NCBI GenBank assembly: GCA_016933575.1
Contig: JAFGAR010000081.1
Coordinates: 128,001 to 192,000 of the forward strand
DNA from: Candidatus Thorarchaeota archaeon
Lineage (GTDB): Archaea; Asgardarchaeota; Thorarchaeia; Thorarchaeales; Thorarchaeaceae
Length of the DNA: 64,000 nucleotides
Direction: 5' to 3'
The translations under genes and the position numbers were made by a program. The notes under the pieces are model-generated. The model saw only the letters and a list, made by a program, of their open reading frames with translations. It did not search any database and had not been told where the DNA came from. Within the stretch, counting starts at the first letter, position 1. Every line of letters begins with the position of its first letter. Positions 1 to 64,000 of the stretch are shown here, piece by piece.

Positions 1-253
1 TATGACTATCAACAAAACCCGGTATGGCAAACATACCTGGGAATTCGATAGGTGGCAAGTCTGGCATCTCTGTGATGTTTGCAAGAATCTCGTCAGTCCT
101 TCCCACATCAATGATAATCCCATCCTTTATTGCTATTGCACCATTTTCAATGATGGTCAACTCCTTCAAGGCTTCCCCCTTTTTTGGTGTGTTGCTATAA
201 CCTGCTAGGGTCGCCATTTGGCCAATGTTTGTGAGGAGGAGGTCAGGTTTCAT
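1..253 (-). CDS. hutI: imidazolonepropionase-like amidohydrolase, N-terminal part (runs off window)
   Basis: Not in ORF track. Manual translation from ATG at 253: MKPDLLLTNIGQMATLAGYSNTPKKGEALKELTIIENGAIAIKDGIIIDVG...AIPGFVDSH, the typical HutI N-terminus and start of the PGFVDxHTH motif; GGTGA RBS upstream. Confidence 0.8.
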   Translation of the reverse strand, partial: MKPDLLLTNIGQMATLAGYSNTPKKGEALKELTIIENGAIAIKDGIIIDVGRTDEILANITEMPDLPPIEFPGMFAIPGFVDSH

Positions 254-366
254 TTCATTCACCTGCTTTTTACATACATAGTGATTGATTTAGGTTGTGC
301 TCCTCGTAGAGGCATTAATTAGGTAGCTAATCACGAGATGTACAAGCACAACTCGAGGCATTACTC

Positions 367-948
367 ATGGACTACTTAATTCTGAGCTGGCAAGATGTGT
401 ATAATCTAACTCTACAGCTATCAGAGAAGATTGTTTCAAGTGGGTTTAAACCTGATATCATTGTAGGGATTGCACGTGGTGGATGGATTCCTGCTAGAAT
501 TCTCTCGGATGTATTGTATATGGAGTCTTTACACAATATTCGTATCGAATACTATACAGATGTGGGAGTCAAGGGGAAAGAACCAAAGATAACCCAACCA
601 TTATCTGGGTCTCTTGAAGGGCATACTGTTCTCTTGGTTGATGAAATTGCAGATACAGGAGATAGTCTGTATCATGCCATTAATCATGCTAAATCTCTTG
701 GTGTGAAGAATCTGCGTTCAGCTGTACTCCATCTCAAACCCACATCAAGAGTGATTCCTGATTACTATATGGTAAAGACGAGTAGTTGGACTGTCTATCC
801 TTGGGAAAATCGAGAATCAATAATTTCATTGGTCAAGATATTCAAGAACGAAAATCCCGCGCAGTCGATGAAAGATATTCGTGATAAATTGGTCTTCGAA
901 GTTGGATTTGAACCAACTGTAGCCGATTACTTCATCAGTCGTCTGTAG
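367..948 (+). CDS. purine phosphoribosyltransferase (type I PRTase)
   Basis: IVGIARGGWIPARILSD and PRPP-binding VLLVDEIADTGDSL motifs; W..YPWE. Confidence 0.9.
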   Translation: MDYLILSWQDVYNLTLQLSEKIVSSGFKPDIIVGIARGGWIPARILSDVLYMESLHNIRIEYYTDVGVKGKEPKITQPLSGSLEGHTVLLVDEIADTGDSLYHAINHAKSLGVKNLRSAVLHLKPTSRVIPDYYMVKTSSWTVYPWENRESIISLVKIFKNENPAQSMKDIRDKLVFEVGFEPTVADYFISRL

Positions 949-973
949 TTCACGCATCATTGAGGACTGTCTA

Positions 974-1555
974 ATGTTACTTGAAACAATCATATGGAAT
1001 GATGAAGAATTCCACGTAGGAATCTCTGAGATTATGGTTTCCAAACAACTTGACAGGGATGTACTATTGAATCTAGCCAGCATGTTATCTGAAAAAGTGT
1101 TTGCCCTGCAATTCTTCAATAGTGCTATGATTGTTGATGAAGTACATCTTCTCTCGGCAGCTCAGAATGCAATGAATGCAATGAAAGGCAACTACATGAT
1201 ATCGCGAACCTTCGATGTTGAGATTGCTATCTATGCATCTGCTCAACATCAAATTGGGCGAGCTCTTGAGATGATGGGTGTTACTGATGATACGAAAAGT
1301 GTCTGTGTCGTCATCGTGGATTTGAAGAGTGCTGCCATTCGTGAATGTATGTCAGAACTCATCGATACTCTGGGGCAAGAAGCCAAACCTCAATTCAAGG
1401 CAACAGCTGAGAAAATCAGTGATTTAATGAGAGTGTTCAATATCAGTGAGGTTGAGATGAATCAATTTACTAATGACCTTAGTATTGACTCAAGAAAGAA
1501 AGCTCTGCTAAAATGCGTAGTGAGTAGAGTATCGCAAGCAACACTTGCATCATGA
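974..1555 (+). CDS. cgi121: KEOPS complex subunit Cgi121
   Basis: HLLSAAQNA...ISRTFDVEIAIYASAQHQIGRALEMMGV and C-terminal VSRVS pattern. Confidence 0.85.
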   Translation: MLLETIIWNDEEFHVGISEIMVSKQLDRDVLLNLASMLSEKVFALQFFNSAMIVDEVHLLSAAQNAMNAMKGNYMISRTFDVEIAIYASAQHQIGRALEMMGVTDDTKSVCVVIVDLKSAAIRECMSELIDTLGQEAKPQFKATAEKISDLMRVFNISEVEMNQFTNDLSIDSRKKALLKCVVSRVSQATLAS

Positions 1556-1558
1556 ATT

Positions 1559-2116
1559 CTAGTATTGGTCATCTCTCATTGTCATTATGGATAGGATATC
1601 ATCCTCTTCCTTTAGGATAGCCATTCCTGTCCATTCTCCCACTATCTCGACCCATATGTTCTTGTCTGGATTATCAAGATTCACAGTTCTCGGTATCTCG
1701 TGGGCAACGACTTCAACTACTTCCATATGTTCTAAGTTAGTATGTCTTCTTCGTACAGTCACCCGGAATGTTTCATCCTCTGATATCTTCTCCAAAAGTC
1801 TTCGCGCGACTTCTGCGATTGTTTCTAAATTAGATTCTACGCAATATTCGAATGGGGTGAATCTGATTGAATATCGAAATTGATATGGATTCTCAATGGC
1901 GAATTCTCGCAGTCTGTGAACCACTTCAAAGGGATCTAACGACGTCTTACAACTAATCAACCCGGATATTGGAGTCCTTGAGATATGAAGGTCCTCATCA
2001 CCCAGGAGATCTCCAATAAAATATTGGACCTCCGACTTAGCAGCACGTTCACGGTCTCTTGGACAGGCTACCAGTAGATTGTATTCTCGCAGTAAGTTTC
2101 CCTCACATGTCTGCAA
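1559..2116 (-). CDS. stand-alone THUMP-domain RNA-binding protein
   Basis: ETFRVTVRRR and VNLDNPDKNIWVEIVG THUMP motifs. Confidence 0.85.
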   Translation of the reverse strand: MQTCEGNLLREYNLLVACPRDRERAAKSEVQYFIGDLLGDEDLHISRTPISGLISCKTSLDPFEVVHRLREFAIENPYQFRYSIRFTPFEYCVESNLETIAEVARRLLEKISEDETFRVTVRRRHTNLEHMEVVEVVAHEIPRTVNLDNPDKNIWVEIVGEWTGMAILKEEDDILSIMTMRDDQY

Positions 2117-2819
2117 AGATGATGCGTGTTGTCCAGAGCCTCAGTGCATCTGAGTCAACCTTCAGATTGGCTTCTAGATCATTGATTGTTAGTGCTCCCT
2201 CTCTGTATACTTTGATATTCAATGATTCTGTTTCTTCAGCTCTCTCAACGCCAATTATGGTGGAGTTTTCAGAGAGCTTGGATGGTCCTGCATCAATGTA
2301 TAGGTCCACCTCATCACCTAACTGCTCCAAGGCTACTGAAACATCAAAAGGACTTGCTCCTCCACTTCTATTTGCGCTGGTTCCTACTATTGGGCCTCCA
2401 ATCATACCTGCTATACCTCTTGGTACAATATGATTTGGGACTCGGATTGCAATTGAGTCTCTCCCTGCAGTAATATGTTCAGGAATTTCAGGTCTTGGTT
2501 TGACAATAAGCGTAAGAGCTCCTGGCCAGAACAGTTTTGCAATGACAGTTTCTAGGGTACCAAATTCATGATATACTTCACACTGTGAGATATCTGAAAA
2601 TAGAAGTGGCACTCCTAATTGACGGTCTCGTCTCTTGACTGAAATAAGTCGACTTAGAGCATCAGCATTTTGTGCATCACAGCCTAGCCCATAGCTTGTA
2701 TCAGTTGGATAGACGACAATGCCTCCATCTTTAATCACGTTTGCTGCCCTTTGGATGATGGAATCACAATCACTCAGATTCTCAATGCTCATTATCTCAG
2801 CTGTCAATTGACTTCCCAT
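2103..2819 (-). CDS. sua5: L-threonylcarbamoyladenylate synthase (YrdC/TsaC type, no SUA5 C-domain)
   Basis: GGIVVYPTDTSYGLGC, KRR, FWPGALTLI, IAIRVP, GTSANRSG; ATG at 2819 preferred as start. Confidence 0.92.
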   Translation of the reverse strand: MGSQLTAEIMSIENLSDCDSIIQRAANVIKDGGIVVYPTDTSYGLGCDAQNADALSRLISVKRRDRQLGVPLLFSDISQCEVYHEFGTLETVIAKLFWPGALTLIVKPRPEIPEHITAGRDSIAIRVPNHIVPRGIAGMIGGPIVGTSANRSGGASPFDVSVALEQLGDEVDLYIDAGPSKLSENSTIIGVERAEETESLNIKVYREGALTINDLEANLKVDSDALRLWTTRIIFADM

Positions 2820-2876
2820 TCTGAATCCTGCAAACATACATATGGCCCTTACGCTCCATGTTCATCAAGCGGAGGA

Positions 2877-3926
2877 ATAGAAATTTTCGGAGTAATCTTG
2901 GCTGCAGGCAAGGGCGAGCGAATGAACCCTCTCACCCTTGAGATTCCAAAGGCTCTTGTCTATGTTGCAGGTAAGACTCTCCTAGAATGGAGTCTAGAAC
3001 GTCTCTTTCTTTCCGGATGTAATGATATCATTGTAGCAACTGGTTGGAAGAGTGAACTAATCAAAGACGCATTAGACGCGATAAAAATGCCTTCAGTTGA
3101 AAAGACATCAGGATCAGTATCAATTATTGAAGTACCAGAATACGAACGAGGTCCCTTGCAGACATTTGTAACAGCAACAGGTATGGTCCATGGTTCTACC
3201 AACATCCTCAATCCTGTCGATCTGATTATCTCAATGAATGACGTCAAAGCAATCATATCCGCTCATCCAAAACATGACCAATATGCTGTTACCTTGGCAA
3301 TCGATTACGATAGCAATCGAGGAAGTGAGGTCTCTCTCGGTTCAGATGGCCAAATTCTAGCAATCAATCAAGAAATTCGAAAAGGCTCCAAGAAGGCAAA
3401 GAGTGCGCTGTTACTCACATTCTCTTCGGGAGTCATTGAGCTTTGCAAGAATGAGTTAGACCGTGGTGAGAGCCGAATCTTTCCCGTACTAAATAATATG
3501 ATACAAGTCAGGGATCATAAGGTACATGGGTATTCTGTCACCGGTATCTGGTATGATGTTGATACAATTCACGATGTATTGAGTGCTAACAAACATCTTC
3601 TTGGTTCTGTGATTAAGCAGAAACCCGACTCTGTGTATATTCCAGATGGTGATACAATGCAAATAGAAGACTTCCTATCCCTCGATTCTGGAATCCGTAT
3701 AGGTCGTGGTGTTCTCTTGAAAGGACCCTGTTTAATCGAAAAGAATTCATCAATAGGGGACAAATGCATCATTGGTCCTTACGTTAGCATGGCGGAAGAT
3801 ACGATTATCGGAGATAATAGTGAAGTTCAAAATACAGTCATCTTTGGTTCGTCCAATGTGCCCATCAACAGTCGAATTGATGGGACCATCATCTATCAAT
3901 CAAATTACTATCGAGAGGAGGCTTAG
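2877..3926 (+). CDS. sugar-phosphate nucleotidyltransferase with C-terminal left-handed beta-helix
   Basis: ILAAGKGERMNPLTLEIPKAL, WYDVDT, hexapeptide repeats; start codon uncertain (see findings). Confidence 0.85.
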   Translation: MEIFGVILAAGKGERMNPLTLEIPKALVYVAGKTLLEWSLERLFLSGCNDIIVATGWKSELIKDALDAIKMPSVEKTSGSVSIIEVPEYERGPLQTFVTATGMVHGSTNILNPVDLIISMNDVKAIISAHPKHDQYAVTLAIDYDSNRGSEVSLGSDGQILAINQEIRKGSKKAKSALLLTFSSGVIELCKNELDRGESRIFPVLNNMIQVRDHKVHGYSVTGIWYDVDTIHDVLSANKHLLGSVIKQKPDSVYIPDGDTMQIEDFLSLDSGIRIGRGVLLKGPCLIEKNSSIGDKCIIGPYVSMAEDTIIGDNSEVQNTVIFGSSNVPINSRIDGTIIYQSNYYREEA

Positions 3927-3929
3927 TAA

Positions 3930-4538
3930 ATGCCAAGTAAATTCCGCGTTCGGGGATTCTTTCGAGGAATTGTCCTTAGAATTGCCCGACCTCTTGCACG
4001 AGCTGGGGTCTCACCAAATTCCATTACCTATGCTAGTCTATTTTTTGCTCTCTGTGCATTTCTCGTGCTGCCGCTCACAGACTCTCCTATCCTTTTTGGA
4101 ATACTCGTCTTTGTCACAGGATTACTGGATGGCGTTGATGGAAGTGTAGCACGACTTACCGAGTCCTCATCTACTACTGGCGGACTAATCGACTCGGTTG
4201 TCGATAAAGCTTCTGAAGTACTGATCCTCACAGGAATTGCTCTTCGATACCAAGACGCTATCTTTCTTGGCCTTTCAGTTGAATTATGGGTGATCTTTGC
4301 AATTTTTGGATGGTTGATGACGAGCTACACGCGTGCACGCGCTGAGAGTCTTGAGGTGTCTGATCTGGATATCGGTGTAGGAGGGCGTTCTGAACGCTTA
4401 CTCACTCTAGTGATATTCTCAATCTTTGGATTTATTCTATGGGGCCTGCTTGTTGTTACAATAATGGGGTTTGCAACTGCTGGATACAGATTATATCACT
4501 ACAAACAGCAACTTTCTGCCCGAGAATCAAACAACTAG
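3930..4538 (+). CDS. CDP-alcohol phosphatidyltransferase (archaetidylinositol-phosphate synthase-like)
   Basis: SPNSIT, DGVDGSVAR...GGLIDSVVD signature, SYTRARAE. Confidence 0.9.
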   Translation: MPSKFRVRGFFRGIVLRIARPLARAGVSPNSITYASLFFALCAFLVLPLTDSPILFGILVFVTGLLDGVDGSVARLTESSSTTGGLIDSVVDKASEVLILTGIALRYQDAIFLGLSVELWVIFAIFGWLMTSYTRARAESLEVSDLDIGVGGRSERLLTLVIFSIFGFILWGLLVVTIMGFATAGYRLYHYKQQLSARESNN

Positions 4539-4610
4539 TTGATGCACCGCCATACTTAAGAGTAAGTCAAAAAAGGCCGCCATAGAATCAGCTTACGGAG
4601 ACAATTTTCG

Positions 4611-5030
4611 ATGGCCAAATTCAGAGCGGATCACTATCTAATTGCAGAATTTGAAACTACACCTGATACCAAAAAGGTAGGAGAGAACGTCCTAGCCGCC
4701 TTAAAGGAACTTTCTGAGATGAAGGATCTTGCCATTGTATCTAAACGCATGGAAGGAAAATCTTGGTCCGAAATAGTAGGTCGTATCGATATTCCAGCTG
4801 GCTCGAAAGCATTCTGGGCGATGATTAAGAAGGAACTATCTGAGCGAGAGCCATATCACCTCTTCATCCGTTTTGATATGAATGCAGAAGGAGCAAATAT
4901 TGACGAAGCTCGTTCAGCTGTGAAATCTTGGATAGAAACCAATATTGTTCCGAAAATTAAGGCTAAGACCTCAATCAAGAGTTTGAAAGTACTTCAACCA
5001 AATGAGGTCTATATGCCCAAACTTGACTAG
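4611..5030 (+). CDS. hypothetical soluble protein
   Basis: 139 aa ORF with GGAG RBS, globular composition, no family recognised. Confidence 0.7.
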   Translation: MAKFRADHYLIAEFETTPDTKKVGENVLAALKELSEMKDLAIVSKRMEGKSWSEIVGRIDIPAGSKAFWAMIKKELSEREPYHLFIRFDMNAEGANIDEARSAVKSWIETNIVPKIKAKTSIKSLKVLQPNEVYMPKLD

Positions 5031-5035
5031 ATCTC

Positions 5036-6049
5036 TCACTCTTCTAATACATCAATGATGTGCAAATTGCTACCTACTGCTTGCACAATCTCGTATCGAT
5101 TATCTCCATCTATATCCCCGGCGGCAACAATGGATTCCGTCGATTTCTTGGTTGTCTTGAGCGTGGTTTCCTCATTGATTCGATTTCCGATCAATGAGAG
5201 TATCGCAATTGTAGAGTTTGCATGACTCACAACCATCTGTCCCTGTTGATGGTCCAAATCCCAAAATTTACCCATTCTAATCGAGCTCACTGGACTTGGC
5301 GCTCGTATAGAATCTAGTTTTTCCATCGTACCTTTTACAAATCCGAATAGACTGAGTGTACGACCATCCGAGACAGTAAGTGTTTCATAATTCTCATCGT
5401 TGGTGATATCGCCTGTAGCTACTAGACCAACCTCACCACCAACACTGATCTTTGCTCGTTCATGTAGTCGATCATCTGCATATTGATAGATGTAAAAATA
5501 ACCCGAGTCATCTCCAAACACGAAACGACTGTACGGCATCCCCTTGGTCATCAGAGGTCGTATCGATAGTACGGGTCTCTCAAGTACCTTATGCGCGAGT
5601 TTATCGAGAGCAACATCATACCACCCATAACACCTCATACTACCATCACTGGTTGATACCACAACTTCAGAGCTCTCATCATCAAGGACGTTTAAGACTG
5701 CAATTGCTGTTGTTAGACTACCTAGAGGAGTTGATGCTTTGACACTAATACTATCATCCATGTACACAAATACGCGCAGGATGTTGTCAAGCCCCCCCAT
5801 TACAAAATCCGGTATACCATCGCCAGTCACATCTCCTATTCCGATGGCAGCTAATGGCGGGAGTCCTCCTATGTTACACCGCTCTTTGAGCGGTTTTTTA
5901 TCATCACGATTGAAATCATATACTCTTACATCGCCATTAAGCGTGGTAGTGATTATATTGGTCGTTCCATCTCTCTGTAGGTCCACAAGCTCGACAGATG
6001 TAATTGCTTCCTTGAAAGCAACTTTTGCAGCAATGTCTAGCTTAGTCAT
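5036..6049 (-). CDS. FG-GAP/VCBS-repeat beta-propeller without signal peptide
   Basis: Repeated GDxxGDGxxE/D blades (DLQRDG, GDVTGDGIPDF, GDITNDENYE, GDIDGDNRYEI). Confidence 0.8.
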   Translation of the reverse strand: MTKLDIAAKVAFKEAITSVELVDLQRDGTTNIITTTLNGDVRVYDFNRDDKKPLKERCNIGGLPPLAAIGIGDVTGDGIPDFVMGGLDNILRVFVYMDDSISVKASTPLGSLTTAIAVLNVLDDESSEVVVSTSDGSMRCYGWYDVALDKLAHKVLERPVLSIRPLMTKGMPYSRFVFGDDSGYFYIYQYADDRLHERAKISVGGEVGLVATGDITNDENYETLTVSDGRTLSLFGFVKGTMEKLDSIRAPSPVSSIRMGKFWDLDHQQGQMVVSHANSTIAILSLIGNRINEETTLKTTKKSTESIVAAGDIDGDNRYEIVQAVGSNLHIIDVLEE

Positions 6050-6149
6050 TATTCCGAGGGCCTCTTAAAATTGGAGCATGATGGAGTAGGTTGAGGTTCT
6101 TGATACCATTTAAGAGTTCTTAGATTGTTGCTAGTTCCCCTGAACTTAT

Positions 6150-6725
6150 GTGCTTAAGTCTGAGAATATGGGACTTGATAGTATGAGCAAAGAGGAACAA
6201 TTGCCAATCCTTGACACCAAAGAGTGGACCAGCACTCCAGAGACCGTTGCAGACGAACTCAGGTCTTTTGTTAAAGAATTCGAGTTGTTTACGCCTGAGC
6301 TCTTTGCTGAAGTCAATTTTCATCTCCTACGACAATCTGGTCTTACAAAAAGCAGCCGACAAGCATTGTGCGAAATATCCATCTTCAATAAGACTTGTCC
6401 CAAGTGTGAACTTCTGTACAGTGCCAAGAAATGTCCTCTCTGGTCCCGACTCTACAAAATAGTGACTTGGGATATAGTCGAAAGAGCGCCTCCTTGTATT
6501 CGATTAGCCTTTGCAAAAAAGACAATAAAGACTGTGACTAACTATCTTGTTGCTGTTAATCTGGTGAGCCCACCTTTTTTCAAATCCCGCGGAGCACCAT
6601 CCTGTAATGCAATGCGAAGATGGGGGTATTGCCATCCCAATGAATATTGCAAAGCAATGGAGACCGATAACACATTCGAATACAATGCTGCACGAGAACG
6701 AGTGAAATTATCACGGGCTCTCTAA
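6150..6725 (+). CDS. small Cys-rich protein with primase large subunit (PriL) C-terminal Fe-S-like motif
   Basis: PPC...PSCNAMRRWGYCHPNEYC...NTFEY plus an extra CPKC/CP cluster; start may be ATG 6168 or 6183. Confidence 0.6.
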   Translation: MLKSENMGLDSMSKEEQLPILDTKEWTSTPETVADELRSFVKEFELFTPELFAEVNFHLLRQSGLTKSSRQALCEISIFNKTCPKCELLYSAKKCPLWSRLYKIVTWDIVERAPPCIRLAFAKKTIKTVTNYLVAVNLVSPPFFKSRGAPSCNAMRRWGYCHPNEYCKAMETDNTFEYNAARERVKLSRAL

Positions 6726-6791
6726 TCAAAGGATTCAAGTCATGGCTTAAATACTGCTCCAGACCTATGAGAAGACACGGGGCAGGTCATT

Positions 6792-8300
6792 GTGATCGAC
6801 GAAATCAATGTTGAACATGTTCAACTCATTCGCTTGACTGGACTTAGAGAGGATCTTCTTCAAAATGCCCGTGTGGAGAATGGGACGTCTTGGAGTAATA
6901 TCTCTCAGACTATCAGTGAACATGAACGTATTATTTCAATGGGCGAAAGGCATAGTAGACAAAAAGCAATTCAAGATCCTGTTCATGGGGCGATTATTTT
7001 AGAACCCTGGGAACTCGACACGATTTCTACTTGGGAGATGCTCAGACTCAGATATGTAATGCAACTTGGCCCTGCTCACATAGTTTATCCTGGAGCCACG
7101 CATACACGCTTTCAACACTGTCTGGGAACTAACTTTCTTGCTCAGAAATCAATACGAGTTGTGAATTATTGCGAAGACCTTGATACAGCGTGTTTTGTCC
7201 CCTTCTCCGGTCTCCTTGATGATTATCAAAAGAAGCTATTCAGAGCTGCAGCATTACTTCATGATGTTGGTCATCCACCAACTTCTCACACAATAGAGTA
7301 CGCCCTAGAATCTTGGGCAAATCTTGACCACACAGACTTGGGCGAATTCCTGATTCTACATAGCGGTCTTACTGACGTACTCAAACAGAATGATATTGAA
7401 CCAATTGATGTTGTAAACATACTGAAGAAGCGTACGAAAGACCCGATTATGCTACTCTTGAATGAGTTTCTTGACCACCCCTTGGATATTGACAAGACCG
7501 ATTATCTCATCAGAGATGCGTATTTCAGTGGAGTCCAGCTCGGGGTCTTTCCCGCAGAACGTGTTTTACTTACCAATCGTGTAGTCCTCGATAAGAATGG
7601 GAAATATGTCCGTGCATTTATGTTGAAAGCCATCCATTCTCTGGAAGCCCTCATGTTAAGTCGGAATTGGATGTTCTCAGACCTCTATTTGCATCACGCA
7701 GTCAAACTGGCTGAGGCGCTCATTTCCAAAGCAACTTACTTCAGAATGGAAGAAGAATCTCTTACTAAGAATGAATGTATTGGATTCTTTACACGAATGA
7801 CAGACAGTGACCTATTTCGGTGGCTTTCAGATTCTGAAATTCCCTTTGTTAGGGAGTATATCTCACGAATAACATATCGACGACTCTTCAAAGTTGCTCT
7901 CTCACGACCCATTATCTCATTTGAGCCGGATGCTCAGAAAGAGATTCTCTCGATGAGAGATAATATCCAGCGGCTTCTCACTCTTGAGGATGAGTTGGCT
8001 GATAAGAGGGGGAGTGTTGTTGTAGATATTGTTATTCCAGAGTTAGGCGAGAAGCTCCTAAGCAAGATCCCACTCTTGATTGGTGGCGAACGGGGGTTCG
8101 ATCTTGTAGCGCTAAATGAACTCCAAGAGGGTCGCCCCCTATTGCAAACGCTGAAACAACAGACACATACAATTCCCTCAGTGCGAGTATATACTGACCC
8201 ATCTATTGCAAGTACTATTCGTAAGAAATTCGAAAAACGATTCCCATTAGCACATATGCCTGAGCATCGAGATGATGAATACGATTTGATTGAGTACTAA
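6792..8300 (+). CDS. HD-domain phosphohydrolase, SAMHD1/dNTP triphosphohydrolase family
   Basis: DPVHG, RLRYVMQLG..YPGATHTRFQHCLG, LLHDVGHPPTSH, DIDKTDYLIRD. Confidence 0.9.
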   Translation: MIDEINVEHVQLIRLTGLREDLLQNARVENGTSWSNISQTISEHERIISMGERHSRQKAIQDPVHGAIILEPWELDTISTWEMLRLRYVMQLGPAHIVYPGATHTRFQHCLGTNFLAQKSIRVVNYCEDLDTACFVPFSGLLDDYQKKLFRAAALLHDVGHPPTSHTIEYALESWANLDHTDLGEFLILHSGLTDVLKQNDIEPIDVVNILKKRTKDPIMLLLNEFLDHPLDIDKTDYLIRDAYFSGVQLGVFPAERVLLTNRVVLDKNGKYVRAFMLKAIHSLEALMLSRNWMFSDLYLHHAVKLAEALISKATYFRMEEESLTKNECIGFFTRMTDSDLFRWLSDSEIPFVREYISRITYRRLFKVALSRPIISFEPDAQKEILSMRDNIQRLLTLEDELADKRGSVVVDIVIPELGEKLLSKIPLLIGGERGFDLVALNELQEGRPLLQTLKQQTHTIPSVRVYTDPSIASTIRKKFEKRFPLAHMPEHRDDEYDLIEY

Positions 8301-8974
8301 AGCAAATGTTTGATACTCTCGCGAACCTTTGGAAATCCATACTCCATTTGGATTATTCCATAGATTGCCTCAATGAGGGTTCCTTTGTCATGTTCAATCT
8401 CTGACTTGCTTGGAGTCGCAGGGTCGAAATGTATCCTATGTTCATAGAGCTGCCATCGGTCGCAGAGGTCCGCCATATGCTGGTTACTGACAATCTCAGC
8501 TTTCTTCTGAGTCAACTGACCGACATCATCCAGATTATTCTGCCAGAGGCGGTATAGTACTCCCATTGAAATCGCTGCATCTCCAAGAAGTGCGAATACT
8601 TTGGCAATCTCACTGACCGATATCAGAGTTACAAACTCATCACTACTTAGAGGAACATCTTTCTCGTTTCGATATTGAATCTCTAGCTCCAAAAACAAGT
8701 TCTTAGTACTTGGTTGAAACATGGCAACTATGAGAAGTTCCTTATTTTTTATCTTGAAGCCGAGTGTTCTTTCAAGTTGTGGAGCAATTCGGTTCTTGAT
8801 ATAATCTGTCTTATCATGAATCTGGAGTATCTGTTCTTCCCATCGATTAAGCTTCTCTGCAAATCGAGTCTTGTTGAATGGATTCTCGTCTTTGGAATGA
8901 CGAATGATCTCTAGCAATTTATCTAACTTCTTCTCAATGTGAATTGGTTTCCATTCAAGGCTTTTCCGACTCAT
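8297..8974 (-). CDS. ribonuclease III domain protein (Mini-III-like, no dsRBD)
   Basis: LERTLGFKIKNKELL, FALLGDAA, GQLTQKKAEIVSN, GTLIEAIYG. Confidence 0.8.
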   Translation of the reverse strand: MSRKSLEWKPIHIEKKLDKLLEIIRHSKDENPFNKTRFAEKLNRWEEQILQIHDKTDYIKNRIAPQLERTLGFKIKNKELLIVAMFQPSTKNLFLELEIQYRNEKDVPLSSDEFVTLISVSEIAKVFALLGDAAISMGVLYRLWQNNLDDVGQLTQKKAEIVSNQHMADLCDRWQLYEHRIHFDPATPSKSEIEHDKGTLIEAIYGIIQMEYGFPKVRESIKHLL

Positions 8975-8987
8975 GATATCTCAACTC

Positions 8988-9770
8988 TCAATAGTAGCTG
9001 AGTTCAGCATTCGAAACATCATATCTAGTAACATGAAACGCAGTAATTGAATACTCTGTTGAAAGCTTAGCCATTGCAAGAGTAATCAACGACGGACCCA
9101 GAGTCAGGTCCATGACCATATCGTGGATGAATATGTTATCAATGATTGCTGCCTCCATAAAATCAACAGTCTGCTGTAAGTGACCGTATTCAGTTGCATC
9201 GTCTGTTCCTGTTACTTCATCAGGCACCTCAATCCACTCAGTAGTCCATCGTCTGAATGCATCATCGGGTATGAACCTATCAACAATTCTCGAAACACCT
9301 CTTGTCCAATGCCTTGCTTCTACAAAGACAAGCAATTTTCTTGGATTGAAATGAGGATTATTCGTCAACCACTGTACAAAGGGTCTTTGATCCTCAGGAC
9401 GGCTCAAAGAAGTAACATACAAAAGGGGTTTTGTTATCCCCAGAGCTCTACGCACCGGATGAATTGCTTTCGGTTCTAATTCAAATAGGCGGTATTGCGA
9501 TTGCTTCCAACTTACAATGATTCCAAGCTCCTCGAGTCTTGTAGTATTGTGATAGAGCTTGGGACTGGTAACCTCGACTTTCTCAATCTCTTTCTTACTT
9601 GCTCCTTCCACCATCTTCTGAGCCTTTATATCAGTGGCAATCTTCTCTCGCAGCTCTGCTCCCGTCTTCAATCCGCCTTCAAGTTGATCCAAGATAATCC
9701 TTCTCGCTCTTACTGTCTCTATCTCTTCCTTGACGAGTTCTTCAACAGTCTTGTTGAGCATTATAACCAT
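8988..9770 (-). CDS. winged-helix transcription regulator with C-terminal CARF-like Rossmann domain
   Basis: N-terminal wHTH (RRIILDQL..GLKTGAEL..KLYHNTTRLEELGII); C-terminal LLYVTSLS, NPRKLLVF and MVMDLTLGPSLITLAM resembling CARF motifs; start may be 9761. Confidence 0.65.
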   Translation of the reverse strand: MVIMLNKTVEELVKEEIETVRARRIILDQLEGGLKTGAELREKIATDIKAQKMVEGASKKEIEKVEVTSPKLYHNTTRLEELGIIVSWKQSQYRLFELEPKAIHPVRRALGITKPLLYVTSLSRPEDQRPFVQWLTNNPHFNPRKLLVFVEARHWTRGVSRIVDRFIPDDAFRRWTTEWIEVPDEVTGTDDATEYGHLQQTVDFMEAAIIDNIFIHDMVMDLTLGPSLITLAMAKLSTEYSITAFHVTRYDVSNAELSYY

Positions 9771-9924
9771 TCATCCGCGGATATATTAGCTAGTAATTAC
9801 AAGTACTAACCTTTTATACTTATCTAATATAATGTCGAATTAGAGCCTAAAAATGGTCCAAAAAGACGATACAATATACATTCCTAAGATACTTTTCGAA
9901 ATAATCGACACCCGTCCGACGAAC

Positions 9925-9933
9925 CCTTAAATA
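9925..9933 (+). promoter_or_regulatory. candidate TATA box of the actin gene
   Basis: CCTTAAATA about 105 nt upstream of the actin ATG; position only. Confidence 0.4.
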
Positions 9934-10038
9934 GAATTTGGCAGAAGCCTGTACTAGCAAGGAGCTTCAAAGCTCTGAACTGACGAATCTGAATTTCTGG
10001 ATTTGTCCAAAACTAAATTAAAAAACGAGGACCGAAAA

Positions 10039-11178
10039 ATGGCTGAAGACGAGTTTCTTGGCGCAAAGCCGATTGTCATTGACAACGGCACAGGTTTGAG
10101 CAAGAACGGATACGCCGGCGAAGATCAGCCACGAAGTGTCTGGCCTACCTTGATTGGCTACCCACGATACGAGTCAATCATGACTGATGTTGATCACTAC
10201 ACACGTGACTACTACATTGGTGAAGAGGCTATCAATCTACGTGGTGTCCTACGCCTGGTTTACCCGATCTCTCATGGAATCGTAGAAGACTGGGATGCAA
10301 TCGAGAAGATTTGGAGTTACACCTTCTATAACGACTTGAAGGTAGATCCCAGCGAGAACCCGGTGCTCCTCACTGAAGCACCATTCAACCCCAGAGAGAA
10401 CAGAGAACGCATGGCCTCCGTAATGTTTGACAACTTCGGAGTACCTGCAGTATACGTTGCCACACAGGCAGTACTGTCACTGTACGCATCTGGTCGAACA
10501 ACCGGTCTGGTCATCGACTCTGGTGACGGTGTGACCCACATAGTACCAATCTATGAGGGCTTCTCAATCAATCACGCTATCCGCAGAATTGACTTGGCTG
10601 GAAGAGACATCACTGAATACCTCCGCAGACTACTCAGGCAGAGAGGATACTCCTTCGTGAGTGGTGCAGAGAAAGAGATTGTCAGAGACATCAAAGAGAA
10701 GCTCTGTTATGTAGCTCTCGATCCCGAGAGGGAGCGAACAGTCGCTGACAAGGCTGGTGTCGACAAGCCCTACATGCTCCCTGATGGTGAAGTCATCACT
10801 GTCGGTGCAGAGCGATTCCAGGGTCCAGAGTTGTTCTTCAACCCAAGTGCAATTGGTCTTGACACAATGCCTCTCGATGAGCACATTGTCGAGTCAATCA
10901 AGGCTTGTGATGTCGACTTGCGACGTGACCTATACGCCAACATCGTATTGTCCGGTGGCTCAACCATGTTCCCAGGACTCAAGGAGAGACTCCACAAGGA
11001 GATCACCGAACTAGTCCCAGAGAACATCGAAGTCCGAATCATTGCTCCTCCAGAGAGACAGTACTCTGTCTGGATTGGTGGTAGCATTCTTGGCTCACTC
11101 AAGACATTCCAGAAGATGTGGGTGTCAAAGAAGGAGTTCGAAGAAGTCGGACCCGAAGTGATACACCGCTGTATCTAG
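10039..11178 (+). CDS. Asgard actin
   Basis: [76 protein letters not shown]; ATG 10039 follows GAGG RBS; strong C-ending codon bias. Confidence 0.98.
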
Positions 11179-11194
11179 TACATACACAGTTTAA

Positions 11195-11234
11195 CGAAGG
11201 TGGGCTTCGTGCCCCCTTCGCTCTCTTGTTTTTG
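11195..11234 (+). terminator. hairpin plus pyrimidine/T tract after actin
   Basis: CGAAGG-T-GGGC-TTCGT-GCCC-CCTTCG followed by CTCTCTTGTTTTTG. Confidence 0.7.
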
Positions 11235-11239
11235 ACAAT

Positions 11240-11767
11240 TTATCCCACAAGAAAATCATCCGTGGATTCGCTCTCATTATTTTCATCTGCCCATAATTCA
11301 AGAGGTTTGGGAGGTTTCACCACTTTCAAAATGATAACTCCACCAATGAGCAACAGTGGTATTGGAACATCAGCTATCTGGATCATACCATATAACAAAC
11401 CATTGAATAAGTGGTACATCATAATACTGAATTGCCAAAGTTCACTTATCACTCCGATATACAGAGCACGACGTATTGTTGATTTTCTAGTATAACATCT
11501 ATACATTTCAAAGACAAACCAAAAACGTAGTAGCGTATTGATTGGATAACTCAGCAACAGAAAAGGTGCGAAGATGAAGTATGGCATCACGTTGGAATAA
11601 TGTACCCACGTCAGAGAAGACATCCATATCACAAAGATACCATCAGAGGGCTCGAAATATCGAGTAAACGTATACGGAGTAAAGAGTGCAACAACCGCCA
11701 TTATGATTGCAATAATCTTTGCTCTAGTGCCTAGATTTAGACGGAAACACTCTCTATCTTCTCCCAT
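11240..11767 (-). CDS. hypothetical multi-pass membrane protein
   Basis: Several hydrophobic segments, acidic tail. Confidence 0.7.
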   Translation of the reverse strand: MGEDRECFRLNLGTRAKIIAIIMAVVALFTPYTFTRYFEPSDGIFVIWMSSLTWVHYSNVMPYFIFAPFLLLSYPINTLLRFWFVFEMYRCYTRKSTIRRALYIGVISELWQFSIMMYHLFNGLLYGMIQIADVPIPLLLIGGVIILKVVKPPKPLELWADENNESESTDDFLVG

Positions 11768-12011
11768 TTTCCTAACCTGTTTCTAATCAACATATACTTC
11801 AGATAAATCCATTCTTTTTTCTTCTCATTCCTGTCTTTTCCTAAATCTTCTCTTTGCATTTATGTGAACTGCTATAATCTAATTCTATTGATTAAAGAGA
11901 ACTAGAATGGACGTTGTTAGTATAAAACTGGAAATAAGAAAATTCCACGAGACAAATTCTAATGCACGTACCTAGTTAATCTACGAATAAAGCATATGAC
12001 AGTCGCATTTT

Positions 12012-12488
12012 TCATGTCTTGCCCCAGCCAGGTAATTGGCTAGCTTGCTTAATCCAACTAACGAGTTGAGCTTCGTTAATCTCATCATTCTCGTAGATGT
12101 TGAGGTAGCGCACATTCTTGTCCTTAGACTCACCTGGCGGGAGAGGACTTAATGACACGCCGTTGAAGAAAGCAACTTTGATGTACTTTGTGAAACAATG
12201 GTAGTTGAGGAACCAGCCCTGGCCTTCCATACCATAAAACGGTGAATTCCACCTGACTGCTTTACGAACGTTGGGGACTGTACGTGTGATGAGTGCATCA
12301 AGGCGTCGTCCTACATCGCGTTTCCAGCCAGGTATAGCTTCTATATAGGCCTGTACAGGCGCGTCTCCATCGCCCTTCGCAATTTGGGGATTACCACCTG
12401 CGAGGAGAGCTGGTTTTGTGATGATGCCCTTTTTTTGAACTTTCTTTGCGACCTTAACTGATTTATCGGACATTTTGTTTGTCATCAT
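12012..12488 (-). CDS. DUF1801 (YdhG-like) protein
   Basis: GGNPQIAKGDGDAPVQAYI, VRKAVRWNSPFYG, WIKQASQLPGW. Confidence 0.85.
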   Translation of the reverse strand: MMTNKMSDKSVKVAKKVQKKGIITKPALLAGGNPQIAKGDGDAPVQAYIEAIPGWKRDVGRRLDALITRTVPNVRKAVRWNSPFYGMEGQGWFLNYHCFTKYIKVAFFNGVSLSPLPPGESKDKNVRYLNIYENDEINEAQLVSWIKQASQLPGWGKT

Positions 12489-13014
12489 GCTAGCTCCAAA
12501 TGACCATCTTGTTATTAAATATAGTTAATTCTAGAGTATTTTAAGAATCTGCTATAGGCAGAAATCCATACCTGAAACAATACCAATCTGGAATTAGGCA
12601 AACAAATTACTCTTCAAACATCACTATCTATCCATCTTCTTAAGCATCAATTTCAGATATTTCGCATTACTATTGATCTCTCTTATTCACCTCTTGAGAT
12701 TTTGATTTTAAACTATGTGAGAATCCATCAGGATTGCTCGTTAAATATTATAATCCAGATATTTTATCTTTTTTAATGGAAGATGAATTTGATAGAAACT
12801 CTCCCCTGGATGGAGTTCTTGCCGCTAGTCATAGACGAGGAGAGGATGCCAAGTCCCTGAGAATTGTTCACATTCAAGACTCATATTTCAATAATTAGAC
12901 AGATTGCTTTCTTAGTGAGATGTAAGATTGTTCGTCGCTTCCTAGACTCCCATTATTACTTTGACGAATGTCTTCTCTCTTGACATTCTAGCAATCATTG
13001 GAACCCACGTTGTC

Positions 13015-14568
13015 CTAAGGCTGGCGACGTCGATATACTAGGATTAAGACGATGACCACTCCTGCCACTACGACTCCTCCTATCACAAGCGATTCCAGTG
13101 GAAAAGATGCTGTGGTTTGAGTAGTCGTTGTTGTTGCTCCAACAGTTGTGAAGACAAAACGGTCGTGGCTCCAGACCTCATCTGAATTCATTGCGTAAAC
13201 ATCAAGTGTATGTAATCCATTGGCATTTGGAAGACCGATTAGTTCTGTTTGATTTGCAACTGAATCCCAGCAATAGTATTTCTCAATTGGAATTTCACTA
13301 AAGTATATCTCTGGTAGTGTGTTAGGTTGTTTTGAGCTTCCATTCCAGATTGCTCGAAGTGCTATCTCAATTGGTCCTGTGTAAGGCAGCTGATAGTTGT
13401 GGCCTATTTCACCACTCAGTTTGACAGAAGATATGTTCACATGGTTGTAACTCGAATCAACTCTAGTGTAATGATAGTATGCACCACCCCATTGAGTATA
13501 AACTAATGGCGCACCTCCACCGCCAGATATGATATGTACGAGGCCATTTACTGTGAGTCTATTGAACAAGTGATCGTGACCACATATGTATGCAGTAACA
13601 TTGTGTTCTTCGAAGAGTTGTTGCAGTCTAATTCTCTCATCTGGTTTACTGTCAATAGAATCGCCTAGATGATTCAATGGGTACATTGGACGATGTCCGA
13701 TTACATATTTCATTGGGCAATCCGTGGATTCGAGGTCGTTGACCAACCAATTGTATTGATCGCCTGTAATCCTTCCTTCTAAATACTGCTGTTCTGTGTC
13801 CAAGAAAATGAAATGAACTCCTGCATAGTCAAATGAGAAATATGTAGATGGCTCGTCATACTGCTCAAATGCGTCAAAGTAATAATCGAGATTAAGTGTT
13901 CCAGTCTTAGCACCAGTATCATGGTTACCGAGAGCACCATAGATTGGTGCATAGTGGCCTATTGAATCAGATATATTAGTGAAAGCCGCCCAACCAGCGA
14001 GATTGTCTTCATGATTCTCATTGACTTCTAGGACATAGTCTCCAGACATCACAACGATATGAGGATCTTCATCTACTATCATCTGGGATAGCTCCTTGAA
14101 TTCCTCTGGTTGTATGTAGCTAACTAAGGTCGGTCGATTGTCACCAATTATGATCATTCTAAACCTAGCCCCATCCGCAGGGGCTGTCCTGAAATGATAA
14201 AGTTGGCTCTCTGTATTATTCGAGGAAACCTTGTAGAAGTACCTAGTGTCAATATCCAATCCAATCAGTGGCACACGATGGTTAATGTCAAGTGTAGTAT
14301 TCTCAATTTTTTCTATAACTGATTCATTCAGACCATACCAAACAGTAGCATTCGTCACTCCCTCAGTTCGCCAGAATATCATCGCCGACTCATTTGTGAC
14401 CATGTTGACAGTAGGTCCTCTAATAAAGAACGATGAGTCTGCTATAATTGCAGAGTCCACCAAAGATGTTATTTGAATGCCTCTGTTGCCCATCAATGTT
14501 AGGGGTATAGGACTGATAAGAATTGCCAATAGCATTAGAGGCAACCAGGTGCGAGACAAAAATATCAC
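13015..14568 (-). CDS. membrane-anchored extracellular metallophosphoesterase (purple acid phosphatase-like, FN3-like N-domain)
   Basis: Signal-like N-terminus; GD, SGDYV, GNHD, GHRP, GHDH motifs; Thr linker and C-terminal TM with RRR. Confidence 0.88.
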   Translation of the reverse strand: MIFLSRTWLPLMLLAILISPIPLTLMGNRGIQITSLVDSAIIADSSFFIRGPTVNMVTNESAMIFWRTEGVTNATVWYGLNESVIEKIENTTLDINHRVPLIGLDIDTRYFYKVSSNNTESQLYHFRTAPADGARFRMIIIGDNRPTLVSYIQPEEFKELSQMIVDEDPHIVVMSGDYVLEVNENHEDNLAGWAAFTNISDSIGHYAPIYGALGNHDTGAKTGTLNLDYYFDAFEQYDEPSTYFSFDYAGVHFIFLDTEQQYLEGRITGDQYNWLVNDLESTDCPMKYVIGHRPMYPLNHLGDSIDSKPDERIRLQQLFEEHNVTAYICGHDHLFNRLTVNGLVHIISGGGGAPLVYTQWGGAYYHYTRVDSSYNHVNISSVKLSGEIGHNYQLPYTGPIEIALRAIWNGSSKQPNTLPEIYFSEIPIEKYYCWDSVANQTELIGLPNANGLHTLDVYAMNSDEVWSHDRFVFTTVGATTTTTQTTASFPLESLVIGGVVVAGVVIVLILVYRRRQP

Positions 14569-14814
14569 CGTATACTATAAGCAAAATGTTTCTAATAAAT
14601 CATAGGCTCAACTGGCTCCTCGAAATGAATATGATATTAATGGAATCTTGCGAATACCGGCTTTTTACATGTAGTTTCAATTACATGTTTTACATTCTCA
14701 CGGACCAGTGAATTATGGCTCTACTTGGTAGAATCAGAAGTACTTACAGAGTTGAAGGTTCGCCTGAACGAGGATTCACGGTTACACTCTGATTTCTTCA
14801 TTATGAAAAAGACG

Positions 14815-15798
14815 TCAGCACGCATTAGTATTCATCTCAGGTGCCCAATAATAGAATTGCTTATAGTATACATCTTCAAATCCAAATTTCCTGTAGAGTT
14901 TCTTTGCTGGAAGATTTGTTATTGACATATCCAGAGTCACATTGGCAAATCCACTATCTTTCAATGCCTTTAGTGCGCTAACAAGTAGATATTGGCCTAG
15001 TCCTTTTCTTCTAGCGTTTGGAACAAGCCCAATCGGTCCAATCTCTGGTTCGTTATCTTTTTCACGTGTTATGACAAAACCAACGACTTTCTCCTGGCTC
15101 ACAAGTACTAGTGATGCATCTTCAATGTGAGGTTTTGATTTGTCAAAGAAATACTGGATTGTTATCTTTTGTTCCTCAAGACTCATAGAGGAAAACAGAC
15201 CGTCTTTGCTATCCTCGAATGCCTGATATCCTGGCGTTTCCAATAATTCATAAGGCATCTCAGAGAATTTCCGGGTCTGATATCCTTGAGGTAGATCTAG
15301 TTGAGGCAGATCAACTGCTGTCAGGTCTGACTCCATATGAACTTCTTCCGCAGCAAATTGAAAACCTGCTGCTCTATACCATTTGACATACTTTTCTGAA
15401 CATGCTCTGTGTGCAGGAGTTGGTAGTTTAAATTCGACTTCAAGTCGAGTATGCCCAATTTCCGTTATACTCTTTTTTGCTATTTCAATGAGTGATAATG
15501 CAATCTCTTTGGGATTACGTGATTTGTCTATGATTGGCAGAAATCCTTCAATGAAAGCCATCAGGGGGAATGCAATATAATAGTAAATGCATCCCACTAT
15601 GTTTCCGTTTTCCCCTATTCCAGTTAGTATCTGATATTCATCGTTCATAGATATCTTCTCAAAGAAATCTACAACGGATTCCATATCTCTATTGGACTCC
15701 AGTGGCGTTTTCTCTCTTGCCGTTACGAAAATCCTTGCGAGTGAATGACAATCTTCCTTACTTAGTTTCCTTGATTCTATTTTAAACATCACAATCAC
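14815..15798 (-). CDS. tandem GNAT N-acetyltransferase
   Basis: IGLVPNARRKGLG, NLPAKKLYRKFGF; degenerate first GNAT domain. Confidence 0.85.
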   Translation of the reverse strand: MIVMFKIESRKLSKEDCHSLARIFVTAREKTPLESNRDMESVVDFFEKISMNDEYQILTGIGENGNIVGCIYYYIAFPLMAFIEGFLPIIDKSRNPKEIALSLIEIAKKSITEIGHTRLEVEFKLPTPAHRACSEKYVKWYRAAGFQFAAEEVHMESDLTAVDLPQLDLPQGYQTRKFSEMPYELLETPGYQAFEDSKDGLFSSMSLEEQKITIQYFFDKSKPHIEDASLVLVSQEKVVGFVITREKDNEPEIGPIGLVPNARRKGLGQYLLVSALKALKDSGFANVTLDMSITNLPAKKLYRKFGFEDVYYKQFYYWAPEMNTNAC

Positions 15799-16078
15799 GA
15801 TCCATAGTGAGTGACTCTTTTTGATTCTTTAACTGCTTTGCATAATCATTCTGGGTTGAATCATTAGTACTTCGACCCACGTAAGAAGTTGACCATTCAT
15901 GTCGATAATCAATACAATGGCATTGTTGCTTCCTTACATACTATTGTATTCAAGGACTATGTTCTACACTTTATTATGATACTGTAATCTGGTCAATATA
16001 TTGAACGATTCCTAGGTGTCTTTCCAACGATGATGGTTATTACCACGAAAAAGATACGTTATTTCATTACCAGATAGA

Positions 16079-17380
16079 TTGCTCTATAAGTCAGAATTCT
16101 CTCGAATTATTGCTGATGTAGATTTGGCTGTGACTTCTTGGATTCCTCTGATTGCATTGATTATTGTCTTCATTCTGATTATCCTAAGAAAGGTCGGAAG
16201 CTTCAAGGTCAAGATCTGGCAGGCTATGGCCCTTGGTGCACTATTGGTTTTATTGACAGGTCAAATCTCACCTGTTGATGCACTCTACTCAGTCAATATT
16301 GATGTCATGCTCTTTCTCTTTGGCATGTTTGTCGTGGGAGAATCAATGCAGAGGAGTGGGTATCTCAATAGTTTATCCTACAGACTGTTTCGAAGAGCGA
16401 AGAGTGTAAATCATCTCATACTCCTTATCCTTTTTCCAATTGGTCTTCTCTCAGCAATTCTCATGAATGATACCTTGGCGATAATTGGTACTCCTGTAGT
16501 TCTTTCCATATCAAGGAAACAGAACATCTCATCCAAATTGCTACTAATGACTCTGGCTATTGCTGTTACAACGGGAAGTGTTTTGAGTCCAATAGGGAAC
16601 CCACAGAATCTTCTCATAGCAAATTCTGAGCCACTGACCAATCCATTCATCTCGTTTCTTCAGTACCTTCTTATTCCTTCTTTGATTTGCTTGGCTCTTG
16701 CATTCATTGTGTTGAAGATATTTTTCAGGAAAGAATTCTATAAACAGATTGAACCAAACAACAACGATGAATCAAATTCGGATCATCAGCTGATTATACT
16801 ATCAAAGACTGCTCTGGCAATACTTGTAATTCTAATTCTGGTAAAAATCAATCTGGCACTATTTTGGCCGGTATTAGAATTGCAGCTTGCTCTCATTGCA
16901 ATCATCGCTGCAGTACCGATTATTGTAATCAGTCGACAGAGAATCCAAATTCTCAAGAATATCGATTGGTCAACCTTGCTGTTCTTCGTATCGATGTTTA
17001 TTCTTATGTCAAGTGTCTGGCAGAGTGGCGTTTTTCAAGAGCTGATTGTCAATCTCACATTAGATGTTACATCGATTCCCGTAATCCTTGTACTTGGTAC
17101 CCTTCTAAGTCAATTGATATCCAATGTTCCGCTTGTTGCACTGTATCTACCCCTGCTGACCGTTTCAGGCGCATCAATTCCACAATTAATGGCACTAGCA
17201 GCTGGAAGTACCATAGCTGGTAACATGCTTATCCTTGGAGCAGCTAGCAATGTAATAATAATTCAAAATGCTGAGAAGCAAGGAGCCACCCTCACATTCT
17301 TCGAATTTGCTAAGGTTGGAATACCCCTTATCATTCTACAGATGATGGTATACCTTCTCTTTTTAGGATTCATGTTCTAA
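16079..17380 (+). CDS. ArsB/SLC13-type anion permease
   Basis: LMNDT, SPIGNPQN, SQLISNVP, GSTIAGN..ILGAASNVII; many TMs; start may be GTG 16130. Confidence 0.9.
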   Translation: MLYKSEFSRIIADVDLAVTSWIPLIALIIVFILIILRKVGSFKVKIWQAMALGALLVLLTGQISPVDALYSVNIDVMLFLFGMFVVGESMQRSGYLNSLSYRLFRRAKSVNHLILLILFPIGLLSAILMNDTLAIIGTPVVLSISRKQNISSKLLLMTLAIAVTTGSVLSPIGNPQNLLIANSEPLTNPFISFLQYLLIPSLICLALAFIVLKIFFRKEFYKQIEPNNNDESNSDHQLIILSKTALAILVILILVKINLALFWPVLELQLALIAIIAAVPIIVISRQRIQILKNIDWSTLLFFVSMFILMSSVWQSGVFQELIVNLTLDVTSIPVILVLGTLLSQLISNVPLVALYLPLLTVSGASIPQLMALAAGSTIAGNMLILGAASNVIIIQNAEKQGATLTFFEFAKVGIPLIILQMMVYLLFLGFMF

Positions 17381-17395
17381 ATCTGCTTTTTCTAT

Positions 17396-18469
17396 CTAAG
17401 TTGTCCAGAACACCCATCCGTCATCCATCATTTCGCCCACTAATCTTCCCTTTTTCTCCCATCGTTTTACTGTCGTATAGATCATCTTATCCCTTCCTTT
17501 AGCTCTAGGGTCTTTTTCAATAAGTGTTCTCATGATTTCATCCATTGATCGTTTTTCTGGTAGTTTGAAATAGCCATTCAGTATGAGACCGGAAAGGGAC
17601 TTGGACGCTGACCAAGGATCTGGTTTCTCTGCTACATCAACCTCTAGCTTGTCTCTTGCTTCTTTGAACCTCTTTTCTAGTGTATCCAGAGAAACACCGA
17701 CTACATCAATCCTATCCAGATCGCCTATTCCAAGTTTCTTCTCTACAAAGGCCTGAATCAACTCGTTCTTCTGGAGTTTAATACCAGCGAGATGCAATCC
17801 TAACGCTTCGACTGCTACTGCATCACGTCCAACAAACAGGAAATCTGTCCTTATTTTGGCACTCTTGCCCTTAAAGAACTGAGAGAAGTATGTGGCATCA
17901 AGTACTGCGAGATCAATACCGCCTACTGTTTCATAGAGCGTTGTCAAGAGATTGAAGAAGATCTCGGCCTTATGGTATTGAACTTTCTTTCTCGTAGGTG
18001 GTAGACCAAAGAGATTCTTGAGAATGCTTCCCCTTGTGTATGACCTCATGACATGCGTGTCCACAAACACACGCGGCTTTAAGACCAATTTGGCAAGATC
18101 TATGGTGACCTTCCTAATTGGATTAGGCACTTCAACAGGAACCGTTTCAATCTCATCTGAGAGATTTACTGGGATGACAGAATCCGAGAATAATTTCTCC
18201 CATACCTTCAGTCGATCCGTTCCTGTTCCTTGATAGTTATCAGTTTCAACAAGGTATTTCTTCGGAGTATGCTTGAAGGCTTTAATGATTCCGTCAACCG
18301 TTTCAACTGTTGAGTACCAACCACTCTCAGGATAGAATACACCTACCTTGATAGCGACATCCCGGTTCGGGACATCGATATCATCTATCCCTCCTATCAG
18401 ATCGCAAGCTTCTCTTACAGCATTGCGTCTATGTTTACTCAAGTCTATAGCTGCTACGATTGATTTCAT
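17396..18469 (-). CDS. DUF362 family protein with C-terminal winged-helix-like tail
   Basis: DLIGGID, ILKNLFG, LAVLDA, GRDAVAVE; start set at MKSIV after GAGAGG. Confidence 0.7.
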   Translation of the reverse strand: MKSIVAAIDLSKHRRNAVREACDLIGGIDDIDVPNRDVAIKVGVFYPESGWYSTVETVDGIIKAFKHTPKKYLVETDNYQGTGTDRLKVWEKLFSDSVIPVNLSDEIETVPVEVPNPIRKVTIDLAKLVLKPRVFVDTHVMRSYTRGSILKNLFGLPPTRKKVQYHKAEIFFNLLTTLYETVGGIDLAVLDATYFSQFFKGKSAKIRTDFLFVGRDAVAVEALGLHLAGIKLQKNELIQAFVEKKLGIGDLDRIDVVGVSLDTLEKRFKEARDKLEVDVAEKPDPWSASKSLSGLILNGYFKLPEKRSMDEIMRTLIEKDPRAKGRDKMIYTTVKRWEKKGRLVGEMMDDGWVFWTT

Positions 18470-18516
18470 TCTAGCAACGCCTCTCTGAGAACACACCCTA
18501 GTCATGGCTTATTCTT

Positions 18517-18573
18517 AATTCATTCACTCGAAAGCCCCGAGCTAGAGGAATAGAAGCGTGACCTGAATGAATT
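18517..18573. repeat. intergenic inverted repeat / stem-loop
   Basis: AATTCATTCA...TGAATGAATT perfect 10-bp arms enclosing CTCG-AAAGCCC-CGAG. Confidence 0.6.
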
Positions 18574-18685
18574 TGTTCCTACCAGATCTGTTACGCTTTG
18601 TTGCAGAGTCTTTCTATGGTTGATTCAGTTGCCCCTGCAATTCATTATCACGTTTTCTTTCTCCTCTTCCAAGGCAAACGCAAGA

Positions 18686-19012
18686 TCAGTAACAAAGTCC
18701 AGGACCTCCAAGACACAGGAGTATTGCACTAATCAAATTGGAATTATTAGCAGGATTTTCAAGAGGATAAACTGTCAACCATGCTATCAATCCAACTACG
18801 ATTATTGAAACCACGACTGCTATGATAGTGTTGACAACAAAGTCACCGGCAGCCATACAATAATATGAGCAGTAATTCCTTCTGAAAGCTCCACCTACAT
18901 AGGCTCGCTGTTCAAAGGTTGTTAGTTGGCCACACCACGCACATCTCTGTGTAGTGTCACCATATGCTCCTCGTCTTGGATAATGTGGATATTCTGAATG
19001 CCTCTCACTCAC
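18686..19012 (-). CDS. small Zn-finger (CxxC..CxxxC) membrane protein; possibly extends through UGA to 18614
   Basis: CAWCG...YCSYYC then two hydrophobic segments; GGAGG RBS. Confidence 0.65.
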   Translation of the reverse strand: MSERHSEYPHYPRRGAYGDTTQRCAWCGQLTTFEQRAYVGGAFRRNYCSYYCMAAGDFVVNTIIAVVVSIIVVGLIAWLTVYPLENPANNSNLISAILLCLGGPGLCY

Positions 19013-19127
19013 GTTTGGATACTGCCTCCACGATACCTAGTTTCCATGTACCTATTATTTTGAAGGCTCTTAAATCTGCAGAGTGTCACTATCAACTATC
19101 AGTCCAGGATCTCCAATGTTATAGGGA

Positions 19128-20309
19128 CTATACCTCTTGACTCTTCAGCTGGGCAATCTTCTCTCTTACTTTGTCTAACTCGCGAACTCGTTTCTGAATG
19201 GCATCTTCTGTCTTGTTAATATTCTTCTGTATGTTTTTCACACGGTCTTCAATATTAGAGACTTCCTTCTTACGCCGTTTTTCTGCTGTATCAAATTCAG
19301 CTTTAGCATCATCCCATTCTTGCTTAGCAAGACGCATCTGTTCATTTACACTCTCATAGTGAATTCTCTTGACCTCAGCTTTATTATGACTCTCTCGCAC
19401 TCTCGCATCGAATTGAGAGCTGATTGCAATCTGGTTTGCAGTTGTCTGTTGCAATTCCATATGTAGACTAGAAAGATTTGAGATGAGATCTTTGATCTTA
19501 TGGTCTTGAAGGTCTTCTGGTTCCGTTATGCATGTTAATACTGCATCTATTTTTTCTCTTGAGGTATCCTTGATCTTTCTTTCTGCTGTTGCGAGTAATT
19601 CTTCAATTGTTGGTTCAGGAGTACTCCCAACCTTTTGCGGTTTCACACCCGGTCTTGAAACAGGGGGCACAGGCAGATCTGGAACCCTCTCTACCTTCTT
19701 AGCTGATACTGTAGGTTCTTGTACTTCAGAATGTACTGGCGGTGGTTGTTCAATCGGTCGTTGAATTACGTGGGTCATAGGTGTTTCTTCTGTAAGAGTA
19801 TCTCTGGGTCTGACATTCGGTATTGAAGGTGGTGATGGAGTTGGTTTTGCTTCCATACCCATTGATGATGCTGGTGAGGGGGTTTCTGATTGGGTAGGTA
19901 TCCTCTCCATAAGTTCTCTTACCTCACTTGCCCTGAGCATTCTGGTCTCAACAATCCCTTCTCCTTCTTCTTGGATACCGACTTCTTCAGCCTTGGCAAA
20001 TGCTTCTCTTGCCTTTTCCATCTCAGATTTGCCTTTACTTGAAGAGGTCGTTCTCATCCTGTCCGGAGATACTTCACTGGGTCTTACCCAACGATCATCC
20101 GTTGTGACTTTTGTCGAATCTGTTTTAGATGCTATAGGTTGATCTGGAATCTTTTCTGGAGTCTTGACCTCAGAACTCCCGATCCTATTACCTGGGGCTG
20201 CTGGTTTAACAGTAGGTTCTTCCGTTGAAGAATAGAGTGATTTTCCACAACGAACACAATGGCTTCGCGTAGGATTGTTAGCCTTCCCACAACTTGGACA
20301 TATTCTCAA
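19128..20309 (-). CDS. zinc-ribbon / Pro-rich / coiled-coil protein
   Basis: CPSCG..CVRCG, long Pro/Ser/Thr-rich middle, heptad-rich C-terminus. Confidence 0.8.
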   Translation of the reverse strand: MRICPSCGKANNPTRSHCVRCGKSLYSSTEEPTVKPAAPGNRIGSSEVKTPEKIPDQPIASKTDSTKVTTDDRWVRPSEVSPDRMRTTSSSKGKSEMEKAREAFAKAEEVGIQEEGEGIVETRMLRASEVRELMERIPTQSETPSPASSMGMEAKPTPSPPSIPNVRPRDTLTEETPMTHVIQRPIEQPPPVHSEVQEPTVSAKKVERVPDLPVPPVSRPGVKPQKVGSTPEPTIEELLATAERKIKDTSREKIDAVLTCITEPEDLQDHKIKDLISNLSSLHMELQQTTANQIAISSQFDARVRESHNKAEVKRIHYESVNEQMRLAKQEWDDAKAEFDTAEKRRKKEVSNIEDRVKNIQKNINKTEDAIQKRVRELDKVREKIAQLKSQEV

Positions 20310-20439
20310 TCAAGAATCATCCCCTAATCGTAGGTCTACCTATTCGAATCATACACTGTAAAGGTTTTCCATAGCAATTTCAGTAGGCATGAATTCTTAC
20401 TATTGTAGTATCCCCTTGAGAATCTGAAACGATTGCACA

Positions 20440-21882
20440 CTATTGGGACTCTTTGTAACCTGCTTGTTCTCTTGCAATCTTAAGAGGTGGTTTGATATCC
20501 TTTGGTACTGGCGATTTGTACACTCTGCCTGCTTTTCTTGTTACGAACTCATCTTGTACCTTCTTTAGGACCTCTGGCTCTGTGATGAGATCAATGACAG
20601 ATCCTACCATAGCCTTTGCGGCAAACAAGAGTGACTTATGTCCAATTCCTGCACCACTGCATGCAACAACCTGCCAAGAATGGGCTCCTATCCCCAATAC
20701 GTACGTAGAAGTAGTGAATTCCATGGTCGGAGTGACCCAACTCACATCTCCGACATCTGTCGATCCTGGCCAGACAATACCTTCATCCCACGGGTCCATG
20801 ATCTCGGTATCAATCACTTCATCAATAAGACCTTGCCATCCAGGTCTCTTTGACAGTCTCAATTCTTCAATCTTGTCTTCCCTTGGTACAGTCGTTGAAA
20901 TCTCTTCAGCGAATTTCAGATCTTGCTTTGAATATTCTGGAGTTCCTATCTCTCTCATGTTTGCTGTGACAACATCGCTTAGGCCCTTGTTTGGAAGAAC
21001 ATTATACACACCTTCGATGAACTCGACTTTGTGAGTTGTCCTTGCCATTAAATCTGCACCATCTGCAATTTTCAATACCCACTCATAGATATGATCGACT
21101 TGTTCTCGTTCTGGAGCACGTACATAATGCCAACTCCGTGCATATGGCGGTACAACATTAGGTTGCATTCCGCCGTCCTCAACAACATAATGAATTCGTG
21201 CCTCTTGGACAATGTGTTCTCTCATGAAGTTGATACCAACATTCATCAGCTCCACTGCATCAAGTGCACTCTTACCGAGAAATGGTGTGTAAGCTGCATG
21301 CGAAGACACTCCATGAAAATGAAACTTGACAGAATTGATAGCCAGACTACTTCCTATACCTGCGACATTGGAACTGCCAGGGTGATGGCTTAGTACTGCA
21401 TCCACATCATCGTACAGTCCATCCCGAACCATGAACATCTTTCCACTATAGGTCTCCTCAGCTGGAGTGCCATAGAACCTGATTGTACCTTTGCTACCAT
21501 TCTTCTCCATAGCGATTTTTGCAGCAATTGCTGCACCCAATGCACTCACTCCATGGATATTATGACCGCATCCATGTCCTGGAGCCCCTTGAACGATGGG
21601 TTCTCTGTGCGTTGTCACTTTCTGAGATAGTCCGGGGAGTGCATCGTACTCTCCCTGAACCCCGATGATTGGCTTTCCACTACCCCATGATGCAACGAAT
21701 GCAGTGGGCATCTCTGCAACTCCTCTTCTGACCTTGAACCCATTTTCTTCAAGTGATTTTGCCAGAATCTCTGATGATTTGTATTCAACAAGTCCGAGCT
21801 CTGCTAGATTCCAAATCTTATCGCTAGTTTCGATTAATTTACTCTCATTATCAGAGAGCCATTTCCAAGCAGTTTCCTTCAT
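20440..21882 (-). CDS. M20 amidohydrolase, aminobenzoyl-glutamate hydrolase subunit B (AbgB)-like
   Basis: GEYDALPGLSQ, GHGCGHN, GTPAEE, SALDAVELM, GSTDVGDVSW, HSWQ. Confidence 0.9.
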   Translation of the reverse strand: MKETAWKWLSDNESKLIETSDKIWNLAELGLVEYKSSEILAKSLEENGFKVRRGVAEMPTAFVASWGSGKPIIGVQGEYDALPGLSQKVTTHREPIVQGAPGHGCGHNIHGVSALGAAIAAKIAMEKNGSKGTIRFYGTPAEETYSGKMFMVRDGLYDDVDAVLSHHPGSSNVAGIGSSLAINSVKFHFHGVSSHAAYTPFLGKSALDAVELMNVGINFMREHIVQEARIHYVVEDGGMQPNVVPPYARSWHYVRAPEREQVDHIYEWVLKIADGADLMARTTHKVEFIEGVYNVLPNKGLSDVVTANMREIGTPEYSKQDLKFAEEISTTVPREDKIEELRLSKRPGWQGLIDEVIDTEIMDPWDEGIVWPGSTDVGDVSWVTPTMEFTTSTYVLGIGAHSWQVVACSGAGIGHKSLLFAAKAMVGSVIDLITEPEVLKKVQDEFVTRKAGRVYKSPVPKDIKPPLKIAREQAGYKESQ

Positions 21883-22036
21883 TTACGAATGCTCCTATTG
21901 GGTTTCTTTTACTTGCAACAGTATATCCTTCCAATATATTATATATCTCATAAATGTGAGTGGAAACGCAAACTCCCGTAAAATGCTCAGATGCAACTTC
22001 TTATCTCAAAACGATATTTGATTATACTGGGGATTC

Positions 22037-22393
22037 GTGATGAACAAACGAGATGCACCATGGTATAGAGAGGTCCGACTCAGCTCCGGGATGATTCTAA
22101 GGCGCGTATTTGTTCTCTTTCTCATCATTGATTTAATGGGTATGGTCTATGTGACTAGATACGTATTTGGGAACTTGGAAGATGGATTTGAATGGGGTTC
22201 TCCAGGTCATGTCTTATTCCCATTTCCCTATGAGTGGCAAACCATGGTGCCCGTCACACAACCTCTTAACCCTCTTGAAACATTCACCTATGTTCTATTC
22301 ATAGCAAATGGTCTATGGTTGCTATGGGTGACAATAGGTCTTCTCTATATTTTCTCTCCATATATTGAAAAATTCCGTAAAAGAAATGTCTGA
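22037..22393 (+). CDS. hypothetical two-TM membrane protein
   Basis: Two hydrophobic helices with basic termini. Confidence 0.65.
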   Translation: MMNKRDAPWYREVRLSSGMILRRVFVLFLIIDLMGMVYVTRYVFGNLEDGFEWGSPGHVLFPFPYEWQTMVPVTQPLNPLETFTYVLFIANGLWLLWVTIGLLYIFSPYIEKFRKRNV

Positions 22394-22421
22394 TCCATTC
22401 ACTCAATAGCCATGAGGAGAA

Positions 22422-23852
22422 TCAATCCTTAGCTGGAAGCTTGATCTCAAATGATGCTCCCTTCATGCCTTCTCTTTGCATTAGACCAATCGTTCCACCA
22501 TAACCTTCAATGACTTTCTTGGATAGATAGAGACCATATCCACCGCCTGTTGTTGAAGCTCCCTTGTTGAACAACTTTGGTCTAATTTCATCTGGGATGC
22601 CTGGACCATTATCATGGACTTCTATCCGAATCATATCATCAATTCTGGATACATTAATCGTAATCAGTACAGCTTTGTCAGAGAATTCAGCCGCATTACG
22701 AAAAAGGTTGTCAAATACAAGTGGAATCAACCGAGCGCCTAGAATTTGCGTGTCTTTGATGTATGAATTGATAGTTACTCTCATTCCTGAATGAGCTTTT
22801 ACTGCTCTTGATTTTGCATCTTCTATTATCTTGATAATGTCCATCTCATCTGCATCTGCAGGTTTCCCAAAGACATCAAGAAGACTGACCATTCTTTCAG
22901 ATGTTGCTTGGACAATCTCAACATATTCAGATGCTTGTGATTCTTTATCAAGGATCATTAGAGCGGCCTCTGCATGGTTCATAAGAATTTGAAGGTCATT
23001 CCTCATATCATGAGACAAGAAGGATGCATATAACTCAAGATCCTGATTGGACCGTCTGATTCTTTCCTCAGCAACTACATTTTTTGTGATATCTTCTTTT
23101 ACTGCGACAAAGTGAGTTATCTTTCCTTCTTGTGTGTGTATCGGAGAAATCCATGCATCTTCCCAATATATCGTTCCGTCCTTCTTTCTGTTGATGAAAC
23201 GTCCACGCCATATTTTGCCTGATTTGATTGTAGCCCATAACTCTTCATACACTTCCGGAGATGTTCTTCCTGATTTTAGTAATCGTGGATTTTTGCCAAT
23301 AGCCTCCTCAATTGAGTAACCTGTCAAATCGGAAAATTTTGGATTGACATATTCAATAGTCCCCTCAGTATCAGTGATTACAACAGAAGTTGGACTCGCT
23401 TCTATTGCTCCAGACAGCTTAAGCAGTTCCAACTCTCGTTCCTTTTCAACAGTAACATCAAACACAATAGCCATTGTGCCAATTACATTGTCTTGTTCAT
23501 CTCGTCTTGGTACACCTGAGATTTTTACCACTATAACACCGTGGTCTTTTCTTATCATTTTCAAATTGTATACAGAAGATACTCCCACCTTTCGTTTAGC
23601 GTTCTCTGTGAGAAGTATATCAATTTCACTCTCAATTATTATCTCTCTGTAATTCTTTCCAATCAATTCTTTTGGATCATAACCTAACATATTCGCAAAT
23701 TCATCATTCACAAATTGCAGATTCATTTCTAAGTCTGTGATGCAAAATCCCTCTGGAAGATGCGTGATAAAATCACGGTAATGTTTCTCGTCTATTATTT
23801 TCTCAGAACAGTCTTCGTTGCCTGGGGGCATTTGTGCATCTCTCTTTTCCAA
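22422..23852 (-). CDS. cytoplasmic PAS-PAS sensor histidine kinase
   Basis: Two PAS/PAC domains; SHDMRN H-box, NLFRNA, DNGPGI, GGGYGL. Confidence 0.92.
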   Translation of the reverse strand: MEKRDAQMPPGNEDCSEKIIDEKHYRDFITHLPEGFCITDLEMNLQFVNDEFANMLGYDPKELIGKNYREIIIESEIDILLTENAKRKVGVSSVYNLKMIRKDHGVIVVKISGVPRRDEQDNVIGTMAIVFDVTVEKERELELLKLSGAIEASPTSVVITDTEGTIEYVNPKFSDLTGYSIEEAIGKNPRLLKSGRTSPEVYEELWATIKSGKIWRGRFINRKKDGTIYWEDAWISPIHTQEGKITHFVAVKEDITKNVVAEERIRRSNQDLELYASFLSHDMRNDLQILMNHAEAALMILDKESQASEYVEIVQATSERMVSLLDVFGKPADADEMDIIKIIEDAKSRAVKAHSGMRVTINSYIKDTQILGARLIPLVFDNLFRNAAEFSDKAVLITINVSRIDDMIRIEVHDNGPGIPDEIRPKLFNKGASTTGGGYGLYLSKKVIEGYGGTIGLMQREGMKGASFEIKLPAKD

Positions 23853-24008
23853 TTTGATTGGACTACTTTATTGTACAAACTAATTGTTGGTTGATACCCA
23901 TGCAATATAATATGCATGATAGTTACTCAATAAATATTGTGAGCCATATATTACAGTAGGCTCTTATAGAGCCATTTTCAAATAGTACTCGATGGAGATT
24001 GATATCCG

Positions 24009-25343
24009 ATGACCTCTCCCAAATCAGCTTTAAATATTACTATCTTCTGGGATGTCGAGAATGTTTCTGATGATTTGGCTACGCACAGGAACATGACCGA
24101 GAAGATCAAACAGACTGGAAACGTAGTGAAAGCCTATGCATTTGCAGATTGGGACACTCGACGGCAGATGGCAATCGACCTGTATCAACTTGGGTATGAT
24201 TTACTCCATGTCCCCGACACCAAAGATAATGCTAGCGATTACAAGATGGCTTCGTACATCTTGGATCATCTTATCCACTACCCCAAAACATCTCGTTACG
24301 TACTTGTTACTGGGGATGGAGATTTCAAATTGCTTGCAGGGGCTCTTAAAGAACGTGGAGTTGATATTTGGCTTATCAGCAATCCAATCATCACAGCATC
24401 CGAGCTCCATGACATTGCATCAACTTATAGTGACATATTCTCTTTCAGACCTGGTTTGGATTGTGTAAATCCTGAAGACTGCGATGAGTCTGTCCAGAGT
24501 ATAGTTCAACTTCGACATTTAGCTGCTGTTCAACTTCAGGAAGTCATTCGGTTGATAACCAACACTGGCAATAAGCCTGGAGTTGGTCATGCTAAACATG
24601 TCATGACCTCGCTTAACCCTGATTTTAATGAGAATGATCTAGGTTTCAAACACTGGCACGATTTCCTTGATTGGGCTGAGGCTGAAGGATATATCAAACA
24701 TGAAAGAGATCTACCCAGCTCGCTACTGAAACTTCCTACAGAATTACCCCCTCATTCTGTAACAATATCAACAGAAGTAAGTCAGGCCTTCGCGTTTATT
24801 GCAAAAGTTGCTGAAGATAGTCTTACTGAAGGAAAACCCATATCATTGATGGAACTCGGAACAAGAATCCGCCAGCTCGGTTTGGAGTTTGAGAAAATTG
24901 GGTACCGACGATTTTCCGACTTTGTACTCGCCGCTGAAAAACGTGGTATAATACGAATTTTCGCTCCAAAAAAGGAAGGAGAGTCACCCATCGTTCTTCC
25001 GGTATATACAATTGAGCACTTACAGGATTGGTTTGAGGAAAATGTTGAACGAATATTCGGAGCCTCTGTCAATGTTCCCAAGGCCCCATTCTTGAAGAAG
25101 ATCTCACAGACTCTACTTGAGACTCAGACGAGTCTCTCTGAACTTGAAAATTATCTCACAGCTCCGCCTGTCAAAAACGCCTATAGTGTAATATTACAAG
25201 CGAGTGACATTCCATTCTTACCACCATACCAACAATCGCTTGCACACATACTAATTGGAAAGGGTATCGAGTGCAATGATGTTGTTACAAAGGTGAACTT
25301 AGAATTAAGCCCATTGGGCATAAAATTACAATGTCCAACTTGA
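24009..25343 (+). CDS. NYN-domain ribonuclease with two OST-HTH/LOTUS domains
   Basis: FWDVEN, KDNASD, LVTGDGDF; LOTUS motifs NPDFNENDLGFKHWHDFL and LEFEKIGYRRFSDFV. Confidence 0.85.
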   Translation: MTSPKSALNITIFWDVENVSDDLATHRNMTEKIKQTGNVVKAYAFADWDTRRQMAIDLYQLGYDLLHVPDTKDNASDYKMASYILDHLIHYPKTSRYVLVTGDGDFKLLAGALKERGVDIWLISNPIITASELHDIASTYSDIFSFRPGLDCVNPEDCDESVQSIVQLRHLAAVQLQEVIRLITNTGNKPGVGHAKHVMTSLNPDFNENDLGFKHWHDFLDWAEAEGYIKHERDLPSSLLKLPTELPPHSVTISTEVSQAFAFIAKVAEDSLTEGKPISLMELGTRIRQLGLEFEKIGYRRFSDFVLAAEKRGIIRIFAPKKEGESPIVLPVYTIEHLQDWFEENVERIFGASVNVPKAPFLKKISQTLLETQTSLSELENYLTAPPVKNAYSVILQASDIPFLPPYQQSLAHILIGKGIECNDVVTKVNLELSPLGIKLQCPT

Positions 25344-25383
25344 CAGAAGACTAATCAACTCCTCTGTATATACGCAAAGGGAC

Positions 25384-26475
25384 GTGTCAAAGATGAATTC
25401 CTATGAGAAATTGGCAGCAACATTGGACAAGATTCCTAATGGATTTCCTGCAGTTGAAGATGGCACTCATCTTCGGATACTTGAATGGATTTTCACCCCC
25501 GAGGAAGCTGATTTGGCTAGCCAACTCAAACTTCGAGGTGAGACCTTGGAAGAGTTAGCGAGGCGCTTAAATCTTCCAAAAGAAGATCTAGAATCACGTC
25601 TGGATATTATGATTTCAAAAGGACAAATCAATTCTTGGATATCTAAGAGTGCAGGTGCAAGAAAGTATTCCTTACTTCCATTTGCTGTTGGAATATTTGA
25701 AGAACAACTTGGGCGTATGGATGAAGAATTGGCTCGAATGTTAGATAGTTACTTTCAATACGGATTCAAGAAAATCACTGCCACTGAACCTGTGATATTC
25801 AAGGTAATTCCAGTTAATCAGAGTCTAAGCTCGGATTTGAACGTCCACCCCTACGAACAAGCCGAACAACTTTTGGAGAATGCTGCATCTTGGGGAGTAC
25901 GTGAGTGCATTTGTAAGAAACAGAAAGCACTCATAGGAGAACCCTGCAGCTATCCAACAACAGTCTGTCTTGTATTTGCAAAGAACAAAGTTGATGCATT
26001 TGAACATGATGAGCTGACAAAGACAATTACAAAAGAAGAATCACTCAAGCTCTTAAAAGACGCAGAAAATGCTGGTCTGGTCCATTGCTCCTACAATACA
26101 CAGTCTGGTCATAACTACATTTGTAACTGTTGTACCTGCTGTTGCGGTGTTCTCAGAGGAGTCAATGCTACTGAGCACCCAAGGGAGTACATCAAGACCG
26201 ATTTCCTAATCTCAATAGATACTGATTTGTGCTCAGGGTGTGGTACTTGCCTCGACCGCTGTCAGTTTGAAGCACTGAGTGTTCCTGAGGATATCTGTGT
26301 GGTAGATCCGGAACGGTGTATAGGGTGTGGCGTCTGTGCTATTGTGTGTCCTGAAAACGCTCTATCCCTGGTCAGAAAGAGCAGTCCTGATAAACCACCA
26401 TCTCCTGAAAATACTCTGGATTGGATGACTCAACGTGCAATCTCTAGAAATGTTGATCCCTCTGACATTTTGTGA
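25384..26475 (+). CDS. 4Fe-4S dicluster protein with N-terminal HTH-like region
   Basis: CICK, CNCCTCCCG, CSGCGTCLDRC, CIGCGVCAIVCP. Confidence 0.85.
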   Translation: MSKMNSYEKLAATLDKIPNGFPAVEDGTHLRILEWIFTPEEADLASQLKLRGETLEELARRLNLPKEDLESRLDIMISKGQINSWISKSAGARKYSLLPFAVGIFEEQLGRMDEELARMLDSYFQYGFKKITATEPVIFKVIPVNQSLSSDLNVHPYEQAEQLLENAASWGVRECICKKQKALIGEPCSYPTTVCLVFAKNKVDAFEHDELTKTITKEESLKLLKDAENAGLVHCSYNTQSGHNYICNCCTCCCGVLRGVNATEHPREYIKTDFLISIDTDLCSGCGTCLDRCQFEALSVPEDICVVDPERCIGCGVCAIVCPENALSLVRKSSPDKPPSPENTLDWMTQRAISRNVDPSDIL

Positions 26476-26521
26476 GTACTCCAGTGTATGATTACTCTTA
26501 AGAAGAACTGATGAGAAACAC

Positions 26522-27505
26522 TTGTTGGAATTACTGATGACCCTCGGTACCGACTCAAGTAAGAAACAAACAAAGGCAAAGAAGAATCGCTCAAAGGCGT
26601 ATATCCCCCATCTTGCTGAGTTTTTCTTCGAACCAACATTTGATTGGAGCTACGATGAGGCTAAGCATCTATTTGAGCTAACTGCAAAAAAACATGATTT
26701 TGTTCAATTGGATACTGTTGAGTTTAGAGAATGTATAGATGGAATGAGATGTCTTCCAGATTCTTCAGTGAATTTGATTATTGCTGACCCTCCCTTTGGA
26801 ATAGATTTCAATGGTAAAAGTAGTGTCTATAACCGTGATGATGAACTTGTCATTGCTGGATATGAAGAGGTTCAGGGTTCATACCGGGCGTTTTCCAAAG
26901 CTTGGATGAAAGAACTCCTTCGAATAATGAAGCAGGATGCTTCAGCTTACATATTCAGTGGGTGGACAAATCTTGATGCTATACTGGCTGGTGCAAACGA
27001 TGCTGGTCTTAAAGTACTAAATCATTTGATCTGGCACTATCCTTTTGGTGTCTACACAAAACGTAGGTTTGTCACAAGTCATTATCATATTCTCCTTCTT
27101 GTTAAGGACTTAAAGTCGTATTATTTCAATAAGATAGAGAATTACCCTGAAGATGTTTGGATAGTGAAGCGGAAGTATAGAACTGGACTTGAAAAGAATG
27201 GAACAAAATTGCCTCTTGAAGTTGTAGCACGTTGCGTTGACTTTTCTTCAAGACCTGGTGACATTGTACTTGACCCATTCTTGGGAAATGGTACAACTGC
27301 TGTAGCTGCTAAATCGTCTTTCAGACATTTCATAGGGTTTGAGATCAATGAGGAATTGAAGCCCTTACTGAAGCGTGAGATTAATGCAGTCATTCCTGGT
27401 CAATCCTACAGACCCTATAGAGAACGACTTCCGACCCTGAAGGATTTGTCACAGCTATACCCTAGGGCTTATCGAGAATATTTGAAAAGAGCGGGAGAGA
27501 AATAA
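26522..27505 (+). CDS. N4/N6 DNA methyltransferase (beta class)
   Basis: IIADPPF catalytic motif preceding VLDPFLGNGTT SAM motif; start may be ATG 26537. Confidence 0.9.
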   Translation: MLELLMTLGTDSSKKQTKAKKNRSKAYIPHLAEFFFEPTFDWSYDEAKHLFELTAKKHDFVQLDTVEFRECIDGMRCLPDSSVNLIIADPPFGIDFNGKSSVYNRDDELVIAGYEEVQGSYRAFSKAWMKELLRIMKQDASAYIFSGWTNLDAILAGANDAGLKVLNHLIWHYPFGVYTKRRFVTSHYHILLLVKDLKSYYFNKIENYPEDVWIVKRKYRTGLEKNGTKLPLEVVARCVDFSSRPGDIVLDPFLGNGTTAVAAKSSFRHFIGFEINEELKPLLKREINAVIPGQSYRPYRERLPTLKDLSQLYPRAYREYLKRAGEK

Positions 27506-27538
27506 GCAGAGATCCGTATTAGTTGGTGTGAATGACCT

Positions 27539-28978
27539 ATGGACCCTGAAGATTTGTTTGTAGAACATGGTTCTTCGTTCGACAGACTTGCAGATGCTTC
27601 TAGTCCAAGTGATATTTTCACAAGGCAATTCGGTACTGAGTTCACCCAATGGGAATTCATGTTTTTACAAAGATTCCACGAGCGCCTATCTGGGAAAAAA
27701 TCCCTCTATCGTGGGTTTGTTCACCATACACGTGATACATCTCTAGTTCTTCTTACACCAAGTCCTTGGTTAATGGAGGGCGAATTTATCTTTTTCAAGG
27801 ATGACCAAAAACTACCTGCTGATGGCTCTTATATTGAGGTAATTGGGCGGCGAATTGCTGATGCTGGGGCATTACAAAGATCTAAGACATTGCTTCGAGC
27901 AATCTCAGTCGATTCCTATCAGATGCTTCCTATGGACTTCATGGAGCAAATCGCGCCACCTATGAGTCTTAAAGAACTATCATCACTTCTGTTTGAACGG
28001 GTTGGTATGGCCGAGGCAAGCAAACGGGTCTTTGCCAGACTCTTTGTTTCTAGTCCTCCTTACCAGAATGCTATTGGTGGTCTTACTACTGGTATTCAAG
28101 CAATTGCATCACAGACACAGATCAAACGATTTCTTTCGTTTATACGTCGTGTCCTCCCACCATCGATAGCACGAAGAACTGCAACTAATATGGATGTACG
28201 AGGAATTAAGGTCATGAATCCAAGAATTTTCAGAGTCGATATTGGTTCACTATCCCATTCAAGACTGGAAAATCTCTGTATAGAAAGACGCGACCCCTCT
28301 GGGTTTAGAGAGGTCTCTATAGGTACCCTTACTGAATCGGAAACTGCTATACTTCCAGATATTCCTCTTGCTCTTGCATCAGAGGATTTCTGGATTGAAA
28401 CTGGTAACCCAATGGAGCTCCGTTTACCCATTCTTAAATCTGCAATCACATATCAGCTACTTACTCCCTCGCTGTCACAACGTACTATTGATTCGACCAC
28501 AAAACATGTTCTTTCACGACTCGAGGACCTTCAGGAGAGTTTTGGCCTTGATGAAAGTGCTTTGGCTCGAGGGCACGTTCTTGATGCAGACACTCTTGGT
28601 AAACCGCTTAGCACATTGAAGATTGCTCGTTCTACAGCTAGAGCATCATGGAAGGATAAGGTCACAACCAAGGAGATGAAGTCCGCTTGGGACAAAATTC
28701 TAGAACCTGCACTCAAGGAATTTCTAGAACTCTCTGAGATACGGAAGGTATCGGAGGAAGACTGGGGTAAAGGTGCTCGTTTTGATAAGTTCAACACGAA
28801 AGTTCTGAAAGCTATCCGAGACCTTGATTCTGGAAAGAGAGGATCCCTTGGACCAACCTTACAGGAAATAGCCGAGGAAGCTGGAGTAGAGCGTCATGTG
28901 GCTGCAGAGACCCTGAGTCGAATGAAGGACAGTGGAGTTCTCTATGAACCGAGACCGGGTCACTACCGGCTTGTCTGA
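27539..28978 (+). CDS. divergent MCM-like protein lacking ATPase motifs
   Basis: OB-like PADGSYIEVIG; MCM lid-like PLSTLKIARSTARASWKDKVTTKEM; MCM-type WH tail LSRMKDSGVLYEPRPGHYRLV; no Walker A/B. Confidence 0.6.
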   Translation: MDPEDLFVEHGSSFDRLADASSPSDIFTRQFGTEFTQWEFMFLQRFHERLSGKKSLYRGFVHHTRDTSLVLLTPSPWLMEGEFIFFKDDQKLPADGSYIEVIGRRIADAGALQRSKTLLRAISVDSYQMLPMDFMEQIAPPMSLKELSSLLFERVGMAEASKRVFARLFVSSPPYQNAIGGLTTGIQAIASQTQIKRFLSFIRRVLPPSIARRTATNMDVRGIKVMNPRIFRVDIGSLSHSRLENLCIERRDPSGFREVSIGTLTESETAILPDIPLALASEDFWIETGNPMELRLPILKSAITYQLLTPSLSQRTIDSTTKHVLSRLEDLQESFGLDESALARGHVLDADTLGKPLSTLKIARSTARASWKDKVTTKEMKSAWDKILEPALKEFLELSEIRKVSEEDWGKGARFDKFNTKVLKAIRDLDSGKRGSLGPTLQEIAEEAGVERHVAAETLSRMKDSGVLYEPRPGHYRLV

Positions 28979-28984
28979 GATAAT

Positions 28985-29053
28985 CTATGGAAATGCCTTG
29001 AGGAATTTCTCATATTCATTTCCTTCTTCAATAATCTCGATGTCTTAAACACA
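28985..29053 (-). pseudogene. relic copy of the gelsolin gene 3' end
   Basis: Translates to V*DIEIIEEGNEYEKFLKAFP* versus VQDIEIIEEGDEPEEFLKAFP* at 29927-29995; 53/69 nt identical by hand count. Confidence 0.85.
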
Positions 29054-29272
29054 AGGACCTGGTACATCATACCTTCGTCAAATCACAGGAAAATAATGTA
29101 CAATAAACGAATTGCATCAAAAAAATTGCGGAAAGTACTAGAAAAGAATATAGTGCTAAAAACCCGGAACAGCTCGAATGGAATGTAATGCATAACACCA
29201 ATTCCTTCCAATTAGTTGGATTGTTTTGTTATTTGATTCATTCTTTTTACAAAGGCATGGGAACGAGAAAAT

Positions 29273-29830
29273 ATGTCAAAGAACGAAATTCCTGAATATA
29301 TCCAATCACTTCGGACCGATTTAGGATTTGATTTTGTTGACCTTTACCAACAAGGTCAGAGAGTCATTGCTACAGTTTCACCTGAACAGTATTCATATGT
29401 TTTAGAATTGACAAAAGCGCGAGTCGAACAAGACTATCAAGCAGGAAAATTAGACTTAATCACTGCGAGTACGATTTTTCTCACCGTTCTTCAATTGAGT
29501 AATGAAGTAGAGGATTTAGAATCTCAAATTATAACACTTTGTAACTTGGGAATAATGTATCAAAATTCACGTGCATATGATGTGGCGTTAACATTTGCAG
29601 CTGAAGCGATTAAAATTGCGCATAAACATAATTTACTTGAGATGAAACTCAAAGCTCTGCAGGTAGTTTCCCTAGTATATACTAATACCTCAGAAAGTCA
29701 GAAACATATCGACGTTTTGGAAGAGGTAGCAAAAATCTATGGAAAACTAGGACAACTGGACAAAAAGGCAGAAATCGAGGCGCAGATTAAGCAATTTAAG
29801 GAGTTTATGGCGATTCTAGGAAGGTCTTAG
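29273..29830 (+). CDS. TPR-like helical repeat protein
   Basis: LCNLGIMY...ALTFAAEAIKIA and VAKIYGKLG TPR-like helices; AT-rich codons. Confidence 0.7.
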   Translation: MSKNEIPEYIQSLRTDLGFDFVDLYQQGQRVIATVSPEQYSYVLELTKARVEQDYQAGKLDLITASTIFLTVLQLSNEVEDLESQIITLCNLGIMYQNSRAYDVALTFAAEAIKIAHKHNLLEMKLKALQVVSLVYTNTSESQKHIDVLEEVAKIYGKLGQLDKKAEIEAQIKQFKEFMAILGRS

Positions 29831-29871
29831 TGAAAGTTGATGTATATCATTGAAAATCAGGTAGCTATCGT

Positions 29872-29906
29872 CATAAAAAGGAAATGGCGTGAGGGGATTC
29901 CCTCAC
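29872..29906 (-). terminator. hairpin between converging gelsolin and TPR genes
   Basis: GTGAGGG-GATT-CCCTCAC stem (29889-29906) followed on the minus strand by GCCATTTCCTTTTT. Confidence 0.6.
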
Positions 29907-29926
29907 TTAATTAATGTAATAGAATA

Positions 29927-30523
29927 TCAGGGAAATGCCTTAAGAAACTCTTCTGGTTCATCTCCTTCCTCAATAATTTCGATGTCTTGAACACCAACCC
30001 GTTCAGCATCATATCTACGAGCAAGAATGTTCCCATCGAACTTCTCCCTAGCCGAGGCTTCCTTTCCTCGCCATACAAAGATGTCATCCCATGTATCAAG
30101 GATGAAGACATCATCAGTCTTGAGAGATTTTCTATTGACAGGAACTTCAGCAAAGAAGGTCTCGTCACCTTCTCGGTGGACCTTCCAGAGCTTGTACTCG
30201 TGAGTCTCAAGGTGAACTTTTCGTAGAATTCCCTCTGTATCTTGATCAGTAAGCTGAAAATCATCGAACAGACTCTTGAATTCCTGTGGTTCATTCCCTC
30301 CTTCTATACGGTCAATATCTGCTTTTCCCTCGCGTTCTGTGTCACGCATGACGGCAGCAGCCGCAGTCAGGAATTTCTCATCAACAGTCGACTTAGGTCC
30401 AATCCAGAGGTAAATCTTCAGTCCAGCATCGACAAGATAACAGTCTCCTCGACCAAATTTTCCTGGATCTGGCATCCTAACAAGTCGGCCCTTTTGAATA
30501 TGATAAACGATTGGTTCCGGCAT
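29927..30523 (-). CDS. two-domain gelsolin (2DGel)
   Basis: Two repeats of DCYLVD/DVFILD..IYLWIG/IFVWRG..S..EK..GxEPxEF. Confidence 0.92.
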   Translation of the reverse strand: MPEPIVYHIQKGRLVRMPDPGKFGRGDCYLVDAGLKIYLWIGPKSTVDEKFLTAAAAVMRDTEREGKADIDRIEGGNEPQEFKSLFDDFQLTDQDTEGILRKVHLETHEYKLWKVHREGDETFFAEVPVNRKSLKTDDVFILDTWDDIFVWRGKEASAREKFDGNILARRYDAERVGVQDIEIIEEGDEPEEFLKAFP

Positions 30524-30592
30524 GAAGCAAAATTATACTTTTCAGTCCTTAAATGATTGTGTGATTCATTCATATCAGTTCCAATCAGCTCT

Positions 30593-31252
30593 CTAATTGC
30601 AGTCTATCAGACTCATTGTGACATTATAGAAGTATTTGACCAATCCAGAGAAATTCCATGCAGAATAGGTCATGACTGAAGGAACTCCTGTAATCGTTGA
30701 TGTGATCGTAAGCCATACATACCCCCGTTGGTCCTCATATGAATAATGACCAACTGAGAATTCCTCTCGCAAAGACCTTGACAGGTATGATTCTATGGTC
30801 TGATTTACGAATTCGGGGATAGTATCCGGATAGAAAGAATCCAATATTGGCCACGGTCCGACTGGAAGAAAACATCTAGAACATACTGTATCTAGTTCAC
30901 TATAGAGTGTCAAGGGAATCTCTGTTCCATTCTCGAAGACCACATCCGTCTTCATATATTCGATTATCTGTTCAGAGAATTGATTTCCACTAAGAATAAT
31001 TGACTTGTTGGGAAGTGTGACCAGCTCGATAAGTATGTAGCTATTGTTTAGAACTGCTTGCGGTATTGGATAGAAAAAATGCCCCGACTCCCGATATCCT
31101 ACTACTGAAACGTTGTAGACGAACTGGTCGTTCTCTTCGACTTTCCAATCAAAGAATAGATACTGTCGTAGACTATCTGTTATTGTGGCAACTCCTACGG
31201 TAATGATTATAGTAATTGCAATGGCAGCCATTAATTTTCTACGATAGTTCAT
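30593..31252 (-). CDS. hypothetical secreted or membrane-anchored protein
   Basis: Start reassigned to MNYRRKLMAAIAITIII (basic + hydrophobic signal); several N-glycosylation sequons. Confidence 0.65.
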   Translation of the reverse strand: MNYRRKLMAAIAITIIITVGVATITDSLRQYLFFDWKVEENDQFVYNVSVVGYRESGHFFYPIPQAVLNNSYILIELVTLPNKSIILSGNQFSEQIIEYMKTDVVFENGTEIPLTLYSELDTVCSRCFLPVGPWPILDSFYPDTIPEFVNQTIESYLSRSLREEFSVGHYSYEDQRGYVWLTITSTITGVPSVMTYSAWNFSGLVKYFYNVTMSLIDCN

Positions 31253-31358
31253 TGGGAAGTCCCTACCCTTGATACTGTTGCGTACAGACTCCCTTTTGGT
31301 CATTACGATTTGAGAGTAACATACTATTCTTATCTGTAGAACGTTCCTGGAAAATGAA

Positions 31359-32162
31359 ATGCCCGAACTCCCTGAATTAGAAGTCATCAGTGCCCACCTA
31401 ACGAATTTGCTTGTTGGTGAAAGCATCACTAAGGTCTCTGTACACAATCCACTTGTCATTCATGGGCTCCCAATTGATGATTTCATTCAAGGGGCAATTA
31501 ACGAGAGGTTCGATAGTTTTCGGGCAGATGGCAAATTCCTGATAGCAAGTCTTGAGAACCATGATCTGGTAGTCAATCCTATGCTTACTGGTAGATTCAG
31601 AGTTATCCCTCGACACAAAAAGCCAACGAAGGTCGATATGTTCTCTATTCAAACCAGTGGTCACACTTTTTGGTATTCTGATACCAAAAAGATGGGGCGT
31701 GTCTACCTTGTTACTAGGGGCGACTATTCTAATGTGGCTGGTTTTGCTAATAGAGGTCCGTCACCTTTTGATACTATTTTGACCTCCAATTTTTTCCAAG
31801 AACGCCTCAAACACCATACTGGCCAAATCAAGAACGTACTACGGAATCAGCGTTTCGTGAAAGGCATCGGTAATGCCTATGCTGATGAAATCCTTCTCTA
31901 TGCAGGTATCTCACCTTTTAGAAAATGTTCATCACTAAGTCACGATGAAGTGGAACAACTCTATACAGCCATGAAGAAGGTTCTAATTAAAATCTATGAC
32001 ATTCTTCAGACTAGAACTCTGGATGATATAGCAGTTGAGAAACGCGACTTTCTAATGATCCATAATAGAGGTGGAGAAATCTGTCCTCTCTGTGGAGGAC
32101 GAGTATCTGAAGTGCGAGCGAACCGGTATAAGACGAATTATTGTCAGACTTGTCAGAAATAG
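31359..32162 (+). CDS. mutM: formamidopyrimidine-DNA glycosylase (Fpg/Nei family)
   Basis: N-terminal PELPE, GKFL, GIGNAYADEIL H2TH, C-terminal CPLCG..CQTCQ. Confidence 0.9.
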   Translation: MPELPELEVISAHLTNLLVGESITKVSVHNPLVIHGLPIDDFIQGAINERFDSFRADGKFLIASLENHDLVVNPMLTGRFRVIPRHKKPTKVDMFSIQTSGHTFWYSDTKKMGRVYLVTRGDYSNVAGFANRGPSPFDTILTSNFFQERLKHHTGQIKNVLRNQRFVKGIGNAYADEILLYAGISPFRKCSSLSHDEVEQLYTAMKKVLIKIYDILQTRTLDDIAVEKRDFLMIHNRGGEICPLCGGRVSEVRANRYKTNYCQTCQK

Positions 32163-32229
32163 CACGGTGTCATAATACTAATCAGTCAGATTGAGTGTAT
32201 ATTTCATCAATACTGGGAGCTGATTAGAG

Positions 32230-33411
32230 TTGGACAAATGGGAAGAGACCTTCCTTCGTGAGATTGTTGAACTGGACACGAATAGCGATGAGAAGAAAAA
32301 CTACCAAGCATGTGTTGATATCATCCAAAAATACTGCGAAGATGCTGGATTAAAGGTTGAGGTCTTCGACTCGAAGCATGATGGAATACCACAGCCCAAT
32401 ATCGTTGCAACAATGGATGCTAGTGCTAAGACCACGGTTCTTCTATGTACTCATTATGACGTTGTTCCTCCTGGAGATACTGCGGATTGGACCTATCCTC
32501 CCTTCAAATTAACAATGAAGGGTAGCAAAGCCTATGGCCGGGGTGTGACTGATGATAAAGGGAATATAGTTGCATCGGTGAGTGCGGCAAAAGAGCTCAT
32601 CAAGAGAGGTAGCTCGAAAGTAAATTGGAAGATTCTGATTAGTCCCAACGAAGAAATCGGTGGTGAGTGGGGCATAGACTACCTCATGAACGGACCTCCA
32701 AAGATTCGAGGTGATTTTGGTATAGTAGTGGACTCGGGACCTGAGTATGTCAGTATTGGTGCAAGTGGCGTGATTGCTGGAACAATAACAGTTCATGGAA
32801 CTCAAGGGCATGCCGGCTATCCATTCAAGTTTGCGAATGCTATCCATCTCTCAATTCCAGTTATGCAGTCAATGCTGGACTATGTAGATCTTCGTAGAAA
32901 GGTTGAGTCTGAATATCCTGCTCCTCCAGGAAGCCCTCATCGTACACTCTGGGGACGTTTCTCTATGACAGTCTATCAGGCTGGAAGCAAGACCAACACA
33001 ATTCCTGGCAAGGCTGAAATCTCCTTCGACTGTCGTACTATCCCAGAGGAGGATGTTGAGGAGGTCGCTAAAGATCTTGAGCAGTTCTTTAAGCGTGTGA
33101 AAGAAGAGACCTGTGTTGAGGCATCTCTTGCTTTTAAAACAAAACATGACGGATGGGGGTCGGACAAAGATCATCCAATGATACAAAAATTTCACTCCAC
33201 GGTGAAGGAATTAGTAGACCCTGCGATAGTGATATCCGCAGATCTTGGTGGAAATGACGGTCACTATTTCACATCACATAGGATTCCCACAGTCTGTTTT
33301 GGCACGCTGAGAGATGATAATAACTATCATGGACTCGATGAGTTTATGCACATCGATGATTTTGATACAGTGAAAAATGTTCTAATCCACTTTGCAGAGA
33401 CGTGTGAATGA
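32230..33411 (+). CDS. M20 metallopeptidase / ArgE-DapE family deacylase
   Basis: HYDVVPPG, YGRGVTDDKG, NEEIGG, GHAG, GGND, YHGLDE. Confidence 0.9.
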   Translation: MDKWEETFLREIVELDTNSDEKKNYQACVDIIQKYCEDAGLKVEVFDSKHDGIPQPNIVATMDASAKTTVLLCTHYDVVPPGDTADWTYPPFKLTMKGSKAYGRGVTDDKGNIVASVSAAKELIKRGSSKVNWKILISPNEEIGGEWGIDYLMNGPPKIRGDFGIVVDSGPEYVSIGASGVIAGTITVHGTQGHAGYPFKFANAIHLSIPVMQSMLDYVDLRRKVESEYPAPPGSPHRTLWGRFSMTVYQAGSKTNTIPGKAEISFDCRTIPEEDVEEVAKDLEQFFKRVKEETCVEASLAFKTKHDGWGSDKDHPMIQKFHSTVKELVDPAIVISADLGGNDGHYFTSHRIPTVCFGTLRDDNNYHGLDEFMHIDDFDTVKNVLIHFAETCE

Positions 33412-34536
33412 ATGGTTAACATGCATGACTTGGAGATTGGAGCTCCTGGACCTTTTCTTCCGCCCTGGGAAAACGCCCTAAAGAATGCAAAGACTATCGA
33501 CTCTCTTGGATATGATAGTATGGCATTTCCTGACCATCTTGCAGGATTTATTCCTGAGAGTATCTGGACACCTGATATTACTCCCCTTGCTTTTCTTCAG
33601 CAATCACCACATACCTACTATGACATGGCAACGATTATGGGTGCATGTGCAGCAGTCACAGAAAACGTGAAACTGGTATCCGCAGTAACTGAACCGATAC
33701 GAAGACACCCCGCACTCATCGCACAGACATTTCTAACACTTGATCATATTAGTAATGGTCGAGTCGTTCTGGGTATAGGTGCAGGTGAGATAGAGAATGT
33801 AGAACCTTACGGATTATCTTATGCTGGTCAAGTTGGAAGACTTCGTGAATCTCTCAAAATTATCAAACTGATTTGGAGCACTCATGAACCATTTGATTTT
33901 GAGGGTAAGTTCTGGTCGATGAAAGATGCGGTGATGTCACTTCGTCCTGCAGTTGAAGGAAGTCCTCCTCCAATATGGATTGCTGCCCATGGTCCTAAGA
34001 TGCTTGAAATCACCGCAGAATTTGGTGATGGTTGGATCCCCACCTTGCTCCCGCCTAAGGACTATGGCGAAAAATTAAGGACCATCCAATCACTTCGAAA
34101 GAAGAATGACAGAGAGGGTCCGTTTACAGCAGCCCTTTGGAACTGGTGCGTTCTAGACAATGATGTTTCTGAATGCGAAAGAATGATGAATACCCCTCTG
34201 GCAAAGGCATTTGCCCTCTTATTGCCAGCAAGCGAGTGGAAACGTCTTGGTTTTAATCATCCCTTTGGAGATACTTTCCACTCACTCACTGATTACATCC
34301 CTATGCGATACGATAGGGAAGCTACTCTCAAAGCAATAGAAGCTGTTCCAATGGAGATACTTGACAATTTCTATATGTCTGGCGATGCTGAGTCTATGAT
34401 AAAGCAGCTCGAAAATTATGCTCACCAAGGACTCAATCACATTATTCTATGGAATGCAACAGGCATGTATGATCTATCAAAGACCAAGTCATCTTATAGC
34501 GTAATGAAGGAGGTTTTATCGTATGTCAAAGGATAG
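33412..34536 (+). CDS. LLM-class (probably F420-dependent) oxidoreductase
   Basis: FPDHL, RRHPALIAQTFLTLDHISNGRVVLGIGAGE, PPIWIAAHGPKML..GDGWIP. Confidence 0.9.
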   Translation: MVNMHDLEIGAPGPFLPPWENALKNAKTIDSLGYDSMAFPDHLAGFIPESIWTPDITPLAFLQQSPHTYYDMATIMGACAAVTENVKLVSAVTEPIRRHPALIAQTFLTLDHISNGRVVLGIGAGEIENVEPYGLSYAGQVGRLRESLKIIKLIWSTHEPFDFEGKFWSMKDAVMSLRPAVEGSPPPIWIAAHGPKMLEITAEFGDGWIPTLLPPKDYGEKLRTIQSLRKKNDREGPFTAALWNWCVLDNDVSECERMMNTPLAKAFALLLPASEWKRLGFNHPFGDTFHSLTDYIPMRYDREATLKAIEAVPMEILDNFYMSGDAESMIKQLENYAHQGLNHIILWNATGMYDLSKTKSSYSVMKEVLSYVKG

Positions 34537-35095
34537 GATCGTTCTTGTTACACAGAACAAGCACAAGCTTGCAGAGATCACCTCTCTCTTTAACGAATAC
34601 AAAATCTCTTTTGACACTACTGACTTGGAAAAATTGGAAATACGTTCTCAGAACGTTAAGTCGATAGCAATAGCCGCGGCGAAACATGCATATGAAACCC
34701 TCCAACGCCCTGTTGTGGTCGATGATACAGGATTCTTCGTGGAAGCTTTGAACAATTTTCCAGGTTCCTATGCCGCATATGTCTTACAGACAATAGATTG
34801 TGCTGGAATACTCAGACTTCTCGAAGGTGAAAAAAATCGTAATGCAAAGTTTGTTACAGCTGTAGCATTTTGTGACCACAATCATCTCGAAGTATTTCTT
34901 GGCGAGATGACTGGTACTGTAAGTCAGAAACCATCTGGGAAGGGAGGCTTTGGATACGATCCTATCTTCATTCCAGAGGGCTACTCCCAAACTTATGCCG
35001 AATTATCCTTCTCTGAAAAAGTTAGAATCTCTCATCGAACACGTGCATTTCGAGCATTTCTTGAATGGAAAACCCACATACCTGACAATCCTTAA
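34523..35095 (+). CDS. rdgB: non-canonical purine NTP pyrophosphatase (RdgB/Ham1)
   Basis: TQNKHK, DDTGFFVEALNNFPG, GFGYDPIF, KVRISHR. Confidence 0.93.
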   Translation: MSKDRIVLVTQNKHKLAEITSLFNEYKISFDTTDLEKLEIRSQNVKSIAIAAAKHAYETLQRPVVVDDTGFFVEALNNFPGSYAAYVLQTIDCAGILRLLEGEKNRNAKFVTAVAFCDHNHLEVFLGEMTGTVSQKPSGKGGFGYDPIFIPEGYSQTYAELSFSEKVRISHRTRAFRAFLEWKTHIPDNP

Positions 35096-35129
35096 GTCAG
35101 AATATTGTGCCCATAAAATAGGTGTTTAG

Positions 35130-35882
35130 ATGTCCGTCAGTGAGGCAACCATCAAAGCCTTGAAACAACTTGGCCTTACGGAATATGAAACTCAGGCATA
35201 TCTTGCCCTGATTGGAGGTGGTCAGATGGGCGCCTCAGATGTTTCTACGAAGTCAAAGGTTCCATTCTCTAGGATTTATGATGTACTTGGACGCCTCGAG
35301 GAAAAGCAGTTCATCCAAGTACGGAAAGGGCGTCCTACAACCTACGTGGCTAAGGCACCTACTGAGGTTATGCGGCTCATCCGGCTTGACTGGGAGGAGC
35401 GGCTCAAAGAATCAAGTTCTCTTGTTATCTCCGAGTTGCAACCATTATATGAGCGAGAAGAACATGCTACAACAAGAGATGTGTGGGTTGTTCATGGTCG
35501 GGCATCTATCCTGGCGAAGGCCATGGAGATGCTTGACTCCGCAAAGGAAGAGGTTCTTCTCTCATTGCCTTCTTTTGATTTCTCTGCTGAAGATGTAGAT
35601 GCTATAGTCGAACGTGTTTTGGGTGTGAAGGCTAAGGTTCGTATTCTGACATCTTCTATTGCAGATACACTCAAAGAACTCATACCTCGCCAGTTCGAAG
35701 TCAGAACTCGAGACAGAGTCTTTGGCGCAGGCTTGGTCGTAGATCAGAGAGATACTCTAATCATGTTGGCTGGGGGTGAACAGAGTGACGAGTTCTTGGG
35801 CATCTATAGCAGTCATGCTATCTTCGCGGCAATGAGTTCATCATACTTTGAATCATTATGGAAGGACTCAACTCCACTTTAG
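35130..35882 (+). CDS. TrmB family transcriptional regulator
   Basis: LGLTEYETQAYLAL, VPFSRIYDVLGRLEEK, GRPTTY. Confidence 0.92.
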   Translation: MSVSEATIKALKQLGLTEYETQAYLALIGGGQMGASDVSTKSKVPFSRIYDVLGRLEEKQFIQVRKGRPTTYVAKAPTEVMRLIRLDWEERLKESSSLVISELQPLYEREEHATTRDVWVVHGRASILAKAMEMLDSAKEEVLLSLPSFDFSAEDVDAIVERVLGVKAKVRILTSSIADTLKELIPRQFEVRTRDRVFGAGLVVDQRDTLIMLAGGEQSDEFLGIYSSHAIFAAMSSSYFESLWKDSTPL

Positions 35883-35953
35883 GACCTTATATCCCTCGCA
35901 TGAGAAAATAATGATTGGTAACACACGATTTGAATTATTGCGGTGGGGTAGTG

Positions 35954-37366
35954 ATGACACAATCCGATACTGGTGGTACAGCTCAGGAAGATACTTCGAT
36001 GCCAGCTGAAGACAAAGTAAAACTCCAGAAGAAACTCTCTCCAAGTGCTCAAGCAATTCTTCGATTTGTGCAACTATTTGAAGAAAAGGGTGAGATAGAT
36101 GTATTCCAAGAAGATGCTGAATTCAAGCGGCTTCGTCAAATCGTCCTGTCCTATCGAGGAAGCCTCTACTCTCTGTTAGAAAGAAGATTACAAGAAGTGA
36201 TTGACCTTGGTGGGGTTGAGATAATTACCCAGAGAGATATTATGAGTCTCATAGTCCAGCTATGGGAAGATAATATCTCCAAATTAACGAAGACAGAAGT
36301 ACCATATCTTGAAGCCACTCTAAAATACCCTGGCGACTCCCTGAACCCCCTCTCCAAATGGGCTGGAATGAGTTATGCCCAAGCCCGACGTGCTCAGAAA
36401 AGGCTCAGTGATAGTGAAGTTCTTAAAATCGGTGGTATGTTAAATTTAGAACAACTTGGTCTTGAACGTGTTTTAATCATCTTGGAATCGCCTTCCCTTG
36501 TCCTTTCTGGCCCTTACTGTCAGACAATGCTGTTTATCGATGGTCATTCTCCACGTGTTCTGATTGTTGCTATAGTTCCTAGCAATAAACGAGAAGATCT
36601 TCTTGATACTGTAAGAAGTTTCAGGAATACTACCACAAATGCATCTGTCTACAATCTATCCCCAGGTAAACCGAGTTTCAGCGGACTTTATTCGGATCCA
36701 AAGAAGGGATGGAATCTTGACCTCCTCCATTTTCGTCTCATGCTCAGGAAAGGTGGTGATCCTATCACCCTCTCAGATGTCCCTCCCCCTTCACTCTCAG
36801 AACCTACCAAGTTCACATATTCCGAAACAAGAGTGATGGATGCGATGACTGAGAGTCTGGACCGAACAGCCCAAGAAATCGTAGCAGCAACAAAACTCTC
36901 ACCCTCAACAGTCTTTAGAAAACGCGCTCAGTTCCTTAGCAATGGCACTATTCTCCCCAGAGCCAGAGTCAACATACCTGCGCTCAATGATAGGCTTCTT
37001 CTTCTCCTCAGTCCAGAAGTTGGTGGCAATATCAGTCCAGCTTGGCAAAATCTACCATTGACCTATTCTAGTCATATTACTAATCTCGAGGATAAATCCG
37101 AAAGAAAAGTTCTACTCCTATCTGCACTCCCAACTGGCTCTGGATCCTCTGTACTCGATATTTTAAATGACGAGACCTCAAAGATCGATGATTATTCTGC
37201 TTGGAGTGTTGCTGCAGGGATTGGTGGATTGACTAAAGTATCAAATCTCTATGACCGTAGAAAGAATAGTTGGGCTTGGGATGTTTCTAGACATTTCGAT
37301 GCAATAGGCTATAGTGCAGCTCGACACGAGGCCAGTTCATCAAACACACCTCTTGATCTAGCCTAA
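35954..37366 (+). CDS. protein with two Lrp/AsnC-like wHTH modules
   Basis: LSKWAGMSYAQARRAQKRL...LNLEQLGL and EIVAATKLSPSTVFRKRAQF..GTI. Confidence 0.55.
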   Translation: MTQSDTGGTAQEDTSMPAEDKVKLQKKLSPSAQAILRFVQLFEEKGEIDVFQEDAEFKRLRQIVLSYRGSLYSLLERRLQEVIDLGGVEIITQRDIMSLIVQLWEDNISKLTKTEVPYLEATLKYPGDSLNPLSKWAGMSYAQARRAQKRLSDSEVLKIGGMLNLEQLGLERVLIILESPSLVLSGPYCQTMLFIDGHSPRVLIVAIVPSNKREDLLDTVRSFRNTTTNASVYNLSPGKPSFSGLYSDPKKGWNLDLLHFRLMLRKGGDPITLSDVPPPSLSEPTKFTYSETRVMDAMTESLDRTAQEIVAATKLSPSTVFRKRAQFLSNGTILPRARVNIPALNDRLLLLLSPEVGGNISPAWQNLPLTYSSHITNLEDKSERKVLLLSALPTGSGSSVLDILNDETSKIDDYSAWSVAAGIGGLTKVSNLYDRRKNSWAWDVSRHFDAIGYSAARHEASSSNTPLDLA

Positions 37367-37424
37367 GGTGTCATATGGCGCAATTCATATCTTGTGTTAT
37401 GTATCAGTCGTAAGTGAGTCACAA

Positions 37425-38390
37425 ATGTTAGATCTGGTATTCCTCGGAACTGGAGGAAGCATGCCGACTGAGAATCGGAATCTTCCAGCGATAGCAATTC
37501 GATTTGAGGGGTGGATCTTTCTTTTTGATGCTGGAGAAGATGTTCAGAGACAATTCGAGACCGCTCAACTCGGACTGAACAAGAACATGGCAATCTTCAT
37601 TTCCCATATGCATGCAGACCATGTGCTTGGTCTGGCTGGACTCCTATTGAGATTCTCACTCCTTGGGCGTCAAAAGCCCTTGAAGATCTATGGTCCTAAG
37701 GAGCTAATTGAATTTGTAAAGGTGAATCAATCCACTATCAATCTTGGTACGACCTTTGAAACCACTGTTCACGCCATCGAGCCGGGACTGGTATTTCAAG
37801 AAGGTCCTGTCAATATTCGAGCCTTTCCTGTGGACCACCGTGGGTATGCATTAGGGTACGAATTCACTATTCAAAAACCCACTGGCGAATTCTTACCGGA
37901 GAAGGCCGAAGATCTTGGTGTTCCAAAGGGTCCCTTGTGGGGAAAGCTCGCAGATGGTGAGTCCGTTGCTCTTCAGAATGGTTCGACGGTCTCTCCTGAT
38001 GATGTAACAGGACCAGCTCCCAAGCCTTTGAGAGTTGTCTACTCTGGTGATACGCGACCATGCCGCTCTCTGAGAGATGCCATGATAAGCGCAGACATAG
38101 CAATCTCTGAAGCTATGTATACTGTAGAACATGCAGATCTTGCAGAAGAACGGGGTCATTCAACTGCAAAAGATATTGCTGAGATGGCGTTAGAATCAGG
38201 AGTGAAACTTCTCATTTTAACACATTATAGTCCGCGATATTTTGACGGAACGGCAATCTTGGAGGAGGGACAGAGCATCTTTCCAAATACAATTCTCGCT
38301 CGTGATTTGCTTCATCTTCAGATGGACAAGTATGGGAATAGTATAGTCATCAAGTCCGGTCTCATGCCTCCAACTAAAGATCAAACTTGA
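37425..38390 (+). CDS. rnz: ribonuclease Z
   Basis: FLGTGGSMPTENRN, FDAGE, HMHADH, GP-rich exosite, YSGDT, HST, THYSPRY. Confidence 0.95.
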   Translation: MLDLVFLGTGGSMPTENRNLPAIAIRFEGWIFLFDAGEDVQRQFETAQLGLNKNMAIFISHMHADHVLGLAGLLLRFSLLGRQKPLKIYGPKELIEFVKVNQSTINLGTTFETTVHAIEPGLVFQEGPVNIRAFPVDHRGYALGYEFTIQKPTGEFLPEKAEDLGVPKGPLWGKLADGESVALQNGSTVSPDDVTGPAPKPLRVVYSGDTRPCRSLRDAMISADIAISEAMYTVEHADLAEERGHSTAKDIAEMALESGVKLLILTHYSPRYFDGTAILEEGQSIFPNTILARDLLHLQMDKYGNSIVIKSGLMPPTKDQT

Positions 38391-39576
38391 TGGTCTTTAA
38401 TGGATGCCTCGTTAGCATTCTTCTGTAAATACGTCTCTTGAGGTTTGAGAACGGACTCACTCTTGCAAGAACATCTATCAGATACTCCCCTATAACAGGG
38501 TCTTCTGATGCGATTTTCGAAATGAGTTCAATGTTCTTACTCGACCTGTAAAGAATATTGGCGAGTTGCCGTAGATTGTCTAGTTCCTTATTCAGTCCCT
38601 GTTTCAGTCTCCTATCATATTCCGCAATATGAACCGGTGACTTATCTCTCACCGCCTCATATGCAACATCGGCTGCCAATATCCCTGATTCTATTGCATA
38701 CGAAATACCCTCACCCGATATTGGTGACACAAGACCCGCGGCATCTCCGATGAGCATAGATCGTCTGGCAATGACTCTCCCAGTTATTCCTCCAATTGGC
38801 ACTCTTGCTGATGTTCTCTGTGATACATCAAGACTGATACCTTTTGTCCTTTCAATATGAGATATAATGCTCTCCCATGCGTTCCGAAGATTTCTTGCAT
38901 ATTCTACACGGCATCCAATACCAACATTCAGAGTATTCGTTTTTGGGAAGCACCAACCATATCCCCAATCAATGAGACCAAAGTATAGGTCCAAGGCTAT
39001 TTGCGCTGGATTATCATCAACTCGTGCTATTCGTGCAATCTCTGACTCTTTCATTGGGACCTCAGCATTGATGCAGACAGCTATATTATCAGCCTGCCAT
39101 CGTTTTCTAATCCCAAGAATTCGCGCAGATAATCCGTTGACTCCATCAGCTCCCACAAGAAGATGTGCCTTATACGAGTCTCCAACTCCTAAAGCCCTAA
39201 CACCTTTACGAAGTTGTTCTATTCCCACAATTTTTGTATCTTGTCTTACCTCTACACCTGCTTCAATTGCTTTTTTGAGAAGAAACTCATCAAATGTTGG
39301 TCGATCTATCATTAGTCCTGTGAGTCCTTCTCGTGTTAGCACCGTTGTCCTACCAGATGGGGTATGAACTCTTGCTGCATGAAACTCTCCTCTAGCAATT
39401 TGTGAAAGGTCATACCTCAGTAGTTCTATTGCTCGCGGACTTATTGCACCACCACATGGTTTCTTTCTTGGATGGATACATCTTTCAATAAGAGCAACAT
39501 CGAGCCCTCTCTCAGCAGCCCTTCTAGCGCATGTTGACCCTGCAGGGCCTCCACCTATGACTAGAAGGTCGTACAT
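38374..39576 (-). CDS. geranylgeranyl reductase family flavoprotein
   Basis: GGGPAGS, KPCGG, GADG, GYGWCFPK, GDAAGLVSPISGEGI. Confidence 0.9.
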   Translation of the reverse strand: MYDLLVIGGGPAGSTCARRAAERGLDVALIERCIHPRKKPCGGAISPRAIELLRYDLSQIARGEFHAARVHTPSGRTTVLTREGLTGLMIDRPTFDEFLLKKAIEAGVEVRQDTKIVGIEQLRKGVRALGVGDSYKAHLLVGADGVNGLSARILGIRKRWQADNIAVCINAEVPMKESEIARIARVDDNPAQIALDLYFGLIDWGYGWCFPKTNTLNVGIGCRVEYARNLRNAWESIISHIERTKGISLDVSQRTSARVPIGGITGRVIARRSMLIGDAAGLVSPISGEGISYAIESGILAADVAYEAVRDKSPVHIAEYDRRLKQGLNKELDNLRQLANILYRSSKNIELISKIASEDPVIGEYLIDVLARVSPFSNLKRRIYRRMLTRHPLKTIKFDL

Positions 39577-39654
39577 TGTCAAATACCTCTCTTTAATAGT
39601 ATAGCAAAACATGGATAAATCTACTAGTGTCACAATTTGCATAGGGGATATGCG

Positions 39655-40698
39655 TTGACCAATACGACTGCCAAAATATGCCTGATTGCAACAGGAGGAA
39701 CTATCTCAAGTATCTATGATGAGCAGACAGAGGCTCTGCGCCCAGGACTCTCAGTAGATGCGCTTCTTGATAGACTTCCTAAAGGTATGGGTGATATTGA
39801 GGTCATTAAACGAGAACTGTTTCAACTTGACTCTGCTAATGCTCAACCTCATCATTGGCAGACAATTGCTGGAGCCATCAAAAAGGTCAGTGAAGAGATC
39901 TCAGACCTCGATGGAATAGTCATCACTCACGGCACTGATACTATGGTCTACTCTGCGTCTGCGGTCAGTTTCATGGTTCAAGACTTTGGTAAGCCTATCG
40001 TCTTTACAGGCGCCCAGATTCCAGCAAGTGTTCCTTGGAGTGATGGACCACGGAACATCTTGGATGCGATGCGTGTTGCAGCATTTGGAGACCTCGGTGA
40101 AGTCTGCATTGTCTTCAATGGTGAGATACATCGAGCCACAAGAACAAAGAAAGTTCGTGTCAATTCCTACGATGCATTCGATTCTATGGATCCATCACCT
40201 ATTGGAATCCTCGCACGAGATATTGTTCTTTATGAGGGTAGAAAGAAACGTGACCATTCCTTGATTCCCCGTTTTGACACAAGATTGGATGACAGGGTCT
40301 TTCTTCTGAAAATCTTCCCGGGACTTCCCCCTCAGACTCTGGCGCGTATCGTTGACCTGGGATATCATGGCATCATTCTCGAAGGTTTTGGTTCTGGTAA
40401 TATTCCTACTGATGAAAATGCTCTAACAGGAGGTATTCTTCAAGCCATCGACCAAGGTTGTTTTGTAATAGTGAGTTCACAATGTGCCTTTGGTCAAGCG
40501 GACCTCTCAGTCTATGAGGTCGGTCGAGCCGCAATGGATGTCGGAGCCCTGAGTGCATATGATATGACCTCTGAGGCTGCTCTTGTGAAGCTAGCCTGGG
40601 TGCTTGGGCATACACATGAACCAGACCGAGTGAAAGAGATGATGTCAATTAGCTATGTTGGTGAGATATCATTTCATCCTGAAGTAGTACATCGATAA
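39655..40698 (+). CDS. ansA: L-asparaginase type I
   Basis: ATGGTIS, HGTDT, TGAQ, GSGN, DMTSEAALVKL; no GatD N-terminal domain. Confidence 0.88.
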   Translation: MTNTTAKICLIATGGTISSIYDEQTEALRPGLSVDALLDRLPKGMGDIEVIKRELFQLDSANAQPHHWQTIAGAIKKVSEEISDLDGIVITHGTDTMVYSASAVSFMVQDFGKPIVFTGAQIPASVPWSDGPRNILDAMRVAAFGDLGEVCIVFNGEIHRATRTKKVRVNSYDAFDSMDPSPIGILARDIVLYEGRKKRDHSLIPRFDTRLDDRVFLLKIFPGLPPQTLARIVDLGYHGIILEGFGSGNIPTDENALTGGILQAIDQGCFVIVSSQCAFGQADLSVYEVGRAAMDVGALSAYDMTSEAALVKLAWVLGHTHEPDRVKEMMSISYVGEISFHPEVVHR

Positions 40699-40750
40699 AA
40701 TCACAAAATATCAACAGATTATGATCTGAAACCCATAACCTACAGAAAAA

Positions 40751-40871
40751 TGGCGCCCGGAATGAGATTCGAACTCATGCCTCCCGGAGGAGAACAGCTA
40801 TCCTTGCAAGAGTTACAAAGACAACTATTGTTTCCAGGCTGTCGCCGTAATCCTGGCTTGGCTATCCGGGC
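40751..40871 (-). tRNA. tRNA-Ser(GGA) with 32-nt intron at 37/38 (40800-40831), CCA encoded
   Basis: GCCCGGA/TCCGGGC acceptor, ACAGC/GCTGT anticodon stem, long variable arm CTCC-TCCG-GGAG, ATGAG-TTCGAAT-CTCAT T arm, G73-CCA. Confidence 0.92.
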
Positions 40872-40934
40872 TTATCAGTGATGATTTCTATATCCCTTTT
40901 CATCTTTTCTCTTAGATACAATATGTAAAATAAG

Positions 40935-40993
40935 AACTCTGCATGTTATTTCGTATGCAGAGTTACTTCTGGTGCAATCAGATCAATTGCACC
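40935..40993. terminator. two adjacent hairpins downstream of the 41020-42012 gene
   Basis: AACTCTGCAT/ATGCAGAGTT (40935-40964) and GGTGCAAT/ATTGCACC (40971-40993). Confidence 0.5.
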
Positions 40994-41019
40994 GTCGGTT
41001 AGATGCTTTCTTATTGGAG

Positions 41020-42012
41020 CTATTTTTTATGTTTTGTTTCGAAGATGTGGTTTACATCTCCATGCTTTCCTACTAATGGTTGAATAATTGTGTTGAGTGA
41101 CTCTTTTCGTGTCACATATTCCTCCAAAGTAAGTGGTTCTCTATCCGGCGCATATGCCTGCCTCGCAAGTTCTAAGGCTAAGAATGATGATAGGCCTCCA
41201 ATATCGACTCCTTGTCCTTTACCTTTCTCTCCCCACTGCGGAATATCTGCTACGAACTCAGAATCCGCCTTCAGATTGTCTGGAATGTCTTGAATCGTTC
41301 TCAGCAGATGATAGGCTATCCCAAAGTTTGGAGGATATGTTGCACCAACTTCATGTTTCCTGTCCTTTCCCTCTACAGGGATTGGGACTTGGTAGCCTTT
41401 TGTCTTTCCTTTATCAGGGGCATAAGAGATGAAGTTTGCAGTCACGATAGTCTTTCCGTGCCTAGGTATTACATGCAATGCTGGGTTGAGCTCTGACTCA
41501 AGGGTGACAGCATTCAGGCCTGACATCTGATACTTATTTTTCCGAGGGAGTGCGTTCATGTTCTTAGCAAATTTGGAGAGTTTGCTGTTCTGAATTTCCT
41601 CCCGAAGTAAAGCAAACAGTGGGCTCGAATCAGTCTTGCTTGGTTGATGACCACTATTCTTCAACGGGATTATCTCTAATTTGCCTGTATTCGTAACTAC
41701 GAATCCTGAAGGAAGACTGAAATCAAAGACAGTACCTAGGTGACTGATCCAGAAGATTCCTTTATCATCTCTCAACCCTTGAACGCAACCCTGATGGAGT
41801 CCATAGAGCTGAGAGTCTATTCCACCCACCTTGAACTTCTGTAGTAGCCATTGGTGAACCGAAATAGTCTTTGTCATCGTCACTCTTGGTACTGTTACAA
41901 GTTCATAGAGTGGCTCCTCAGCTAGAGCTTCGCCAAATGCGTCTTTGACTAGTTGATTATAACCTCCTAGAATTGCCAATTCAAGTGGATTTTTTGGTTC
42001 ATATTGACTCAT
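41020..42012 (-). CDS. hypothetical protein
   Basis: 330 aa ORF with GAGGAG RBS; no family recognised. Confidence 0.7.
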   Translation of the reverse strand: MSQYEPKNPLELAILGGYNQLVKDAFGEALAEEPLYELVTVPRVTMTKTISVHQWLLQKFKVGGIDSQLYGLHQGCVQGLRDDKGIFWISHLGTVFDFSLPSGFVVTNTGKLEIIPLKNSGHQPSKTDSSPLFALLREEIQNSKLSKFAKNMNALPRKNKYQMSGLNAVTLESELNPALHVIPRHGKTIVTANFISYAPDKGKTKGYQVPIPVEGKDRKHEVGATYPPNFGIAYHLLRTIQDIPDNLKADSEFVADIPQWGEKGKGQGVDIGGLSSFLALELARQAYAPDREPLTLEEYVTRKESLNTIIQPLVGKHGDVNHIFETKHKK

Positions 42013-42025
42013 CTTGATACTCTCC

Positions 42026-42367
42026 TCAATATTGTTGTCCGCATCCAGGACAGGTCAAGTTTGTACTTACAAACGCAGACCCACATTTTTGACAGAAGGT
42101 AGATACCATCTGGTTTTCTCTCATTGCTGTAGAGATTTGTGCTGGTGCATCAGCTTTGAAATCATAGACAAAAAATCCCTTTCCGCACTTGCATCTCACA
42201 GCAATTCCATGATTCGGGTCTTCAGACCACTGGTCTTGTCCGATCTTTGTAAGGAGGGGTTGCCAATTTCCTCCTTTTAGATTCTTGAATTCATCTTTGT
42301 TCTTGTCCGAACTAACTTTGAATTTTGTAGAATTACAATGTGGACATATTATTTCTGTGTCTCCCAT
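42026..42367 (-). CDS. double zinc-ribbon protein
   Basis: CPHC, CKC, CQKC, CPGC; GGAGG RBS. Confidence 0.75.
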   Translation of the reverse strand: MGDTEIICPHCNSTKFKVSSDKNKDEFKNLKGGNWQPLLTKIGQDQWSEDPNHGIAVRCKCGKGFFVYDFKADAPAQISTAMRENQMVSTFCQKCGSAFVSTNLTCPGCGQQY

Positions 42368-42440
42368 TATTCCGCCTCCAATCTATTGATTATTGTAGTA
42401 AGCGATTTCACTTACTCAAAAGCCCATACTACGTTTTAAA

Positions 42441-42698
42441 CTAGTTATCAAGCTTGTATCCTATGAGTATCATAGCAACTCCTATTATGCCAACAATTGC
42501 AGATTGAGTCCAATATTCTGGAACTACGTAACTCCAACTAGGCGCAGAAATTGCCCAACCAGCTATTGTTGCAGCTAGCCCTAGTAAGAATATACCCAGC
42601 CATGTCACAATTCTGCCAATACCCATTTTTGCTCCCTGTACAGGAGTTTTCTTCTCCGGTTTCGGAGGTTCAATATCTTTGAAATCCGGTGTTGCCAT
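42441..42698 (-). CDS. small two-TM membrane protein
   Basis: Two hydrophobic helices. Confidence 0.65.
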   Translation of the reverse strand: MATPDFKDIEPPKPEKKTPVQGAKMGIGRIVTWLGIFLLGLAATIAGWAISAPSWSYVVPEYWTQSAIVGIIGVAMILIGYKLDN

Positions 42699-42967
42699 CT
42701 TTTCCACCACCCCAATATACTACAAGCCTGATTGCTAGAACCAACATATTAAGTTTCTTGGAAATAGAGAAAATCTGATTTTCCTATTGACATCTTTTTC
42801 TGCCTAAGATGAAAGAATCTCAATAGATACTTCAAAGAATGTTAGAATATTCTATCTGAATTTCTCTTAAATGGAAGCGTTGGATTTTGTTGTAGGTAGA
42901 ACGAAAAACAATCTGAAAACCCGTCAAGATTTGCAATGACTCGAAGCATAGAGAAGAGGTGTGAGAA

Positions 42968-43888
42968 ATGATTCATAGTACTGTACTGCTTAGATCAACG
43001 AGCGGGAGAACAATTGCCTCATCTCAATACTGGACCATCCAAGTCCCCAAAAAAGACATCACTGAGTTTCTCAAGGTTCGAGAGCAACTGCTGAAGGTCT
43101 CTACGGACCGAGGAGATGTATCTCTCACAGTTGCTGGGAATAAATACTTTGGACGTGAGATAAACTCCGACTTATTCCTGATTTTCATCGCTGACATCGA
43201 AGAGAATGACCGCAGTGTAAATGAGAAAATAACTAATGCGGCTAATACTATACGAGAAGTCCTCAAGCTTGAGAATATCACGTACATAAAGAAGCAGTAT
43301 GATAAATTGATCAGCTCCTTTGTGCACTCGAAATTGAAGGTTGCTCTCGTGGGGGAAGGTGGTGTTGGTAAGACAACAACACTTCATCTCTTGATGGGAA
43401 AGCGCCCACCCACCCAATACATACCCACAATAGCACTTGCTATGGAAGTGATTGAGAACATCCATTTTGCCAATTATAGCCTGGTTCTGTGGGACTTTGC
43501 AGGTCAGGAGCGATTTCGAAAGCTCTGGAAGCTCTATTTTCAGGGAGCCGATATTGTCTTTCTTTTGACTGATTCAACGCTCAGAAATATTCTCATCTCG
43601 AAAGAAATGTTTCAAATGATCCGCCGAGATGCACCACACGTACCAATCATCGTAATTGCTAACAAGCAGGACTGTCCAAATGCCCTAGATCCCTCTATAA
43701 TAGAACGAGTCATTGGAGCAGAGACCTATCCCCTCGTCGCTATCGATATGACTTACCGCGATGATATCTTAAAGCTCCTTCTGAACACTGCAGCCAAACA
43801 TGTGAATATTCCTATACCTGATTTGCCTCCTGAAGAGTTGCTTCGTTTCTCTGAGGATGAAGAGTCTAGCAAAGTAGCAGGAGAATAA
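42968..43888 (+). CDS. Ras-superfamily (Arf-like) small GTPase with N-terminal longin-like domain
   Basis: GEGGVGKTT, YIPTI, WDFAGQERFRKLW, NKQD; about 120 aa N-domain starting MIHSTVLL..SG. Confidence 0.88.
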   Translation: MIHSTVLLRSTSGRTIASSQYWTIQVPKKDITEFLKVREQLLKVSTDRGDVSLTVAGNKYFGREINSDLFLIFIADIEENDRSVNEKITNAANTIREVLKLENITYIKKQYDKLISSFVHSKLKVALVGEGGVGKTTTLHLLMGKRPPTQYIPTIALAMEVIENIHFANYSLVLWDFAGQERFRKLWKLYFQGADIVFLLTDSTLRNILISKEMFQMIRRDAPHVPIIVIANKQDCPNALDPSIIERVIGAETYPLVAIDMTYRDDILKLLLNTAAKHVNIPIPDLPPEELLRFSEDEESSKVAGE

Positions 43889-44024
43889 AACACGATATTT
43901 TTCCTAGACGTATTAGATATATTTTAAGAGTGCTTTTCATTCATTGTTTTTATCTAATGACATCATACATTGAGCGTGCCAGCTCTGATATAATAAATTC
44001 GCACTCAAACAAGAGGTATAATCC

Positions 44025-44915
44025 ATGATCTATAGCGTCGTCTTAGCCAATTTGACAAGTCGACGTAAGATCGCCTCAGTGGATTATTGGATTCATAAGG
44101 TTTCGACACCCCAATTGAAACGATATCTTTCAACACTTGCAGAGATGAAAAAACAATCGGACCGCTTGAAGTATAAAGCCGCTGTGATTGATGATGATTT
44201 CAAGTTCTTCAGCCGCGAGTGTGGAGATGATCACGCTGTAGTGTTCGTGACAGATGTCCATGAGCCTGATGGGGATATTGTTAGCAAGATAAACCGTGTA
44301 GCACGAAGTCTGAGATCAACTTTTACAGTAGAGTCACAAAAACATGTCAAGAAAAATATCTTGCAGATTGTAGATCCATTCATCCAATCCCGATTTGTTA
44401 TTGCCTTGGTTGGCGAGAGTGGTGTTGGAAAGACTTCACTACTACACCTGCTTATGGGTAAGCAACCCCCAGAGGAACATCACCCGACTATTGCTATAAA
44501 CACTGAAATAATCGAAAATATACGATTTGCTAATTATGAGATAATGATCTTTGATTTTGCTGGGCAAGAGCAATCTCGAAAGATGTGGGATTTTAGTAGC
44601 ACAAATATGATCTTCCTCATCACCGACTCAACTCTCAAGAATCTCATTGCAACAAAGGGTATCATGTCCCAGATCAACAAGGATTATCCGAACCTTCCCG
44701 TGATCATCTTTGCGAATAAACAGGACCTCCCGAACGCCCTCGATCCATCTGCAATTAGTAAAATTATGGGGATTGACGTTGAATCGATGGTGGCTGTTGA
44801 CCTTGCATATAGAAACAATCTTCTCTCTATTCTTGCCAAGTTGTTCTGTGGCCATTTTGGACTTGATGTTCCCGATGTGTCTCTAGAGGACCTACTCATT
44901 TTCAATCCCGAGTAG
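44025..44915 (+). CDS. paralogous small GTPase with N-terminal longin-like domain
   Basis: GESGVGKTS, HPTI, FDFAGQE, NKQDLPNAL; colinear with the upstream gene. Confidence 0.88.
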   Translation: MIYSVVLANLTSRRKIASVDYWIHKVSTPQLKRYLSTLAEMKKQSDRLKYKAAVIDDDFKFFSRECGDDHAVVFVTDVHEPDGDIVSKINRVARSLRSTFTVESQKHVKKNILQIVDPFIQSRFVIALVGESGVGKTSLLHLLMGKQPPEEHHPTIAINTEIIENIRFANYEIMIFDFAGQEQSRKMWDFSSTNMIFLITDSTLKNLIATKGIMSQINKDYPNLPVIIFANKQDLPNALDPSAISKIMGIDVESMVAVDLAYRNNLLSILAKLFCGHFGLDVPDVSLEDLLIFNPE

Positions 44916-44926
44916 TATCATGAATC

Positions 44927-45301
44927 TTACAAAAATGGACAATCCGAACCATTGGATACAATCCCAAGAATTAGATTTCCTCGTACTTCGTCATATTTGA
45001 AGACACGAAATTGAAGTTCCATTCCATCATATTGGACTACTACTTCTCCAATTCTTATGTAATGATTGAAGAGTAATCTACATTGTTCTCTAATCTTTTG
45101 AAAGAGTGTTCGATAATGTCTACGTTGAGAGGACCTAATACTCCATCTCTTGAAGATGAATTGATTTGCAAGGCTATTACTTGAAACAAGAATACTTCTT
45201 CGTTTGTTATCAGAACTGTTTGTAATTGTTTCAATGAGAGTCTGTTTTAGTACATCTGGTATTGCTGCAATAATAGATGGCGTTAGAGCTGGTTCAGACA
45301 T
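44927..45301 (-). CDS. hypothetical protein
   Basis: 124 aa ORF with GGAG RBS. Confidence 0.6.
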   Translation of the reverse strand: MSEPALTPSIIAAIPDVLKQTLIETITNSSDNKRRSILVSSNSLANQFIFKRWSIRSSQRRHYRTLFQKIREQCRLLFNHYIRIGEVVVQYDGMELQFRVFKYDEVRGNLILGIVSNGSDCPFL

Positions 45302-45436
45302 CTCTATCTCTCCATATATTATGGCCTTTCGATGACCTATAAAGCCCCTTGAAAATCAGCTTCTCTATGGTAATGGTTATAAGCAACGCAAAAGAGGCGA
45401 ACTAGCCTCTAGCCAGTCAGAATGAGGTTATAGACC

Positions 45437-45886
45437 ATGTCAGAAGATTACAAACATATCATCCGTGTCGGTGGATCCGATATTGATGGCCAAGAGAGCC
45501 TTATTCAGGGTCTTACTAGGATTAAAGGAGTAGGCCTAAGAATGTCTAAGGTCATCATAGCACAACTCAAGCTTAATCCTAATGATAGACTCGGATACAT
45601 CAACGATGCAACCATTGACGCTATTGAGACCATCCTTGAAAATCCTATAGCTGCAGGATTTCCTGAATGGTATGTTAACAGACCAAGAGATAGAATGAGC
45701 GGAAGGATGCTCCACCTGACTGGCTCTGACCTCGATTTTGCTCATAGAAATGATATTGACAGACTTCGAAGAATCAAATCTTGGCGAGGCGTAAGACACT
45801 CACTAGGTCTAAAGGTGAGGGGTCAACATACTCGAACAACTGGTCGCGGCGGAATGGCTGTCGGCGTGTCAAGAAAGAAAGTATAG
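45437..45886 (+). CDS. rps13: 30S ribosomal protein uS13
   Basis: LTRIKGVG, WRGVRHSLGLKVRGQHTRTTGR. Confidence 0.97.
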   Translation: MSEDYKHIIRVGGSDIDGQESLIQGLTRIKGVGLRMSKVIIAQLKLNPNDRLGYINDATIDAIETILENPIAAGFPEWYVNRPRDRMSGRMLHLTGSDLDFAHRNDIDRLRRIKSWRGVRHSLGLKVRGQHTRTTGRGGMAVGVSRKKV

Positions 45887-45899
45887 AGAGGTATGAAAA

Positions 45900-46559
45900 A
45901 TGGGTGATCCACGCAGACAGAAGAAAAAGTACGTATCTCCTAAACGCCCCTTTGATACTGATCGATTTGAGCAAGAACTCCAGCTGGTCGGTACTTATGG
46001 AATGCGAAACAAGAAAGAACTTTGGGGTCATAGAACTGAGTTGTCCAACTACCGAAGACAGGCTCGAAACCTACTTGCTCTCCCACCTTCAGAGAGAGCT
46101 CAACTTGAGAAGGAGCTTGTTCAAAAACTCATTCGAATCGGTATTCTCACAGCAGAACCCACTCTAGATAGTGTTCTTGACCTTACATTGGATGACCTTC
46201 TAGAAAGACGCTTACAGACTATTGTCTTTAGAAAAGGATATTCTGCATCTATGCATCATGCACGACAACTTGTCACTCATGGGCACATTGGTCTTGATGG
46301 CGCACGAATAACCACTCCTGCCAGACTAATCACAATTAAAGAAGCTGAAAGAATCGCTTACACAGCCAAGTCCCCATTGAATGATCAATCCCATCCTGCA
46401 AGGATTGCTGCATCAGATGCAGCTACAAGGATATCAGCCGTTCCTGAGGATGTTGAACCTGAACGTGAACGTGAACGTCCACGACGTAGATTAGAGGGTA
46501 AGGAAGAACCTGTGACAAATGAAGATATAGACGAGATTGGAGATGAAGCACTTGAGTAG
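45900..46559 (+). CDS. rps4: 30S ribosomal protein uS4 with charged C-terminal tail
   Basis: [41 protein letters not shown]. Confidence 0.97.
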
Positions 46560-46953
46560 TGAAGAAAAGCGGGACAAATGGGCAATTGCTCATATTTTCG
46601 CATCATATAACGATACAATCATACATGTGACAGACATCACAGGTGCTGAGACCTTAGCACGATATTCAGGTGGAATGATGGTAAAAGCTGATAGGAATGA
46701 ATCATCACCACATGCAGCAATGCAAGCAGCATTTCAAGCCGCACGCGAAGCAAAAGACAAAGGTATCTATGGCATTCATATCCGTGTTCGCGCTCCCGGC
46801 GGGTCTGGTCCAAAGACACCCGGTCCAGGAGCTCAAGCTGCAATTCGTGCCCTTAGCCGAGCAGGTCTCAGAATTGGAATAATCGATGAAGTCACTCCTA
46901 TTCCTCATGATGGGACTCGAAAGGCTGGCGGGCGTCGCGGTAGACGAGTGTAG
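46537..46953 (+). CDS. rps11: 30S ribosomal protein uS11
   Basis: [37 protein letters not shown]; start may be TTG 46552. Confidence 0.97.
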
Positions 46954-46987
46954 AACTCTCAGGTCTTAACTCACCTTTTATCCAAAT

Positions 46988-48322
46988 TCAGAGGCTATGC
47001 CATTTTTCGATCAGATGCTTTGGTCTACCTGAGTTTCTATGTTCATTTCTTGCAAAGGGTCGTGTCAGGTGTCTTTGCGCACTAAGAGGCGGAAGGTACA
47101 ATCCTATCTCAATAGGTCTCTCTTTGTGAGTCTCAATTTTGTTCATGGTTGCTCCTCTGAATCCGCATTTATCGCATTTGTATCCTTTTCCTCGACCTGC
47201 GCTCTTCATCCGGCGTAAGCAATGTGGACATAGTGGATTCAATGATTGAATCAGAGGTGATAATTTTAGAACCTCAAGTCCTTCCACATTTAGAGTAAGC
47301 CCATGTGTTTTTGATCTTGGTCGTACATTCACATGTAATCTAATCTCGTCATTTCTACGCAGTTTCATAACAGTTTCCCGAAAACTACGGGTCGGCTCAT
47401 ACGCAGCACAGTCAATTACAGACTTACGGTCAGTAATTTTGAAGATGACATACCCCCCCTCCATCATCCTCGGCGGGGTCTCCACGAACCCGTGAACAAT
47501 AGCGGCCATGTATGGTCTCAGGTCTCCGATGCTCATCGTATGTACGAGGTGTTCTCCAGTTCCCTGGTTTGTTCTGAAGACTGTCCATCTTTCAACCTTC
47601 TGTTCACTCTTAATATAACTAGCAGCTCTGATAACCGACTTGGCAGTCTCTCCACGGATTCCATAAAGAACTGGGTCCGGACCATGAGGTTCTATGAGAA
47701 TTCTATACTTTTTATCATCCACGTTTGAAAAGACACTATCTCCCATCTTTTCATCCATTTGTTTGACAGATAGAGCATCTACACCCCGTGTATCTCCACA
47801 CTGATCCATTGAACGATAGGCAATATACTCGTACGTATGATCCCTCAAGAGCTGGTTTCCTATCGATGCCAGTCCTCCAATCAAGCCTCGACCGTTTCCA
47901 CTTGAATAATGTACGAGATTATGTTCATCGATTATCCTCTTGGCAAGTGCAATAGGAATTGTTCTCCAGAGTGCTTTCTTTGAGAATCTACTAATCGCTT
48001 CAGGAATCTTTCCTGTTACAATGACAACACCAGGATTCGTGTTAGGGTATAATCTATCTACATAGTCGTTGATCATTAGCTCAATCTGATGCAGAATCTC
48101 ATCTGGTTCAATTGTATCTGTGGTAAATCGTAGAGATACAGCTCCATTTCCTCTTGTTCTGAAAGGGATACCCGGATTCAATCTGATTAGGTTAGGATAA
48201 TCATTCCAATTGACAGAATGCTTTGAGAGATATTCAACCAAGAGACTTGCAAAGTGAGTTGTGCAACCACCACTAGGACTGTCGATGTCATCAAGACCTA
48301 GGTGGATCTCTTCTTCGCTCAT
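46988..48322 (-). CDS. tiaS: tRNA(Ile2) agmatinylcytidine synthetase
   Basis: LGLDDIDS..GGCTT, LIRLNPGIPFRTRGNG, DPVLYGIRG, TNQGT, AAYEPT, Zn ribbon, QRHLTRP. Confidence 0.95.
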   Translation of the reverse strand: MSEEEIHLGLDDIDSPSGGCTTHFASLLVEYLSKHSVNWNDYPNLIRLNPGIPFRTRGNGAVSLRFTTDTIEPDEILHQIELMINDYVDRLYPNTNPGVVIVTGKIPEAISRFSKKALWRTIPIALAKRIIDEHNLVHYSSGNGRGLIGGLASIGNQLLRDHTYEYIAYRSMDQCGDTRGVDALSVKQMDEKMGDSVFSNVDDKKYRILIEPHGPDPVLYGIRGETAKSVIRAASYIKSEQKVERWTVFRTNQGTGEHLVHTMSIGDLRPYMAAIVHGFVETPPRMMEGGYVIFKITDRKSVIDCAAYEPTRSFRETVMKLRRNDEIRLHVNVRPRSKTHGLTLNVEGLEVLKLSPLIQSLNPLCPHCLRRMKSAGRGKGYKCDKCGFRGATMNKIETHKERPIEIGLYLPPLSAQRHLTRPFARNEHRNSGRPKHLIEKWHSL

Positions 48323-48591
48323 ACTTCTCTCTTCCGGCATTCATAACATATTGTTGATTCATCTATCTTAGTTCCGTGGTCCTCACAGACAAGTTTTCCA
48401 CAGACATTGCAGGCTCTAGCAGCCAGATATTCACTACAGATGTAGCATCTTGCTTCAATGCAGTTCAAACAGACATTCTCTTCTTGATTAAAACAATCAC
48501 TACAGACTTCTGCTCCACATAGTCTGCATCTCTTGAAATTTTGTCCCTCTTGGTCGCAAATTTCACATACTTTTTGAGATATCAACTGCAT
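48319..48591 (-). CDS. small multi-zinc-finger protein
   Basis: Eight CxxC/CxxH pairs in about 90 aa; stop overlaps the tiaS ATG. Confidence 0.75.
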   Translation of the reverse strand: MQLISQKVCEICDQEGQNFKRCRLCGAEVCSDCFNQEENVCLNCIEARCYICSEYLAARACNVCGKLVCEDHGTKIDESTICYECRKREV

Positions 48592-48673
48592 TCTCACAAA
48601 TTCCTCTTGGCTTTGGCTTATGAAAACACAGAAATCCTTTCCCTTTTTGAGTGATGTGAATGGTGAAACTATC

Positions 48674-49201
48674 TTGTTGAAACAACCTCGTGTTCTCATC
48701 TTTCATGCTGACCAATGTGACCCAAAGAAATGCACTGGCTTGCGCCTGAATAGGATGAGAAAGGGGATCATTCTCAAGACGATGAAACAGATTCCTGCCG
48801 GAGGTGTAGTGCTCAATCCAGTCTCAGAGACCGCTCTTTCAAGAACTGATAGGGATGCTATGATTCATTCTGGTCTGATTGCCCTTGACTGTTCTTGGAA
48901 ACTAGCTGAGGACATCTTTGCAAATTCAAAATTAGGTATCCAACGCGCTCTGCCCTTCCTTATCGCTGCAAATCCAGTCAATACTTACAAACCAATCAAA
49001 TTGTCGACAGCTGAAGCTATAGCAGCTGCATTGTATATTGTGGGATTCAAAGAATTTGCAGAGGAAATAATGTCCGTCTTCAAATGGGGTCCAGCATTTC
49101 TCACACTGAATCAAGAGCTCCTTGAAGAGTATTCAAAATGTACCACAAGTAGTGAAGTTGTGGAGATTCAGAAGGAATATCTTGCTCTGCAGAATCGATG
49201 A
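48674..49201 (+). CDS. tsr3: 16S/18S rRNA aminocarboxypropyltransferase (DUF367)
   Basis: QCDPKKCTG, LDCSW, RALPFLIAANPVN, KLSTAEA, FKWG..FL.LN; start uncertain (48620-48677). Confidence 0.93.
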   Translation: MLKQPRVLIFHADQCDPKKCTGLRLNRMRKGIILKTMKQIPAGGVVLNPVSETALSRTDRDAMIHSGLIALDCSWKLAEDIFANSKLGIQRALPFLIAANPVNTYKPIKLSTAEAIAAALYIVGFKEFAEEIMSVFKWGPAFLTLNQELLEEYSKCTTSSEVVEIQKEYLALQNR

Positions 49202-49209
49202 TTGATATA

Positions 49210-49568
49210 ATGTAGCTCTGGTCCAGTGAGTAACCCCAATTCTGTTCCACCCATGACTGTCGCCAGTCTTGGATCTTGCAACATCGAACTATGCTTCCTA
49301 CCCTACACCTCAGGCCGACACTTCAACAGTGTATTCTTGGAATTGCTCAACCGGTGGTGGGTCGTTTAAACCTGTCCAACTGAGTTCTCAACAGATTTAG
49401 GTTCTGTATCATTGTCGTTTCTCATTTGGGGGTGTCGTTTCTGTTCCCAGAGCGAGACTCTCGCCTCCTTGCTTTCACAAGACCGGTGTCGACACGAGTC
49501 GGGAGTTTCCTCAGCTCTTGTCCTCACGGACAAGTACCGTCAGTTGCGCTTTTGCTCCAGAGCTACAT
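49210..49568 (-). ncRNA. rnpB: RNase P RNA
   Basis: 12-bp P1 (ATGTAGCTCTGG/CCAGAGCTACAT); CR-I GAGGAAACTCCCGA and CR-V AACAGAATTGGGGTTA forming P4; GAACAGAAAC and GAGCAA conserved regions; TTTTTAT box about 25 nt upstream. Confidence 0.92.
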
Positions 49569-49617
49569 CCCTCTCACAGGGATTTTGTTGATAAAAAGTT
49601 GGTTAATGCTTCAGACT

Positions 49618-50628
49618 CTACTCATTATCTGCATGTTTCTTCCACATCTGTGGATATCGTCCCCGCTCCATTAAGACACGTTCACTAGTGGCAACTATGC
49701 CGCTCTTTGCTTTAGCAATTCTCTCACTGATATCATTACTTTTAGCTAGTGCGACCGCCTCATCTTTCAATGTCCTGATGACAACCATAGTTCCCCTCTT
49801 TATTCCTGTACTGAGAGAAATGACTCCAGTTGCAGCAAGATTTGCACCATGGCAGATAGCGTCTACTGCGCTGTCACGTATCTTGATGAAGGGTAGGTGA
49901 CTAAGTGCAAATTCTACAGGCAGGAGATACTTTCGAATAAAGGTCTCATCACCATCTTCCTTCCAGAAAATGTATGCATCTTTGAGATCGTAGAGAGAGC
50001 AAAGGTGTTCACCCTCTCTGAAAGAGCCAACCCGGGTTCTTCTCAGTTCTCTCATATGCCCACCAACACCTAGGGCTTCACCAATATCAAAGCAGAGTTT
50101 TCTCACATATGTTCCTGCTTGACAACCAACGCGAAAGAGTACGACTCTGCCCTTTATCTCCAAGATATTGTTGTAGTATATCTCACGAACCCTCATCACT
50201 CTCTTTACAGAGGATCTCAGAGGTGGTTTCTGATACAACTTACCAGTGAATTCATTGAACACTCTTCGTATATCTTCCTCTGAAGCTGCGTGGTGAAGCT
50301 CAAGAACACAGACATACTCTTTGCCTGCATGGAGAAGTGCTTGCATTGCCTTTGTGGCATTTCCAATACCTACAGGCAGAATTCCTGTCACGCCAGGATC
50401 TAATGTTCCTCCATGACCAACTCGATCGACGTTGAGTATCTTCCGTACCCACGTTGCTACTTCATGACTCGTTGGTCCTGCAGGCTTATCTAGGACAATA
50501 ACACCGTTCTCAAGTAGAAACTCGATCGGTAGATTATCCAGAGATAAAAATCCATGTTCGGGATTGGTTGTGTCTGAAGCTCTGAGAATTTCCTCACGAG
50601 GTTGGTCTGCAGGCAAGAAGCCTCCCAT
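49618..50628 (-). CDS. cbf5: H/ACA RNA-guided pseudouridine synthase Cbf5
   Basis: LDKPAGPTSHEV, GHGGTLDPGVTG, YQKPPLRSSVKR, GTYVRKLC, PUA domain. Confidence 0.97.
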   Translation of the reverse strand: MGGFLPADQPREEILRASDTTNPEHGFLSLDNLPIEFLLENGVIVLDKPAGPTSHEVATWVRKILNVDRVGHGGTLDPGVTGILPVGIGNATKAMQALLHAGKEYVCVLELHHAASEEDIRRVFNEFTGKLYQKPPLRSSVKRVMRVREIYYNNILEIKGRVVLFRVGCQAGTYVRKLCFDIGEALGVGGHMRELRRTRVGSFREGEHLCSLYDLKDAYIFWKEDGDETFIRKYLLPVEFALSHLPFIKIRDSAVDAICHGANLAATGVISLSTGIKRGTMVVIRTLKDEAVALAKSNDISERIAKAKSGIVATSERVLMERGRYPQMWKKHADNE

Positions 50629-50665
50629 TATCAGACACTCCTATTATCTATAGATTCAGTCAGCA

Positions 50666-50941
50666 TTAAATTCGAATCTTCTCTCTGAACTTTTGTGTGA
50701 GACCTGCATCTGTTAGTGCTTTTTCAACAGCCTCATCATTAGCTCCAGAAGAGATTGGAAGAACTGTTTCTAAAGGTTCAAGGTGTCTAATATTGCAACT
50801 GCGTCTCCTGACACCACTGATATGCTTAGGTCCAGTAACCACTACATAGTTCTTATCCTTCACTTCCACAACAACACAGTAGCTACCGGTTTCGCGGCCT
50901 ACTATCTTCACACAAGTTCTTCCTATATCGTACAATTTCAT
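50666..50941 (-). CDS. rpl14e: 50S ribosomal protein eL14
   Basis: IGRTCVKIVGRETG, TGPKHISGVRRRSCNIRHLEP. Confidence 0.95.
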   Translation of the reverse strand: MKLYDIGRTCVKIVGRETGSYCVVVEVKDKNYVVVTGPKHISGVRRRSCNIRHLEPLETVLPISSGANDEAVEKALTDAGLTQKFREKIRI

Positions 50942-51070
50942 AGCAATGCACCTCGCCTTGTCCATAGTCTGCATCCGAGTCACCTCGGTGTATCATCCAT
51001 TTAGACTGGGAGAATATTGCTCCCTCAAAATATTTACAATAAGAGCTTTCCGCTAGAGCTTGATTCTTCT

Positions 51071-51616
51071 CTATTTTGCCTCTCTAGCAAAGAAGGTCTC
51101 AACTGCTGTAATAATGATCTTGTTGACATCCTCTAGGGTGTAGATGCCTGTATTGAGAATGAGATCGTATATTGAGAGGTCCGAGACATCGACTTTGTAA
51201 TATTCCTCGTATCTTGCTTTTTCACTACCCTCTCGTACAATTGTTTCACGCCGTGCATACTCAAAGTCTGAATTATCTCTTGCAGCGATTCGTTTTATTC
51301 TCACTTCTAATGGTGCAGTGAGAAGAATTTTCAGATCTGCGTGCTCTCTAGCCATCCAAGCCGCGAGTTGCCCGTCAATGACAGCGTTCCCCTTCTCAGC
51401 CTCAATTCGTTGTGTATCATCAATAAGTCGATCAATCTCCCCATCGCCTTCAGCTACTCTGCAGAATTCTTCAAGAGTCATTCCCCTCTCCTTAGCAAGT
51501 TTGCGGAATGCATCTCCTGCAGATACTCGTCTTAGATTGAAGTGTTTTGCAACAGCATTAGCAACTGAGCTCTTACCAGTTCCGTGAAGTCCGCCAATGG
51601 TAATGACTCGCTTCAT
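51071..51616 (-). CDS. cmk: cytidylate kinase
   Basis: ITIGGLHGTGKS, SAGDAFR, IDRLID, YDLILNT. Confidence 0.93.
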   Translation of the reverse strand: MKRVITIGGLHGTGKSSVANAVAKHFNLRRVSAGDAFRKLAKERGMTLEEFCRVAEGDGEIDRLIDDTQRIEAEKGNAVIDGQLAAWMAREHADLKILLTAPLEVRIKRIAARDNSDFEYARRETIVREGSEKARYEEYYKVDVSDLSIYDLILNTGIYTLEDVNKIIITAVETFFAREAK

Positions 51617-51620
51617 TATG

Positions 51621-51887
51621 CTACTCTCGTATCTTGTTTATTGTTGCGCGGCGTACAGCTTGTGATGAGTAGACGCCACCATAAGGACGATTAGGTCGTT
51701 TCGCAGAACGACTGGCCTTTCTACTAAGCCCGAACATGGATTTCTTAGGTAGTTGTAGTTCTGAACCAGTCAATGAACATATGCCACCGGTCTTGAAGAA
51801 CTTCTGACGATGAACTACTTTTCTTCCACCAGGAGTCTTCACTATACGATTTGCTCTTCCTCTTGTTAAATTACCAGGTCGTGGCAT
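51621..51887 (-). CDS. rpl34e: 50S ribosomal protein eL34
   Basis: MPRP, KTPGG, KRPNRPYGG; conserved position in operon. Confidence 0.93.
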   Translation of the reverse strand: MPRPGNLTRGRANRIVKTPGGRKVVHRQKFFKTGGICSLTGSELQLPKKSMFGLSRKASRSAKRPNRPYGGVYSSQAVRRATINKIRE

Positions 51888-51971
51888 CTTCAAACACCAT
51901 TCTATTCTATTTAATGGGACGCTCTTTTCTTCTCTTTTAAGGAAAGCGGTGAGTCGGTTTCTCTTTCTGAA

Positions 51972-52538
51972 TTATTGAGCGGTCATGACCTGAGTGCCCA
52001 TGATACGCTGAAGAATACTTGAGAGTCCTAGACCTACAAGGAAGTAGAATGCATAATATGTCAGTCCAAAACCGGCTGCTGTTCCGATTCCTGCCAGTCC
52101 CTCAAAGAAGGGTAGTACTTTCTGAATGTTGAAAGGTAGGACCGCGACTATCATATCTATACCCCCTTCAGTATAGAAACCTCTTAGAATCGTGAATATC
52201 AGCATGAATGGGATGAGGAATATCAGAGATGGTTTGCAACGGGCACCAAGTTGTTCTCTCTGTATTCGATCTATGTATGCCTTTCTTCTCTTCACTTTCT
52301 TGAGTAATTTCTCATTCTGCGTTCGTCGAGCCTCTTTCTCCATCTCTTGGTACTGCTTGATCTCTGTCTGATGGCGCTGCAATCGTCTCATATCTGTGAA
52401 TCGTCGCATAGCAAGGTTACTCAATGTCGATACGAACATAGAGATCATTAAGATGAATGGTCCTGACAATGGTGGGGTTCGAAATATCTGAAAGGTCGTT
52501 GCGAACCAGATTGCAAAGTCAGTGAAGAGATCCTGCAA
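51972..52538 (-). CDS. DUF106 / EMC3-TMCO1 (Oxa1 superfamily) membrane insertase
   Basis: TM, coiled coil, KP-TM, C-terminal TM; canonical position after adk. Confidence 0.88.
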   Translation of the reverse strand: MQDLFTDFAIWFATTFQIFRTPPLSGPFILMISMFVSTLSNLAMRRFTDMRRLQRHQTEIKQYQEMEKEARRTQNEKLLKKVKRRKAYIDRIQREQLGARCKPSLIFLIPFMLIFTILRGFYTEGGIDMIVAVLPFNIQKVLPFFEGLAGIGTAAGFGLTYYAFYFLVGLGLSSILQRIMGTQVMTAQ

Positions 52539-52545
52539 TAGTATT

Positions 52546-53136
52546 CTACTCCATTATTGTTTCAGCCAATTCTTTAGCAGCTTCCTCTACTTTACCTTCT
52601 CGGTTTTTAATGATTCGAACCGTTGAGCCTGTAATTGTTCCCACTGACACTGCAGCACCTCTACACATCTCTTGATGAATCTGTATATCCGTGACTGCCT
52701 GTGCATCGCGAGTTCGAGTTTCATCACTACTTCTTCTACTGGCAATCTTATCAGAATCTGCTTCTACAAGCACAACCGTCTTTGGTTGAATTGCTCTCAC
52801 TACCCACTCGGGGAGTCCAATCAAGTACCCATTGTTTGTTTGAATAAGTGTGTGCGTATCTACAATCACCTTTGCAGATTTGGCCTTCTCAGCAATAGCC
52901 TCTCCTGCAAGTTTCTGATTTGCTCTTTGCTGCGCGGTAGGCATCTTCCGCATCTCATCACGGTCCTTGACTTGGCCTGCTTTCACTGCGACTTCAAACA
53001 TCTCAGTTCCAAAATTCAATACTAGGACGTCTTCGCCATATTTCTCTTTGACGATGTCCACTGCGGTGTTGATCACAGTGGTCTTTCCAACACCTGGGAT
53101 ACCTGTTACAATCACAATGTTTCTAGACTCGCTCAT
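52546..53136 (-). CDS. adkA: adenylate kinase (archaeal)
   Basis: TGIPGVGKTT, NFG, DRDEMRK, VDTH, GLP. Confidence 0.95.
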   Translation of the reverse strand: MSESRNIVIVTGIPGVGKTTVINTAVDIVKEKYGEDVLVLNFGTEMFEVAVKAGQVKDRDEMRKMPTAQQRANQKLAGEAIAEKAKSAKVIVDTHTLIQTNNGYLIGLPEWVVRAIQPKTVVLVEADSDKIASRRSSDETRTRDAQAVTDIQIHQEMCRGAAVSVGTITGSTVRIIKNREGKVEEAAKELAETIME

Positions 53137-53211
53137 CGGGGCTGTTCACCTTTTCGATGATTTGGCCTCACGGTCAAATGAGGTGGTTATAATTCCTTCT
53201 GTGCATGAAAA

Positions 53212-54198
53212 TCAACCAAGTTCTGCGAATCGTTTTAGCATTCGACAGATTATGAGAGCAATCCAGAGGTTGTATTCTTTATCCCCACCACCCCTTAACA
53301 TATGTACGGTCCAACTTCCATCATTCTTCTGTTCTTTTGCAAACCACGCAATCCCCTCATCAATACCAGGATACTCGGGAGGAACTCGCAATTTCGAGAG
53401 AGAGTCCAAGGTTGAGAGAATATCTGTGAACCAGAATGGAAATGTTACGCTTGTCCAATACTCTGGAGCTCTTCTGTCAGTATAGCTATCCGTTTTGAAT
53501 ATTCGAGATGCTAGGAGCTCACCTGCGCGAAGAACGTTCTGGTTCATGATATATTCTGGATGAGCTGCAAATGCTCGAAGTACGACTCCAGTGGCTAAAT
53601 GTGATGATGCTCTCTCCCTTCGCGGTTGTACCGGTTCTCTCAATTGCTTTACCTCTCCCCATCTCAGGTGTTCGGTTCTCAGAGGTACTACCCACCCGCC
53701 ATCATCTTGGCGCAGGGAGAGTAACCATTCAAGACCCCGCTTCACGTGGGGGTCTTTAGTGTATCCTGCTTTAATCAGTATCTCCAGAAAAGCAGCAGTA
53801 TAGTTCGGGCTATATTGGTCGAGATAGATTCCTCTGAAATCCCCCTCCTCTGTCTGGTGACTGAAGAGGAACTCTGCGGCTCTTTGAACTGAAGGATGGT
53901 CCTTGTTCAAGAGGTACTTCTCAACAAGCAGACCCAGTTGTCTAAAGGTCTCCAACTGGCTGTATCCTGATATCTCGCGGGGATCTGTCTTCTTCTTTGG
54001 ATACTTCCATGATCCATCTTCTTGTTGTTTTTTTAAAATATTGAGAACTGGAGTCAATTTCCATAGTTCGGTCACTGGACCCATGGTCTCTCCCATTAGA
54101 TCTCGAGAAACCTGATATATTATGGCTCGATTGGAAACTGAATAGAATTGTTGTAGTGGATTGTATTTCAGAAATCGTTCCCAGTTCACATGTATCAA
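53212..54198 (-). CDS. prenyltransferase/squalene-cyclase-repeat (alpha/alpha) barrel protein
   Basis: QW-like repeats QQEDGSW, QTEEGDF, RQDDGGW, QKNDGSW; no DxDD. Confidence 0.75.
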   Translation of the reverse strand: MIHVNWERFLKYNPLQQFYSVSNRAIIYQVSRDLMGETMGPVTELWKLTPVLNILKKQQEDGSWKYPKKKTDPREISGYSQLETFRQLGLLVEKYLLNKDHPSVQRAAEFLFSHQTEEGDFRGIYLDQYSPNYTAAFLEILIKAGYTKDPHVKRGLEWLLSLRQDDGGWVVPLRTEHLRWGEVKQLREPVQPRRERASSHLATGVVLRAFAAHPEYIMNQNVLRAGELLASRIFKTDSYTDRRAPEYWTSVTFPFWFTDILSTLDSLSKLRVPPEYPGIDEGIAWFAKEQKNDGSWTVHMLRGGGDKEYNLWIALIICRMLKRFAELG

Positions 54199-54428
54199 CC
54201 TCCCTCAGTATATAGTGGCTAGATGGACTATGTCCTAATGAACTCTACACCTCATTGTTTAGATGAGAACAAAGAAGGGGCCTGGAGCGGTTACAGAGAC
54301 CCCCTTGAACCTATGAAATATGCAATAGCTTTACTAAAAGAGCATAAAAAGACTGGATCTGGTTCTCGATACATAATTTGGATACATTCAAATGATGTCA
54401 TACATTTAGAGAGATGTGGGAGAGGATA

Positions 54429-54992
54429 ATGGGTCTCGAAGTCTTACTTATTGGAACCGTCCTGTTTGTTGCATCAATAATGCTGTTTCTGGTACTACAT
54501 CATGATGTAAGTGCACATCTTGAGAATGAAAAACCATTCTATTTCATGATGCATCCAAAATTATTCCAGATGATTTTTTACATGATGTTCTGGGCATTTC
54601 CAATTAATCTCGGGATTGTTGTTCTATTGTATACAGAATCGATAAGTATACATGAGGCAGGAGGAATAATTACATTCATTTTTTTAATGTGGCCAACATT
54701 CACATATTTCTTCTATAGGAGTCTTAGAGGATTATCATTGAAACTTGGGTTGGTTACTGGACCAAGTATAGAGTCTGATCCTGTTCTTATTGCAAAACTC
54801 AAAATGACTGGATGGATTGGTTCTCTCTTCTCATTTGTTGCCCTATTATTCATCAAGTTATCGGAAACTGAAACAATATTGGAAGTACCATTATTATTCT
54901 TCTCTTTTTTTGGCGTTCCCCTTCTTCTGCCATCTAGGAAATCGCTAGCTATCATTCGTGGAAACCAATTGGAAAAAAATACTAAGAGCTGA
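54429..54992 (+). CDS. hypothetical multi-pass membrane protein
   Basis: About 5 hydrophobic helices; GAGG RBS. Confidence 0.7.
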   Translation: MGLEVLLIGTVLFVASIMLFLVLHHDVSAHLENEKPFYFMMHPKLFQMIFYMMFWAFPINLGIVVLLYTESISIHEAGGIITFIFLMWPTFTYFFYRSLRGLSLKLGLVTGPSIESDPVLIAKLKMTGWIGSLFSFVALLFIKLSETETILEVPLLFFSFFGVPLLLPSRKSLAIIRGNQLEKNTKS

Positions 54993-55004
54993 ACTGTGCA
55001 ATTT

Positions 55005-55049
55005 AAAGAGTAAGAAAGAGAGGTGGATGGAGGTTATCCCCATCCACTT
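55005..55049 (-). terminator. hairpin plus pyrimidine tract after secY
   Basis: GTGGATGG-A-GG-TTAT-CC-CCATCCAC stem followed on the minus strand by CTCTTTCTTACTCTTT. Confidence 0.65.
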
Positions 55050-55064
55050 TTCGATAGAATCGTA

Positions 55065-56582
55065 TCATAGAATGCCTAAGAGCCCAGCTACACCTTCTCC
55101 GCCCATCTCCGAGAGTTGCGCCTTTGCGATCTGCTCGTAGTACTGCTTTATAATCGACACCATCAGCAGTATACCAGTTCCACTAGCCAAGGCTCCCATG
55201 ATATCTGCGGTTGCAGCAAGGATACCAATGAGGAAACCGCCAAGTCCTGCGACCACTGGGATGTAGCGCTCAAGGAGTCGTTCCATTACCTTCTCGCTTG
55301 TTCTAAAGCCGGGTACCATGTATCCAGAGTTTAGAAGTTGTCTTGATACATCTCGAGGAGCGATTCCACTGATATCTACCCACACCTTTGAAAAGCCCCA
55401 ACAGAGCAGGATCATTACACCCGCATATACGAAGATATGAAGCCAGCCTTCAATACCCTCATTTAGTATATGAAAGAGTCCTTGTGGCGGCGTTATGTAC
55501 TTCGCTAAGCCCCAAGTTGCGATAAGACGACCACTACTCGGATCTTTTTCGAATATCCCAATCCATCCGAGAAACGGATTAGACCCGTCAGAATTGAATG
55601 AGCCCCAGATCATCTGTCCAAAGAAGAGAATGTTTGCAAAGAGTGCTTGGGCTAGAATGACTGGAATATTCGAGGTGTAGAGAAGCTTGATTGGATAACG
55701 TGCCTTCATTCCACGATATTTCGCGTATTGCAAGGGTATCTCGACACGTACAGACTCCAACCATATGACAGCACCAAATATGACGAATGTTATAGTCAGG
55801 GTGAAGAGACTTGGTGTACTATACGCAGGGTCTCGGATGACCAACCACATTGCATCCACAGCATTTGCATTACCTAGACCAAATGCTCTCATGATATTTG
55901 ATAGGATTGCTGCAATGATTCCATTGGGTAGACCAGTCGCATCAGTTCCATCGGGTCCAATGTAGCCAAAGGGCCCTGTCGATTCGACCTGGGTGAAGTC
56001 TAACATGTTCCAGAGAACCTGGCCTGCAACATTGGTCATGATGAACAATGACACACCAGAACCTAAGCCCCACCCCTTCTGTACGAGTTCGTCCATCAGG
56101 ATTACAACGACTCCTGATATGAAGAGCTGAGCGAATACAATGATCTGATTTGTTGGTGTCAATGCACCATATGCTTGTCCAATAATGTAAGCGATGGCCT
56201 GGAAAGCAGTCATGAACAGAGCTAAGACTTTCTGACCTCCGGTGAAGAGAGCTCTGTCTTCAGGGTCTCCAAAGTCCACATTGATGATCTTTGAGCCTGA
56301 TAGGAGTTGCATGACCAGACCTGCAGTGACGATTGGCCCAATTCCTAGCTCCATCAATGTGCCTCTTGTACTGGCGAGAATAACTCGCATTGCCCATAGA
56401 TAGTCTGTTCCTACATCTGGGTCAACACCATATAATGGCAGGTGTGACATGATGAGGAAGACAACGAGCACAATAAGAGTCCATACGATCTTCTCTCGAA
56501 ATGAGACCTCTCTGTCAGGTGCCTTTACTTCAGGCATTACCCTGACAAATGGTGATAGGATTTTGAGAAATGTGCTAGGCAT
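55065..56582 (-). CDS. secY: preprotein translocase SecY/Sec61alpha
   Basis: GTLMELGIGPIVTAG, KGWGLGSGVSLFI, YPIKLLYTSNIP, SGTGILL. Confidence 0.98.
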   Translation of the reverse strand: MPSTFLKILSPFVRVMPEVKAPDREVSFREKIVWTLIVLVVFLIMSHLPLYGVDPDVGTDYLWAMRVILASTRGTLMELGIGPIVTAGLVMQLLSGSKIINVDFGDPEDRALFTGGQKVLALFMTAFQAIAYIIGQAYGALTPTNQIIVFAQLFISGVVVILMDELVQKGWGLGSGVSLFIMTNVAGQVLWNMLDFTQVESTGPFGYIGPDGTDATGLPNGIIAAILSNIMRAFGLGNANAVDAMWLVIRDPAYSTPSLFTLTITFVIFGAVIWLESVRVEIPLQYAKYRGMKARYPIKLLYTSNIPVILAQALFANILFFGQMIWGSFNSDGSNPFLGWIGIFEKDPSSGRLIATWGLAKYITPPQGLFHILNEGIEGWLHIFVYAGVMILLCWGFSKVWVDISGIAPRDVSRQLLNSGYMVPGFRTSEKVMERLLERYIPVVAGLGGFLIGILAATADIMGALASGTGILLMVSIIKQYYEQIAKAQLSEMGGEGVAGLLGIL

Positions 56583-56663
56583 TCACATAGTGCCTCCTGC
56601 AGGTACTTTTCGGGTCCAGCTGACCTGTACCTTTAAAGCTATTGCTCAGTAGGGAATTGTACT

Positions 56664-57113
56664 CTACTCAGCTGGTAGGTCAATGGTTCCGCCTATACCG
56701 GTGACCTTCTCTCTTGCCCTGTTGGTAATGGCCTGAACACCAGTCAAGTCAAGCTTCTTGAGGACTTTGCCAGACCCCAGAATTCTGTCAATCCCCAGCT
56801 TGGATACATCAATCTTGTATCTCTTGCCTGTCATGGTAGCAAGACCATTTGCTACAAGTCTATCTGCAGCCTCATCAATTTCACCAACATTCAGAGCCAC
56901 TTTATTTTCGATGACCTTCTGAGGTCGTTTGAAACCCCACTTACCGAAATAATGGGGATTCTCAGTCATGACCTTGATGTAATGATGTTTCTTTGTACCG
57001 GCCATTCCTTTTCCACCGCGTTGGCCTGCTGCTCTATGTCCCTTTGTAAATCCATATCCGGCTGATCTTTGGCCTCTTAGTTTGTTGATCTTTTTCGGGG
57101 TTCTCTTCTGCAT
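56664..57113 (-). CDS. rpl15: 50S ribosomal protein uL15
   Basis: KLRG..GYG..GHR..GQRGGKGMAG..KHH, YFGKWGF, ILGSG. Confidence 0.95.
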   Translation of the reverse strand: MQKRTPKKINKLRGQRSAGYGFTKGHRAAGQRGGKGMAGTKKHHYIKVMTENPHYFGKWGFKRPQKVIENKVALNVGEIDEAADRLVANGLATMTGKRYKIDVSKLGIDRILGSGKVLKKLDLTGVQAITNRAREKVTGIGGTIDLPAE

Positions 57114-57129
57114 GGCTGATTTCTCCTTT

Positions 57130-57657
57130 CTATTCTTTTTTCAATCGTACTTCCAGCACGCCGTTGCGAATTGCTGATTTTGCTTCGTCTTTCTTTACTT
57201 TAGAGGGTAGTTCGATTTCCTTGTGGTAGGGTCTGTCTGGATTATCTGCATGAATTGTTAGTGTCGTTCCTTTGATTCGAACTTTGATCTCATCTCTCTC
57301 AACTCCGGGAACCTCTGCAACGACAACTATCTCACCATCTTCTTCAACAATATCAACCAATGGTTCTAGAAGATGTTCATCACTCTCTCCACTAGGTTTA
57401 TTCCCAAATCTCTTCATTATTGGTTTTCCATCTGGTCCAATGTTCACCGAGAAACCAAATAGGAATGGATTGGTACCTTCTTGATTTCTGAGCATCTCTT
57501 CAAAGACCTCTGGATCAACAAATGACCCATTGCTCATCTCAGACATCATACGCTCCATCATCTCTTCGATTTGTTTGAGCATATCTTCTGGGATGAAATC
57601 GCCGAACCATCGGCGGAGTCTCCTTTTGGCTTCATCGTCATCATAGTCCCAGGACAT
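57130..57657 (-). CDS. hsp20: small heat shock protein Hsp20
   Basis: FGFSVNIGPDGKP..FGN, EPLVD, AEVPGV, LP..V, NGVLEVRL. Confidence 0.93.
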   Translation of the reverse strand: MSWDYDDDEAKRRLRRWFGDFIPEDMLKQIEEMMERMMSEMSNGSFVDPEVFEEMLRNQEGTNPFLFGFSVNIGPDGKPIMKRFGNKPSGESDEHLLEPLVDIVEEDGEIVVVAEVPGVERDEIKVRIKGTTLTIHADNPDRPYHKEIELPSKVKKDEAKSAIRNGVLEVRLKKE

Positions 57658-57666
57658 AGTATCACC

Positions 57667-58149
57667 TTATATCATTCTTAGTGCAAGGTCGCTTATACTT
57701 TCACCTCTGTAACCAGTAATGCCGCCCATACCCACTCCCATGGTTTTCTTACCATCATATCCTTTCTTGGGAGGAGTGAGTCGAAAGACTGGTTTCAGAC
57801 CTTCAACATCATTGACAGAGGCTTTTCCTGAAGCGATTGCTTTGGCTAGTGCCTTTATGCTAGCATAACTTGAGTTCTTCTTCACATATGCATCAGTGAG
57901 TCGAGCATTTCCTGGCAATCGGCCTCTCTTTGTGAGAAGTCTCTCAATGAACTCTTCGGAGACCTCACCCCAGGTGATGTAGTCCTTCACCTTAGTGATC
58001 ATTCCCTCCAAGCTTGGTGTCATCTTGAAGAGTCTTGCCTGATGAAGTCGTCCCAATAGGAGTTTGTCTAATGAGTCCTCTATCTGAGGTCGTACACGTA
58101 CTTGTCCTCTGATTCTAATAGCAAGTACAACCTTTTCATCTTCACTCAT
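57667..58149 (-). CDS. rpl30: 50S ribosomal protein uL30
   Basis: AIRIRG, GMITKVKDYITWGE, FRLTPP, GYRG. Confidence 0.96.
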   Translation of the reverse strand: MSEDEKVVLAIRIRGQVRVRPQIEDSLDKLLLGRLHQARLFKMTPSLEGMITKVKDYITWGEVSEEFIERLLTKRGRLPGNARLTDAYVKKNSSYASIKALAKAIASGKASVNDVEGLKPVFRLTPPKKGYDGKKTMGVGMGGITGYRGESISDLALRMI

Positions 58150-58826
58150 TATTCAGTTCCTCCTGACGATATCCATTCTTGTGGTGGTAGCATTCTATAT
58201 GTCTGTGTGAGGGCTTTAACGAATGCTTTTGCAAAGTTAGATGATGTCCTTGAACGGCCTTTTGTAATCGACCAGACGTCATTTAGACCTGCAATCCTAA
58301 GCACAATTTTACCGACATCTGCTGTAACAAGACCTGTTCCTTTTGGTGCTGGTCTAAGAGTGACACTTACTGATCCTGCTTCTCCCTTCACTTCGAATGG
58401 GATACTATGAGGATCATGGCATCGACACTCCCATGAGCCGCAACCTCTTCTGAACATAGTAATGTTAAGTTTAGCTCGAGACTCGGCTGCTCTGACTGCT
58501 GGAACAAATTCAGGTGCTTTTCCCACCCCAATACCAAGGACACCTTCACCGTTTCCAACAACAACAGTGATTCTAAAGCTCTTTTGCTGACCACTGTCAG
58601 ACTGACGTTGTACCATGCTAACATCTACAACTTCCTGTCTGAGTTCTGGAAATAGGGCATCTACAATCTCAGGCTCTCTGATTCTATAGTTATTACTCAA
58701 GATTTCCTCAATACTGTTGATGTGACCATCTTTGACCAGTCTTCCTAACTTGGTCTTTGGAATCCACTCATCCAGTGGGTTGATTTCTGCTCGAGGTGCT
58801 CTTCGCCTTCTCTGTTTACTCATCAT
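58149..58826 (-). CDS. rps5: 30S ribosomal protein uS5
   Basis: WIPKTKLGRLVK, RRGCGSWEC, PAPKGTGLV. Confidence 0.97.
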   Translation of the reverse strand: MMSKQRRRRAPRAEINPLDEWIPKTKLGRLVKDGHINSIEEILSNNYRIREPEIVDALFPELRQEVVDVSMVQRQSDSGQQKSFRITVVVGNGEGVLGIGVGKAPEFVPAVRAAESRAKLNITMFRRGCGSWECRCHDPHSIPFEVKGEAGSVSVTLRPAPKGTGLVTADVGKIVLRIAGLNDVWSITKGRSRTSSNFAKAFVKALTQTYRMLPPQEWISSGGTE

Positions 58827-58836
58827 TCATCATCCC

Positions 58837-59598
58837 CTATTGCTTGGCCTTTTTGCCCTTCTTACCCTTACCTCGGGCAATAAGCTTCTTCGGTTTGGGT
58901 TTTCTTGGTACAGCACGCGGAGGCTTCGTGGTCGGAATTTCCTTCTTTGCCTTCTTTGCTGGTTTCTCTGCTGCAGCCTTTGTAGGAGCTTTCTTGGTCT
59001 TTTTCTTCTTCAAGTCAGCAGCTGGGATTGCAAGAAGTGTCTTCTTTACAGCTTCAACTTGTTTGGGTATTGTCGTAATTGTTGTCTTCTTCTTTCCGAG
59101 TTTGCTGAACATCAATGATTTGTCTACATTGCTGAAGTGTTCGTATCCAGCAACAATATGCTCTCCTGATATTCTAGAATCATCAGGAAGTATATCGGAA
59201 TTATGAGGAATCTCGAGTCCTGCATCGATAGCTCCTCTCAAGGCAGCATAGATTCTTGAACCTTTGATTGGAGGAATCAATCCAATATCAAGAACAGCTT
59301 CGTTGATTCCGCGGCTCTTAGCTCGTAGTCCTGCCAGCAAGCCTGTTAGATATGCTGCAGGTAAATTGCCTGTTCCTGCACTCCATCCATGAGCTGGAAG
59401 TTCTGTAGCCATTGCTGAAGCAACGGTCATATCTCCCACAACATTGGCATTTATGATCTGGACTATTACGTTTGTGTTAGTTTTTCTCACTACAAGTCGT
59501 GGACGTCTTGACATTAGGAGTCTTCGACGACGATAGTAATTTGTCTTACCTTCGCGACGTCTACGGAACTTAACGCGATATGTTGGTCCCTGTGCCAT
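58837..59598 (-). CDS. rpl18: 50S ribosomal protein uL18 with Lys-rich tail
   Basis: [33 protein letters not shown]. Confidence 0.97.
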
Positions 59599-60050
59599 TA
59601 TTTGGACACCTCCAGTTTGCGCTCAGCTATGTGCGTCTTGAGGTGGGCTCTATTTCTGAACGCATTTCCTTTAGCTTTCAGGTACAGCTCTCTGTACACT
59701 CTCGGTGTGATTCTCCCTGCATCACGGAGCGATTTCAGTTCCTTACGCATCGGTCGAATCTTCATCATCCATCGCTCTTTGCCACTAAGTTTGGATGTTG
59801 CTTTACCTTTCTTTCTACCAGGACCTTGTCTCTGACCTTTTCGTTTCTGTTGGAGCACGTATCGAGCTCTGCCTCTACTTACACCAGTAGCAGGTTTCTT
59901 CTGGATAGCTCCTTCATCTATGAGGCGTCTGACATCATTTCTGGTGATTGCTAGGCTAATCTCATCTTCAAAATCGGGATCTAACCAGATCCTTGATGTA
60001 CCGACCTTCATTACTTCGGCTGCTAGTCTTTTCTGAGTGGATAGTTTCAT
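59598..60050 (-). CDS. rpl19e: 50S ribosomal protein eL19
   Basis: [28 protein letters not shown]. Confidence 0.97.
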
Positions 60051-60052
60051 TA

Positions 60053-60916
60053 CTAGTCCTCCTCTAAATCAAGGTCCATGAAGAGATCTTCTTCACCAAT
60101 CTCCTCTGTTGTGCCTGGATTCAACACTCGCAGCATCTTTTCATCAGCAACTGCTAGTATCTGCTGTTTCTTCCTATTTCCAACTGTTGTTCCAATGCGT
60201 ATTGCATGGACATCTGGATCAAGGTTCTCAAGATCTGCTGGTCTGTAGACAGGGACTTCAACGAATAATGATGGGTGAAGATGTCGTGTGATCTTAGGAG
60301 TACGATATCCCAAGCTAGCAACAGCAATTCTACCCTTCTTCTTTTGGCGAGTGTAACTGTCAATCCCACGGACCTTGCGCCATCTGTTACTCACACGCTT
60401 CCATCTGTGTGCGTTCTCTGCGCGGAATCTAGGCATGGACTTTTTCTTATCACGTGTGATCCTCACCAATCTCTGGTCAATGTTCAGAAATCTGGGTGGG
60501 GTTTCTCGTTTCTCTTTCTTTGTAACCTTCTTCTTTGGCTTAGCCAATTCGGCTGGAGCCTTCTTTTTAGTTGGCTTTGGTTTGACCTTTTCCTTTTCAG
60601 ATTCGACCTTTGTTTTCTTAGGTTTGACTTCCTTCTTCGGAGCTTCAGCCTTCTTCGGTTTTGCTACCTCCTTTGGAGGTGCAGCTTTCTTAGATTCAGT
60701 GACCTTCTTTGGAGTAGAAGTACTTGATAAGAGTTCTTGGGCGGCTGCAATGAACTCTGCAGCACGATTTTCACTGAGTCCATCGACCTTCTCAGCGAGC
60801 TTGTCTGCTTTTGCCCTTGATAGATTGAGTACAGTCTTAATACCGGCCTCATTTAGCTTCTCTACGAGCTTGCCACCCAATCCACTTATGTCGTGTAATT
60901 CTGGCTTCTTTGACAT
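60053..60916 (-). CDS. rpl32e: 50S ribosomal protein eL32 fused to N-terminal helix-hairpin-helix domain
   Basis: ISGLG/VDGLS HhH, Lys-rich linker, WRKVRGIDS, GYRTP, LHPS, RVLN. Confidence 0.93.
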   Translation of the reverse strand: MSKKPELHDISGLGGKLVEKLNEAGIKTVLNLSRAKADKLAEKVDGLSENRAAEFIAAAQELLSSTSTPKKVTESKKAAPPKEVAKPKKAEAPKKEVKPKKTKVESEKEKVKPKPTKKKAPAELAKPKKKVTKKEKRETPPRFLNIDQRLVRITRDKKKSMPRFRAENAHRWKRVSNRWRKVRGIDSYTRQKKKGRIAVASLGYRTPKITRHLHPSLFVEVPVYRPADLENLDPDVHAIRIGTTVGNRKKQQILAVADEKMLRVLNPGTTEEIGEEDLFMDLDLEED

Positions 60917-60927
60917 CTTTCTGTCTC

Positions 60928-61488
60928 CTATACTATCGACTTCACCACGTCGCCCTTGGTCTTCTTAATTACATAGATACCGTCTAGGAAGACTCGGCGG
61001 TCCTTGTCGCGAATTTTGCATGCTTGTTGGATATTAGCAGCACTCTGCGATACATGCTCGATATCTATACCATTAATGAAGATCTCATCTTCTGTAGTAC
61101 GTACCTTCACGTCATCAAAGATGCGTGCTTTCCTAACTCCACGTTCTCCAATGAAGTTCTTGATAATCACCGATGTTTCCTGAACATCAACAGTGATTGG
61201 AAAGTGACTGTAGACTATCTTCATCTCATATTCATAGCCCATTTGAACCCCGATGAGCATATTTCGAACATGAGCGATGACAGTACCGACAAGGGCTCTT
61301 GCACGTTTTCTACTAATCTGAGTCGATACGACTAACTCATTCTCTTTTATTTCAAATGCGGTCTGTGGTTCTGGGAAAGATCTCTTAAGAGTCCCCTTCG
61401 GACCTGTCACTGTGATAGTCTTGTCTTCTAAAGAGACCTGACATTCACTGGGAATCTCAATCGTTTGGTTGTAGACTGCTTCAGACAT
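60928..61488 (-). CDS. rpl6: 50S ribosomal protein uL6
   Basis: VTGPKG, YSHFPI, NFIGER, DRRVFLDGIY. Confidence 0.97.
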   Translation of the reverse strand: MSEAVYNQTIEIPSECQVSLEDKTITVTGPKGTLKRSFPEPQTAFEIKENELVVSTQISRKRARALVGTVIAHVRNMLIGVQMGYEYEMKIVYSHFPITVDVQETSVIIKNFIGERGVRKARIFDDVKVRTTEDEIFINGIDIEHVSQSAANIQQACKIRDKDRRVFLDGIYVIKKTKGDVVKSIV

Positions 61489-61501
61489 TTGTCAAATCTC
61501 C

Positions 61502-61894
61502 TTAGTATACATATGCTAACAATCTTCCACCAATGCCTCGTGTCTTGGCATCTTGGTGAGTCATTACACCAGCTGGCGTTGTGACAATCAAGATTCCATA
61601 GTTATAAGCTGGGAGAAACCGCTTCTCATATTGCTCAAAGCCGTCTCTTCTAACTGGGAATCTTGGTTTGATTACGCCGCATTTGTTCGTACGGCCCATG
61701 AGTTGAATTCGAAACCTACCTGCTTTTCCATCATCGATTCGTTCGAACTCACCAATGTATCCTTTTGTTTGCATCACATGCAATACTTTCTCAATTAGAT
61801 TGGATGCTGGTGCAATCACCACTTCGGATTTTCCGACCATCTCACTATTGTAGATGTTCGACATTGCATCAGCCAATGGGTCTAGTAGTGCCAT
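61502..61894 (-). CDS. rps8: 30S ribosomal protein uS8
   Basis: [30 protein letters not shown]. Confidence 0.97.
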
Positions 61895-61910
61895 TTTCTC
61901 TTAGACCTCC

Positions 61911-62084
61911 TTACTCATATTTCCGAAATCCGAGCTTATTCGCCGTTTCTCTGAAACAGCGCCGGCACATATACAACCCATATGATCGAATGATTGCTTG
62001 ATGTGTGCCGCAACGGACGCATGTTCTGCTGCCCTTGCCCATTTTCTTTCTCTGTCGTGTCCGGTCTTTCTTTGTACTCATCAT
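61911..62084 (-). CDS. rps14: 30S ribosomal protein uS14 (Zn-binding type)
   Basis: Below ORF-track cutoff; manual translation [57 protein letters not shown]. Confidence 0.96.
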
Positions 62085-62092
62085 TTATCACC

Positions 62093-62668
62093 TCAAAACA
62101 GGTAGGTTCGTTCACGCTCCTTTTCGAGTATCTCGATACCGAACTTGTTTTTTACAAACACCATGCTCTCTTCAGGAGTCAATCGATGTTTGTAAGGTAC
62201 TTTTGCTTTCCTTCTGCGTCTTCGTTTCACCCGGTATCCAGGTCGCTCAACGCAGACGGTGATATTCATTCCTTGAACTCCCAATTGGGGATCATATTTT
62301 ACATTCGGGAGATCTATGTGTTCAGATATACCAAAGGCAAAATTACCATCATCATCCCAGTTCTTAAGAAGAAGAACATCATCCTTAGCTTTCATGGCCT
62401 TCCGAAGGAATTCTTCTGCACGTTCGTTTCTGAGAGTCACTCTGACAGCTATTGGTTCTCTTTTTCTAATACCAAAGTCACGAATTGTCTGTCTTGCTCT
62501 AGATTGAATTGGAGTCTGACCAGTTAACATCTCGAGTATAGTAGAAGCCTTGTTGAGTTCTTCGCCTCCACCTGTGCAGATATCCACAACAACTTTGGAT
62601 ATGAAGGGCTCCCTCATCGGGAATGCCTTCCAATCATCAGTGTAGACGTGTTCATTTTCTATGCTCAT
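62093..62668 (-). CDS. rpl5: 50S ribosomal protein uL5
   Basis: PMREP, FGIRK..PIAVRVTLR, GNFAFGISEHID, RPGYRV. Confidence 0.97.
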   Translation of the reverse strand: MSIENEHVYTDDWKAFPMREPFISKVVVDICTGGGEELNKASTILEMLTGQTPIQSRARQTIRDFGIRKREPIAVRVTLRNERAEEFLRKAMKAKDDVLLLKNWDDDGNFAFGISEHIDLPNVKYDPQLGVQGMNITVCVERPGYRVKRRRRRKAKVPYKHRLTPEESMVFVKNKFGIEILEKERERTYLF

Positions 62669-63420
62669 TATGAACTTCCTCCCTGTGCCTGAAGACTAAC
62701 TTCTGGGTTTGTTTTTCCAACAACGAAGACGTATTCTAAGGCTGTCTGGAATCTGTTACCTTCTGGATCTTCCAATGTGACAGTGCTTGCGTGTGTTCCT
62801 AGTCGCTTTGCAATTTCAATGATCTTTCCTTGAATCCCAATGTTTTTCCCGCGGGATACAATCGCATAAACTCCCTTTTCTAGAGAAATCGAATTCATGA
62901 GTTTTTGATCAGGAATTGCGACTTTCAATGTATCAAGAGTACTGTACTTCTCTGGCTTTTCATTCTCTGGTAGTCGCAATATTCGTCCATCATGAAGTCC
63001 TAGCTGTACAACTCCGCCCTTGACCATGGTCTTCTTCTCTACTCGGCAGAGCTTGAATCCAGCTTCAGTCTCGTCAATCTTAACAAGCTTTAGTCCACCA
63101 CGCTTCTTTGGAATGAGTCTGAAGCGTTCTCCAGAAGTTGTTATCTCAATAACATCCATCATTCCAACCGGAAACCGTGGGTCTTTTCGAATCTTACCAT
63201 CTACTTTTACTTGACCTGTGGAGAGGATTGCCCTAACCTCGCGCATACTCTCTGCATAATCCAATACCTCTCTGAGAATAAGTGCTAAGGTCATGCAATG
63301 TTCTCGTGGGTGTGGGCCTGGAATAACGCGTGTTGTGAATTTGCCTGCTTTCCTCTTGATTGGCCAATGCCTTGGAGCTGGCAGACGTTTCAGATGTTTC
63401 TTCTGACCTCTTCTTGTCAT
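62668..63420 (-). CDS. rps4e: 30S ribosomal protein eS4
   Basis: HLKRLPAP, PGPH, FPVGMMDV, HDGR, YVFVVG. Confidence 0.97.
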   Translation of the reverse strand: MTRRGQKKHLKRLPAPRHWPIKRKAGKFTTRVIPGPHPREHCMTLALILREVLDYAESMREVRAILSTGQVKVDGKIRKDPRFPVGMMDVIEITTSGERFRLIPKKRGGLKLVKIDETEAGFKLCRVEKKTMVKGGVVQLGLHDGRILRLPENEKPEKYSTLDTLKVAIPDQKLMNSISLEKGVYAIVSRGKNIGIQGKIIEIAKRLGTHASTVTLEDPEGNRFQTALEYVFVVGKTNPEVSLQAQGGSS

Positions 63421-63810
63421 TTATTCCTCACTCTCCGCGACAGTCAATAATTTGCGCTCTATGATCTTCTTTCGTTCGTCGTCAAGTTCTAACTTGACAA
63501 TCATTAGATTGGAGGGATGTACAGGTACTGGTGCCTCCTTACCGTCAGCCTTCGTGACAACAGCACTATCGAGATAGACTCTGATATCTTTGTAATCAAC
63601 CCGAGTAACCTTTGCCTCAGTGTCTCGAAATTGGCCACGCATTATCTTCACAAGGTCACCCTTCTTGACAACAAGGGTCTTTATGCCATGCTCCTCTTGC
63701 AGGAATTCATCAAGTTTGCACTTGAGCATGTTTTTGTGAGTATGTAACGGGGAGTTCTGTACCTTGTTTCGCTGTTTCCTGGGGGACTTTGAACTAATCT
63801 TCTTCACCAA
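63421..63810 (-). CDS. rpl24: 50S ribosomal protein uL24
   Basis: SKSPRKQR, KGDLVKIMRG, HPSNLMIVKL. Confidence 0.96.
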   Translation of the reverse strand: MVKKISSKSPRKQRNKVQNSPLHTHKNMLKCKLDEFLQEEHGIKTLVVKKGDLVKIMRGQFRDTEAKVTRVDYKDIRVYLDSAVVTKADGKEAPVPVHPSNLMIVKLELDDERKKIIERKLLTVAESEE

Positions 63811-63821
63811 CTATTTCACCC

Positions 63822-64000
63822 TCATACAATCTTTGATGCAATCGCAGCAACACGAGGCCACTTCAGAGTGACCTCTCTTGCCATTGGTCCTCTAAGCTCA
63901 GAACCTTGGGGTTCTCCACCTGGTTTTACTAAGACTGCTGCATTATCCTCAAACTGCATCCAAGTACCATCTGGTCTTCTGAATGGTTTTTTCTGCCTAA
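63822..64000 (-). CDS. rpl14: 50S ribosomal protein uL14, C-terminal part
   Basis: Manual translation [58 protein letters not shown]. Confidence 0.96.

Follow-up and report, generated by a model that had tools for sequence, protein, structure and literature searches.

A divergent wHTH-CARF regulator beside actin as a candidate actin switch in Asgard archaea

Genes of the locus and their neighbors

The window, i.e., the whole 64,000-nt stretch of DNA that was analyzed, holds the following features between positions 5036 and 11178:

5036..6049, minus strand: FG-GAP / BBS7-like beta-propeller, 337 aa (Pfam)
6150-6725, plus strand: Cys-rich ORF with a probable start at 6183 (6183..6725) and eight invariant Cys (alignment)
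6792..8300, plus strand: SAMHD1/EF1143-family HD phosphohydrolase, HD and HD_assoc_2 (Pfam, PDB profile)
8297..8974, minus strand: RNase III-domain protein without dsRBD, 225 aa (Pfam, PDB profile, AF2)
8988..9770, minus strand: wHTH-CARF protein of the CARF_m5 family, 260 aa (PADLOC, PDB profile, AF2)
9771..10038, no strand: divergent candidate control region, 268 nt, with five conserved elements (alignment)
10039..11178, plus strand: actin (Asgard actin) (Pfam Actin)

An ORF check upheld the coordinates and layout that an earlier note had given for this DNA, including the 13-nt gap between the RNase III and wHTH-CARF genes, both on the minus strand, and the 4-nt tail-to-tail overlap of the HD and RNase III ORFs. 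The actin gene (Pfam Actin, E 8.8e-133; 95–99% identity within the genus, 64–89% to actins of other Asgard classes) was started at TTG 10003 by the ORF lister, however, ATG 10039 is the likelier start, with GAGGAC ahead of it at 10027-10032. With actin beginning at ATG 10039, the divergent intergenic region between actin and the regulator measures 268 nt, in agreement with the roughly 270 nt described before.

The assignment of the HD ORF to the dNTP triphosphohydrolase family of SAMHD1 and EF1143, already proposed in the earlier note, is confirmed by Pfam (HD, 5.9e-8; HD_assoc_2, 2.6e-17) and by PDB profile matches to 2hek (4.5e-32), EF1143 (2e-27) and SAMHD1 (~1e-20). Beyond the two domains, the likeness extends to the H..HD..D residues, which align with those of 2hek in the segments HTRFxH, LLHDxGHPP and DxxDYLxRD. 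The Cys-rich protein is encoded upstream of HD on the same strand, and its eight Cys residues are invariant in the family alignment. Its previous label, a mini PriL-type protein, is not supported: the lone trace of PriL is an NCBIfam match at E 0.08 over 30 residues, and the family profile retrieves neither a PDB chain (E <= 10) nor a Pfam family of relevance. The Atlas sequence of this protein begins at residue 12. The divergent BBS2/ITFG2-like propeller was borne out as an FG-GAP/BBS-like propeller by Pfam (FG-GAP_3, 1.1e-8; Beta-prop_BBS7, 1e-6; just over the Pfam cut-off), and an ortholog from another locus matches BBS2_Mid at 4.6e-9. It was found in 43/43 genomes of family f1 and 1/1 of family f2, with none in the other families at E <= 1e-8, i.e., by sequence search it is confined to the Thor order. 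The sister family has the propeller gene directly after the wHTH-CARF gene.

Actin, the regulator, RNase III, HD, the supposed Fe-S protein and the propeller had together been taken for one system of nucleotide sensing and RNA/dNTP control. Such a system would be in line with the gene order (unk139 / propeller / Cys protein > HD > / < RNase III < regulator / actin), which recurs in 18 loci (40–60% protein identity) that represent at least 14 Thor genera; HD and RNase III converge in most Thor loci. However, the block runs on leftward through genes for a CDP-alcohol transferase (lipid synthesis), an NTP-transferase, Sua5 and THUMP; HD is absent from three loci and decayed in a fourth; HD, the Cys protein and the propeller never accompany the regulator–actin pair outside the Thor order; and the PriL similarity of the Cys protein is not reproducible. 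We therefore regard a six-gene system as very improbable. Conservation beside the pair is limited to the Thor family for HD and the Cys protein and extends to the sister family for the propeller, so that the three are neighbors by Thor-family synteny, not demonstrated parts of a unit. Given the longer synteny block with its housekeeping genes and the loss of HD in several genomes, the suggested link to dNTP control lacks support.

The wHTH-CARF protein and its RNase III partner

The C-terminal domain of the regulator is a CARF domain, as had been suspected. A wHTH domain (residues ~8–112, with a charged insert at ~45–66) is followed by CARF (residues ~113–260), and the protein matches the PADLOC profile CARF_m5 (PDLC01987) at E 5.3e-22, with residues 15–248 on profile positions 4–187 of 195. 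An Odin homolog matches the same profile at E 2.4e-80, and the family is thus already catalogued as a CARF family. PDB profile searches returned the CARF nuclease Cdn1 (E 2e-4) and a PadR-type wHTH (PadR/Pex, E 7e-4). The AF2 model (pLDDT 88.4) displays the Rossmann-like CARF fold, also according to Foldseek, where the best 29 matches are all CARF at probability 1.0, and to VIA, where residues 113–260 reach Z 13.3, 12.3 and 12.0 to VC1899, Csm6 and Csa3, respectively, and 13.3–11.8 over the set of VC1899, Csm6, Can2, Csa3, Cdn1 and Card1. The fold matches include the ring nucleases Sso2081, Sis0455 and SSO1393, as would be expected if the protein were a ring nuclease or another cOA-degrading CARF enzyme (Crn1-like CARF plus wHTH) and no transcription factor. 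These three rank below Csm6, Card1, VC1899 and Csa3, however, and the domain order of the regulator is reversed, Cas10 is not detected in most host genomes, and the N-terminal domain resembles the wHTH of DNA-binding PadR/ArsR repressors at Z ~10, which leaves the enzyme reading barely credible.

Just 18 homologs of the regulator were found among 1.8 billion representatives searched, under the database names 'hypothetical protein', 'HTH regulator' and 'PadR family'; going by the names seen, the family is tiny and Asgard-only. CARF motif II, which follows strand 4 (D-x-T-x-G-x-K/R), reads DLTLGPS in the window protein. The basic residue is kept in distant homologs (DVTDGTR) and missing from the Thor-family consensus DL..GP, in which only D221 is invariant. 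Because they lack this residue, the Thor regulators may bind no ligand, or another one.

The RNase III partner contains the Pfam Ribonuclease_3 domain (E 3.9e-9), and its AF2 model (pLDDT 91) is composed of helices only, with the RNase III domain at its C-terminal end. A two-helix N-terminal extension (residues ~13–60) precedes the domain, which starts at ~60 and carries an insert before the LALLGDA signature. The description 'Mini-III-type' holds insofar as the protein has an RNase III domain without dsRBD, the catalytic-domain-only build of Mini-III (B. subtilis MrnC, 4oun), but it does not hold as homology: the family profile finds Drosha (6e-17) and bacterial (C. jejuni) RNase III (1.4e-11) with far stronger matches than Mini-III (0.33), and VIA gives Z 14.8 to the canonical RNase III 3o2r versus 8.0 to Mini-III. 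Membership of the Mini-III family was rejected, since profile and fold place the protein among the canonical RNase III enzymes and with Drosha and Dicer. With these class 1 enzymes and the RNase III domains of Drosha and Dicer it shares the fold of the catalytic domain (Z 14.8 to 13) as well as the signature Asp (D132) and the catalytic Glu (E202), both invariant in 24 sequences, and it differs from them by the missing dsRBD, the two-helix extension and the pre-signature insert. The metal-ligand set (E40, D44, D107, E110 in Aquifex numbering) is incomplete, the acidic E40 and D107 positions of canonical RNase III being taken by Ala128 and Thr199 in an HMM alignment to Drosha. In the same alignment, Drosha RIIIDa has Asn at the D107 position.

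RNase III is present in 43/43 Thor-family genomes. In each of the 38 Thor loci examined it lies directly after the CARF gene, and in many Thor genera the two overlap by 4 nt. As judged from this arrangement, regulator and RNase III are a genuine operon across the Thor family, and the genes are predicted to be co-transcribed. The placement of RNase III beside CARF is a Thor-family addition. Outside the family its homologs stand alone, and the RNase may consequently be a plain housekeeping enzyme riding in the operon.

The regulator–actin pair and its shared 268-bp region

Regulator and actin are divergent neighbors at 20/20 same-genus loci, at 18/18 loci from at least 14 other Thor genera (regulator identity 38–50%), in 26 of the 31 named species genomes (Odin, Frey, Baldr, Hermod and others; 20–27% identity to the window protein) and at 6/8 distant loci of a first batch. 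The Jord group is the exception, in which the regulator is kept, away from actin. On its other flank, the regulator of the eight distant first-batch loci has varying neighbors (ComB, an aminotransferase, a Ras-like GTPase, the propeller); as this gene changes while actin stays, it is the pair that is conserved and not the neighborhood. The head-to-head pairing is not due to chance and recurs over many Asgard families, which removes, for these two genes, the worry of the earlier note about chance juxtaposition. The comparison of gene neighborhoods it had called for gave a divided answer, with the regulator–actin pair widespread in Asgard but HD, the Cys protein and the propeller beside it only in the Thor order; the true signal is narrower and deeper than the six-gene module. 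In 16 of 27 sampled families, which mostly have actin, a full-length regulator was not found; actin does not need the regulator. A search of the literature found no paper describing the pair of actin and wHTH-CARF protein.

The intergenic region 9771..10038 contains blocks that are invariant across 20 same-genus species, as defined by an alignment of the 20 intergenic regions. Five conserved elements are candidate operators:

9777-9797: element 1, CARF promoter block GCGGATATATTAGCTAGTAAT, the strongest block of the genus alignment
9816-9827 and 9889-9900: element 2, two direct boxes ATACTTwTCGAA, conserved
9873-9881: element 3, AATATACAT, conserved
9926-9934: element 4, actin BRE/TATA CTTAAATAG, conserved
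9961-9976: element 5, palindrome GGAGCTTCAAAGCTCT, within the actin leader

The context of the actin TATA, ACAAGG-CTTAAATA, is conserved over Thor genera. The pattern ATACTTwTCGAA occurs five times in the window versus 1.35 expected, and only the two copies of element 2 are non-coding. Other lineages have strong, lineage-specific palindromes 20–60 nt upstream of the actin TATA, e.g., ATCGATATAGATGATATCGTCTATATCGAT in Baldr, CATCGCTATCAgTGATAACGTTGATAGAGATG in Hermod and one with 17-bp arms in the sister family; this upstream palindrome is degenerate in the genus of the window. No operator motif common to all lineages was found; neither a TCGA-pair pattern (12/54 against a control maximum of 12) nor a 9-mer test in non-Thor regions (13/17 against shuffled maxima of 9–11) gave a convincing result. 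Metatranscriptome contigs, all from relatives and covering actin only, span 10036-11233 with a 5' leader of 54–64 nt that ends in GAGGACCGAA.

The strongest block of the genus alignment adjoins the regulator's own start, and this would suit an auto-controlled housekeeping operon for RNA processing, made up of wHTH-CARF and RNase III, next to which actin would go unregulated, its share in the bidirectional promoter region reflecting history or expression level. The presence of RNase III in every Thor-family genome and its stand-alone occurrence in other families, which give it the look of a housekeeping enzyme, and the Jord regulators without adjoining actin point in the same direction. However, regulators outside the Thor family are followed by neither RNase III nor another conserved gene, and the adjacency to actin persists even at 20–27% identity; furthermore, the strongest palindromes of other lineages are located near the actin TATA and not at the regulator start. 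An operon controlling only itself is therefore an unlikely explanation.

A putative actin switch and its relation to CARF systems

With moderate confidence, we take the core of the locus to be an old Asgard two-part unit, composed of actin and a divergent, ligand-sensing wHTH-CARF regulator on the shared 268-bp region. A ligand-sensing regulator that acts on this region is the best reading of the gene context, and the retention of the pair in many Asgard lineages makes it a promising candidate actin switch. A dimer of the regulator would bind the conserved boxes and, once bound, would control transcription of both actin and its own operon, depending on whether a small molecule sits in the CARF pocket. 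The regulator gene of the Thor family would have gained a translationally coupled RNase III-domain enzyme without a dsRNA-binding domain; owing to this coupling the RNase would be made together with the regulator, and it would probably serve RNA processing tied to the same signal.

No CRISPR array was seen in the 64,000-nt window, as the earlier note had also stated, and the sole Cas10 match of the genome is on another contig (C76; the window is on C57). Contig C76 bears a type III-D-like locus, whose genes include a GGDD Cas10 and a CARF4-PD-D/ExK nuclease. The term 'CRISPR-independent' is correct for the location and the phyletic pattern of the unit, but does not imply that the genome is without a source of cyclic oligoadenylate. 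The Cas10 palm was detected in 8/43 Thor-family genomes, 0/14 other same-genus genomes, and 0/19, 0/3 and 0/3 genomes of families f12, f13 and f21, and the regulator in 42/43, 14/14, 14/19, 3/3 and 2/3, respectively. Partial CARF_m5-like paralogs lie beside Cas10 in several Asgard genomes, so that the family plausibly descends from cOA sensors. These paralogs and the effector locus on C76 would both be consistent with an antiviral or stress output, in which cOA from type III CRISPR binds CARF and switches the expression of actin and RNase III for dormancy or defence. Against this stand the lack of detected Cas10 in the 14 other same-genus genomes and in whole families that keep the pair, the missing basic residue of motif II in the Thor proteins, and the nature of the locus, which is core and syntenic, not island-like; we judge a cOA-driven output to be quite improbable.

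The regulator of the actin unit that we favor can be compared with two known CARF groups. It matches CARF_m5, a minor CARF family of PADLOC, over nearly its whole length, but in the divergent Thor branch motif II is degenerate and there are additional inserts. Csa3 of the Sulfolobales (Csa3a/Csa3b) likewise joins a CARF sensor to a DNA-binding winged helix, and the fold match to the regulator CARF at Z 12.0 is with Csa3-cA4 (6wxq). In Csa3, however, CARF is N-terminal and wHTH C-terminal, whereas the regulator has the reverse order (wHTH 1–112, CARF 113–260). Csa3 is located at CRISPR-cas loci, in contrast to the regulator, which is not at a cas locus, has actin as its partner gene, and occurs mostly in genomes without detected Cas10. 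By analogy, the two would nevertheless share their presumed logic, i.e., ligand-gated control of transcription.

Layout of the locus and fold of the regulator

The open reading frames lie where the earlier note had placed them, and the genes are arranged as follows.

5036-6049, minus strand: beta-propeller gene, with the reading frame of the earlier note
6150-6725, plus strand: Cys-rich protein reading frame, probable start at 6183 (the Atlas copy begins at residue 12)
6792-8300, plus strand: HD protein gene, with HD and HD_assoc_2 domains
8297-8974, minus strand: RNase III-domain protein gene, overlapping the HD gene tail to tail by 4 nt
8988-9770, minus strand: wHTH-CARF gene (260 aa), preceding the RNase gene with a 13-nt gap
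10039 (likely ATG; the reading-frame listing opens at TTG 10003), plus strand: actin gene, assigned by Pfam

The identity of actin is unambiguous (Pfam E 9e-133). On RNA contigs from close relatives, a leader ending in GAGGACCGAA immediately precedes the ATG at 10039, which places the intergenic region between actin and the divergent regulator as 9771-10038, 268 nt, in agreement with the roughly 270 nt noted earlier. The four metatranscriptome runs contain only actin-coding pieces of relatives, with the regulator and the RNase III lacking coverage. The contigs of many metagenome-assembled genomes (MAGs) stop within the actin gene (loci L029, L031, L033, L035, L048-L053, L055 and L056), probably because assembly breaks at this very conserved gene; counts of actin neighbours in MAGs are therefore underestimates.

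The regulator has no match in Pfam or NCBIfam. When a profile of 16 homologs was compared with the PDB, the C-terminal half matched the CARF domain of the nuclease Cdn1 (E 2e-4) and the N-terminal half matched PadR/Pex winged-helix proteins (E 7e-4). An AlphaFold model built on the same alignment is confident (pLDDT 88.4, pTM 0.85), and all of its top 29 PDB matches in Foldseek are CARF domains. An independent all-against-all aligner pairs residues 113-260 with VC1899, Csm6, Can2, Csa3, Cdn1 and Card1 (Z 13.3-11.8) and residues 1-112 with ArsR/PadR/RosR repressors (Z about 10); that the protein is a ring nuclease is hardly credible. The PADLOC profile CARF_m5 recognizes the window protein with E 5e-22 and its Odin homolog with 2e-80. 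Since profile, fold and CARF_m5 evidence agree, the earlier designation as wHTH-CARF-like is right, and the family is one that has already been catalogued. The basic residue of motif II, the CARF ligand-site motif, is lost in Thor regulators, whose ligand, if any, may be different.

Three layers of conservation

The wHTH-CARF protein is present in all 24 other genomes of the genus, and at each of the 20 same-genus loci fetched (20/20) RNase III follows the regulator and actin faces it. The full gene order, with unk139 and the propeller followed by the rightward Cys-rich and HD genes, the leftward RNase III and regulator genes and finally actin, recurs in 18 loci, representing at least 14 other Thor-family genera, with proteins 38-60% identical; the family of these loci is called Thorarchaeota after the names borne by the closest database proteins. 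Full-length regulator homologs sharing 20-27% identity with the window protein are found in 10 more sampled families (11 of 27 in all). They are also carried by 31 named species genomes, comprising Odin, Frey, Jord, Baldr and Hermod archaea together with some MAGs labelled Hod or Promethearchaeota. The gene-neighbourhood comparison proposed in the earlier note thus returns a recurrent divergent pairing: actin is the divergent neighbour of the regulator in 26 of the 31 named species genomes, the five exceptions being four from the Jord group and one contig edge, and in 6 of the 8 distant loci that were retrieved at the outset. On its other side, these 8 loci carry ComB, an aminotransferase, a Ras-like GTPase or, in the sister family, the propeller, depending on lineage; RNase III, HD and the Cys-rich protein are never beside the regulator there.

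In the Jord group, the regulator lies away from actin, flanked on one side by a hexapeptide-repeat transferase gene and on the other by a convergent ComB gene (loci L023:6806-9389, L026:1034-3578 and L025:7200-7958). ComB, the 2-phosphosulfolactate phosphatase gene, is also the convergent neighbour in family f13, a lineage that keeps actin adjacency.

Because actin adjacency, RNase III and the remaining neighbours differ in phyletic reach, the locus comprises three layers, i.e., a pair of actin and regulator that is old, an operon of regulator and RNase III in the Thor family, and unrelated synteny neighbours.

The second layer bears out the two-gene unit described earlier: the RNase III family is found in 43/43 Thor-family genomes, and in many Thor genera the stop of the regulator gene and the start of the RNase gene share 4 nt, the gap being 13 nt here. 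The Mini-III assignment made earlier finds no support in profile or fold. The protein, which has no dsRBD, has its best profile matches in Drosha RIIIDa/b (6e-17) and in the RNase III of bacteria (1.4e-11), with Mini-III at 0.33, and its fold scores are Z 14.8-13.9 for canonical RNase III and about 13 for Dicer, versus 8.0 for Mini-III. The signature residues Asp132 and Glu202 are invariant, and Ala128 and Thr199 occupy the two accessory acidic positions. The best solved sequence relative of this dsRBD-less family is human Drosha. Stand-alone copies (228 aa, 30-37% identical, likewise without a dsRBD) occur sporadically in two other Asgard families, at L078:4387-5073, L079:1484-2170, L084:1568-2251 and L085:2066-2752, beside unrelated thiolase, MFS, FTHFS, Cdc6 or VWA genes. 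To our knowledge, archaeal dsRNA processing is poorly characterized, and the Thor-specific coupling of the regulator to an RNase III, whose closest sequence relatives among solved proteins are Drosha and the bacterial enzyme, gives a way into it. An auto-regulated RNA-processing operon to which actin is a bystander would accommodate this unit, and we consider it rather unlikely.

For the third layer, two of the three labels hold. The HD protein is indeed SAMHD1-like, matching the SAMHD1/EF1143 family in the PDB with its metal-binding H..HD..D residues aligned. The propeller is BBS-like, passing the Pfam cut-offs for FG-GAP_3 and, narrowly, Beta-prop_BBS7, and its sister-family ortholog (L021:8723-9700) also passes BBS2_Mid. 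The family occurs in 44/44 Thor-order genomes and was not found in the sampled families outside that order. The propeller is cytoplasmic, and each Thor genome holds a 770-800-aa paralog elsewhere. The designation of the Cys-rich protein as a mini PriL-type Fe-S protein finds no such backing: its family profile has no relative in the PDB or Pfam, the one PriL trace is a match with E 0.08 over 30 residues, and the best Protein Atlas score of 0.86 is uninformative. The 180-aa protein has eight invariant cysteines in two groups of four, and in the Thor family its gene always immediately precedes that of HD.

The earlier note had joined all six genes into one actin-linked nucleotide-sensing and RNA-control system, which we now regard as very improbable. 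As a control, the next four genes leftward, encoding a CDP-alcohol transferase, an NTP-transferase/hexapeptide protein, Sua5 and a THUMP protein, are also kept in the very same Thor loci, so that the arrangement is block synteny rather than a module; furthermore, HD is missing in L008, L009 and L061 and decayed in L062. Nothing is kept rightward of actin in the Thor-family loci. Recognizing HD, the Cys-rich protein and the propeller as synteny neighbours averts the pursuit of an over-broad system. In the window, the NTP-transferase/hexapeptide gene and the CDP-alcohol phosphatidyltransferase gene following it (2751-4538, plus strand) form a conserved pair of the synteny block.

The control region between actin and the regulator

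An alignment of twenty same-genus intergenic regions contains the following blocks, each invariant in all 20.

9777-9797: TATA-containing block directly beside the regulator start
9816-9827 and 9889-9900: two direct boxes, ATACTTwTCGAA
9926-9934: actin BRE/TATA, CTTAAATAG
9961-9976: palindrome in the actin leader

The first block is consistent with a leaderless regulator transcript. The TATA context is conserved among Thor genera, but the genus box ATACTTNTCGAA does not extend to the other ones. Three further box copies in the window all lie within reading frames and were treated as chance. In other lineages, strong palindromes precede the actin TATA by 20-60 nt, with a loose half-site flavour in common (ATAGATGAT / ATACATCAT).

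A pan-Asgard TCGA-pair or CGAT..ATCG operator was rejected (12/54 regions, where controls averaged 4.8 and reached 12 at most), as was a common 9-mer in the non-Thor regions, with enrichment barely above shuffles. A scan for bacterial-type promoters and terminators, not relevant to archaeal promoters, did no better than shuffles. The lineage-level palindromes alone stand as motif evidence, and because blocks and palindromes are lineage-level and no all-lineage motif beat the controls, we treat them as candidate operators that would have diverged together with the regulator protein.

On balance we lean towards a regulator that is a ligand-sensing repressor or activator and would act on the shared region, thereby controlling both actin and its own operon. 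A more elaborate version is a long shot, namely that Asgard archaea co-opted the CARF domain as a CRISPR-independent switch that puts the eukaryote-like actin gene under small-molecule control, to which the Thor RNase III, co-translated and lacking a dsRBD, would add a post-transcriptional arm, e.g., by cutting the conserved, hairpin-forming leader palindrome at 9961-9976.

Cyclic oligoadenylates and known CARF systems

As noted earlier, no CRISPR array is seen within the 64-kb window. The genome itself holds a type III-D-like effector locus on another contig (C76 of G000, locus L086).

L086 2758-12996: type III-D-like locus with Cas6, Cas5-IIId and four Csm3/Cas7-like genes, one a 604-aa fusion
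L086: Cas10, 831 aa, GGDD at residue 588
L086: divergent CARF4-PD-D/ExK (Can-like) nuclease

This cell may thus contain cyclic oligoadenylates, and a defence or stress output driven by them is conceivable. Against it, the Cas10 palm domain was found in 8 of 43 Thor-family genomes; the other genomes of the genus gave 0/14, and three further families in which the pair persists gave 0/19, 0/3 and 0/3, where zero means not found in incomplete MAGs. With most pair-keeping genomes lacking a detected Cas10, the phyletic pattern argues against dependence of the regulator on cyclic oligoadenylates, and we judge such an output improbable. The CRISPR independence proposed earlier is favoured by this pattern and by the array-free window, and is qualified by the locus on C76.

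Weaker and shorter CARF_m5-like matches, spanning roughly profile positions 50-229, have a Cas10 gene no more than a few kb away (genome:contig G186:C70, G095:C100, G053:C379, G063:C1 at about 2.69 Mb, G030:C4 and G101:C49). These may represent a CRISPR-associated sister branch, and their adjacency to Cas10 points to descent of the actin-linked branch from it or to a sister relationship between the two.

Our literature search, whose coverage is incomplete and does not prove absence, returned nothing under the name CARF_m5, no paper linking this family to actin, and none relevant to lokiactin or Asgard actin with CARF, winged helices or divergent transcription. We know of no account of how the eukaryote-like cytoskeleton is controlled in Asgard archaea, and a dedicated regulator gene beside actin across classes gives a concrete and cheap route to testing actin control. 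New from the window are the synteny control for HD, Cys-rich protein and propeller, the type III locus in the genome, the grouping of the RNase with Drosha, Dicer and canonical RNase III instead of Mini-III, and the conserved blocks mapped in the 268-bp region. Already known are the PADLOC profile for the family and CARF-wHTH transcription factors such as Csa3, with which the window regulator shares its combination of CARF and wHTH domains. The CARF sensor domain is otherwise known from antiviral cyclic-oligoadenylate signalling, and actin control by this regulator, if true, would clearly exemplify a CARF sensor operating outside antiviral defence.

Follow-up and report, generated by a model that had tools for sequence, protein, structure and literature searches.

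A winged-helix CARF protein encoded divergently from actin in Asgard archaea as a candidate regulator of the actin promoter

Proteins of the CARF superfamily share a six-stranded Rossmann-like core with a β-hairpin formed by strands 5 and 6, a serine or threonine that ends strand 1, and, following strand 4, a basic residue that lies within a [DN]x[ST]xxx[RK] motif and is described as "often associated" with the fold (PMC4012209). Among the described systems, Csa3/Csa3a (PDB 6w11, 6wxq) joins such a sensor to a winged helix-turn-helix (wHTH) of the MarR-like kind in the order CARF–wHTH and sits in or next to type I-A and type III cas loci. Its motif 2, L-x2-G-h-R, contacts the phosphates of cA4 through the Gly main-chain amide and the Arg (PMC8699464). 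The CARF4-type proteins Can2, Card1, VC1899 and Cdn1 are defence effectors activated by cyclic oligoadenylates (cOA), which bear a C-terminal PD-D/ExK nuclease and no N-terminal wHTH. In other CARF families, like those of RtcR and Rv2818, the basic residue that follows strand 4 is mostly missing; these families may bind other ligands and are thought to recognize molecules other than cOA (PMC4012209). Finally, PADLOC lists a minor family, CARF_m5, among its defence-associated CARF proteins; the 2020 CARF classification aside (Makarova et al., NAR 48:8828), no published account of this family or of an actin-linked CARF/HTH regulator was found in the literature.

Here, we describe a protein assigned to CARF_m5 by its profile match—for brevity, the regulator—that is encoded beside actin in a Candidatus Thorarchaeota archaeon. 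The window, that is, the whole stretch of DNA analysed, comprises 64,000 nucleotides (GenBank assembly GCA_016933575.1, contig JAFGAR010000081.1, positions 128,001 to 192,000 of the forward strand). Ideas on the origin of the eukaryotic cell give a central place to Asgard actin and its eukaryote-like partners, and the control of cytoskeleton genes in Asgard archaea is, to our knowledge, undescribed. A regulator gene that lies head-to-head with actin in ten Asgard families is a concrete and clonable entry point to this control, as recombinant protein, such as that of the thermophilic Odinarchaeum LCB_4, would allow the DNA site, the ligand and the effect on the actin promoter to be approached in vitro.

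The open reading frame listing of the window contains the minus-strand frame 8988..9770 of 260 amino acids from which the initial annotation had started. The coding sequence itself is probably shorter, beginning at the ATG at 9761 rather than at 9770 (8988..9761, minus strand, 257 amino acids, stop codon at 8988–8990): nearly all of the 91 homologues found are 257–260 amino acids long with a first residue that corresponds to residue 4 of the listed frame, and a conserved A/T block lies 19–27 nt upstream of this ATG. For the regulator, neither Pfam (E ≤ 1) nor NCBIfam nor a single-sequence search of the PDB returned a match, and family members are publicly annotated as "hypothetical", as "ArsR/PadR family regulator" or as "helix-turn-helix", but in no case as CARF. 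Its sole PADLOC match is PDLC01987, "CARF_m5--CARF", with an E-value of 5.1e-22 and 76.9 bits, in which residues 12–245 align to positions 4–187 of the 195 of the profile—nearly the whole protein. The same profile recognizes the orthologues of Odin-, Frey- and Atabeyarchaeia and of a further family, f2, at E 2e-77 to 1e-22 (2.3e-77 for the Odin orthologue), as well as CRISPR-adjacent paralogues, with the PADLOC CARF4 profiles as the usual runner-up matches; in 14 control genomes, it had no match. Taken together with the fold described below, the profile match indicates that the regulator is a member of this already catalogued minor CARF family.

An AlphaFold2 model of the regulator built on 29 homologues (pLDDT 87, pTM 0.82) divides the protein into two domains. 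In the C-terminal one (residues 110–257; 8991..9434, minus strand), DSSP places strands at residues 113–119, 142–148, 173–179, 214–218, 240–244 and 254–256, forming the six-stranded Rossmann-like core with the β-hairpin of strands 5 and 6 that defines the CARF superfamily (PMC4012209). VIA-align, run against about 48,000 chains and independently of Foldseek, matches these residues to VC1899 at Z 13.4 (rmsd 2.6 Å over 126 residues), Cdn1 at 13.0, Csm6 at 12.1, Can2 at 12.0 and Csa3 at 11.9, with rmsd values of 2.6–2.9 Å over about 120–133 residues throughout this range. The best Foldseek matches of the domain are likewise CARF proteins throughout. For the Odinarchaeum orthologue, WEU40861.1 of LCB_4, whose model reaches a pLDDT of 91.7, the values are 14.9 for Can2, 14.6 for VC1899, 14.4 for Cdn1 and 10.7 for Csa3, the group of Can2, Card1, VC1899 and Cdn1 spanning Z 14.9–13.0. 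A phylum-wide profile of the family searched against PDB sequences finds the Cdn1 CARF domain as its best match (E 3.9e-4), and in this alignment the D-x-T-x-G-x-R block of the family falls on NVTGGTKL, the motif II of Cdn1. Hence, the CARF call that the initial annotation had made from raw sequence is borne out by two structure aligners, the PDB profile search and PADLOC. Its comparison with Csa3 stands only in part: the two proteins share a CARF sensor and a winged helix and, with these, the same expected logic, but Csa3 is not the nearest CARF protein. In its predicted structure, the C-terminal domain is a CARF fold that lies nearest to the Can2/Card1/VC1899 group, from which the regulator differs by its wHTH and by the absence of an enzymatic domain.

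The N-terminal domain (residues 1–108; 9438..9761, minus strand) is modelled as an ArsR/SmtB/RosR-like winged helix-turn-helix. VIA-align gives Z values of about 10 to RosR, CzrA, SrnR, SmtB and Phr, and Foldseek matches it to SqrR/SmtB. At the level of Pfam HTH families, the regulator has no match, its orthologues have weak PadR or HTH_20 matches only, and the CRISPR-adjacent paralogues score above the cut-off. Between helix 2 and the recognition helix lies a charged insertion, already noticed in the initial annotation, which maps to 9570..9629 (minus strand) and is specific to Thorarchaeota, being missing from the aligned non-Thorarchaeota orthologues. The predicted recognition-helix region follows at 9522..9566 (minus strand; SPKLYHNTTRLEELG) and is near-invariant, with Y70 and N72 invariant phylum-wide. 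This ArsR/PadR-like domain differs from the MarR-like one of Csa3, and Pfam finds no Csa3_N domain (PF22662) in the regulator; a genuine Csa3, which matches Csa3_N at E 4e-29, exists elsewhere in Asgard type III loci. With the wHTH preceding the CARF domain, the order of Csa3 is indeed reversed, as had been proposed. It is, however, not unique to this gene, since CRISPR-adjacent paralogues in Asgard type III loci share it. RtcR—likewise a CARF-controlled transcription factor outside CRISPR loci—is bacterial and, unlike the regulator, combines an AAA+ sigma54-activator module with a C-terminal HTH; neither a sequence nor a structural match between RtcR and the regulator was seen.

Both of the CARF motifs quoted in the initial annotation are found at the expected structural positions and within the most conserved C-terminal blocks of the 29-sequence alignment. 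Motif I (LLYVTSLS; 9402..9425, minus strand) covers strand 1, residues 113–119, which ends in the polar pair Thr117–Ser118, in agreement with the published definition (PMC4012209). Motif II (DLTLGPSLITLAM; 9072..9110, minus strand) lies just after strand 4 and reads D218-L-T220-L-G222-P-S224, which retains Asp, Thr and Gly and has a Ser at position 7 in place of the Arg or Lys of [DN]x[ST]xxx[RK]. A Ser also occupies the position equivalent to the cA4-contacting Arg of Csa3a (PMC8699464). The reported lack of the basic residue thus applies to the regulator and to the entire Thorarchaeota clade, all members of which carry S, P, T or Q here. It does not hold as a family trait, as most non-Thorarchaeota orthologues bear D-x-T-x-G-x-[RK] in forms like DVTDGTR, DVTGGGK, DLTCGSR and DLSDGVR, and those of Odin-, Frey-, Atabey- and Baldrarchaeia retain it. 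Nor does its absence bar CARF membership, since the definition calls the residue "often associated" and the RtcR and Rv2818 families do without it.

The Thorarchaeota members differ from their relatives in further respects. Two insertions specific to the clade, RGVSRIVDRFIPDDAFRRW at 9246–9302 and TGTDDATEYG at 9183–9212, lie in the CARF domain (9183..9302, minus strand), and the pLDDT of the model falls to 60–75 across this stretch; in the family tree, the clade sits on a long stem branch. Since the phosphate-binding D-x-T-x-G-x-[RK] is kept in most Asgard lineages, the ancestral ligand was probably nucleotide-derived, and the alignments indicate a family that started with an ordinary nucleotide-type CARF pocket, which Thorarchaeota then remodelled. 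The loss of the basic residue together with the gain of two insertions implies that in this clade the ligand probably changed or that sensing was lost. The "sensor" of the Thorarchaeota may hence be vestigial, with a key phosphate-contacting residue absent. Taken to its end, this thought leads to a Thorarchaeota protein that would sense nothing and would either act constitutively, as a DNA-binding or architectural factor, or use its CARF domain for dimerization only. The clade-wide loss, the insertions and the long stem branch would fit such a protein. Nevertheless, we consider it very unlikely: Asp218, Thr/Ser220 and Gly222 of motif II are nearly invariant, the clade-specific residues P122, W176, G193 and Y237 are invariant within the Thorarchaeota alignment and suggest a pocket that is remodelled and maintained, and the RtcR and Rv2818 families, for which other ligands are assumed, lack this residue as well (PMC4012209).

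In its genomic neighbourhood, the regulator is accompanied by genes for actin, for an RNase III-domain protein and for a SAMHD1-like HD protein, which differs from the cas surroundings of Csa3. The divergent neighbour claimed to be actin is a lokiactin-type actin (10039..11178, plus strand; Pfam Actin, E 8.8e-133), with a start probably at 10039. On the other side, 13 nt downstream of the regulator, a gene for a 225-residue RNase III-domain protein (8297..8974, minus strand; Pfam Ribonuclease_3, E 3.9e-9) is probably co-transcribed with it. In all 30 loci of the family to which the window belongs, actin is followed by the divergent regulator, the RNase III-domain gene and the convergent SAMHD1-like HD gene, and the gap of 13 nt is kept in every one of them. 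As such an order within a single family could be inherited synteny alone, weak homologues of other families were fetched. In these, actin lies divergently upstream of the regulator in 15 of 18 loci at a regulator identity of just 21–28%.

We then scored the adjacency of the pair by coordinates, from searches for regulator and actin in the same 201 Asgard genomes, which represent 27 sampled families. A full-length regulator gene is present in 11 of these families and is divergent beside actin in 10 of the 11; judged by source names, Thorarchaeota, Odinarchaeum yellowstonii LCB_4, Freyarchaeum/Jordarchaeia, Atabeyarchaeum and Baldrarchaeia are among the pair-bearing families. The sole exception is family f7, where regulator and actin are found on separate contigs and the regulator follows housekeeping genes. 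Next to the non-Thorarchaeota orthologues, neither the RNase III nor the HD gene is found and the downstream flank of the regulator varies, leaving actin as the sole partner conserved across families. A "defence island" reading of the Thorarchaeota block of regulator, RNase III and SAMHD1-like HD genes was rejected, since the block is syntenic in one family only and its last two genes are absent beside the non-Thorarchaeota orthologues. Among the sampled families, 16 of 27 yielded no full-length regulator, the two largest samples included (f5 with 21 genomes and f9 with 40), and in these the family HMM, even at E ≤ 10, detected no homologue upstream of actin; the neighbours of actin differ there. 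In much of the phylum, actin is hence expressed without the regulator.

With actin as the only conserved partner, the arrangement is typical of a regulator that shares a divergent control region with its target. The pairing with actin is deeply conserved, and its retention in 10 of the 11 gene-bearing families strongly strengthens the case for a putative control of the actin promoter, as suggested in the initial annotation. We hence consider it fairly probable that the protein is a one-component regulator of the actin promoter. The N-terminal ArsR-like winged helix would bind DNA, and the C-terminal CARF domain would act as the sensor. A putative dimer might occupy a site in the short intergenic region shared with the actin gene and from there set—in a direction that is itself inferred, as is any ligand—the transcription of actin and of the regulator itself and, in Thorarchaeota, additionally that of the co-transcribed RNase III-domain gene, with the state of the CARF pocket modulating the transcriptional output.

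What the pocket might respond to can be approached through the relation of the family to CRISPR. In family f1, the regulator is present in 42 of 43 genomes and Cas10 in 8 of 43; within the genus of the window, the numbers are 14 and 0 of 14, in family f12 they are 12 and 0 of 19, and in family f13, two of whose three genomes are closed, 3 and 0 of 3. The distribution of the regulator is thus unrelated to that of the patchy Cas10 and shows no dependence on it. This sets the actin-linked genes, which are near-universal in their lineages and mostly occur in genomes without detectable Cas10, apart from the defence association under which PADLOC lists CARF_m5. The position of the regulator "away from CRISPR" is correct for the actin–regulator locus. 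Elsewhere in the assembly, contig C76 carries the only cas genes found: a type III module comprising a Cas10 whose GGDD motif is intact, RAMPs, Cas6, a CARF4 nuclease of the Can2/Card1 type and a Csa3-like CARF3 protein. With this module, cOA would be possible in the organism of the window, though C76 could be a binning contaminant, given an assembly contamination of 6.9%.

Asgard type III loci harbour paralogues of 214–224 amino acids with the same wHTH-then-CARF order within a few kb of Cas10, in one case divergent from it. These match the family profile of the regulator at E 1e-13 to 1e-26, so the actin-linked and the CRISPR-linked forms are related; the family tree, with a poorly resolved backbone on which long branches meet, gives no order of origin for the two. 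Such paralogues might suggest that the regulator is itself a cOA receptor of type III CRISPR-Cas, which during virus infection would couple cOA to actin transcription and so alter the cytoskeleton. The L-x2-G-h-R of Csa3—the element that contacts the cA4 phosphates (PMC8699464)—is shared with the non-Thorarchaeota orthologues, and the module on C76 with its GGDD Cas10 would provide a source of the signal. We regard this coupling as quite unlikely, however, since the regulator is close to universal in groups with a patchy Cas10 or none found (its own genus, f12 and f13), since it lacks the basic residue of motif II, and since the C76 module—if it belongs to this genome at all—has conventional CARF receptors of its own in the CARF4 nuclease and the Csa3-like protein.

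Because the main members of this CARF family belong to the core genes of genomes in which Cas10 is not detectable, either a source of CARF ligands outside CRISPR or a different class of ligand is called for. It is possible, though on balance doubtful, that Asgard archaea own a dedicated ligand-gated transcriptional switch for their eukaryote-like actin, in which the CARF domain would read an endogenous, CRISPR-independent messenger derived from nucleotides and the Thorarchaeota pocket would have been re-tuned to a different ligand. Such a switch would give an archaeal actin cytoskeleton its first known regulatory input and, in archaea, a CARF domain its first housekeeping role, this domain being otherwise known from antiviral cOA signalling. 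New, compared with the described systems, would be a role outside defence, linked to the cytoskeleton, for a CARF family that is already catalogued. The orthologues with the canonical Arg/Lys pocket and the remodelled pocket of the Thorarchaeota also form a natural pair for studying CARF specificity.

The proposed control of actin by the regulator would act through the divergent intergenic region. In the window it measures 277 bp (9762..10038), and 246–287 bp in loci of the same genus. Its regulator-proximal side holds the conserved A/T block (GATATATTA on the plus strand; 9780..9788, read for the minus strand), present in 14 of 14 aligned same-genus loci and a candidate TATA box of a near-leaderless regulator mRNA. 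Between the two promoters, a footprint of conserved sequence within the genus reveals a repeated 12-mer, ATACTT[AT]TCGAA: box 1 at 9816..9827 (plus strand), which has one mismatch here, and the exact box 2 at 9889..9900 (plus strand), some 30 nt upstream of the candidate actin TATA box. Two copies in the same orientation, 73 or 83 bp apart and each upstream of one TATA-like element, occur in 15 of 15 genus loci, and the exact 12-mer has just two occurrences in the 3.47-Mb assembly. The boxes are a reasonable candidate operator, which is specific to the genus: the 12-mer is not present in other genera, and internal 9-mer repeats do not clearly exceed shuffled sequences outside of it. Across lineages no operator was found in spite of the near-invariant recognition helix, and the k-mers in common are confined to the actin TATA box and to the ribosome-binding site.

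The lack of a cross-lineage operator near the actin promoter speaks for a protein that controls only itself or its own small operon—in Thorarchaeota, with the RNase III gene—and whose place beside actin would be an inherited order without regulatory meaning. Autoregulation is frequent among wHTH regulators, and the invariant gap of 13 nt to the RNase III gene in all 30 Thorarchaeota loci would fit as well. A caution for the proposed control of actin is that Csa3a bound its predicted promoter non-specifically in vitro (PMC8699464), so that proximity to a promoter is no guarantee of specific control. Still, we hold a protein that controls only itself or its own operon to be unlikely. The RNase III partner is confined to Thorarchaeota and the downstream flank is variable, whereas the pair with actin persists in ten families at an identity of 21–28%. 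In Atabeyarchaeia, furthermore, the start codons of regulator and actin are just 113–118 bp apart; anything bound there would touch both promoters, and autoregulatory binding would overlap the actin promoter anyway. The preferred reading—putative control of actin from a shared site—would accommodate autoregulation as one of its parts.

On the actin side, the element CTTAAATA (9926..9933, plus strand), about 105–113 nt upstream of the actin ATG, is common to 13–16 of 23 diverse intergenic regions, which exceeds every shuffle, and is the candidate actin TATA box. A leader of about 80 nt would follow, with a small hairpin near its predicted 5′ end (9961..9976, plus strand) that displays compensatory changes within the genus, and with the Shine-Dalgarno-like block ACGAGGACCGA (10025..10035, plus strand), which is invariant within the genus, in front of the actin ATG.

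Directly downstream of the regulator gene, the RNase III-domain gene (window 8297–8974, minus strand) starts 13 nt 3′ of it and encodes a protein of 225 amino acids (Pfam E 3.9e-9)—a catalytic domain with an N-terminal extension and without a dsRBD—for which a PDB sequence search gave no match. RNase III is uncommon in archaea. The gene is found in 30/30 actin/regulator loci of the window's taxonomic family and does not adjoin the regulator orthologues of other Asgard lineages. Convergent with it, and overlapping it by 4 nt, lies a gene for a SAMHD1-like HD-domain protein (HD and HD_assoc_2; window 6792–8300, plus strand), which matches SAMHD1 at E about 1e-20 and 2hek at 4.5e-32 and is kept in most loci of this family. 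An FG-GAP β-propeller of 337 amino acids (window 5036–6049, minus strand) shows weak Pfam matches, below cut-offs, to the eukaryotic BBS7/BBS2/ITFG2 propellers (E 1e-6 to 5e-5).

A hairpin of 6–7 bp (window 9961–9976, plus strand) sits close to where the actin mRNA leader is predicted to begin and displays compensatory changes within the genus: GGAGCUU/AAGCUCC, AGAGUC/GACUCU, and AAGGUC/GACUUU. This hairpin could be a stabilising element or the target of the co-encoded RNase III-domain protein.

The actin genes of five other Thorarchaeota genomes carry an insertion of 30 nt, located in L071:138–167 (minus), L072:1143–1172 (plus), L073:124–153 (minus), L074:128–157 (minus), and in genome G164; the window's own actin bears no such insert. 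It follows nt 1075 (codon 359) and brings an in-frame stop, and the reading frame 3′ of it is still conserved. The RNA folds as a bulge–helix–bulge—a 4-bp helix, CCAG/CUGG, with 3-nt bulges on either side—whose inner stem shows compensatory changes. Based on this predicted fold, cutting within the bulges would release exactly 30 nt. The insert is a candidate mini-intron of archaeal type, here in the protein-coding mRNA of actin.

In f5, one of the Asgard families without the regulator, a different conserved gene is divergent from actin, encoding about 855–1055 amino acids (L051:408–3536, L057:384–3551, L060:304–3450, and L065:852–3419, all minus).

Another contig of the window's assembly, C76, holds a type III CRISPR-Cas module (L067:2758–16624) with Cas10 (831 amino acids, GGDD at residue 588), five RAMP genes, Cas6, a metallo-β-lactamase/RMMBL nuclease, a Can2/Card1-type CARF4 nuclease (L067:2758–3894), and a Csa3-like CARF3 protein (L067:13760–14476); a Cas10 search of 14 same-genus genomes matched in 0/14. 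In other Asgard genomes, wHTH-CARF paralogues of the regulator's CARF_m5 family adjoin CRISPR type III loci (L045:5569–6210 and L068:7784–8455, plus; L069:4389–5054 and L070:10278–10946, minus). Their ArsR-type HTH scores above the Pfam cut-off, and an HD-Cas10 gene is divergent from one of the four. Regulation of type III loci in response to cOA is a candidate role for these paralogues.
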